Assembly (NCBI RefSeq): GCF_963853765.1
Contig: NC_088860.1
Span: 372,001 to 436,000 of the forward strand
Length of the DNA: 64,000 nt
Direction: 5' to 3'
DNA from: Magallana gigas
Taxonomy: Eukaryota
Every line of letters begins with the position of its first letter. Positions within the stretch are counted from its first letter, which is position 1. The position numbers were made by a program, and so were the translations under genes. Below, in pieces: positions 1 through 64,000 of this stretch. The notes under the pieces are model-generated. The model did not search any database and was not told the DNA's origin. It saw nothing but the letters and a program-made list of their open reading frames with translations.

Positions 1-14020: not shown

Positions 14021-15259
14021 CTTCATCAGCTATATGTTCATGTCTGTCCTAGCTCTTTCAATCATCCAACTATTTCCCTCTTGTATATGTTTATTGATTG
14101 GATGTTGTATGTACAGTCTAATTGGTAAATAAAGAAATTGAATTGAATTGAAAATAAGCAAGGATCCAGGATTTTTTCCGGCTTGTGGGGTTGTTACTAT
14201 GGGGTTTTTAAACTGTTTGGTTGGAAGGGGGCCCATAACCTTAACTATATATATAATTTACTATATTATGTTTATATTTTTTGATAGCTCTGAGTTGATA
14301 TGAAGGTGACACACTAACGTCACACCCCGCCCCATTCGATCTTAATGTATGATCAATGATGTACAGAATAGAACATTTATTTCTATACTTTAGAGACCAG
14401 AACATGCAAGTATGAATTAAATTATTATTATTACAGGAGAAGAATATTCCAATGAATCGTATAACAATTATTAAAGTATAACAAATGTTATCGTTAATTA
14501 GCAACAATTTTGTAAAAGGAGTACAGTGTATAAAAAGTGTATGACAACTATATAGCATGTTATCATGTAACCTTTCATTATCCTTGGCTTTATTTTTCTT
14601 ATTACATACAGATTACTTAGATAATGATAATGACTTCATTTGATATTGAATTATCACACGTCTGAAATTGCAGACATTGAGTAAAAAAAAAAAATGAAGT
14701 GCAATTTTTTTTCCAATTCAGTTTATTCACTCAAACCATGAAATGGTACATGAGGTCAATCATTATATACAGTTCAAAAGTCAGAGGTATGTTTTATAAA
14801 TGAAAAGATAAATGCGCTTCATCGATATATACGAATTAAATAGGTAACTAATAATTTTAAATTAATATTTTTTAGATGTGAGGTTGGCATGCTAAAAATC
14901 AACGCAGATGAAGTACATACATGGTCGCGGCAGAATATTCTAGTATCTATATATTCCTCCCCAACCTCCCAAAATTTGATTTAACTGTGCGCCAAAGGAA
15001 ATCATGATTATCCTCTTATAAAAGATATACACATGTATCTTTGAAGTAAGGCACCTGGTTTTTTTTTTTTTGGGGGGGGGGGGTTGTTGTTTTCAAAAAA
15101 AAAAAAGTTGTTTTTGGGTTTTTTTTCTTTTTTGTTGTTTTTTTCTGTAATACATATCATGAATGCCCCGATCATGTGATAATGCAGCACATATTGCTGT
15201 TGAGAAGAAACTTTGAAACAGTTGTTCCATTCATTATTTTAGAATTGAGCAAGTGAAAA

Positions 15260-15550
15260 ACAGGCACGTAGCAATTCGTTTTTTAAATTTGGGGGGGGGG
15301 GGGGGGGTGTTGATTCAACCAACCGAAAAATCTTAACAAAGCAAAACAAAAAACAAAAAAAACAGATATGCCTATAAGTTATAACTTTAATTTCTATTTT
15401 CAATTCAATTTTAATTCACATGGTCCCATAAAAGTAAGGGGGGGGGGGCTAGATGTTATTTCATTTTTAATATGTATATTATAGGAAATCCTTGCTGCGC
15501 CAAAAAGTAGGGGAAGGGTGGGGCCTGCCCCCTCCAAGCCCCTCTGATGC
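15260..15550. mobile_element. G-tract-rich non-autonomous element (caggcacgtagca terminus); related partial copy near 52100-52358
   Basis: Starts caggcacgtagca and ends ctgatgcta; the 52358 copy ends gatgatacgtgcctg; both carry poly-G runs. Confidence 0.45.
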
Positions 15551-15599
15551 TAGTTAACAAACAATTAGGCCTATTCCGAATTTTCCCGAATTATCCTAT

Positions 15600-15670
15600 T
15601 TACATACAAAAGTCGGTCAACATCAAGGGCGGTTACTCGAGTAACACAAACGATCGTATGCAAGATGGAG
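15600..15670. promoter_or_regulatory. Bidirectional promoter/5' region shared by CFAP99 (-) and the NDRG-family gene (+), with an RFX X-box-like palindrome
   Basis: CpG-rich patch; perfect palindrome GTTACTCGAGTAAC at 15632-15645; NDRG ATG at 15665; possible CFAP99 5'UTR donor (tttt|gtatgt, minus strand) near 15607 splicing to the acceptor at 12936. Confidence 0.55.
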
Positions 15671-18600
15671 GTAGGCTGCGTCGCGTCTGCGTCTTAAGAA
15701 CATGCAATTTCATAAGCGATAATTTGTTGCAAACAAACGTTCGACGGCTTTTATCTTAGTTTGATGGTCTTCATGTGTATGCTTAATACGTTTAATTATA
15801 TCATTTTACTAGCCATAGGATTAATGCTTAGGAAAAGAAAACCCCGTTAATTTTGTTTTGTTTCATTATTTGCAGCACAGGGAAATATCTGCCCCAAGAG
15901 CGGGGAAATTTAATGTACACATCGAGGTAAGTTCCCATCTTTTTTCAATGATTTTTTTTAATAAGTAAGGTTTTGATTTTATCGAAATAATTTTTGTATA
16001 GTCATTAACAGTAATAGATGGTGGGGGAAGGGGGGTGTCGCGTTTAAAAAAATCGATTTATTTAAAAAGAGCGTCTGCGTCCTTTTCTTTCATGCTATTT
16101 TCTATATTTGGAGTTTTTATTTGTAAGGTTTAAAATGATAAAGAATTCAAAACATTATTTTAGAGGCCTACAGTATGGGGCGCTGGCGCTGGCGCTGCCC
16201 TACTAGGCGCGATGCTATAAATACAAGGTCACCAGCGAGGCGTTTTCTGCAGTTGGAAACGTATTTTCCTCTGTGCATTCAGTAGAGTTGACATTGATTG
16301 AAGGGATTCATTTCAGAAGCAATTTAAAAATAGCTCAGAATAACGGTACAGAGTTAAGTGGACCGTGACACGTGTCACGTGGTTTTGAGATTACTTGCTG
16401 ATTGTAAATAAACAACTCCACATGGAGTTGTTTGTGTCGTAGTGACATAAATGCTTAGTGATGCATGTCGATAACTGTCTACATCGTGTGTACAGATAAT
16501 ATACAATACAAGATTTACATATTTATCAGTGTTTTTGCTGATAAAAGAAAATTTTGAAAGGTTTATACACTATTTTATGAAAGAAAACTGACAAAATATC
16601 TTATAGACATAATTTCATTAGTTTTTTTTATTAATCCAGATATAAAAAAAAATCTTTTACAGGGAGACTTGAAACACAAGCACTTTATAATACTTACAGT
16701 TCATGATTTAGGATGCAACCGTGAGTATTTGTCTAATAATTAATGATCACAGTCATATCAATATTTATTAAAAATGCCTTTCATGTTTCTAGTGTTATCC
16801 AGACCTATAATTGTTTGACCGCTCCACATTTGTTTATCTGTGTCATGTTGAACTAGTTCATAAATATTGCCATAACATTGCTATGCATGTTGGCACTGCT
16901 CCAAAATAAATCGCTGAAAGCAATGTTATTTTTGGTAATGATGGGTTGTGAGTGTGTGGAGGCCTGTCCTCGTGTACTTTAGCTGCAGGTCTGTATCTCC
17001 CGGACTGAAAAAATTTGGATGTACGACCTGGGAGCTACAGTGCTTTCCATAGTAAAAATCTGCAATTTATGGCGCACAAAAAATTGCGCTAGTTTTGGAC
17101 TGATTAACCTTATTTCCAAACACATTCTGTACAAATATTTGTTTCCAAAAAATTCCTCGGATATTTTACTACATATATCATCACTTCACTTGCCTCTGGT
17201 ATTCTTTTAAACACCATCACCAGTCCCTTAAAGTGAAGTGGAGCAGTTTGTTTACACATGAAAATGGTGACTCTCGATCTCGACGTAAATTAATATACTT
17301 CATTTTCCGAGGTCGGTTAGCATGTTTAAGAGAAAGTCTGAGACAAGTAAAGTGATGATATCAGTAGTAAATTTCCTGAAAAATTTAATGGTGTTAACTA
17401 CTTTCACAGAATTTGTTTGCAAATAAGGTTAATATTCCAAATCTAGCGCAATTTTTGTGTAAATTGCAGATTTTTACTATGGGAGGCACTGTAGATCCCA
17501 GGTCATCCATCCGAAATTTTTTCAGACCGGGAGATACAGACCTGCAGCTACATGCACTTGTTCTACAGTCACAATTTAGTTGACAATTGTTCTTATCACC
17601 TGTCTCAGAGAATATCTGGGCTATTTATGTTCAACAAGTTTGACATTAGATAACCAATCGGGATAATTTGCATACGCTAGGAAGAGATTATATTTCATAT
17701 CTGTGAAAAATTAAACTGAAAAAATAATGTTCACAACTTGGTTATAGGTGTATACCAATAAAGCCAATAGCTAGTGTGACGAACATTAAAGAAGCCACCA
17801 GTTCTAAGTAGATTGGTTTTGACACTTGTTGAACATATCTAGGATAACATTATTTGAATAGAGGACGTTTTGTTTATCAGTAGAATTTTATTATGCAAAC
17901 AGTGGTAAAATAAGTGGTCAGTCACCTCATTGTTCAGAACTCAAAGGTAAATTGAGGTCAAACTGTGCAAAACAAGCTGCTAGGTCCAATTATAGGGCAT
18001 ATATTATGAACGATGTATGTAAACTATGTGTGCATGCTTCTATCTAAATGAGGACCAACACAGATTATTTACTTCAAATATATTTACAGTTAAATATCGA
18101 TATCTCGAAGTTCGGGGGACCACGGAAAAACTTCGAGATATCCGGGTGTTCGAGATATCCGAAGTCGAAATTCTTCGACTCCATTAGCGTTTTTGTTTTT
18201 GTCCTGACATGTTAACACAGGAAGTCCTTATATATATATTTATTTATTCACCAATCAAGGGCCCTCAGGGGGCATATACATTAAAAAAAAAAAAATAATA
18301 ATAATATCATGATTATAACAAATAATGAATGAAATATTGCTCACAATGTCCAGGCAACAATATGCAAAATGTTTCATTTATAATACAATGAAATATATGT
18401 ATGGGATTTACACATCAGTGAATACAACAGCTATACAGAAACAAAGTGGCCTGAAAACAGAGAGTACCAAGGGACGGTGCCTGCACAGTCGATTAGACTG
18501 GTCTACTTGTACTCAAAGTGTTCAAGCCAGTATGCTTATACATAACATACCCCCCCCCCCCAACCAAAGTAAATACACTGCATAATATATCTGTATATAT

Positions 18601-21600
18601 AACTATAATCATTATATTCCACCTTTAAGAATCATTTCACTGAGTTGTACAAGTACTTGTAGATCTTCAGTTGTCATAAGCCAGTAAAATTTTTGGTTAT
18701 TGTCCATATATTGAAAATTTTTACAAGAGTCATTAGCTAATTTGTACAGAGTATCTCTTAATGCCTTATTATGATCACATGAGAATAAAAAATGTTTTTC
18801 ATCATCCACTGATTTGACATTACATCTATTACAGTATCTTTCTTGTCGTGGAATGTCTTGATATCGTCCTCTTTCAATATTAAGTCTATGAGCGGAAATG
18901 CGAAAACGAGTTAAACTTCTCCTCTGCTCAAAATTTTTAAGTAATCTTAGGTAGTTCTCTTGGCCAAAATTTTGCTTAAAAGTGCTGTAGCAACTTAGTT
19001 TTTTGTCAGCGTGTATAGTGAATTTAGAATTCCATTCTTTAATAAAATATTTAAATAGATAGTCTCTAAGTGCTCTTTTGAATTTTTGTTTTGTTACTGA
19101 CAGTAAATTGTTTGTGCCATCAATGCTGTTAGTTAAAAAATGAATTGAGCCATACCAGGAGGGAGTATTTTGTTGAAACAACTGTTTTGATTCACAATAA
19201 GCATTATACAAAAGTGGAAATGATTGACTTTGATTCTCAAGTCTGTACCAATAACTTAACATAGATCTTATGATATCAAAATGTAAGGGGAATCTTCCCA
19301 ATTCAGATAGAACAGCAAAGTTTGTTGCAGATTTATGTACACCAAGTATCGATTTGCAAAACTTAAGATGCAATTTGTCACAAAGTGTGCTGGAATAAAT
19401 TTTGTCCATTGTACAACCAGGGTGAATTTTTTTAGCAAATGGATTAAAATACCCCCAAATTTCTGCTCCGTACATTAAAATAGGTTTAATAGTATGATCA
19501 AAAATATAAATTGTGGTTTTGATGTCTGGATTCATAGAAATAAAGTCCTTTTTGAGTTTGAAAAATGATTTTAAGGCTTTTTGATAAAGCTGCTTTTGAG
19601 CAAAGGAGAATGAGCCTGAGGAACAAAATGACACACCTAAGTATTTGTATTCAGAGACACATTCAAGTTCAACATCAGCAAAGTTAAATTTGGATTTAGA
19701 GAGCCTGCCTGCTTTATTGAAAACTATTATCTTGGTTTTGGATGTATTAATATTGAGACACCAATCATTGCAGTATTTTTGCAAGATATTAAGCTTTTGT
19801 TGCAAACCATCTGCTGATGAAGATAATAAAATTATATCGTCCGCATACATCAAGCAATTGATTGGATTTGAGTTTAAAAACACAGGATCAGCAGACAAGT
19901 GCAAGTATTTCGGGAGATCATTAATGAAAATTTTAAATAAGTTGGGACTAAGATTGTCACCCTGTTTTACACCCATTTTTATTGGGAAAAAGTCTGTGAT
20001 GTTATGTTCTAGTTTGATACAAGATTTGCTTGATGAATACATACTTTTGATAGTGTTATAAAAGTTTGTTCCTACACCAATTTTGAGGAGTTTAATTTTA
20101 ATTCCTGTATGAATGACTGTGTCAAAAGCTTTTTGAAAATCAACAAAACAGGCATACACTCTACCATCCTTAGTACTACAATACTTATCAATAATAGTCT
20201 TAAGAATATACATATGATCTGACGTTCTTGCTTTTCTTGTAAATCCAATCTGACAGTCGTCAATAATGTGATACTTTTCCAAAAATTTATCTAGCCGAAT
20301 ATCCAATATTTTATTAAAGAGCTTCCCAATTGCATTTGTAACAGTAATGCCTCTATAATTATTTGGGTCAGAAATATCATTACTTTTGTGGATAGGTGTA
20401 ATGTAACCTGAAGACCAAAGTTTGGGATAATATCCGAAAGTAAGACAGCCATTAAATAACTTGTGTAGAGATGGTAATAAAACAGTTTGACCACATTTAA
20501 TCATGTAGTTAGAGATATTGTCTAAACCAGGAGCTTTCCCACTTTTTAGTTTTGAAATAGCATTTGATATTTCAGCTATCGATATGTGACTGTCAAGTTC
20601 AGTGAAACATTTTTCTTTTTCCAGTTCTGTAAGGATATTTTCTAGTTGTATTAAGCGTTGGGTGAACTTGGGTTTTGGTATGTTTAAATTTTGGAAGTGG
20701 GAGACCCAAGTTGGTGGGTCAACTGCTTCTGAGACATTATCTCTTTCAATACCTCGTAGCTTGTCAATTAATTTCCAATAAGATCTAGGATTTTCTTCAT
20801 GTAGTGTTTCCAACTTTTTAAGAATGGATTGCTTGTACTGACGACATTTGTATTTTCTTGACTTTGTATATTCTCTGTATAGTTTATAAAAGTGATTTTT
20901 CACGGAGGGGTCTTTAGGATATTTTGAGTAAATCTTTCCATAGTTAAGTAAATTTCTCCTCATGGAAATCAAATCAGAATCAAACCATTTTTGACCTTTT
21001 TTCTTTGTCTTGCGAGTAATTTTGCATTTTTTTAAAGATTTGTCAGCAATATATGCACTATAATTTGTCAGCAATATATGCACTATAATTTGAGAACCGG
21101 TATGAATGGAAAAAAAGACGGAATATTGAAACGATGTTTTATTTATAGACATTTATAGACATTGCACATATACACTTAAATAAGAATTTATATGAAACGT
21201 TACAATTATTTTAAATAACAGTTAATCAAACATACAAGCATAATGTACATGTATACAACTTTTCAGAATATAAATCATGCATCGATATCGATTATACGAT
21301 AATTTACGCTGCGCTATTTGGTAATTTAGTGAACTTGTTTGCTTTATAAGTAGCGTGCATCATTATTCATATTATCGGTAATGTTAGGGGTGCTTACTTT
21401 TGGGAGCTGTGAACTTGTTTGTTTTATCAATCACCGGAGTATATACCCAAGCTGTTATAACAATTACCGTGTCATCGATAGCTGCACTGGCTAAGCGTGG
21501 AGTTAATAGTCTATCAGTCTTGAGAAAAGGTGTGAATTGCCGCGGGCGAGAATAACGAGGAAATGACATGCGGGGTGCGATTAGCAGACCGGAAAATTGA

Positions 21601-24600
21601 CTTCACTTCGAGATAACCCAGGTAAAATTTGTTATTGGGACCGTAAACATACTTCGACATAAGCGGGGTATTCGAGATAACCGTATTCGAGATATCAGTA
21701 GTTTTTTAAATCATATATATAGGGAAAACGGCCGGGACCGGCGGCCGACTTCGACATAACCGGGGTATTCGAGATATCCCATGTTCGAGATACCGATATT
21801 TACCTGTATATTATCTTTGAAATAGACAAATTCTCTTGTCATTTATGTGATGAAAGTTATTACCTTATAAAAGAATTTGTTTAAATGATAAAATATTTGA
21901 TTCTTTAAGAGCCAAAAAATGAGACCAAACAGCTTTAGTGAAACCTGTTAAACTTCGCGTTCCTAAATTGTTGTCCCAACTGTTATGCTTAAATCCACCA
22001 CTTGACCAATTTTCAACCATATGATATATACTATGATATCACAGTAAGTGATGCTGAGCGGGGTAAACGGCTGTATTTGCATTGAAAAGATAATAGATAG
22101 TGGAACTATTTTGTAGGAAATTAATCAACAAATGCAATCTAAAATCTAATAAGGCTTTCTGACTACAGTTTCAGCACAAACTTAAGAATGTTTGCACACA
22201 CATCAGTTTAACTTTCAAGGATGCACCACATAGAACAGTCCGCTATGGGTCATTTTATACGTATGCCCCACATGGTGCATTGTGGAACACCTTCCCGGGC
22301 CCTGTAATATATTGAAACACATGTTAATATAAAAAAAATCATTATTATCTAAGCCCCATACACTTGTGAGGTCAATGATGAAAGATCTTGCATTAAATTC
22401 TGACAAAATGCATTTTCCAGTGTGTTATTTTATTATTTGATATATTGTATTTGTCAATGACAAATTCTGTCATATTGTACCGTGTTCCTTTTCATATATT
22501 TGAGTTAAATGAATTATTGTATCAAAGCCAAGGTTGTAGTGCATGCCAGTCCATGGACAAAACAATTGTTCCCAAAGGTCACAATGACACAAGGTCAGAT
22601 TTTTGGTAAAAGGTCATAATGACACAAGGTCATATTGTTGGTAAAAGGTCACAATGACACAAGGTCAAAATTTGGTAAAAGGTCTTAATGACACAAGGTC
22701 AAATTTTTGGTAAAAGGTCACAATGATACAAAGTTGAATTTTTGGTAGATTTAGTCACAGAGGTGTTCAGGGTAATTTCAGTTTGCTGTTCAACGTTTTC
22801 ACAATGCATCAATCATGAGTAAGGGCCATGTTTTGACACATGTCTGAAATATTTAGTTCTCCCTTTTTTTCCGAGTGAGTGTCTGAGTGAAATCAGTCTG
22901 TTAATCTGACATTGAACTCTTATTTACTGATATAAATCATTGCTTTAGAACACAATAAAATTATAATAGCTGTGATAAGTGTATTATGCTGTAAGTGAAT
23001 TTTGTTGGAGAGCCGCATAAATACAATGGAATATTCGCTCTTTTTCACCTTATGAATAGTTTATCTTTTCTAAAAAATGTTAAGGATTTATGAAATAAAA
23101 TACTTAAATTAATGAAGATATTAACTTCCAGATACAATGTGGAAGAGCTTTCTTCAGCACCCTTCTATGGCGGAGATCAACAAAAGGGCTGCCTACATCC
23201 ATGTGGATATTCCCGGACAGGAGGATAATGCTCCAGATCTGCCAGCAGAGTATGTATAACACTATCAGTAGTTCCACAGTTTGCATAGCAAGGCACTGCC
23301 AGTGGCTTCATAGTATGGTAAAGTGAGGCACTGCCATAACCTTCATAGTATAGTATAGCAAGACACTGCCAGTGGCTTCATAGTATGGTAAAGTGAGGCA
23401 CTGCAATAACCTTCATGGTATAGTATAGCAAGGCACAGCCAGTAGCTTCATAGTAAAGTATAGTGAGGCACTGCCATAACCTTCATAGTATAGTATAGCA
23501 AGACACTTCCAGTAGCTTCATAGTAAAGTATAGTGAGGCACTGCCATAACCTTCATAGTATAGTATAGCAATGCACAGCCAGTAGCTTCATAGTAAAGTA
23601 TAGTGAGGCACTGCCATAACCTTCATAGTATAGTATAGCAATGCACAGCCAGTAGCTTCATAGTATAGTAAAGTATAGTGAGGCACTGCCATAACCTTCA
23701 TAGTATAGTATAGCAATGCACAGCCAGTAGCTTCATAGTTAAGTATAGTGAGGCACTGCCATAACCTTCATAGTATAGTATAGCAATGCACAGCCAGTAG
23801 CTTCATAGTATAGTATAGCATGGCACTGCCAGTAGCTTCATAGTATGGACATAATGGTATAGTGAGCACTGTCATAACCTTCATAGTAAAGTATAGCAAG
23901 GCGCTGCCAGTGGCTTCATAGTATGTTATAGTGAGGCACTGCCATAACCATCATAGTATAGTAGAGCAAGGCACTGCCAGTGGCTTCATAGTATGGTATA
24001 GTGAGGCACTGCAATAACCTTCGTAGTATAGTATAGCAAGGCACTGCCAGTGGCTTCATAGTATGGTATAGTGAGGCACTGCCATAACCTTCTTAGTATA
24101 GTATAGCAAGGCACTGCCAGTATCTTCATATTATAGTATAGCAAGGCACTTCCAGTAGCTTCATAGTATAGCAAGGCACAGCCAGTAGCTTCATAGTATA
24201 GTATAGCAAGGCACTGCCAGTAGCTTCATAGTGTATATAGCAAAGCACTTCCAGTAGCTTCTTAGTTTGTATAGCAAGGCACTGGCAGTAGCTTCGTTGT
24301 ATTGTATAGCAAGGCACTGGCAGTAGCTTCGTTGTATTGTATAGCAAGGCACTGCCAGTAGCTTCAGAATGTTTAACAAACTATACAAAGCACTGCTAAT
24401 AGCTCTGCAGTATGTATAGCAAGGCACTGTCAGTGTCTCCACAAAATAGTATAGCAAAACACTGCTGGTAGCTCGTGAGTTTGTGTAGCAAATTATTGCT
24501 AGTAGCTTCACAGAGTAAAGTAAAAACAAATCACTGTCTAAGTATAGCAAAATACTGCTAGTAGCTTCAATATGTATAGCAAAATACTGCTAGTAGCTAC

Positions 24601-27600
24601 ACAGTTTTTATAGCAAAACACTGCCAGTAGCTCCACAGAATATATAGCAAAATACTGTCAGTAGTTTTGCAGTATATATAGCAAAATACTGCTAGTAGCT
24701 CCATAGTATGTATAGCAAAACACTGCCAGTAGCTCCACAGTATAGTAATAGTAGTAAAACACTACCAGTAGTTTGTTGAATTGTGGAGAATATTTTAGGG
24801 CACCAAAATAACAGCAATTTTTGCAGCTTACTACATGTTATTAACAAATTAATATACTGAGTAATGTTAGTGGGGAGCAAACCAGGCCAAAATTTAAAAT
24901 TGAGTTGTTTGATGTAATCCAACTGACCCCTTCCCAATAATCTTTTTAAGCAGTATGAATCTGATTTTTTTAATTGATTGTCCATTTTATATTAAAACAC
25001 AGGATATGATTTTGAATCAATAAAAATTGAATTTGTTTAGCTTTCTCAGTATAGAGAAAAATATTTTGTTTATCAGATTATCAATGTGGAAGAAAGAGAA
25101 GGAATTACCTACCACCCCACCATGAAAAATTAGGGTCAGGGTTCATCAAACATAAATTATTAATACTGGCCCCATCCATTATGCTTAAAGGTGTATATTT
25201 TAGCTGTTTGACCATGCAGCTCATAGGGCTAATGGTAAATGGTTTTGTATCAATTGATCAATGAAGAAAATGCCATAAATAGAATTTCAGTGCATCTTTC
25301 AAAATTAATATATTCCTTATTGATTACTTAATAAAACAGCAGCAATTTGAAGCAGAGAATATCCTTCAATTATATTCAGCTTTCCCGATCCCTGAATGAC
25401 AGCAAGTACTGTTTCCTGATCAGGAAAAATAATTCATGTGATAATAATTTGTCTTCCTAAGAGGAGTATGGAGGATCAATACAAAATACATTTGTTGTCC
25501 TGCTCTCGCATAAGACCACAGCACGGTGTAGTATAAATAGTCAGAGTCGCGTCATACCTCAGAACTAATACTGGTGCCAAGAAAGTCAATTTGTTTTTAT
25601 GTTCAGCGGATTGTTCACTGTCTTTAGTAATGCCATTTTAAAAATAGTCTGCATAAGAGATTGATTTCCTTTTATTGAACAAATCTTGCCTCTACCAGAT
25701 TATTTGTTGAGAGAGCAGCAGCAAGGTGTTTGGTTTTAGAATAAGGATCAACATCATGAAAAATTCAGTAGAAAAATCATTGCTTTATACTACATGATAT
25801 AACCTATAAAGCAAACGGAATCACCCAGAACCTTATGTTGTAACACTTTTTTCTACTAGCAATTATAAAAAAGGAGAGATTTATTGCACAGACACCAGGT
25901 GAATAATATTCTGTTGAATGTTAATGCTTGTTACAAATCTTTTTTGTTAACTAGGCACCCCCCTCGGCGTGGTGCTGGGAACTCTCTCTGGTAATGCCCC
26001 TCACACTGAGGGACATCAATGTTGTGTTGTACAGGGGTGGATCATTGACTGTAGGGCATGTATTTGTCTCTATCTGAATGTATCCACAAGGAGACCCACC
26101 CCTGCTAGTTGTCAGTGATAGTTGTCAGTGAGAGTTGTCAGTGAGAGTTGTCAGTGATTGTTATGATTGTCAGTGTGACTGCCAGACCACTAGCATATTC
26201 TGACCATGTTGTGTGCAAGTTTATCTGTGTGGACTGTTGTTTTTTACCCTCACATCTGTTGAGCAATCTGTTTTCTACCTGTATTCGTGTTGTATGCAGT
26301 TATCGTAATTCATGTTGACTTGCAAATTAATGCATTCATTAGGACTCCTATACATCATGCATGGTTGTCAAGAGATGCCTCTGTGATTCTAACCTGAATA
26401 CAGATGAAGAAAAAAGAACAAAATGTCAGCATTACTAACTAAAGCATGAATTATTTGCTTTCTAGAATCTTAATCATAAAGTTAACCAGATTAAACGTTT
26501 GGCTATTGTTGGCAGTTATGCTATCTGACATTTTAAATTGTTTAATGCCCATATGTTTAGCACATTGAACTCATTCGATTTTCCTACCAGACCTGGATAG
26601 ACAATGGCCTCAAAATTCACCAGGGCTTGGCTTGCCTACTAATCTCTAATGTATTCAATACATGTTGTTTAACTATATGTAACCATGTATATAACTTACT
26701 CTGTTGTCTTGGTGTTTGGAGCTTTGGAAGTGTATTATAAGTTGTTCTGTCTCACTGTGATGCATAATTCTCTCCTAATGAGTATTCATTGATATTTGTA
26801 AACATCAGTTTTCAGTATATATCTATAGAAGTAAGAGGGAATACTTGATTAGACTGAGGGTTGTTACTTTGATACCGTAGCCTGAACATTGCTGTATGGC
26901 GCTATGTAAATAGTGGAGGCAACAATCCATTCCACTGTAGACTCGTGTGAAAGCTTAGGACAGCCTTAAGTCTACTTATTTTGTCTCAGCAAATGTGTTA
27001 CAATATAGCCCTCCCATTACACACCTGTTGAAATACATGGATAAAGTTTTGTGTCTTGTTAAACATTTCTCTGATTAAGACGTTGTAATCTCGTGAAAGC
27101 CATCTCTGTGCAAGGTCATCAATGCACAACGATCTCAAAAAATACAATAAACTCTCAACCTGGCATCGGTTAAAGATAAGGTGAAACTTGAAAGCCTTTG
27201 ATACCTGAAATGTCAGGAAAATCTCCTGCTGTTCTGAGAATAAAAACAACACTTTAGATTGTTCATTGTCAAATAGCAGATGTTCTAGCATACAGTAGTT
27301 CATTCAGAGTGTTATAAATCCATGGAATGTTCAAAAGTCTGTTGTATTATTTTTCATGCTTTAAGGAGAAAATTTGACATGTTTTTCCTAAATTCTTTAA
27401 AAAGAATGAACCCTATATATACTTCATAGAGATCATATGAAGAGATATATATATAATTGTTATCTCTATATATTTACATTAAAAATTCATAACACCTAAC
27501 ATATTATTAGTTTAAAAGCTCAAACTCTATCGGATTCCTCTAATTATTTTCTTCTTTATCTGAGCAATCTCATCTTTCATTATTATTATTAGATAAGGTC

Positions 27601-30600
27601 ATTGTAATTCAAAATGGAATGGTCTCCAATTTAGATTGTTTTCTCAAGTCGTCCTAATTTAAAAAGAAGGAAACTTCTTTTTGAAAAATTTACCTTTGCA
27701 TAATAGATAGTGATGGACTGATTCTCATACATGAACAGGTGCTACTTTTCTGGTCACCAGCGACAAGTGGTTTGTCTATCTGTTCTACCATCTGTCTTCC
27801 ATCATACCTTATGTTTATCTTCAAGCAGTGTTAACATATTGACTTCTTGAGATTTTCTCATTTGATGTGTACAGTGGAATCAATTGTTCCTACAAGCTTC
27901 TCTATAGCTGTGTTGAAAGCTTTAATGGTGACAATAGTCATCAGATGACAGTGTCAGACTGATTAAGATGTCGGCTTGCTCTGATCATGATGTGTATCAG
28001 TGTATGTGTGTTAATATTTCCTGTTTCTACTTGTCCCAAGTGAAAGAAATCCCTCCTTGTCAGTGGTGTATGGTGGTTATTGCTTACACAACTCAAGGCC
28101 GTATTTCCTGGTTAACTTGTTGCTGTATTGTTGTTGAAATGAATAAAGCAGTATTAAATGACATCTCCCAAGTCAAGTTCCCTCAGAATGTGTGCATGAA
28201 ATTTACATAAAAAAGCCGACTACGTCCAAAATGATTTAAATTTTTGTAATTTATCATAGCTCATTTTGAATGCTTCACTGCATAAATGAGAATGAATTAA
28301 GAATTAAAATCTTTGTAGAAAGTTCAAGTAAACTAATATAATACCGCTTAAAATACAAAAAGATGAAATTCTATAGATTGCATATTTGCATGCATCACAA
28401 AAAGAAATAACAGAATGATATAATTATTTGAATATTGTGTTCTAATTCAAAAAGAACTGCTGGTAATGAAATAAGAGATAAGTATTGGATTGACTCTATA
28501 TAAATATTTTGTAGACATGGTAGAGTATGAAAGGTTTGGTTTTGTGTTGAATAAAACATTGGTGAGAGAGCAGGTATAATGATGTGTGTTCATAAACAAA
28601 ATATCCTCTTTGTAGTGAACACTTCTGGTGATGAGTTGCTCCCCTCCAAGTGAACACTCATTATGCACCTAATTTTGTATGACGATTATTAGTGAATTTG
28701 TAAACAGTAATTTGAATGGACTATTATTCGACTTATAGCTAAATTGATCCCAAAGAGTATTGATTTTACAAAACAAAGATTTGATGATATCAATTTTACT
28801 GGTAAAACTTTTCTAGACTTTTGATTACGGTAGATGATTTCCACCAATCTTAAGTTATTTCATACCCTGTATTTTGATTGGAAGCCCATCGTTTTTACAG
28901 CTAAAACTTCCCCAGTATTTCCAGGGTTCAAAATTACTATAAACAACCTGCAAAATGCGGATTAGATTATCTAAATTGTGAGTTAAAAGTTTCATAACTC
29001 ACAAAAACCTGTGAGTTGATTTTTTCATCTTAACTTTACCCGAAAAAAAAAATGTCCATCGATATCTTGTTATACTCTTTCTCTCTTTAGTTACTGTTTA
29101 TACACAACATTTTTAAATGAAGCAAAATGCAGATTATAAAAAATAACCAAGTTTTTAAATTCATTGACAAAGGGATGACGATACTGATGGTAACAGTACC
29201 AGTGATGATGATGATATGGTACATCAACAACGAAAACAATAAAATCTGGGGAAATTGTGAGTTCATTTTTATGGCACTCGAAATTTGCGAGTTGTGTATC
29301 GATGGAGTTTCTACCCCTGATTTCTAGGGCCCAACTCTGTGGGTGACCTATAGTGATTTGTCTGTCTGCCATTGGTCTGTCCATCTGAGATCACTTGTCC
29401 GGGGCCTTGGTCCATTGATCTAGCTTATACTTGACCTACAGAGTGCCTTAGGGTGAAGGGTTTGCAGTGAGGTTGAACTACCGTAAGTTTCTAGGTCTTA
29501 GATTAAAATCATAGCAGAATTTTCTGAAAATTTTTTGTCTGGATCATATTTTAAATCTTGCTCATACTTCAGCCACAGAGTGCCTGTGTCAAAGGGTGTG
29601 CAGTGACCTTGAATGATGTTTCAAGGTAAAGGGTCAAGGTCATTAGACTATGCAAAAAAAATTTCAGAACATACTTATTCTGTCCTTAGCCCTATCTGGC
29701 TTACACTTCACTTAAACGGAGCTTTCTTTTAAAGGGTGTGCAGCGACTTTGAACCAAGTTTCAATGTCGAATGTAAAGATAGCAGATCTCTTTAAAATCC
29801 AGATTAAGACCATGAATTATATTCTATTGGCTTAATCTTGCTCATATTAAACCCAAAAATGCCACCCTGAAAATTTCAAAGTTGTAAAGATCAATGTCAA
29901 AGCAGAATCCTCTGAAATGCTTTTCTCCTATTTTCTAATTATCTAAGCTGGGCCCTTTGAGATGGTCACCTCTCAGTGATGTCTAGTATTTTACAGCAGT
30001 TATTATTTCCCTACTCTTTTATTTTACAGCTTTTCTATTCTATTTTACAGCTTTACCCTCTGTAGTATTTTAATTTACAGCTATAATTTCATTATAAAAA
30101 TGGTTATTTTTTTACAGCTATAACTTCATCATGAAAACAATTATTTTATTCTATAGCTATAACTTTATCATAAAAATGATTATTTTATTCTATAGCTATA
30201 ATTTTATCATAAAAATGAATATTTTATTTTACAGCTATAACTTCCCTAGTATGCAGAGTCTGGGAGAGGATCTAGTCTGTATCCTAGACCAACTCGAGTA
30301 AGTACACTCTTTTGTCAAACTCAAAACATGTGAGTGAACACTTCTTATTAACATTTTTAACAAATCAAAATATTGCATTCTTTCATCACAATCTGTTCAA
30401 CTGACTTATATTAAATGTGCCTTCTAGATATTGTCATACTGTATATATTTACTGCCAATGTAACACAGTATGGTCAACATTTGTCGCTTTATCTGAATTA
30501 AATGTCTTTTCACACCATTTGTATGTTTAACTCTACAGCATTAAGCAAGTGGTCGGAATAGGAGAAGGAGCAGGCGCAAATATTGTGGCCAGGTTTGCTG

Positions 30601-33600
30601 TATGTATATACACACCTATTCTACAGAATTATAATTGATAATGTGGTTAGATGTGCTATCTGAACTACAGCATATATATATAAGAAATACAGTAAAACTC
30701 GGTTATAGCGAAGTCTTAAAGACCGACGGAATTACTTCGTTATATCCATAATTCGCTATATCTGTATAACGAATTTCTAATAATAACTCTAGCAAATTCA
30801 CTATATACATGTATTCTTAGACCAGACTATAATTTTCGCTAATTGAGGCTTAGAATAACAATACATTACTTTGATATCTTTAATAGGATTGTGAGTCGAA
30901 AAAAATTATATAAAAATAAATTCATTCAAACTTTTATGTTAAAGTTTTTGTAACTTTTTTAAACTGTAAAGAAATTTGTTATAAAAGTGTTAAATTTCGT
31001 TATAATTCACCACAACGGGACTCAAAATCAGTTCGCCATATCCGTAAATTCGATATATCTGAATTTATTATTACTGTAAAAAAATTGCAAAGATTTGTTA
31101 AGAATTATACTGGGGACTCAAAAAACTTCACTATATCAGAGAATTCGCTATATCCATGTTCGTACTAAACGAGTTTTACTGTACTGTGGAATATTCTTTA
31201 GCCCCATGTATTTATGTGTAGCTCTTTCATAGTGTTGGCAGCAAGGGAGAACAACAGTATCAAATACTGTGAGGAAATCTTTAAAACTGCAACAAATCAT
31301 ATGACACTAATAGCTTTCAGTTATTATTTTATTCCCAAAAGTGCCGGGTCCTGATCAGGTTTCTAACATTGATGAGTATGGATAAGGTATTGAGTAGTTA
31401 TTGCAGTTCATATGTCACACAAATCCTGTCAGACTGAAGACCAGTGTTCCAGTATAATAATATTGCAAGACCAGTATCTCCATACAGTGGTGTTATCAGC
31501 CTGAGGATTGTAGAGTATTTTCGTCCGGTTTAATGGTCTCTTAAAAGGTTCCCTGCAACAGGTGCCCCTCATTGCCTCTCCATTTGTAGTGATTGTGTGA
31601 TGCAATCTTCCTCAGTTAAGCTGGCTGCCATTAGATTTTTTACAATAATCACATTTTATAGCTTGCCCTCTGGTCTTAATTCCAGTGATATCCATATTGA
31701 TTTTCAGATAATTAATTATCTGATGTCAATCAGATCATTGATTTTATTAAGTTGATGAGAACACATCATCTCTGTCTAACACTGCAACTGTTTCTGTGGC
31801 TATTTTGCATATATTCAGCACAACTATATTCTAGAGAAAGTAAAAGACTATAGCCTATTGTGTTTAAGCTGTGAATTTCTCAGAAGATATACAATCATTT
31901 TTGGTCACTAGATGCTCACACTTCAATCTCTTGTAGATTTATAACATTATAATTTACCCTAGAATGCTCAGTCGTTATAGATCTCTATTGTTTACATGGT
32001 GTACTAGTAAACAATTAACACTTGATCCTCTACATTGTGTTAAATAATTAAACAAGTATTTACTCTGCTCATCTATTTATTTGGTGTGTTACTTGCCAAT
32101 TACCATATACACCACTTCTTGAATTCTATTATATTTGTTGTCATGTATATGTGTTTCTGTGTTACAGATGGCCCAACCCACACGTGTTCTGGGAGTGTGT
32201 CTGATTCATTGTACCGGAACCACTGCCGGGATCATGGAGGGACTAAAGGACAAGGTCAGACTCGAAAACATTAGGACACAACATAACACAGACAGACAAT
32301 AGGTTACAACATACCACAGACAAACACACAATAGGTCACAGCATACCACAGACAGACAATAGGACACAACATACCACAGACAGACAGACAATAGGACACA
32401 ACATAACACAGACAGACAATAGGATCAACATACCACAGACAGACAGGACACAACATACCACAGACAGACAATAGGACACAACATATCACAGACAGACAGA
32501 CAATGGGACACAACATACCACAGACAGACAGGACAAAACATACCACAGACAGACAGACAATAGGACACAACATACCACAGACAGACAGACAGACAATAGG
32601 ACACAACATACCACAGACAGACAGACTAACAATAGGATGCAACATATCACAGACAGACAATAGGACACAACATAACACAGACAGACAATAGGTTACAACA
32701 TAACACAGACAGACAATAGGACACAACATAGCACAGACAGACAGACAATAGGACACAACATACCACAGACAGACAGACAGACAATAGGACACAACATACC
32801 ACAGACAGACAGACTAACAATAGGATGCAACATATCACAGACAGACAATAGGACACAACATAACACAGACAGACAATAGGTTACAACATAACACAGACAG
32901 ACAATAGGACACAACATAGCACAGACAGACAGACAATAGGACACAACATACCACAGACAGACAGACAGACAATAGGACACAACATACCACAGACAGACAG
33001 ACTAACAATAGGATGCAACATATCACAGACAGACAATAGGACACAACATAGCACAGACAGACAGACAATAGGACACAACATAACACAGACAGGCAATAGG
33101 TTACAACATAACACAGACAGACAGGCAATAGGACACAACATACCACAGACAGACAATAGGACACAACATACCACAGACAGACAGGCTATAGGACACAACA
33201 TAACACAGACAGACAATAGGACACACCATACCACAGACAGACAGACAATAGGACACAACATACCACAGACAGACAGACAATGGGACACAACATACCACAG
33301 ACAGACAGACAGACAGACAATAGGACACAACATATCACAGACTGACAATGGGATGCAACATATCACAGACAGACAATAGGACACAACATAACACACACAG
33401 ACAGACAATAGGTTACAACATAACACACACAGACAGACTAACAATGGGATGCAACATATCACAGACAGACAATAGGACACAACATAACACAGACAGACAA
33501 TAGGTTACAACATAACACAGACAGACAATAGGTTACAACATAACACAGACAGACAATAGGACACAACATAGCACAGACAGACAGACAATAGGACACAACA

Positions 33601-36600
33601 TAGCACAGACAGGCAATAGGTTACAACATAACACAGACAGACAGACTAACAATAGGATGCAACATACCACAGAGAATAAAACACATCACATACTGACAAT
33701 AGGACAATATATATCACAGACAGACAAAAAGACACAATATATCATTGACTCACAGACAGCATTATACAATAATTCATACAATATAATAATCAGTTACACA
33801 TACATATTCACAGACAATAATATGATAGGAACTACCACACATAGACTCTTTTTTAACATGTGAAGACTGTGTAACACTTTGACCTGTCATGGACTAAGAG
33901 TTACTGGTCTTTTTACAGCTGATTGGTTGGAAGTTAGAGCACCTGGGAATGAACCCCACTGCGGAGGCCTACCTGATGATGCACAGATTCGGTTCAGTAC
34001 GTATGAATGCTGTTTATAACAATTTCAGTAAACTGAAGTCACTGCTTATACCAACTGCTGCCACTCGCAAGTTATTAAGTTAGCACTGTCTTATTAAATA
34101 TCTATTTTATGTTCCCTATGTATTGTTTGTCTGATTGAGTTGGGTTAGAGTTTTGATATAGATGGTCCTATAATAAGCATTTTTATTTCAGTGAGCAGGA
34201 TCTGCTTGTAGTAATCCTTTAGAAGGTGTGGTATTAGTTACTCTTTATCCCGAGATAACGATCTCTCTGTATCTCGAGGATCTCTCTCTATCTCGAGATA
34301 TCACTCACTCTGTACCCCAAGTTCTCTGCACAGACAGTTTTGCTGTGGTATCTAACATCTCTTCTCTGAAATCTGTCCAATTTTATGATCTGCCCAACTC
34401 CACATCAAAATACAAGGCACATTTTAAAATGCAGTGAAGAATGGTTTCCAAAAGAGGTAAATACAGACTTAGTTATAGCAAAATCCTTGAGAGCTGTTGA
34501 TTTACTCTTCTATCTCTGTAATTTTATTTGTTAAACAGATTCTTAATATGTTTTCTTCCCCATGACTACTTGTGTTCCTTGAAGTATTCAATGCAAAGCC
34601 TTCTTTAGAAACTAATTAAAATATTTAATATGTGGAAATGAATACTTAAGAAAATTTGTTTAAAATAAGATATATTGGAGATTTTAAAGCAGTTCATTAT
34701 AAGTGATGTAAATTTCATTATTTTTGACTTCTACAAGACTTAAAATTGATTATAATTTGGTATATCAGTTTTGTAAATTCATCAAAGCCAAATTTATTAT
34801 CACTGTTAAATTTAACCAAAAAAATGTTTAGATTGTGGCTGGGAACTCCAAAAATCTTCACTATTTCCAAGATTTTGCTATATCCATGTTAGTCCTAAAA
34901 GCGTTTTAGTATGTATCTTGCCATTCCTTACTTGACATATACTCTTCACTCAGTGTGATCTCTTTATTACTGGAGCAGGAACAATACCCTTCTTTTGTTT
35001 TACCCGAGCTCAATCTATCCCAACTAAGTAGTAATTCAAGGGGAACTTTGGACGTGGTTTGAGTGGGTCTTTAGCTGTAACACCTTAACTAGGGTATAGA
35101 GCCAGTGACAATGATATAACTAATACCCATTGGCCAACTCTCATTGTCTCTTAATTTGAAGTCAGCTTTGCATAAGATGTGTTATTTTTTACTTATTTTT
35201 AGACACACACCTTTGTTAGAACATATATATTGCATAATATTATGTTTATTCAATAGAAAATATTGAAAGTGTTGTGTGCATGCAGCAATCTTGAACTACT
35301 ATCCTACCGTAATTATGGTGTGTCTGGCACTGCAGCGAGGAACACCTAGATAATATTTGTATTTTTAACATAATTTATTTATACTTAGTAAACAATAAAA
35401 AAGAAATGCTAAAGCCTTTGTAGGAAACCAAATCCATAGATTTCTAACATGAGATAAATTGATTTTGAATTTATAGATGAACAAAGTTGTATGTAATAGA
35501 AGGGAAATACTAGTATTAGGTTCCTTTGATGCAGGAGTTGGCATTAATCAATAAGGGAAAGTAGCCTGTCAGTGATACAATAGTTTGATGAGACAGACAT
35601 TTCTACAGACATGAAGTGCTGAAGTTTTCTATTTTTATATTTTTATGGCCTGAATATCTCAGTGTAACACAAAACAGGGTAACTCTATGGTTAGTCCACC
35701 GTCAACACCAGCAGTGCATAGGGTTCTGTAATTAATATTACTGGCATCTTGTCACTTAGTTTCCTAGTTCCTACCCCTCACTAACCTCTTGTTATGGTTT
35801 TGATATTTTAATTCACCGTACAATCACTGAGCCATTAAGTGTTAGCCTGTTCTGTGTGTCGTTCTTTCGTAAGATTGTTACGCTTAATTTCCTTATAAAT
35901 TTGAGTTGATTTTCAGATTCATAATGTGTATAGTAAACTTCCCTTAAAATTGTCTATTTTATTCTACTGGCAGGGCATTCAGATCATGTTAACACTCACT
36001 GAGCAATTAATTTATTAGATATTAGCTGCTAAAGCTTCAATGAATGCTAAAATAGGCTAATTTATAATGGCAAATAGGCTAGCATATGAAGAAGTTTAAT
36101 CTATGACAAGTTGATATATAAAGATGCATCCTTTGCTTAGAAATCAATGCTACCTTGTAATAATGTGCATTTTTTATTCGTCTTTTGCATTACAGGTACT
36201 GGTGAGTTTTATGTTATAGCTTGAAGTTTTGAGTTCCTTTTACCTAGCAATACAAAGTTCCTCATTTCCTTTACAAACTGTTAATTATTCTATTTTTTTT
36301 ATTGTTAATAATTCATACGGCTTTCACTAACACATTATAAAGTACATCAGCAAACAGATTCACCTGAGAATGCAAAACTATTATAAGCTTTGAATTGCAT
36401 GAATTTGCATTTCATTTCTTGTACTCTAGACACCTAATGAATTCAATTCAGTTTGATTTGTGCAGTTAAAGAAATAATTACAAAAACTCTTCCACTTTAT
36501 GCAGATAAGCAATAGCTAGATGAATTAATTCAAACCTAGGTCAAGATCTGACCTTCTTGATTTTTATTTTTCACCTAATCTGCATGTTGACTTTGGTAGA

Positions 36601-39600
36601 GTTACCAAAGTTGTTTCTTTGATTTAATTACATATTATAATAGGTAAATATAGATATGGCAAAAGTTTGTCCACTTTGATATATGCTATCTTTTTTTAAG
36701 TGATATTTCTTTTTCAATAATAACATGAAAAATCTCTGCCTATTTAATAGTTAAATGATATTCTTTGTTGAATCTTATTTGTGTGTGAAGTATTTCATGA
36801 TCAAGTTGAATGAAGTCACTTCTACATAGATATAAATCAAATTGACAATGTTTTTACAATTGGATGTCACATTTATGCGATGTTGACAAGTGACTTGTCA
36901 TTATAATCCTCCATTTAGAAAGCATTCAAAAATTTAAAAATATCACAGACAAGGGCCAGAAAAAACAGGGTTGTATGTCGACCTGAAAAAAAAACTATGC
37001 GTTATACAGGCCATACAAATTAAAAGTGATTATAGAAAGAGATCGTAAAAGGAAACGAGCAGCTAGACATGGCCTACAAATGAAATGACACCAGAGAGAG
37101 AGAGAGAAAGAGAGCACCACAGGTAACAGACAGCTAAACATGGCCTGAAAACAAAACATGGCAGTTATCTAAAGTCTATAGATGAAGTGTTACAAGGAGA
37201 ACCCCTGGCATGGAAAAGGGGCAGTTATATAGAGCCTACAAATGAATTGATATACTAGAGAGAAAACCCAATAGAAACAGGCAGTTAACATTAGCTTTAG
37301 AGCCTAAATATATCAAATTTGTCAGCACTTTATTGTTATAATCGACATCAATACCAGCTTTTAATTCAATATCAGAAAGATTAACCTTTTGATACACTTA
37401 ATAAGATTGTTTTTATTTTTAAGTGAAATTTCTTGAAAACTAACTAGCACTTCTTCAGATTGTGTTTGTATTTTAATTTCGTGATACACTTCATTCCCAC
37501 ATTGCATTGTAAATAATTGTCTGACAAGAAATCTTTATGCACTTAACTCTTTATTGCATTGAATTAATTTCTTGATATACTTACTATTTACCTGAATGTT
37601 TTTTTGCCTTACAGAGTAATTTCAATGTAGTTTTTGTTTAATATAATTTGAACAGTAACTTGGTCATTATGAGAAAGTAGAATATAAATACTGACTTCTA
37701 AGTCTGTATAGACTATTAACTATAGCTAGATATATTATTTTTATTGAAAGTAGCTTACACTGAAGATACATGAATGTATATCTCTCACACTACATTCACA
37801 TTCCTGCGCAAGAAATTTATTCACTAGTTGGTCACTAGGAAATGTTTTAAAAATAAAAGAAAATTGTTTCAATATGAAGTCATTTCACATGTAGATAAAC
37901 ATTATATGTGTAATTATATGATAAAGCTGCTGAGTTTATTGACTCTAGCTATGTACATGTATTGATTGACTGCAGATGACATGATTAAATAACGCTTGTC
38001 TTTCCTATACTGAACTTTCAGTCTCTCAACCTCTGTTGAGGACAGTGATAGTCTAATGTTAATGAGATGTTCAGATCTCTTCACAAACAGTGAGAGTCTA
38101 ATGTTAATGAGATGTTCAGATCTCTTCACAATCAGTGAGAGTCTAATGTTAATGAAATGTTCAAATCTCTTTACATACAGTGAGAGTCTAATATTAATGA
38201 AATGTTCAAATCTCTTCACAGTGAGAGTCTAATATTAATGAAATGTTCAAATCTCTTCACAGTGAGAGTCTAATGTTAATGAAATGTTCAAATCTCTTTA
38301 CATACAGTGAGAGTCTAATGTTAATGAAATGTTCAAATCTCTTCACAGTAAGAGTCTAATGTTAATGAAATGTTCAAATCTCTTCACAGTGAGAGTCTAA
38401 TGTTAATGAAATGTTCAAATCTCTTTACATACAGTGAGAGTCTAATGTTAATGAAATGTTCAAATCTCTTTACATACAGTGCGAGTCTAATGTAAATAAA
38501 ATGTTCAAATCTCTTCACAGTGAGAGTCTAATGCTAATGAGATATTCAGGTTTCTCACATACAATGAGAGTCTAATGTTAATGAGATGTTCAAATCTCTT
38601 CACAAACAGTGAGAGTCTAATGTTAATGAAATGTTCAAATCTCTTCACAGTGAGAGTCTAATGTTAATAGATGTTTAGATCTATTTAATATGAATGAGTG
38701 TGGGATTCCATATGAATGAGCGTGGGATTCAATGTGAATGAGCATGGGATTCAATATGAATGAGCATAGGATTCAATATGAATGAGCGTGGGATTCAATA
38801 TGAGTGAGCGTGAGATTCAGTATGAATGAGCGTGGGATTCAATATGAGTGAGCATGGGATTCAATATGAATGAGCGATTCAATATGAATGAGTGTGGGAT
38901 TCAATATGAATGAGCATGGGATTCAATATGAATGAGCGTGGGATTCAATATGAATGAGCGTGGGATTCAATATGAGTGAGTGTTGGATTCAATATGAATG
39001 AGTGTGGGATTCAATAAACTAGAACAATACCAGACAATGGTGTCCACATAGTAGTTGGTACCGGTAGTTATGTGGTCATGGTTCAACATTGTACACCAGA
39101 AATTTTTTACTGGATAACACATAATATTATGTAATTAAGCCTGTTGAAAGAGAAATAACTCTAATAAACATTATATTGCTTTAGGGAGACAATTAATATT
39201 ATTTCATTAAATATATTGGCCCTTCTAGGTCCTTTCACTATGATGAGAGGCTGTGTAAAATTTAGAGGCCCTTGCCTGCATGCCCATTGAAATGTATCTA
39301 TCTAAGATGGGCCCTCTAGATGTGCAGGATTAATTTTGTTATGACGACTTTATTGATTCTCTTTGCGTGGTCATGTGTGATGTTCATTTCATGGCTGCCT
39401 AAAAACATCTAGACTATTTTATGAGCTTTTTTGTATACAGAAATGAAGCCATTTGACATAATCGTGGATATTTAATCTGGAACTTGATTAAATCATTCTA
39501 TGAGCTTCTTGTAAACAGAGTTCAAACCATCAATATTCCAACAGACTCTCTATAATCACCATCAGTTTATGTGAGATACTTACTAGTATTCAGAATTATT

Positions 39601-42600
39601 TGTTTATTTGAAAATAAGGTTGTAATATGTAGCTCAGAACTAAAAGGTTTATCAAAACTGTCAAATTGAAAGTCATGAATAAATTCAAATGCATATAGCC
39701 TTGCAAAGTAAATTTATTATAACAATTTTCATCAAATCACAAGTACATGTATATATAGATACAAAATCGCATCACATATAAGATGCACATAAATTTGTAA
39801 AGTTACTTAATAAGCTAGAGATCTACATTTCTTAATTACAGAGTATTTATAATGATAAAAAATAGAAATGCTAAAACCTAAAAAGTTTGAGTCACCTGAT
39901 GTTCCATACTTTGATAGTGTAAATCTAACCCAGACAAAGTATGTTTGTGTTGGGATTTGACAGACAAGAGTTTATTTTACAGTTTGAGAAGGCTAAAGAC
40001 CAAGAGGAGCTGAACAAGGCCATTAATTCATTCCAGCAATCACTCCGCAAAAACATCAACGCCCAGAACCTAAAGCGATTTGTCAAGTCTTTCATGAAGT
40101 AAGCCGATCACTCAGATTGAAAAAGTCAAACTTGTTTAAATTTGTAAAAAATAAAATTATGACCTGTGTCATAAATGAAAGTTCTAGCAAATTATGTTTT
40201 TGAAAATAATGTTTTGCAATATCAACCTAGAGAGGATCTTTAGTAATCTGAATATAAAGTATCTCATTGATTCAAGTTAACTAAAATTTAAAAGCTATAC
40301 AGATATATTTGTTACATGTTTTTATTATGGTTTTTGATTGATTGCTTCCATTTAAACCAGATGGTTAAATATTAAATATTGAAAATGATTTTTGCAGGAG
40401 AACTAACATAGCAGAGCAAACTGGAAAAATGAAGTAAGTGATCCTTGGTCATCAAAATGTTTGTGGTTCATTCCCAAAGAATTGTATGACTAGGCTTATG
40501 GCTGGCTATGTAGTCAATATAATTTTTGTAGATACTCTCTAAACACAGTCAATGTTGTATTGACTTGAAATTCAGGATGAACTAAATTTTTTTAAAACGT
40601 AAATAAATACCAGTAGATGAATGAATGTGTACTGTTAATATCAAAAATAAGAATAGATTTCAAGATTCTGGGACCATATAGTTCAAAACATGCGACAGGC
40701 TAGGAATTTATTTTTTTTCATGTCCCAAGATGTTTATGGCAGGGCCATACTGTGTTATTGGCACTCAGACTTCTGCAAAGATTCATGATGTTCTCAAATG
40801 GCATTACAAATGTAAAGATGAAATCCACATTATTTGTTAAGCCTAAGGTGATGGCTTACTTTACGGGTAAACGTACCCTATGTAGTTTGTGTACATAAGG
40901 ACGATGCACCTGGGCTGCGTTTTACAAAAGGACTTACGACTTACTCCCAAATTAATGAATACTAATTAGTCACCAACTAATCAATGAATTATTCTTATGG
41001 ATGGAAAATATACTTATGGGAATTGAATTATTTGTAAACAAATGGTTTTATGTCAGTTTTGTTTTCCAAAGAACATCTTACGAGACAGTAAATATTTACG
41101 ACTTTGTCGTAAGTTCTTTTGTAAAATACAGCCCTGGCTTACTTTACAGCTACCCTTGTAGATAAAAACCATGTAATTTGTCTACTTTATGATGATGGCT
41201 TACGTTACAGCTACCCTTGTAGATGAAATATGCGTAATTTGTCTACTTAATGATGACTTACTTAACAGGTGCCCTGTGCTTCTGGTGACAGGTGCTCTGG
41301 CCTCCTTTAATCACACCGTTCATACACTGGCCGGCTTCATGCTAGCCAAGATGGAGAAAAACAAAGTAGAGATTATAGAAGTGGAGGGAGTCGCAAATGT
41401 CCTTGAGGAAAATGTGAGTGTTTGCAATAATAAATACAAGAGACAAAAAAAGATGAAGCAATGATAAAGTAATGGATGATGAAATTGCATACTTTAACTT
41501 TGTATTGGTTAAATATGACCGTTTTATTTTGCAGCCCGATCGTCTAGCTGAAGCTTTCCTGTATTTCTGTCAGGGACTTGGAGTCAGTAAGTGCATTACT
41601 TATGCCTAACAGAGAAAGACTAACAAACATATACATAGGCTGGGCTGAAACATACGATAGGGATAATTACATTGCTTAATCTAACACAGAGATACAGAAC
41701 TTGTTGTGTAAAAAGAAATAGAGATAATTGCTTAAATCTAAAAGAAAGATACAGATTGTATTGTGTAACTAAATATAAGGATAAGTATATTGCTAACATC
41801 TAACCAAGAGATATAGTCAGACTATAAGTACACTGCTTAAATCTAACAGACAGATACAGATTGTGTTGTGTGTTAAGTTTAGGGACATTGCTTACATCTG
41901 ACAGAGATTCCAGTACATTTTCATAATAGGGATGAGTACATTGCTTACAATTGACGGAGATCCAGATTGTATAACAATGTATAATACACAGCTGACAACA
42001 AACAGAAAGATTCAGATTTTTTGTGTGTGACAAGTATGGAGATAGAACACTGCTTCCATCTAATTAAGAGATTATAAGGACTTCGTTTTGTGACTAACTG
42101 TAGAGAGAAGTGAATTGCTAATTACATGGGTTCTATCTGACACAGGGGCCCAGACTGGCTTGTGTGGTTTAATATGGGATGAGTAAATTATCAAACACTA
42201 GCAGAGGGAAACAGACTCGGAAGTGGGACTAAGTTTGGGGACAGATACATTGCTTATATTTAGCTGTTCAATTAACAGGCTAGTTTTGGATTGTTTTACT
42301 ATTAAAAATAAGTGCAAAAGAGAAAAAGAGTTTTTGTTTACATTGATTAAATATACAGGTTTAAGTTTTCTGTTTCTAACATCGTTTCTATTTCCATGTT
42401 TGTTATGAACATAAATAAACAGTTTCTAGTATTTGTAACATCCATCTTTGTTTAAAACCTGGCATTTTTTGCTCAGTACTTCAAAGTTTAACAATAACAT
42501 TGTATTAGCTTTGTTTTCATAACAAAGAATAGTATGCTGTGTACATCACTTTGAACTCGATAACTTCAGACACTTTAATTCGGGATGACTATTGGACATT

Positions 42601-43338
42601 GTTGACAACAAAAATGAAAAAAATAAAATTTAAAAATTTTCAGCTCAAATCATGATCATGCCCATTCAAGAAGTTATTAATTAACTGTTTGTTTTCTTAA
42701 CATTTGGAGGTAACAATTAAGGAAATTCCAGAAAGCTGGATATTGATGAAGTTTATTTAGGGGAGGGGGCTGCTTAATGTTTTATCATTATCAAGAAGCA
42801 AATGTGACAAAGCCTCGGCTAGCGTGTGACCTAAAGTCTTGTGCTATGTTAGTGTGATTGACTGGCCAGATCTTACAAATGTTTGCCACTTCTTTCCCAA
42901 GGCTATGCAATAATGTAAAAAAGAGAACATCTTGTGTATACATCACCAAAAGAACATCTCATATATGAAGATCACTCAGAGGACATCTCGTATGTAGATC
43001 ACACAGAGGACATCTCGTATATAGATCACACAGAGGACATCTCATATATAGATCACACAGAGGACATCTCATATATATAGATCACACAGAGGACATCTCT
43101 TATATAGATCACACAGAGGACATCTCTTATATAGATCACACAGAGGACATCTCATATATATCTCATACAGAGGATATTTCATAGATAGATCACACAGAGG
43201 ACATCTCGTATATAGATCACACAGAGGACATCTCTTATATAGATCACACAGAGGACATCTCATATATATCTCATACAGAGGATATTTCATATATAGATCA
43301 CACAGAGGACATCTCGTATATAGATCACACAGAGGACA

Positions 43339-43384
<46 letters not shown>

Positions 43385-46300
43385 TACAGAGGACATCTCA
43401 TATACATATCACACAGAGGGCATCTCGTATATATATCATACAGTGGACATCTCTTATATAGATCACACAGAGGACATCTCTTATATATATATATATATAT
43501 CATACAGAGGACATCTCATATATATATATCATACAGAGGACATCTCATATATAGATCACACAGAGGACATCTCATATATATATCATACGGTGGACATCTC
43601 TTATATAGATCATACAGAGGACATCTCTTATATAGATCATACAGAGGACATCTCATATATAGATCACACAGAGGACATCTCGTATACAGATCACACAGAG
43701 GACATCTCATATATAGATCACTCAGAGGACATCTCGTATATAGATCACACAGAGGACATCTCATATTTAGATCACACAGAGGAAATCTCTTATATAGATC
43801 ACACAGAGGACATCTCATATATAGATCACACAGAGGACATCTCTTATATAGATCACACAGAGGACATCTCTTATATAGATCACACAGAGGACATCTCATA
43901 TATAGATCACACAGAGGACATCTCATATAGATCACACAGAGGGCATCTCATACATAGATCACACAGAGGACATCTCATACATTGATCATACAGAGGACAT
44001 CTCGTATATAGATCACACAGAGGACATCTTGTATATAGATCATAAAGAGGACATCTCGTATATAGATCACACAGAAAACATCTCGTATATAGATCATACA
44101 ATGGACATCTCATATATATGTAATACAGAGAACGTCTCGAATATAGATCACACAGGATATCTCGTCTATAGATCATAAAGAGGACATCTTATGTATAACA
44201 TACAAAGTTTATCTTATGATAAGTTACATATGTAGATTTGACAACAAATAATAAACAAATGGCTTTGAATATCTCACAGAAGATAGTCTAAATGATCCCT
44301 TTACTAACTCTGACTGACAGCATGTTACAATTTTTGTTTTTTTCCTTACCAGAAATGTTTCCAGTTTGAAATAAGGGTTGCTGGACCTGTTCAAGATTGC
44401 CCTAAATTCGTTTTATCTTTTAAAACTGTATTCTTTAAATAGAAAAGATGAAATCCTGCTTGAGTTGACCATAATATTGACATGTAAGCATGACTTGTCT
44501 TAGGGCCGAGGCGGGTGAGCTTTCGGGCGACACTGGAGCCCCATGTGGAGTGATGGTTAGGGGGTCACTATTTCTGTCTCTGGGGTAAGCTATGTGTGCT
44601 TGTTCCCTTAGATCTGTACTCGGCAGCTGCTAACTGTTTGGGCCGCTATAACTTGTAACAGGGTGTAGGGACTCAATCTTTTAAACTGTTCCCATTGGAA
44701 GACTGTTATAAATATGGAGATCAACACTGCATGTTCTGCATTCAAACATATATTAATGTGAATGTGCTGGAAATTTTTTGGTTGAAACTTAACCAATTTA
44801 AGAGCCTTTATAAGTGTTTCTCAATAATGGTCTTCGAGCCCCATTAGATATAAATACTGTACTGGGTAAGCAGCACAGTCAAACCTCTTTATACTTATAT
44901 ATTATACTTGAACAAGCAAAGATATCATATCTCTTTGACCTTTTTATTTAAATGAATGATTTAAAAGAAGAATGAAACTTGTGCATAACAATCTCTCTCT
45001 TTATGTATCTCCCTTTAACATTGATAAATGTATTATCAATAAAAATCAATGATAGATTTATACTATGAATATATCTATACATTATATCAAGTTCTCCAAA
45101 TATTTATCGAACACTCACAAATTCAGTTACTAGACTAGACTAGTTACACTTTTCAATACTTTTCACTTCTATAGATTTTGTTTGTTAATTACTGTACGGA
45201 GGTTTAAGGTAGCTCGCGGGTTTACATGCTTGTGAGAAAACCTACCTTGAAAATTTGTCCACGTGATCCATAGGTTTTATAGTTTTATTTCTAAAAAATT
45301 TTTAAGATTCGTCTGCGCAGTAATAATGTTATCGTGATACAAATACAGTGTCATTAATAAAATCAAGCAACACCATTTCAATGAAATATATAGTAAAATG
45401 CACATTTTAACCGAGAAACGCATAACAAAACTATGCTCCAAACTTTTAAACGATTCAGACGAAATTAATCATACTCAACAAAAAAACAGAGGAGATAATT
45501 ATGAATCAATTCATAAAAAAATATCAGTATGTGTTCTAGGCCAATTTTTGGCAAAAAAACTTTAAAGATTTAAAAGATTTCTCAAAACCTTATATTTTCA
45601 TTACGACGTTAGCCTGACGTCATCATTTCCTTACTTATTAGAACACCAAAATTGAAATGCATTTATTGACAAGACTAGCTGTTTAACACATTTTAGAACA
45701 TGTAAATGCTTATTAGACATTATTGTGAATGTTATCAAATGCAATTAATGTAAGGCTGTAAAGATACAGAAAATTGCTATTTTTGTTTTTATGAAACTCT
45801 GAGTCAATCAATGCAAAAATAAAATGCCAGGCAACTACTGACATTATTTTAAAGTAAGTAATCGAATAAAACAGTTATCTCAAGACAAAAGAAATTTAAG
45901 AATTTAATCGGTAGTACAGATTACGGAAGTTATAATTGTAAAAAAAAAAAAAAAAGCAAAGTTAATGCATACATTCTATTTTAAAACATGACTTTAAATG
46001 GAAGAGTTCTAACGCACATTCATTCTTTATCTTTATAGAAACAAAATGTGACAATGTATGTGACATGCATCTTTAAATTTTCAGCACTTGATATTATAGA
46101 TCTTTGTATAAACAGTCATAAACCGCATATAAGCTTTTTAAAATATTTTCTTTTATACTTCTAAATATCTCATTTGTCATTTCAAAAAAAAATTATGAGT
46201 TTACTATGACGGTCAACTCTTTACGTCGATTCCTATTGTGACGTCAGCAAACCCGCGAGCTACGTTAAGTGCTAACAAAAAGAATAGTGTATAGGTATGC

Positions 46301-47573
46301 AGAGTGCATTTTGATAGAACTTTCTTTGCCTTTAGGCATTCAGTTTTGATTCCTAATCTGTTTCTGCTTTACACAAGTGCTATCCCTTCACATATCCTTC
46401 ATTTGAAATGCTAGGATTTCTTATTACAGAAGATTTATGATTAAGAAAACAAAGTTTGTGGGGAGTATCATCCAGCAGCTTACCTGCCTACAGCTCAAAC
46501 ACTGCACTATCTCTCTGTCCTTGTTTCTGCTAGCCAAAAGTCTGTCCCCTGTGTCAGGGTTTACAAGGCTCATTCTGGTCAGTCATTCTGGCTTGTCCTA
46601 AGGGAAAACATTAACATCTCAAGGCACACCAATCAAACAGGATTGGGTACTCCTCTAACAAAATCACTGTGTCGATGTCCAGGTGCTTGAGAGTTTGGGA
46701 ACTCTTGGCATCTGTTGTGGGTGATTTAGTTTACAGCTGATTGCAGAGAAAGAACCAGTGACAAACTGTCCAATCAGTTCACAGCTTCACCTGACCATGT
46801 CAATCACAGCCATGTTCATCCATCTTTTCTCTTTTACACAACCTGAATTATTCACATTCATATCAATATTAGAATGCAAAGATAAATAATTACATTCTTA
46901 ATATACATAAAAATGAAATAATTACTGATTTACATTTAATTGAGATGTTTTTGCATGTGTAAATTCTCAATATGTATTTTATTTGTTGTGATAATATTCT
47001 TGTAAAGTTCTCAATACAAATATTATACAGAAGTGAATGGGTTGATGATTTAATTTGTATTGAGAGTAAATTCGAGGAATTTTGAGCATCATGAATGACT
47101 TGGAGTGGTAACAAAAGCTGAGTAAGGCTTATGTTTATCAGATTAATTTGAAATAACTCCCCAAAAAGCAGTATTTCAAATTAGATTAATAAATTAATAC
47201 ATATATGTTCATCTTTCTGGAATTGACAATGCATAGCAATTTGCAATGTTTTTTTAGAGAAATTTTTAATTATATTTGTTAATGGAGACCAGTAGCTTTA
47301 TTGCTTGAATAGTTTGACTAAAATAACTACCCTGTACACTTGTGTTATCAATCTGATTTTGTTTTAGTTGGTGGAGTGCCGATGCCCCGAATGACTAGAG
47401 CCAATTCTGCAGAAAACCCAGAGATCCTGACAAGGAGAACTCGCAGCTTGTCAATGGAGGAAGCAGACAAGCCACTTGGCATCTATTCCTCTAGCCCGGG
47501 CCGCGTGGGTAGCCCCATCAAGCCAGGTACCAGCCCAGGCAAAGGGACCCTGTCCACCAGCCCACCCAGTTAA
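15665..47573 (+). CDS. NDRG/Ndr-family alpha/beta-hydrolase-fold protein (invertebrate ZK1073.1-like branch), 358 aa
   Basis: Exons 15665-15670 (ME), 15876-15926, 16663-16720, 23132-23249, 30235-30297, 30539-30599, 32168-32254, 33919-33996, 39983-40098, 40398-40433, 41269-41413, 41535-41586, 47368-47573 sum to 1077 nt with matching phases. Motifs: TVHDLGCNH, IHVDIPGQEDNAPDLP, YNFPSM, GIGEGAGANIVARFA, CPVLLVTG, PDRLAEAFLYFCQGLG, and a C-terminal RTRSLS. Confidence 0.9.
16980..17550. mobile_element. Long-TIR MITE, probable 9-bp TSD (Mutator-like)
   Basis: About 130-bp inverted termini (TAGCTGCAGGTCTGTATCTCCCGG...); flanks cgtgtactt and catgcactt (7/9 identical). Confidence 0.75.
18228..21090 (-). 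mobile_element. 5'-truncated non-LTR retrotransposon (LINE; RTE-X or L2/CR1-group-like, clade not resolved)
   Basis: Long RT ORF plus 3'UTR ending in gggcccttgattggtgaataaataaa and (TA)n near 18228-18250; no endonuclease domain present; boundaries approximate. Confidence 0.88.
18612..21152 (-). CDS. LINE ORF2 fragment: reverse transcriptase plus C-terminal Cys/His domain
   Basis: 846-aa ORF with KAPGLDNI, NYRGIT, QIGF, FVDFQKAFDTV, GVKQGDNLSPNLF, YADD, YKYLGV and C-terminal RFRISAHRLNIERGRY...C..C...DEKHFLFSC. The first ~30 aa are probably not native. Confidence 0.92.
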   Translation of the reverse strand: MSINKTSFQYSVFFSIHTGSQIIVHILLTNYSAYIADKSLKKCKITRKTKKKGQKWFDSDLISMRRNLLNYGKIYSKYPKDPSVKNHFYKLYREYTKSRKYKCRQYKQSILKKLETLHEENPRSYWKLIDKLRGIERDNVSEAVDPPTWVSHFQNLNIPKPKFTQRLIQLENILTELEKEKCFTELDSHISIAEISNAISKLKSGKAPGLDNISNYMIKCGQTVLLPSLHKLFNGCLTFGYYPKLWSSGYITPIHKSNDISDPNNYRGITVTNAIGKLFNKILDIRLDKFLEKYHIIDDCQIGFTRKARTSDHMYILKTIIDKYCSTKDGRVYACFVDFQKAFDTVIHTGIKIKLLKIGVGTNFYNTIKSMYSSSKSCIKLEHNITDFFPIKMGVKQGDNLSPNLFKIFINDLPKYLHLSADPVFLNSNPINCLMYADDIILLSSSADGLQQKLNILQKYCNDWCLNINTSKTKIIVFNKAGRLSKSKFNFADVELECVSEYKYLGVSFCSSGSFSFAQKQLYQKALKSFFKLKKDFISMNPDIKTTIYIFDHTIKPILMYGAEIWGYFNPFAKKIHPGCTMDKIYSSTLCDKLHLKFCKSILGVHKSATNFAVLSELGRFPLHFDIIRSMLSYWYRLENQSQSFPLLYNAYCESKQLFQQNTPSWYGSIHFLTNSIDGTNNLLSVTKQKFKRALRDYLFKYFIKEWNSKFTIHADKKLSCYSTFKQNFGQENYLRLLKNFEQRRSLTRFRISAHRLNIERGRYQDIPRQERYCNRCNVKSVDDEKHFLFSCDHNKALRDTLYKLANDSCKNFQYMDNNQKFYWLMTTEDLQVLVQLSEMILKGGI
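22572..22746. repeat. 35-bp minisatellite, 5 copies, rich in AGGTCA
   Basis: Unit aaaaggtcacaatgacacaaggtcagatttttggt. Confidence 0.9.
23250..24780. repeat. About 32-bp minisatellite (with a dimeric higher-order part) starting at an NDRG exon donor
   Basis: Unit cactgccagtagcttcatagtatagtatagcaagg, drifting to cactgccagtagctccacagtatgtatagcaaaa. Confidence 0.92.
25955..25990 (+). CDS. Candidate 36-nt cassette exon of the NDRG-family gene (HPPRRGAGNSL)
   Basis: ttttttgttaactag|...|gtaatg, phase 2-2 matching flanks, stop-free, GC-rich patch. Confidence 0.3.
26107..26175. repeat. 13-bp tandem repeat
   Basis: agttgtcagtga(t/g), about 4-5 copies. Confidence 0.85.
26650..28200 (-). pseudogene. 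Highly decayed coding-like relic, possibly a Mutator-like transposase
   Basis: Stop-interrupted, protein-like stretches such as KINIRYDGR and IDDLAQR with codon-like composition inside an NDRG intron; family assignment tentative. Confidence 0.3.
29310..29935 (+). mobile_element. Degenerate Helentron/pearl-like element with internal tandem units
   Basis: gggtgacctatagtgat...gtctgtctgcc...gtcc head followed by repeated cagagtgcct...aagggtgtgcagtgaccttgaa units. Confidence 0.5.
29985..30240 (+). repeat. 39-bp tandem repeat of a 3' splice site
   Basis: AG|CTATAA junctions at 30080, 30117, 30156, 30195 and 30234. Confidence 0.88.
30690..31181. mobile_element. Second copy of the ~495-bp TA MITE
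   Basis: Same termini and collinear interior as 8882-9376. A degenerate third copy lies near 34465-34910. Confidence 0.85.
32270..33800. repeat. 25-33-bp minisatellite with variable (GACA)n
   Basis: Unit aataggacacaacataccacagacagac. Confidence 0.95.
36196..36201 (+). CDS. Candidate 6-nt microexon (VL) of the NDRG-family gene
   Basis: ttttttattcgtcttttgcattacag|GTACTG|gtgagt in a phase-0 intron, with TGC just upstream of the acceptor. Confidence 0.4.
38045..38690. repeat. 39-45-bp minisatellite
   Basis: Unit agtgagagtctaatgttaatgaaatgttcaaatctcttcac with an optional atacag or aaacag insert. Confidence 0.93.
38690..39015. repeat. 22-bp minisatellite abutting the previous array
   Basis: Unit aatatgaatgagcgtgggattc. 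Confidence 0.93.
40913..41133. mobile_element. Harbinger-like MITE with CTG TSD
   Basis: CTG|GGCTGCGTTTTACAAAAGGACTTACGAC ... GTCGTAAGTTCTTTTGTAAAATACAGCC|CTG. Confidence 0.7.
41587..42270. repeat. Degenerate tandem repeat starting at an NDRG donor site
   Basis: Recurrent (a/g)taagt(a/g)catt(g/a)ctta..ctaacaga.a.acagattgt units. Confidence 0.6.
42930..44190. repeat. 27-bp minisatellite with internal (TA)n
   Basis: Unit gaggacatctcttatatagatcacaca. Confidence 0.95.
44504..44553 (+). CDS. Candidate alternative terminal coding exon of the NDRG-family gene (RPRRVSFRATLEPHVE*)
   Basis: gacttgtcttag| acceptor; phase-1 reading gives 16 aa then TGA; donor g|gtaagc follows at 44585; GC-rich island in an AT-rich intron. 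Confidence 0.3.
45208..46264. mobile_element. Non-autonomous TTAA-TSD element (Kolobok-like)
   Basis: TTAA|GGTAGCTCGCGGGTTT ... AAACCCGCGAGCTACG|TTAA; no ORF. Confidence 0.75.
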
Positions 47574-49062
47574 AGCAGGCCTGGCACGAAACCTTGCAAC
47601 CTCCTCGGCAGACAAATCCTCTTTTAACATTTTGGATTTTTGTTGTTAGGTTTCTTTCTGATTTCGTCTTTTTTATCCAATGTTAGGAATAGCTGCATTT
47701 TGTTTTCCTTAGTTTTACCATGGGAACTAACATGGTTGTCAATTTAACTACTGCCATGTTTAATAACTCTAATTCATTAACTACATAATCCAAAGGGCAT
47801 TGGTCAAACAAAATTATAATCTAAAATAAATTACCGGTATAAGGGAATTTTAACTTTTAAATAATAGGATTGCATATCATCTAATAGTGGAGCATGAGCT
47901 ACTCTTAGAAAAATTATCTATGTGTTTTCTGAAATAAAACACAAAATACTTGAGATTGAAGTATCCATCCACTGCTGATGATGAAATAACCCCCACTTTA
48001 CCTAGTATAGATTAGATATACCATGAAGTATTATCTTTTGATTACCAAAGTGTCCATTCTTATCCTGTCCTTAACTCAAGCATTTTTTCTTTGGCTAGTC
48101 ATACGTATCGTATCACTATAACAATGTATGAGGCATTTCATTAGGCTTTTGTAGAAAGTTTAGAATTAGTAGGTAACATTATTTTTTTTAATGATTTGTT
48201 TGTGTATTCTCTGATTACTATGCAGAATTTTTATGTTGATGTTCAAGTTTTTATTTTTGTACTGAGATCTGTTCAGCCATATGATTGGTTTAACTGTCAA
48301 TGGTGATTCTAACACCTGGCTGTGTATATTATGTGTGCCATGCCAAGTTAACATGTACACTAACTCCAGCAAGCCGGCTCTGTCTAATCAGAACAGCCAG
48401 CAGTGTGTTGTGGGTGTAAATGAGTACTCTCCCTCCCCTAAATTGCTTGGCTGTTCCATTAACTGCTGTTACACTGGGTATCTGACCATCACCTGATGGT
48501 CAAGGACATTTGAATATATAATCAGGTCATTATCAATATTATGGCAGGGTACCTTATAGACTGCATCTTAAGATGGAGAAAAACATTTCATTGTAGACGG
48601 TTGTGGGACTCCTTTTTATCCGGAACTATTCTGTGCTTGTAGGTTTAGTTTCCCCCTTTACTCGTGGTCTCTCTATATATGTGTACAATTCTGGTCACTC
48701 AAAGTACTACTTAAAAAGTCGTTTTACCTATGTAGATGTGCAATACTGTATTGGCTTTTTGTGCAAATGAAAACAATAAATAAACAATACATATCCAAAC
48801 AATTGTTAAAATCAAGGAAAATGTTATTAACATTTAGAATGTTTTCTACCAAAACTTGACTGTACCTTTGTAGTCATTTTTCTGCAGAATCTCCTTTGGT
48901 TAGACTAGAGTGTGTTTGTTTTGTGGGTGATAATTGATCTATAATATGTGTTTTATTGACTTGCAAGTTTCATTGACAGTTTAGTTTTGTAGATGTTTAT
49001 TGAATAAAGTTTGAAGCGACATGCTTGTTTTGTATTTTATTTCGTTCCTGGTTACTCAACTA

Positions 49063-49783
49063 ATTTTTAGTTCATCAAGACGAAGTCAGGAGGAGCTTAT
49101 GCTATACCCTCGGTGTCGGCGTCCTGACCTGGTTAAAGTTTTTTTTTTTTCAGGTCCTGTATCTAAGTTATTACTTGACCTATCTTCCCTAAACTTGCAT
49201 GGGTGGTGCATCTGGACCTACTTATGGACTTTAAAGACCTGGATGCTGAATCTTGGCCATGATTTTCAGATGCTGGAGGAGGCTATGGTTTTTTGAGAAG
49301 GTTAAAGATTTTGATGCAGGTGCCCTTTGATAGCAATATCTAAGTTACTACTGGTCCTACTACTTCACCAATCTTGCAATCGTGGGTATTATGATACTGA
49401 TGCACCAGACAGCTTGAATGCTGAATCTGAGCCATAGGGTTCGGATACTGGAGGAGGTTAAGGTTTTAAGATCATGTTAAAGTTTTTGAAACAGGTGCCC
49501 TCTGATGATGATACCTTAGTTATTACTGGTCCTATCTTCACCAAACTTGCATGGATGGTGCGTCTCATGATATTGATACACCAGACAGGCTTGAATGCTG
49601 AATCTGAGCCATAGGTTTCAGATGCTGGATGAGGCTTAGTTATTATGGAACAGGTCACATAAGTAATAGATAATAGTACTATTTCAAACTTGCATAGTTG
49701 ATTAACCTATAATTAAAGTGAATCGCAGAAGTAGCTTCAGATGCAATGCCTCATCTCCATTATCAAGGATGCTAAAACATATA
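49063..49783 (+). mobile_element. Helentron/HINE-like non-autonomous element with internal ~150-bp tandem units; interrupted by Tc1 and continuing at 51290-51436 and 53730-53870
   Basis: Starts tttttagttcatcaagacg...agcttatgctataccctcggtgtcggcgtc; repeated units accaaacttgcatgg...tgaatgctgaatctgagccatagg. Confidence 0.6.
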
Positions 49784-49785
49784 TA

Positions 49786-51289
49786 CTAGCGGAAAAAAGA
49801 AACTGTGCATTATTTAATATATGAAAAAACATCTAAAAATTACAATGAACAAATTTTATCTTTTGTAATACTCTTAACACATGTATTCGTAACAACATCT
49901 CATAACACATTAATGTCAACGTCGAAAAACGTCAATTTCAGCACACTCAAAAGTCGCTGTTATTTGAAATTGAATAAACAAAATTAATTACGCGTGTGAC
50001 CACCATTTGCGTTCACGCATGCTTGACAGCGACGCCTCATTGATGCCACTAAAGTGTTCAGAAATGCTTGAGGGATGTTGTTCCAGATGTTGGTTAAAGC
50101 CTGGCCTAAATCAGCCAATGTCACTGGCTGATTTGGTAAACGGCGTAAACGTCTTTCCATTTCATCCCATACGTGCTCGATCGGCGACAAATCGGGGGAA
50201 ACAGCTGGCCAAGGCAAGACATCGACATTCTGTTGAACAAACAAGTCCCTGGCTACACGTGCAACGTGTGGCCTTGCGTTGTCTTGCTGCAGAGTGATGT
50301 GATTTTGATGTCTCTGTATGAAGGGTATCACATGACGCTGAATAATTTCATCTCGATAGCGTACGCCGGTGAGATTTCCATTGACAATTTGTAGAGGGGT
50401 CCTTCCACGTGCTGATATTCCACTCCACACCATAACGCTACCTCCACCAAATTGTCGACGTTGCAATACAAGCGTCCTGGTAACGCTCCCCAACGCGACG
50501 GTACACCCTACAACGGCAGTCACTGCTATCCAAATGAAATCTGGATTCATCAGTGAACAGAATATTGGCCCAGTCCTGTATTCTGAATCGAGGATGTCGT
50601 GTGCACCACGCTAGTCCGGCGATACGATGACGTTGAAGCAGTACTGGTTGCACCGCTGGACGTCTTGGTCTGATGTTTTGCTCGCGCAGACGATTACGCA
50701 CAGTTCTTGGACTAATTGGTCGAAGCCCTGGAATGCTACGGGCAGTCAAACTTGCTGTCTGGAAACGATTTCTCAGATTCACAAGTCTAATGTGGTTGTC
50801 CTGTTGACGTGACGTCACACGAGGTCGCCCAGAGCGCGGTAGATCCCGAGTGTTGCCAGATTGTTGAAAAGTCTCCATAATGACTGGATGGTGTTCCGAT
50901 GAACTCCAAAGTGTCTTGCTACAGTATTTTTTGCCATTCCAGCTTGCAGCATCCCAACAGCACGATTACGTTGGTTTTCGTTGAGTCGTGGCATGACATA
51001 GGGGTAAATTTTGTTGAAACTTAAGTGATTTCCTTAACAAAAAAAGTTTAAACAAATCCTTTACAGTTCTTATTCCAAACAGTATTGGCCCGTAAAACTC
51101 GTGCGTACAAATTCTTCAATAAACAACAGGTGCTCACTAACCATGAAAAAGTCCGTGCACCCGGACGGTTACCATCCGATATTGTCGAAAACATTACCAT
51201 AATCGATTGTTTAAATTTTATAAATACAAACAATAGATATAGAAAAATTATACTAAGTTTAATAATACACAGTTGTTTTTTTCTGCTCG
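49786..51289 (-). mobile_element. Tc1/mariner DNA transposon (DD34E), full length, about 1.5 kb
   Basis: Imperfect ~30-bp TIRs (cTAGCGGAAAAAAGAAACTGTGCATTATT vs cGAGCAGAAAAAACAACTGTGTATTATT), TA flanks on both sides, internal transposase. Confidence 0.9.
49984..50994 (-). pseudogene. Tc1 transposase with two frameshifts
   Basis: MPRLNENQRNRAVGMLQAG...GRPRVT...FTDESRF...GGGSVMVW...QDNARPH...WPAVSPDLSPIEHVW, with 34 residues between the second D and E. Frame changes near 50870 and 50465. Confidence 0.9.
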
Positions 51290-51574
51290 TATATCTTAGT
51301 TACTACTGGCCCTAACTTTACCAAACTTGCATGGATACTAATGTACCAGACAGGCTTGAATGCTGAATCTGAGCCATAGGTTTTGGATGCTGAATAAGGT
51401 TTAGTTATTTTAAAACAAGTCACATGTTTAATAGATATTATTATGCCTTCCGTCAGTTTGTCACTATATATTCAATACTCATCTATTTTCGCATAGTATC
51501 AAAGGATTCATATAGCGTAAGCATACTATGCCGAAATAGAGCACGGCAAATGTTTTCAACGAAAATCTTTCAAG

Positions 51575-51655
51575 CGCCGACAGCGGGATTCGAACTCACG
51601 ACGCTAAAATCATTCCTGCTTGAAGCCGACCGCGTTACCGCTACGCTAAATTAGC
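51575..51655 (-). mobile_element. tRNA-derived SINE head or pol III-like cassette
   Basis: Minus strand TAGCGTAGCGG (A box) and GTTCGAATCCC (B box); no convincing cloverleaf. Confidence 0.55.
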
Positions 51656-54191
51656 CGTGATAATAACAAGTACTAGCTTTCCAAAAAGCTTGCCTGACTA
51701 AACAAAATTATTCAATGGAAGCATCCATGTATCAATAAGGCTATCTTATTAGAAATAAATTTATATTCGCTGATGATCATAAATTTATAAACGGAACGTG
51801 CAAATTTAAGACGAAATGTCAGTCTTTTCTTCGATCTAGAACATGTACATATATATCACTTGAAATTCAGTTATTTTATAAATTCAATTATTTTTAGGAA
51901 TGTACAGTACACATATCATATAAGTGCATGTAAGCTTGAAAGCTGGAGAGTAAATAGTCGGGTTTTTTTTTTAAATTATATGTGTTATACTAAGATGTAA
52001 AATCAACTGAAAGGCATTTTTAAAAAAATTTCCAACCATATGAAATATAAAAGGGTATACAAACACGTATTGTTTTTTAATGTGTGTGGGCAGCTTCATC
52101 AAAATCATCTTGACAAGCAATTAAAAAAGGGTGAATTCTCAAATTCATGAAAAAAACCTAACTGTAACTTCAATTCAATTAGAATTCCTTATTTGCAGTT
52201 TTATTTATTGCATGCTCCTACAAAAGTGGAGGTTGGGGGGGGGGCAAATCCATGATATTTCCATTTATCATATAAAGTTAAGAAAAGTGCCAGCTGCCAA
52301 AAAAGTGGGGAGGGGGAAGCAGCCCCCCTCACTCCAACCCCTGATGATACGTGCCTGTGATGTAAACACATTGTGTGCTCTGGGGTATTCGCATGATCCA
52401 AGCGCACTCGTCAACTAATAGGTGCGCAAAATTATGAATGAGACATTATGGCGCGAAATCCTACTATTACCGTTCACGCAACGAATGAACTCATCCATTG
52501 GCAGAAGATCCATGGGGAGGGGGTCAGATGAATTTTTTGACATTTGTTTTGTAACAGCTAAATACATGTATATTATACTTTGGATCGGATGTTTTGGAAG
52601 AAATCTAACGAATTAAGACACACACTTGATTAGTTATTGTTAAATGTAGTAATGTACATTTAAGTAAGACACGCGAGTTATGACCCCTTTTCAAGATTAA
52701 TGAAATCGCCAACTGAACGAAAATCGGGTCACACCCTGCTTCGGCGATTTAGTTCCTCCTGTAAACATTCCAGCTGTATAAATATATCTTTGTTTTAATC
52801 CAAACTGATGACTCTCTTGTAATTATGATAATCCAACACCAATTATAACTTACATTGTACCGTTATAGACAATATGTTACAACTTGATGACCCCCTCCCC
52901 CTTTTTCACCGTTTAAATATAGTGGAATGCTGATCTATTTTTAAATCAGGATTACACACGTGCACTGCATGGTGAACGTCCCTTTTACTTGAAAACTCTT
53001 GCTCGCTGTTGTTATTACATGCCATATAACATTTTCATCAATTGTGAATGTAAATGCTGACATCCTAAACATAAATTGGTTAATCTTTTTTGTGAAATAT
53101 CATGATATTGCTTGTCCCATTGTCTGCACTGTTTCGGAGAATGCAATTTTTAAACCTTAGATATGCCTGACGTCATGACGTCAGGCAATCAACGGTATTT
53201 ATATATATAAAACGTAGATATATACGACTGACATCAAGCAATTAAAATTATTAATTTTTCCAAAAACACTTCATTATTGACGGTAATTTTAAAGTTAAAG
53301 TTTCTTATAAACTTCAACAAATTGATTGAACATTTTTCAAAGAAATTCTACATGAGAATCACAAAAACGCTTTTTTAAATGACGCTTGATAAAGAATGTA
53401 CAAGAAAAAAAATTCAATGAGATTTCGTCTGCTAAACATTTCGAGTTTTCTCGGTAAGGCCAAACGTCTCTCATTTCTTGAAAAGAACATAAACCTTTGT
53501 TGACGTTTTATTGTACAACTACTTGTTGATTAAATAAACAATCAAATTAATTGATTAATTTGAAAAAACAAAACAAACGCTTGCTTTTCCGGTGATTATT
53601 TTTAGGGACTTGTCAACACTCGAACGGCACAGCTACTTATAGCAAAGTACGTCAGTATATTCAACAGTCAGCATGATAATAACAATAGTGTTGTGTTGTG
53701 CAGTACATGCACAACACAACACTATTATATAAATAGTACTATTTCAAACTTGCATAGTTGATTTAACTATAATATACATCAAATGCAGAGGTACCTTCAG
53801 ATGCAGAGCCTGATCTCCATTATCAAGGATGCTAAAAAAATCTCCTACCTCACTCAAACCTGCTTGAAAGATGTGTTTGTTGTTAAATGATATAACATGA
53901 TTCCTATGATAGAGTTTGGTATGATATGATACACTATTGTTTTATATGATACATGTTATATCTGACATATATTAAATTGTAAAAAGTTACATGATATGAT
54001 ATGAAAATGTATTATACATTATGATACAATATTGTATAATATAAAATTGTATTACATATTATTTTATCACATGATATCACATGATATTGTTTCATATAAT
54101 ATTGTAATATATCTCATGAAATTGTATTATATGATATTGTAATATAAAATGTTGTATCATATGATACAATATTTCATAATATGAAATTGTG

Positions 54192-54194
<3 letters not shown>

Positions 54195-54273
<79 letters not shown>
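54195..54273. repeat. (TA)n microsatellite within a degenerate atatgatac/atattgtat AT-rich repeat (about 53900-54770)
   Basis: Direct reading. Confidence 0.93.
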
Positions 54274-54279
<6 letters not shown>

Positions 54280-54323
54280 GTTTTCAGTAGACGATAACAC
54301 AATAATCCATTTCTTTCAAATTT

Positions 54324-54363
54324 AATCCAGAGCGCTTTCGCCTGATCGGCTCTTCAGTGGATT
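54324..54363 (-). ncRNA. Minimal type I hammerhead ribozyme (minus-strand copy)
   Basis: Exact reverse complement of 54408-54447. Confidence 0.85.
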
Positions 54364-54407
54364 TCAAATTATAACAGAAATATTGTTAGATTTCTGTTAT
54401 AATTTGA

Positions 54408-54447
54408 AATCCACTGAAGAGCCGATCAGGCGAAAGCGCTCTGGATT
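54408..54447 (+). ncRNA. Minimal type I hammerhead ribozyme (plus-strand copy)
   Basis: AAUCCA-CUGAAGA-GCC(GAUCA)GGC-GAAA-GCGC-UC-UGGAUU: 6-bp stem I, CUGANGA box, 3-bp stem II, GAAA box, palindromic stem III, predicted cleavage after C54441. Confidence 0.85.
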
Positions 54448-54934
54448 AAATTTGAAAGAAATGGATTATTGTGTTATCGTCTACTGAAAACATTTTTCTA
54501 TATCGTTACCTATACCAAGGACTTATTCGTTTATATATATATATATATATATATATTATTTTATGATATGATACAATATCATACTATATTATACAATATA
54601 GTATGATATGTTACAATATTGGGATGTATAATGTGATTATATGCTATTGTATCTTACAATACAATATTGTATTATATATTATTTTTTGATATTGTATTAT
54701 GTGATCAAATACAATAATTTATAACATGATACAAAGTCATATCATATGTTGGTTTGATTTTCATATAATATGATAAAGGTGGTCTCATAAAGGTGATGCC
54801 GCGTCTCGGTGCGCTTTGTAATCTGTGATTACCTATGTTTTGGATTTCTTACCGACTTGGCTTGAAGTAGTCACAGATGGTTTATTTTACATTTCTCTGT
54901 TTAAAGAAGTGAAAGGAAAAAGAACGGTATTATT

Positions 54935-55265
54935 ATCTCACCTGAGTTGAAAGCTGAAGTGAGTTTTTCTGATTTCATCTTGTCCGTCGTCCGTCTGTAA
55001 ACTTTTCACATTTTGAACTTCTTCTTTAAAACTACTTGGCCAATTTCAACCAAATTTGGCACAAACCATCCCTATCGAGAGGTGAATATAGAAATGAAAA
55101 GGCCGGTGTTAATTAATAGTGAAGAAATCCTTGAAACCATAGAAAAGGGGACGCGTTTTAAAGAATCTTCTTCTTGGGAACAATGGAGTCTAATTCAGCG
55201 TAATTTAGCATAAATCATCCTTATGGAAAGGAAAATATAAATTGCAAAATTGGGGGAGGCAGTAA
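54935..55265 (+). mobile_element. Helentron-like repeat (oyster Cg170/pearl-type architecture)
   Basis: tattatctcacctgag...gtgagtttttctgat...gtccgtcgtccgtctgtaaacttttcac...ccaatttcaaccaaatttggcaca, the typical sub-TIR, GTCC microsatellite and core arrangement. Confidence 0.6.
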
Positions 55266-56281
55266 TCAGTTTATAACATCGGTATTCCATGTCTCGAAAA
55301 CGAGGTTCTTTTTGATAGGACACAGATCACAATTATTTTCCCCTCATTCCTTTATACAACATAAATAATATAAGAAATATCATCGGCTCAAATCAATTCA
55401 AATACAGCATATTTATGGGATGACATGACACTAGTCCAACAACATATCCAAACTGCAGGAAAATCAATCGAGAGGGGACTGAAATATGGCCCCTAAAATA
55501 TCCCCTACCATGAAAAATCCACTTTCACATTGGAATATGTGTAAATATTGGCCTCTTTACGCCCTTTATATCGGGCCTTTAAAGAGTTTTTCTGGTTGTA
55601 AAGAGGACACCAATGGACCCCCTTCATATTTTTCGAGATTTTTAAATCTTCTAAACAAGTGTGTAGCTGTGCAGTTCGACAACTGTTATAAGAGATTAGA
55701 AAGGCACTGTCCTGTTCTTGTATGCATAATTTGCGTACACAACAACATGTAGAATCTCATATTTATTGCTTATATATCTTTTGGCAACAGTTTTGGGCAG
55801 AAAGAAGCCAGTTTAAGATATGTTTACATTCTTATCCTCAAATGTACAAGATGGCCGCACAACCCCTTAAGTCTAAGCGTGAGTCTAAGTGTGAGGCGAC
55901 CTTTCTACAAGGCAAAGACCGCCATGTGTACAAAACACCCCAATCCACAATAATCTACAACATTGTCACTTTCAACATGACCAAGGAGCCATCAAGCCAA
56001 CTGGGGACGATGATTGCCTTTTTAATTCCGTTTCAACGCTGTTGGTTGGAGACCAATTCTTTCCCTCCTTGGCCACAGGGCTTCAGTATAAATCGTGCAT
56101 GGAGATGTTTCTGAACAAAAAACATCCAGCTGCACAAGGACAGGCTGGTTATGGATGTCTCTCGCCAACATATAAAGTGTGCCTGGCCAAGACAATATTC
56201 ATGTGTTTGGACCATACTTGCACTATCCAACATAATCAACGTGCCCATGGAAATACTATAATCCATGCGTTAATGGTACAG

Positions 56282-56508
56282 GGCTGCGTTTTACAATGGA
56301 ACTTAAGACTTACAACCAAATTAATGAATGCTTATTAATCAAAAACTAATAAATGTTTGAATTTAATGGCTGTACAATATACAATGTAATTACAAAAATC
56401 AAAATAAGGGTAAATTAATGGTTTTATATAAATTTTGAAAGTCAAAGAGCATTTCATGAGACTGAAAATATTTACGACTTTGTCGCAAGTTCTTTTGTAA
56501 AACTGCCC
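56282..56508. mobile_element. Second, more diverged copy of the Harbinger-like MITE
   Basis: Shares both termini and internal aaattaatgaat with 40913-41133. Confidence 0.65.
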
Positions 56509-56768
56509 TTCCAAAAGTTAACTTGAAGACGTCACTCGAGAACCCCATCAGTGACACTGATATTAAGATCATGTGGACACCATCAGTGACACTGCTATTA
56601 AGACCATGTGGACAAGTACATTACTGTCACATTAACATTCATCACAGTTTATTTTGCATTTAGTTTCGTTTATAATTAAACATCACATAGCCCGTGATGA
56701 GCCCCTTAGTGTTTTATTTCTACTTATTTATAAATACCCTTACTGAACCTCAGTTCACTGGGCCTTAA

Positions 56769-57109
56769 GGTTCCTCACTACACCTTGAAATATTTTCTCA
56801 AATAAGCAGATAATTACTTTATTATGATAGAAAGCATGATGGATAAGAAGTATATATGTCAAATAGGCGAAAAAAAAATGTGCAATTTTGGATAACATGA
56901 TATTTTCAAAAATTTCATTTAGTAAACATAAACAAAAGCCCAGGCGGATTCGAACTCATGATCAGCGGTTCATAAGCCTGATATTTTACCACTGAGCTAA
57001 AACGATATACAACTGAATCGATTGATACAAACAGTTTAACAAAACATTTAGATCGCCATCTTGTGACGTAGTGTCTTAAAAAGTATAAGTCTTGGTGTAG
57101 TGAAGTACC
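56769..57109. mobile_element. TTAA-TSD MITE (Kolobok-like) containing tRNA-like A and B boxes
   Basis: TTAA|GGTTCCTCACTACACC ... GGTGTAGTGAAGTACC|TTAA; internal minus-strand TAGCTCAGTGG and GTTCGAATCC. Confidence 0.78.
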
Positions 57110-57749
57110 TTAAACCCACTAGTCCGTGCAGTGTCATTTTGGACACGGCAGTCAAGAGGGAAGGACGTATTTATACTTCTATTGGTAAAGCATCCAGTTA
57201 TATAGGTGTAGCCGGTGTTTTAATGAGAAAAAACAAGTCCGGTTTTGTGTTATTTTCATGTATTAGCCTGACCCCAGGACTATAATATATATGGGATCAG
57301 CCCTACAATAATCAATATAAATATTAATATGCAATATATATGACAAATCGCCTCCTCGATAAAAGACTATATAAACAGTCCAAGGTAACAAAAACAATGA
57401 CACATGTGCCTACATCAACACCATCATCTCCGTATTCGTTGCCATCACCTACGTTCGATCTAACTGTGTGTTTTCCTGTGTCACCGCCTCCTCGACAAAA
57501 GACTGCATGCTAAACCGCTGCTACAATTACAAAGACATTTTATCACCAAATTCCAATAAAAACCAGCGACCAAATGATGAACGATTCCGTTAATTATGCA
57601 CCAAATGCAAAACAAATAACAAAGTGTACAGAGGTTCCAAAAGAGACTGGACAATTTCAAACTTACCAATATCGCCGATGAACTCCTCGCAACCCTTACA
57701 ATGTGCCAAAAGGGGAAAAATAATATTAGGGAATAGGGAGGTAATAATT

Positions 57750-58240
57750 ACACCAAATATACCATCAAGTGTTATTGTTTATTCGAATGAACACTAGAGG
57801 ATTTGAAGACAAACGGTATTGGCCCTAAAGGCAGTGTCATTGGCATTGATAGAACATTCAACATTGGACCATGCTTCGTAACCACACATACATACAATAA
57901 CAGGAAAATAATAAAACGCGATATATACACTCCAAAATTCCATTTTCTTGGCCCAACGTAATTACCTTGGGACGGAAAAACCGATTCGTGTTACAAATTC
58001 TTAACTTATCTAAATTCAAGGCTGGAATTTCCTTCCGGACTAAAAGTGGGTAAAAGCAATAAAAAAAGCCATCCAACATGCTTTCCATCATCTAGTTCCT
58101 CTACTTTGTACCAAATACGCAAAAGACAACGTCCGGCGATACCTAGAAGACAACAACAAATACGAGTCCGTGAACAATCGCTTGAAACAATTTCTTGATT
58201 GTAAGCCTTACAAACTGACCGACTAGATTGCCAAAATAAA
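57750..58240 (+). pseudogene. Decayed Mutator (MULE) transposase fragment
   Basis: Across stops and frameshifts: PSSVIVYS...DLKTNG...SVIGIDRTFNIGPCFVT...FLGPT*LPWDG...KAIKKAIQHAF...LLCTKYAKDNVRRYL, matching MULE transposase motifs. Followed by (TTTCG)n and a possible terminus ...tttacaggtaccc at 58430. Confidence 0.75.
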
Positions 58241-58309
58241 CGAAATATCCGCGTGCAAAAAAATGTCATAAGCACCCTTTTCTAATGGGCGCTATCATTT
58301 CATATTGCT

Positions 58310-58415
58310 CGATTTCGTTTTGTATCGTTTCGTTTTGGTAGGTTTCGTTTTGATTTCGTTTCGTTTTGATTTGTTTCGTTTCGGTAGGTTTCGTTTCGTT
58401 TCTATTTCGTTTCGC
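58310..58415. repeat. (TTTCG)n pentanucleotide repeat
   Basis: Direct reading. Confidence 0.9.
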
Positions 58416-58433
58416 ACTTTACAGGTACCCGTA

Positions 58434-58652
58434 CTGTATACAGGGTTATTTTTAACCTTGTAATTTTCGCCCTTCTACACTTACAAACAGTTCTGTGTCG
58501 TATTGAATTCGCTTAGACACAGTTTTGTTTATAGAGAGATGATATAAGAAATTGTAATTCATCCAGTCTAAACTTCGCCCACTTACAACAAGGACGAAAG
58601 AAGGACGAAAGTGGCGAAAATAGAACAGGGGCGAATATTTCCCTGTATTCAG
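58434..58652. mobile_element. Second copy of the CTGTATACAG MITE, opposite orientation
   Basis: Ends GGGGCGAATATTTCCCTGTATTCAG|TA, the reverse complement of the left end of 1748-1955. Confidence 0.72.
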
Positions 58653-58947
58653 TATTCAGAGTCAGAATATTTTAACCTGACTTTAAGAATGGTTTTGATT
58701 GTATGTTTTTAATGAGGCCTGCTCTTTTTCGTCATTTAGAAAGAAGGAACATTCAGGTAATATAATTTGATCAATTTCTCTGACTATATTCATTATGTAC
58801 AGTACTAGTTTTGGCATTATTCTTCACGAATTCGGAATTGTATAGGTGAGACATCACAGTTTTTGTTTCCACGTGTTTCTTTCTACTATTCAGTCAAAAT
58901 GCCATAGGCTCGCCGCTGTGTCTTACCTGTCTTTCTAGAAAAGCATG

Positions 58948-60106
58948 AAACAACGCCATAGGCCGTGTCTAACCTGTCTTTATGGAAAAGCAAAATTGTT
59001 CATTCATTAAATTGTTTCATATAAAGAAGTTCGGTGATAAGAAGTTCAGTGACAAAGAATACCAAAAATAACGCGGGTTATGTATTTTTCTGCAATGTCG
59101 CCACCTTTATATCCCGAATGAATCACCAAGGACCAATACATTTTTTTCGGAAATGAATGCATGTGATATAGACCAATCCATGCACACTTTACAAAAGTTA
59201 TGTCCCATGGCAGCCATCTATGGGAAAAACCCAATCGATTTCTCCAAGTAGCCTTTGTAGAACGTTTAGAGATTCATAGCTTTGTCATTTGACATTAAAA
59301 ATCCTTTTCAGTTGTGTATTTTGATTGCCCTAAGATGGGGCAACACACATATCGAAAGAATAAATTAACTTCCAAAAGAATCACATACCACCCAAATGCT
59401 TGGTTGCTTAAAGAAGAAAAAAGTTTGTTTTTCCCTTTTGGCCATTGGGTTGACCCCGCATAGGGAAACAACCTTTGCAAATTTTGGATTGGACTATTCG
59501 TTTAAAATTTTTATTTTTCCCGCCATTACCACTGAGTTTACATCTTCCGGTTTGACGATTTCCTGTTTGATGATTACAAGATGGCGGACAAAGAGAAAGG
59601 GAAGATGCCATCTAGTGTAGTTTTTACGTGTTTATTTCTGTTAGTCCTCTTAGTTCAGACAATATACACAGAAAAGGATACATGTACATCGTCTAACTGT
59701 GTGGAGGGAAGATGTATGAACGGAACATGCGAGTGTGACACTGGTTGGGCTCCTCCACAATGTAAACATTGCATGGGAATAATCAGGTAAGTCGTGGAAA
59801 TATGTCAGGTACGCTGGTGTAGTGGTTTCACGTTGGATATACTTTGTGTTTTATAGAGAACCTCTGTTTATGTTTCGGAGATGTGTGTAGCATAGTTATT
59901 AGTATGTCGTGAAGTACAGTATATCGGTATTAGCTGATATACATGTATCATGTATGACTGACAGTTGAACACAGGGAATTTGTTCATTTTATTTACTTGG
60001 TATTCTTTGTCACTGAACTTCTTTTCACTGAACTTCTTGATATGAAACAATGAATGAACAAGTTTGCTTTTCCAGAAAGACCGTTAAGACGCCTATGGCG
60101 TTGTTT
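58948..60106. repeat. Inverted repeat pair (58948-59065 and 59997-60106) flanking the attractin promoter and exon 1
   Basis: aaacaacgccatagg...ggaaaagcaaa.ttgttcattcatt...aagaagttcagtgacaaagaataccaa is present in opposite orientations, roughly 80-85% alike by eye. Confidence 0.85.
59535..59590 (+). promoter_or_regulatory. Attractin core promoter motifs (ETS, YY1-like)
   Basis: CTTCCGG (ETS on the minus strand) near 59544 and AAGATGGCG overlapping the start codon. Confidence 0.4.
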
Positions 60107-63100
60107 GATGTTTTTGCTCCACTGTGATGGCCAGTCAATACACTAAAGTTATCTATCCTAAGTCACAGGATATTTATGCAGTACGTTTTCCTGAACTGTT
60201 CAGTTTTCATAAACACCTCTTGGTTCAAATGATTTTCATTCAACAAAGCAAAAAAATCTAAGGATATTTTGCTCCTTTGAAACAATTCTGCTATCTTGAT
60301 AGTTTGACCAAAAGCTATTAATAATGTTAGGTTTGTGGAAACAACAACATTGAAGTACTCAGATGATAATTTGAAATAATTGTGAGAGGTATTCCATGGA
60401 ACTTCCAAATAAGTTAATGTCTGATTTTTATATTTTTAAATCCCCATTTAGAGTCTTGTCAGTTTCTTAGGGTAAATAAGAAATAAAATGCCAATAAAGA
60501 ATTGTCAATTTTTTTCATAATCAATTTCAATTGTACTTATTTGACATACATGTGTATTTTCATTAAAAATCATCCTTATTAAAAATTCAAGTGCCTGAAA
60601 AGGTAAACTCCATGAGAGTGTACCAAAGAAGAGTTAGATCTTGATTATTTCACTTTATGCCTCTCTTTGGGTTTTTTTAAGTAAAAATGAATCATATCAA
60701 TCAGCTAAGTAATTTAGTACCAATACTTTATTTAAATGAAACTTCATCAAAAATATATCGTTCATTTATAATTTAATTAAATGCATTGATTTTTCATTTT
60801 TGTGCTTTGGCATTTAGATAGAGTGATATTAAATTCATGCATCAAGGAAATTTAAATTTTTTTACCTCTGAAAGGATTGAGTTTATTCCTAACTATGGGA
60901 CCATCATTATGCACATTCTCCGCTTACCATTCCTGTCATGTCAATAACAATGACAGACCATGGAAAACCATTTTTACAGACAGATATTAAAATCTTAGTT
61001 TTGATTTTGAGATGAAACTGTACCACAAATTTTTTTCTTTTTCTTCTGCATTCTTTTCTGGAAATAATGTTTTGTCTTTATATACTTTTCATGCTTTTTG
61101 AGCCCCTTAGTTTTGGTAAGAAATTATTAATAGACAATTACATGAGTATAGATAATCAGTCTGTTATTTCAATCCATATAGTATTTTATTGAGAACTTTC
61201 AAATTGATTCTGCTGATCTTGACTGGAAACCGGTTGTAATATACATAGTTATGTATTTACAAGCAGTGTGTACAACTGCTCCCAATGATTGTTTTCTAAA
61301 ACAAATCTTAACTAGAAAGTTAAACTAAATGCTACATGTATACATTTATTAAGATCAAGTATAATACTGAAATAGACATGAAATTCTAGAGAGAAAAATT
61401 AATTGTCTAACTAAAGCTGGAATCCTCAGTTTCTCTGTCTCTTCCTTCAACAGATTTATAGAGACAATACAAATTCATGTAATTAAATGAAAGAGAACAC
61501 CTGATATCTGAAGTAAACATCTGTGGATGTTTTACTACCTGAAGTGGTTTCTGTATAAATTGATGGGATTATGGCATAAAGCTATCATACAATATTGGGT
61601 GAAGCCATGTGAAGACTTGCTATCCTATCGCCAGGTACAGAGAGTGTCCTCCAACCAGTGAAATAATGATTCCCACTATTTTTAAGATCTCACTATTTAA
61701 TCAATATTGAAAATTGTAACCAGAAATTTCTTTCAACCAAATGCATCTGTGATGTTTGCAAAATAGTTTTTTCCTCAGTATGTACATTCATACACCAGTC
61801 ATAGACAGTGTGTTGAAATACAGAGGGTGTTAAATCAGTAGGTATAGAAGAGGGTACAAGGTTACTGTTAGCCTGCTTCCTGTTGGTAAAAATTTACAAC
61901 GAAGACTTGAACAGTAAATTACAATAAGGTAGTAAATCCTGAGGCAGCTGACTTTCCCATGATATCATGGCCCCATGGCATTTATATTACTTTATGATTT
62001 CTTTTTTAACATTGCTTGCACTTCATTTTTAATCATTATTGTCAATATTGATTAATAAGTTTAATCAAAGCAGTAGATAATAATGCAGAGTACCAAGAAC
62101 ACCGACTCATCAATATCAATAAAACACTTGGATGTAATTGAAATTTAGTGCGGTGTTTGTATCCCTGTTGCAGAGAGCAATAGTATTGGAATTGATAGAT
62201 TTCTTCTTTGTTCTGTGGGTGTCTATGTTCTCTCATCTTAGTTGAAATGATAGAGCTTGTCGCAGTAGTTTTATCAAGTCAGCTGTTTACTTTATTCACC
62301 TCCAGATTTTATAAATCTTTTCAGTTTTTCCTCTTCTACTTAAAAAACACCACAGATATTGGCTCTTTTCTACCTGTGGCTTCTTGATCACAGAGTATCC
62401 CACGCCTGTAAAATATACACATTGTGTGACTTCATGTTTATTCATTTGATCAATATGATTTTGTTAAATTATACAACAATAAAACAACATATATTATGGT
62501 AAACATATGTGGTAAACTTTATGTTTATTCAGGGGTCTCATTAAAAGTCAGTCCCTGACTTGGCTTTAGGGGTCTTGTTGAAAGTCAGTCCCTGACTTGC
62601 CGTTATTCACAGTGCTGCGTGGTCAATATTTTTATAACTATAAGAATTAACATGTACACATCTAGATGGGAGAGGGTAGTTGGTGATATATTGCTTGACT
62701 GCAGGGAAATGTTTGATACTGGCACATCTAGTTTAGGAAATATCTTACAAGATTATAACTTGTCTAATTACAATACAACTTGTCGAGCTTTACAACCTTT
62801 CTCAGCATTTGGACTCAATGTGTGATTTGTTCATGCCCTCTATTGCACGGATTAAAGCTTCACCATGTCTGACAGTTTGACTTTGTGTTGACAGATTACA
62901 GAACGCGGAGGGAATCATCTCGGACGGGCACAGTAATTACACCGAGGACAACAAGTGTATGTGGCTGGTGGACACCGGACAGAACCAGTCCCTGTGGTTC
63001 CAGTTCCACCAGTTCTCCACCGAGTGTGGATGGGACCACCTCTACATCTACGACGGAGACTCCGCCTTCGCTCCTTTACTGGCAGCTTTCAGGTATATAC

Positions 63101-64000
63101 TGGTAGTACGGACATTTTCCTCTCAATAACATGTTTCTAATAGGAGGGATGTTACAGTCTTCACTGCTTTTAAATTGGTTAGTACAATTTCAGTCACACC
63201 ATCTCCATTTTGTTAAAGCATTTCAGATTAGTTAGTTTCAATGGTTTTGTGTAGGAGGAAAAATAAAACATAAAAACAATAGTGTGGGAATTATGTGGAA
63301 CCAAGATTGTTTTGTTACTGTAGATATTTTGTATATTTTTTTGCAGTGGTCTAATACACAAGGATTACACAACAACCAATGAGCTGCAGGAGATTAGAAC
63401 TACCTCAGGGAAAGCTTTCCTGTATTTCTACAGTGATGCAGCATACAACATGTCAGGCTTCAATATTACCTACAGGTGAGATATTCAGTCAATTTTAAAT
63501 AAATAATACTATTACTGTAAATTCCTAATTTAAAGCGAGGAGTTAATATCCGCGTAAAATCGCGAGAAGCCGGTCTCGTGAATTCTAAAAATTCAGTCAA
63601 TTTTAAATAAATAATACTATTACTGTAAATTCCTAATTTAAAGCGAGAAATTAATATCCGCGTAAAATCGTGAGAAGCCCGCCTCGTGAATTCTAAAATC
63701 TCACTACATGAAACTATGATAAAATTTCTGCATTCGCGATTTGATGGAAAATCGTTGAATTGCAGAATTAAGTACTCGCATAAAATAAGAAGCTTCTTTT
63801 TTTAAATTTGTCCAAACAATGTACATTGTAAATATTATGCCATGTTTTACCCCCACCAGGAGTGGAGGTTGCCCTAAGAACTGTTCGGGACAAGGAGACT
63901 GTTCTGGGGACACATGTACTTGCCACCCAGGGTACAAAGGGAAGGACTGCAGTGACATTGTCTGTCCCAACAACTGCTCACAAAATGGAAACTGTATCAA
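59581..64000 (+). CDS. ATRN: Attractin / attractin-like protein, 5' part (signal peptide, EGF, CUB, EGF repeats; truncated by the window edge)
   Basis: Exons 59581-59786, 62895-63092, 63347-63475 and 63860 onward. Hydrophobic signal peptide, EGF (CECDTGWAPPQCKHC), CUB with FSTECGWDHLYIYDGDSAFAPLLAAFSG and FYSDAAYNMSGFNITY, then CPKNCSGQGDC EGF repeats, in attractin domain order. Confidence 0.9.
63483..63790. mobile_element. MITE of the same family, with a 108-bp tandem duplication of its left junction
   Basis: 63483-63590 is repeated at 63591-63698, including flanking intron sequence and the MITE left end. Confidence 0.65.

What the first reader, a model, noticed from the sequence alone, without database searches (positions are those of the whole stretch)
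54274..54497. Two hammerhead ribozymes fused head-to-head in a perfect 108-bp palindrome
Seen in sequence: each arm holds an intact minimal type I hammerhead (stem I AAUCCA/UGGAUU, CUGAAGA, stem II GCC/GGC, GAAA, GCGC, UC cleavage site). The arms are exact reverse complements around an 8-nt loop, embedded in (TA)n. Established: such minimal hammerheads with a palindromic stem III mark Penelope-like retroelements and retrozymes and are thought to work as dimers; PLEs often leave inverted truncated segments. Inference: a transcript from either strand contains one sense and one antisense ribozyme, so it must choose between a 108-bp dsRNA hairpin (siRNA or ADAR substrate, ribozyme silenced) and ribozyme folding. 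No same-polarity partner exists in cis, so cleavage would need a trans dimer. Zero mismatches between arms imply a very recent event or gene conversion. The right arm has 33 extra nt before its TA tail that the left arm lacks.
Basis: partly seen in the sequence, partly recalled or inferred. Interest (0 to 1): 0.88.

Follow-up and report, generated by a model that had tools for sequence, protein, structure and literature searches.

The report
Inverted Penelope retroelement ends with hammerheads
The perfect palindrome is real, but it is the shortest form of a well-described insertion scar: two truncated 3' ends of one young Penelope-like retrotransposon, each carrying the element's own small hammerhead ribozyme, joined head-to-head inside a (TA)n microsatellite of an oyster genome.

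Summary
Observation confirmed. The arms 54274-54381 and 54390-54497 are exact reverse complements. Each holds a complete minimal type I hammerhead core, with the cut predicted after C54441.

Interpretation partly supported. The arms are the last 115 and 148 nt of a 4.15-kb Penelope-like element (PLE). It encodes RT plus a C-terminal GIY-YIG nuclease with Neptune-type motifs. The hammerhead-bearing 48-mer occurs 79 times in this 564-Mb oyster genome.

Among neighbouring copies there are 15 head-to-head pairs, 0 tail-to-tail and 2 tandem. The hammerheads of a pair lie 67 bp to 3.7 kb apart; the window is one of the shortest. The two arms of a pair share private variants, so each pair is one integration event. 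All 12 inspected pairs have one tailed and one untailed end, both fused to (TA)n.

The hammerhead is conserved with compensatory changes in six related PLEs. Its stem III is always palindromic, the dimer-type motif already described for PLEs.

Zero mismatches reflect a short arm and a young family, not gene conversion. At this locus the -184 kcal/mol hairpin should silence the ribozyme. dsRNA or siRNA output is untested.

This is a known kind and of low interest. The pair census does give some constraints on PLE integration. First readers of this scan noted similar palindromes elsewhere in this genome.

The parts
54193..54274 (.). (TA)41 microsatellite, left part of the insertion target
   Evidence: TRF; sequence
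54268..54382 (-). Left arm: the last 115 nt of a 5'-truncated PLE copy (unit 4013-4127). It ends at the internal TATAT site (X1) without the tail and merges into (TA)n.
   Evidence: BLAST to the full-length unit; alignment of copies
54324..54363 (-). Hammerhead motif of the left arm, sense on the - strand. Predicted cut is after C54330 (- strand).
   Evidence: Mirror image of the right-arm motif
54382..54389 (.). Centre of the palindrome, the junction of the two 5'-truncated ends. The two arms abut at 54382/54383. The right arm carries a 2-nt indel against the family sequence (TTGTTA-GA-TTTCTG).
54383..54530 (+). Right arm: the last 148 nt of a 5'-truncated PLE copy (unit 4009-4154), with the full 3' end (X2)
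54408..54447 (+). Minimal type I hammerhead: stem I AAUCCA/UGGAUU, CUGAAGA, stem II GCC/GGC, GAAA, the palindrome A-GCGC-U, C17. Cut predicted between 54441 and 54442.
   Evidence: Rfam Hammerhead_1 at 16.8 bits over the full model; covariation; dimer cofold
54498..54530 (+). One-sided PLE tail (CTATATCGTTACCTATACCAAGGACTTATTCGT), present on only one arm of every inspected pair
   Evidence: described as a 30-40 bp tail in PMC8557442
54532..54556 (.). (TA)12.5, right part of the insertion target

Best explanation
The palindrome is the product of a single integration of a young, (TA)n-targeting Penelope-like retroelement (PLE). The element encodes RT plus a C-terminal GIY-YIG endonuclease and has Neptune-type motifs. 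Integration left two extremely 5'-truncated copies of the element's 3' end joined head-to-head.

The hammerhead in each arm is the PLE's own conserved, dimer-type minimal type I ribozyme. It lies in the 3' UTR/pLTR region, about 220-260 nt after the ORF stop.

Shown: what the arms are, the copy census, the orientation bias, variants shared between the arms of a pair, the one-sided tail, the (TA)n target, and covariation of the hammerhead.

Inferred, step 1: both cDNAs were primed from the two 3'-OH ends of a break in (TA)n. One annealed at an internal UAUAU (X1) and the other at the terminal UAUAU (X2) of the same RNA. Both were copied toward the same 5' end and then joined.

Inferred, step 2: at this locus the ribozymes are non-functional cargo. 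Any read-through transcript would zip into a 108-bp hairpin from the loop outward as the second arm emerges. A lone sense copy also lacks the same-polarity partner needed to build helix III.
For: The arm is multi-copy and many copies are 100% identical.

At other loci the two arms flank inverted ORFs that each carry RVT_1 and GIY-YIG. [quoted passage not shown] Relatives at 55-68% identity occur in Saccostrea, Pinctada and Mytilus.

The window arms map to unit 4013-4127 (-) and 4009-4154 (+).

Of 79 hammerhead copies, neighbours form 15 head-to-head pairs, 0 tail-to-tail and 2 tandem.

The arms of a pair share variants found in no other copy: L033 has 4, L034 has 3, L031 has 1.

12 of 12 inspected pairs have one X1 end and one X2 end.

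Inner ends are correlated: 5 of 15 pairs differ by <=16 nt, shuffle P = 3e-4.

A Saccostrea echinata locus shows the same head-to-head arrangement, one-sided tail and (TA)n.

Hammerhead structure across six PLE relatives: 94.7% of cells paired, 10 of 13 pairs with compensatory change, 0 of 500 shuffles as good. The helix III loop is always palindromic: GCGC, ACGU or GUAC.

Folding energies: dimer cofold -26.9 against 2 x -10.5 kcal/mol for monomers; the full hairpin is -184.3 kcal/mol.

Literature: inverted 5'-truncated copies, pLTRs, the 30-40 bp one-sided tail and microsatellite targeting are described in PMC8557442. Minimal dimeric PLE hammerheads, and pairs of them on opposite strands 100-700 bp apart, are described in PMC4209133.
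Against: Rfam Hammerhead_1 is below its gathering score (16.8 against 34).

No read or contig bridges the centre of this particular locus, so its exact junction rests on the assembly alone.

Clade assignment as Neptune-like rests on motifs only; no phylogeny was built.

The model of two primers on one RNA is inference. It does not by itself explain pairs with very unequal arms, such as L032 at 141 against 2437 nt.

Self-cleavage of this ribozyme has never been assayed. PLE minimal hammerheads cleave poorly in vitro (PMC4209133).
Confidence: 0.9

Rival explanations
1. Two independent insertions of the same PLE family into one (TA)n tract that happen to face each other.
For: (TA)n is a strong target, so repeated hits on one tract are conceivable.
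Against: The orientation bias is 15 head-to-head to 0 tail-to-tail. The arms abut directly with 0-10 nt between them. The arms share private variants. The ends are always one X1 and one X2 (12 of 12). Inner ends are correlated.
Confidence: 0.02
2. Assembly fold-back artefact: only one arm exists in the real chromosome.
For: No contig from four public runs bridges the centre. Palindromes are a known artefact of some long-read libraries.
Against: The same architecture recurs at 15 loci with different junctions and spacers, including pairs with kilobases of coding sequence between the ends. It also occurs in an independent assembly of another oyster genus. It matches the published PLE anatomy. 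The two outer ends differ (tail against no tail), which a simple fold-back of one arm would not produce.
Confidence: 0.03
3. A hairpin-RNA locus. The palindrome is transcribed and its 108-bp dsRNA stem is diced into siRNAs, or edited, so that it acts in trans against the PLE family.
For: The predicted stem is very stable at -184.3 kcal/mol. RNA libraries contain a few reads on both strands of the arm sequence. Inverted transposon copies are classical hpRNA sources (background knowledge).
Against: The arm reads cannot be assigned to this locus because there are about 70-79 near-identical copies. No RNA read crosses the unique centre. No promoter or host gene context was established. No small-RNA data were examined. 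This would be a by-product of the scar, not an alternative origin.
Confidence: 0.1
4. A non-autonomous palindromic element, MITE-like or retrozyme-like, that itself amplifies as a unit.
For: There are several short palindromes of about 220-270 bp flanked by TA: the window, C2:17330786, C9:19159862 and C6:18451947.
Against: Each has a different centre: unit 4009/4013, 4023/4023, 4025/4025 and 4020. They are therefore independent events, not copies of a master. There is no same-polarity tandem as retrozymes require. The arms are plain PLE 3' ends with an asymmetric tail, unlike true terminal inverted repeats.
Confidence: 0.03

Closest known systems
Inverted 5'-truncated copy / pLTR insertion structure of endonuclease-positive Penelope-like elements (Evgen'ev and Arkhipova 2005; Craig et al. 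2021, PMC8557442)
   Same: RT plus C-terminal GIY-YIG ORF. Heavy 5' truncation. Partial tandems. An inverted truncated copy abutting the element. A tail of about 30 bp at one end only. Microsatellite (TA)n target. Hammerhead in the terminal repeat region.
   Different: Here both copies are truncated to about 115-150 nt, so nothing but the two 3' ends remains. In this family the two inner ends are often nearly equal. The tailed and untailed ends map to two defined TATAT sites 27 nt apart.
Minimal / small-helix-III type I hammerheads of metazoan PLEs (Cervera and de la Pena 2014, PMC4209133)
   Same: Type I topology. Intact CUGANGA...GAAA...UH core. G10.1-C11.1 pair. Helix III reduced to A15.1-U16.1 plus a 4-nt palindromic loop, implying an active dimer. 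Location in PLE terminal repeats. That paper already noted pairs on opposite strands 100-700 bp apart.
   Different: Helix I is 6 bp and helix II is 3 bp, closer to canonical-like metazoan hammerheads than to the Schistosoma min-HHR (7-8 bp helix II, extra nucleotide before 10.1). Activity is untested.
Animal non-LTR retrozymes (Cervera and de la Pena 2020, PMC7229834; Li et al. 2026 preprint 10.64898/2026.07.22.740005)
   Same: The same class of type I hammerhead with a palindromic helix III. Proposed to derive from PLE pLTRs.
   Different: Retrozymes are same-polarity tandem repeats that yield circular RNAs. This locus has two opposite-polarity copies and no tandem.
L1 twin-priming inversions (background knowledge)
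   Same: Two cDNA syntheses primed from both sides of one target break, then joined internally.
   Different: L1 twin priming inverts a different, more 5' segment of one RNA. Here both arms are the same 3' terminal sequence, primed at two sites 27 nt apart.

Membership tests
Hammerhead ribozyme, type I (Rfam RF00163) | Conserved core CUGANGA ... GAAA ... U-H cleavage site in type I order | tested here: met
   CUGAAGA, GAAA and UC are all present. The full-length model alignment covers positions 1-45 (sequence).
Hammerhead ribozyme, type I (Rfam RF00163) | Score at or above the curated gathering threshold (34 bits) | tested here: not met
   16.8 bits, E 0.049 on a single arm. No hit at gathering threshold in the window. 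The deficit is in stem III.
Hammerhead ribozyme, type I (Rfam RF00163) | Helices I and II supported by covariation | tested here: met
   Six PLE relatives: all 6 helix I pairs and 2 of 4 helix II pairs show compensatory change. 94.7% of cells are paired against <=41% with slid partners. 0 of 500 shuffles did as well.
Hammerhead ribozyme, type I (Rfam RF00163) | Self-cleavage at the predicted site | not testable with these tools
   Needs an in vitro or in vivo assay.
PLE-type dimeric hammerhead (PMC4209133) | Helix III of 1-2 bp capped by a 2-4 nt palindromic loop | tested here: met
   A-GCGC-U here; A-ACGU-U, A-GUAC-U and A-GCGC-U in relatives. All are 6-nt palindromes. Cofold predicts a 6-bp intermolecular helix III.
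PLE-type dimeric hammerhead (PMC4209133) | Located in the terminal repeat of an RT/GIY-YIG element | tested here: met
   Downstream of the ORF, and repeated upstream in tandem copies (L037, L038, L039).
PLE-type dimeric hammerhead (PMC4209133) | A same-polarity partner nearby, so that a dimer can form in cis | tested here: not met
   At this locus the only other copy has opposite polarity. There is no further PLE sequence in the 64-kb window.
Penelope-like element, endonuclease-positive, Neptune-type | Single polypeptide with RT followed by a C-terminal GIY-YIG endonuclease | tested here: met
   RVT_1 at 244-443 and GIY-YIG at 669-756 of the 757-aa ORF.
Penelope-like element, endonuclease-positive, Neptune-type | DKG motif, CX2-5CxxC linker, and cysteines within the GIY-YIG core (CCHH) | tested here: met
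   By inspection of the translation: QADKGG, CEDSRCGTC, IIYCMTCNGCGENYIGQT ... H ... H. Criteria from PMC8557442.
Penelope-like element, endonuclease-positive, Neptune-type | pLTR partial tandems, inverted 5'-truncated copies, one-sided 30-40 bp tail | tested here: met
   2 tandem pairs and 15 inverted pairs. A tail of 27-33 nt sits on one arm in 12 of 12 pairs.
Penelope-like element, endonuclease-positive, Neptune-type | Phylogenetic placement of the RT within the Neptune clade | not tested
The assignment rests on motifs only.
Animal non-LTR retrozyme | Same-polarity tandem repeats of a non-coding unit, each carrying a hammerhead | tested here: not met
   The two copies are inverted and there is no direct repeat of the arm at this locus.
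MITE / DNA transposon with terminal inverted repeats | Symmetric terminal inverted repeats bounding a unit that moves as DNA, with a fixed target-site duplication | tested here: not met
   The arms are 3' ends of a retroelement. The outer ends are asymmetric (tail on one side). In longer pairs the interior is two inverted RT ORFs.
microRNA precursor families (Rfam MIR5512, mir-3938 and others) | Score at or above the gathering threshold | tested here: not met
   82.7 against 139 bits, 56.1 against 94 bits and so on. The hits fall on both strands alike, so they are generic long-hairpin matches.

The most novel reading that the evidence does not exclude
This young oyster PLE family records the integration mechanism. 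Every head-to-head pair has one end primed at an internal UAUAU (no tail) and one at the terminal UAUAU 27 nt downstream (tail). The arms share template-specific variants, and their inner ends often coincide within 0-16 nt. That pattern would follow if two cDNAs are primed in tandem on one and the same RNA molecule from the two sides of a (TA)n break and both run to the same RNA 5' end. It would explain the so far unexplained one-sided tail and the inverted repeats of PLEs.
Probability: 0.3. Interest if true: 0.55.

Novelty: new member of a known kind. Interest (0 to 1): 0.27.

Why it matters
For the genome scan, this explains a class of eye-catching "double hammerhead palindromes" that first readers flagged repeatedly in this genome. 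They are ordinary Penelope-like-element insertion scars, not a new ribozyme architecture.

For transposon biology, the family is young and low-copy enough to be useful: 79 hammerhead copies and 15 head-to-head pairs. Its pairs give clean constraints on the still unknown PLE integration pathway: one event, one template, two defined priming sites, and correlated truncation points. The covariation also gives independent support that the dimer-type hammerhead is under selection in bivalve PLEs.

Tried and rejected
- The Rfam gathering scan of the window found nothing. The E-value scan of the whole palindrome returned only sub-threshold miRNA-hairpin models on both strands. I rejected these as generic hairpin matches.
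- I considered a DNA transposon or MITE with terminal inverted repeats, because of the TA flanks and the variable spacer. This was rejected once the spacers proved to be inverted RT/GIY-YIG ORFs.
- I considered snap-back (hairpin-primed) second-strand synthesis as the origin of the inverted pair. Geometrically it only makes a hairpin-capped single copy. It also predicts that the tailed arm is always the longer one, which fails in L031, L035, L036 and L010.
- The Hydra PLE clade, which targets (TA)n, was rejected. This ORF has DKG, CCHH-type cysteines and a CX4CxxC linker, not DKT or CxCX5C, and the element is over 4 kb.
I did not try another route, so the pair statistics rest on the 38 loci already held.
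- Read laying on two DNA and two RNA runs showed no record bridging the palindrome centre and no locus-specific RNA evidence. The flanks are high-copy repeats, and the "empty-site"-like joints (54172 to 54658) have sides of only 21 nt, so they are not interpretable.
- Earlier scan notes by words returned nothing. By genome they returned similar palindromes elsewhere.
- A per-column majority base was computed inside one script solely to classify variants as private or shared. It was neither printed nor stored.

Full report
1. The observation.

Arms 54274-54381 and 54390-54497 are exact reverse complements (108 bp) around the 8-nt centre 54382-54389. The first mismatch is 54273/54498.

Each arm reads AAUCCA CUGAAGA GCC-GAUCA-GGC GAAA GCGC UC UGGAUU, sense on + at 54408-47 and sense on - at 54324-63. 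That is a type I hammerhead with an intact core, C17 at 54441, and a stem III reduced to A15.1-U16.1 around the palindromic loop GCGC.

The flanks are (TA)41 and (TA)12.5. The right arm continues for 33 nt (54498-54530) before its TA run.

Rfam gives no hit at gathering threshold. On the whole palindrome only sub-threshold miRNA-hairpin models match, on both strands alike. On a single arm, Hammerhead_1 aligns end to end at 16.8 bits against a gathering score of 34 (E 0.049). The loss is entirely in stem III.

2. What the arms are.

The window is C8:372001-436000 of a 564-Mb, 29-contig genome. Sequencing runs that hold the stretch are labelled oyster.

The arm is multi-copy and many copies are 100% identical. 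At other loci the same two arms, in the same mutual orientation, are separated by 223 bp up to 3.5 kb.

In L031 the spacer consists of two inverted ORFs, each with RVT_1 and GIY-YIG. A full-length tandem copy (L037) gives a 4154-bp unit with a 757-aa ORF. [quoted passage not shown] These are the features PMC8557442 gives for Neptune/Nematis-type endonuclease-positive Penelope-like elements. Homologues at 55-68% identity are in Saccostrea, Pinctada and Mytilus.

The window's left arm is unit 4013-4127 (-) and its right arm is unit 4009-4154 (+). The two abut at 54382/54383. No other PLE sequence lies in the window.

3. A systematic product of integration.

The 48-mer covering the hammerhead occurs 79 times at <=3 mismatches, 35 of them exact, against 0 for the reversed control. 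Neighbouring copies within 10 kb form 15 head-to-head pairs, 0 tail-to-tail pairs and 2 tandem pairs.

The hammerheads of a pair lie 67 bp to 3.7 kb apart. The window, at 98 bp, is one of four short palindromes. The centres of those four differ, so they are independent events rather than copies of a master.

The arms of a pair share variants seen in no other copy: L033 has 4, L034 has 3, L031 has 1. They have also diverged from each other since formation (L031 11/1853, L033 4/1521, L025 5/105). So each pair comes from one event and one template, and there is no sign of later homogenisation. Zero mismatches in 108 bp is therefore unremarkable.

In 12 of 12 inspected pairs, one arm ends at ...CATTTTTCTATA fused to (TA)n (X1). 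The other continues through CGTTACCTATACCAAGGACTTATTCGTTT to a second TATAT fused to (TA)n (X2). In full-length copies this tail simply continues into the element's 5' region. It is the one-sided tail of 30-40 bp described for PLEs.

A Saccostrea echinata locus shows the same head-to-head arrangement, the same homologous one-sided tail and the same (TA)n target.

Inner ends of the two arms are correlated. 5 of 15 pairs differ by <=16 nt, including arms of 1.85 kb. A shuffle gives P = 3e-4. Either arm can be the longer one. For L016, L022 and L037 the outer-end type of the second arm was not in the fetched DNA and is assumed.

4. The ribozyme.

Hammerheads of the same design sit 3' of the ORF, and also 5' of it in tandem copies, in five related elements. 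One of these is a second family in this genome (L035:872-922). The others are metagenomic relatives at 47-68% protein identity and a Saccostrea echinata element.

On their alignment 94.7% of cells pair. 10 of 13 pairs show compensatory change. No shuffle of 500 reaches this, and slid partners give <=41%. All six stem I pairs covary. The stem III hexamer is always a palindrome (AGCGCU, AACGUU, AGUACU), and H17 is C, U or A.

This fits the dimer-type PLE hammerheads of PMC4209133. That paper also reports low activity in vitro and notes dual motifs on opposite strands 100-700 bp apart.

RNAcofold predicts a dimer with a 6-bp intermolecular helix III at -26.9 kcal/mol, against 2 x -10.5 for monomers. 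The full 224-nt palindrome folds at -184.3 kcal/mol.

5. How it most likely works.

Shown: this is a single-event PLE scar in (TA)n, carrying the element's conserved ribozyme twice in opposite polarity.

Inferred, on origin: two target-primed cDNAs started from the two 3'-OH ends of a break in (TA)n. One annealed at X1 and one at X2, most simply on the same RNA. That would explain the obligatory X1/X2 asymmetry, the shared variants and the frequent coincidence of inner ends. The cDNA ends were then joined.

Inferred, on activity: the ribozymes here are inert. There is no same-polarity partner in cis. In any read-through transcript, the second arm pairs with the first from the loop outward as it emerges.

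Whether the locus is transcribed or yields small RNAs is unknown. RNA reads on the arm sequence cannot be assigned among about 70-79 copies, and none crosses the centre. DNA contig depth on the arms is about 70 times the single-copy depth, which agrees with the census.

6. Comparison and novelty.

Every element of the finding is described for PLEs: inverted truncated copies, the one-sided tail, the microsatellite target and the palindromic-helix-III hammerhead (PMC8557442, PMC4209133). The retrozyme, MITE, miRNA and independent-insertion readings fail defined tests (see Membership tests and the rival explanations). An assembly artefact is unlikely but is not excluded at read level for this locus.

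First readers of this scan noted at least five similar hammerhead palindromes elsewhere in this genome.

What may be new is quantitative: the strict X1/X2 rule, the shared private variants and the correlated truncation points in one young family. These bear on the unsolved PLE integration mechanism.

7. Verdict.

This is a known kind of feature. Interest is 0.27.

Noticed in passing
L037:2582-2948 (- strand; unit 3582-3948): A 367-bp insert with terminal inverted repeats of about 16 bp (GGGYGCTTTCCATTTA) sits in the 3' UTR of one full-length PLE copy. It is absent from all other copies. A second copy of it lies near another PLE in L019:1766-2133. It is probably a MITE.
   Followed up: partly
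L037:5401-6630 (-) and relatives L039:235-1410, L042:1-1266, L045:652-1785, L046:502-1710: This PLE lineage has a conserved upstream ORF of about 375-420 aa with no Pfam match. It overlaps or abuts the RT ORF. In this unit and in L040, L042 and L046 the RT ORF is in the -1 frame. Canonical PLEs are described as single-ORF elements.
   Followed up: partly
L017:1500-1840 (G000:C6:18451875-18452214): A zig-zag of four alternating arm segments with two identical centres (AACTTGGTT) and an inner turn at the AGCGCU hexamer next to the cleavage site. It lies between (TA)n and (TATC)n and looks like a rearranged or re-duplicated palindrome.
   Followed up: partly
unit 4009-4025 (window 54383-54399 and equivalents in L001, L002, L011, L017, L025, L026, L027): The 5' truncation points of at least nine loci cluster within 17 nt. 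The cluster lies just downstream of a GC-rich palindromic hairpin, TGACGTCATAATAACGACGTCA (CRE-like TGACGTCA). This could be an RT stop, an RNA 5' end or a transcription start.
   Followed up: no
proteins P0014, P0022, P0030, P0047, P0082: PLE RT/GIY-YIG proteins at 48-55% identity are filed under bacterial symbionts of bivalves (Solemya velum gill symbiont, Candidatus Thiodiazotropha endolucinida). They are most likely host retroelement contigs mis-binned into symbiont assemblies.
   Followed up: no
window 53744-53891, 54780-54853, 55002-55075, 55224-55297: Short segments flanking the locus have summed contig depths of 40,000-160,000 against about 15-20 for single-copy DNA. In one poly(A) RNA run their reads are strongly strand-biased. 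They are very high-copy repeats, perhaps SINEs or MITEs.
   Followed up: no
window 53990-54190 and 54557-54760: The AT-rich DNA on both sides of the TA tracts is built of 10-, 15- and 35-bp units rich in short palindromes (TACAATATTGTA, ATCATATGAT). It gives about 70-75% self-complementarity around the same centre. This is a low-complexity effect, not an extension of the PLE palindrome.
   Followed up: partly
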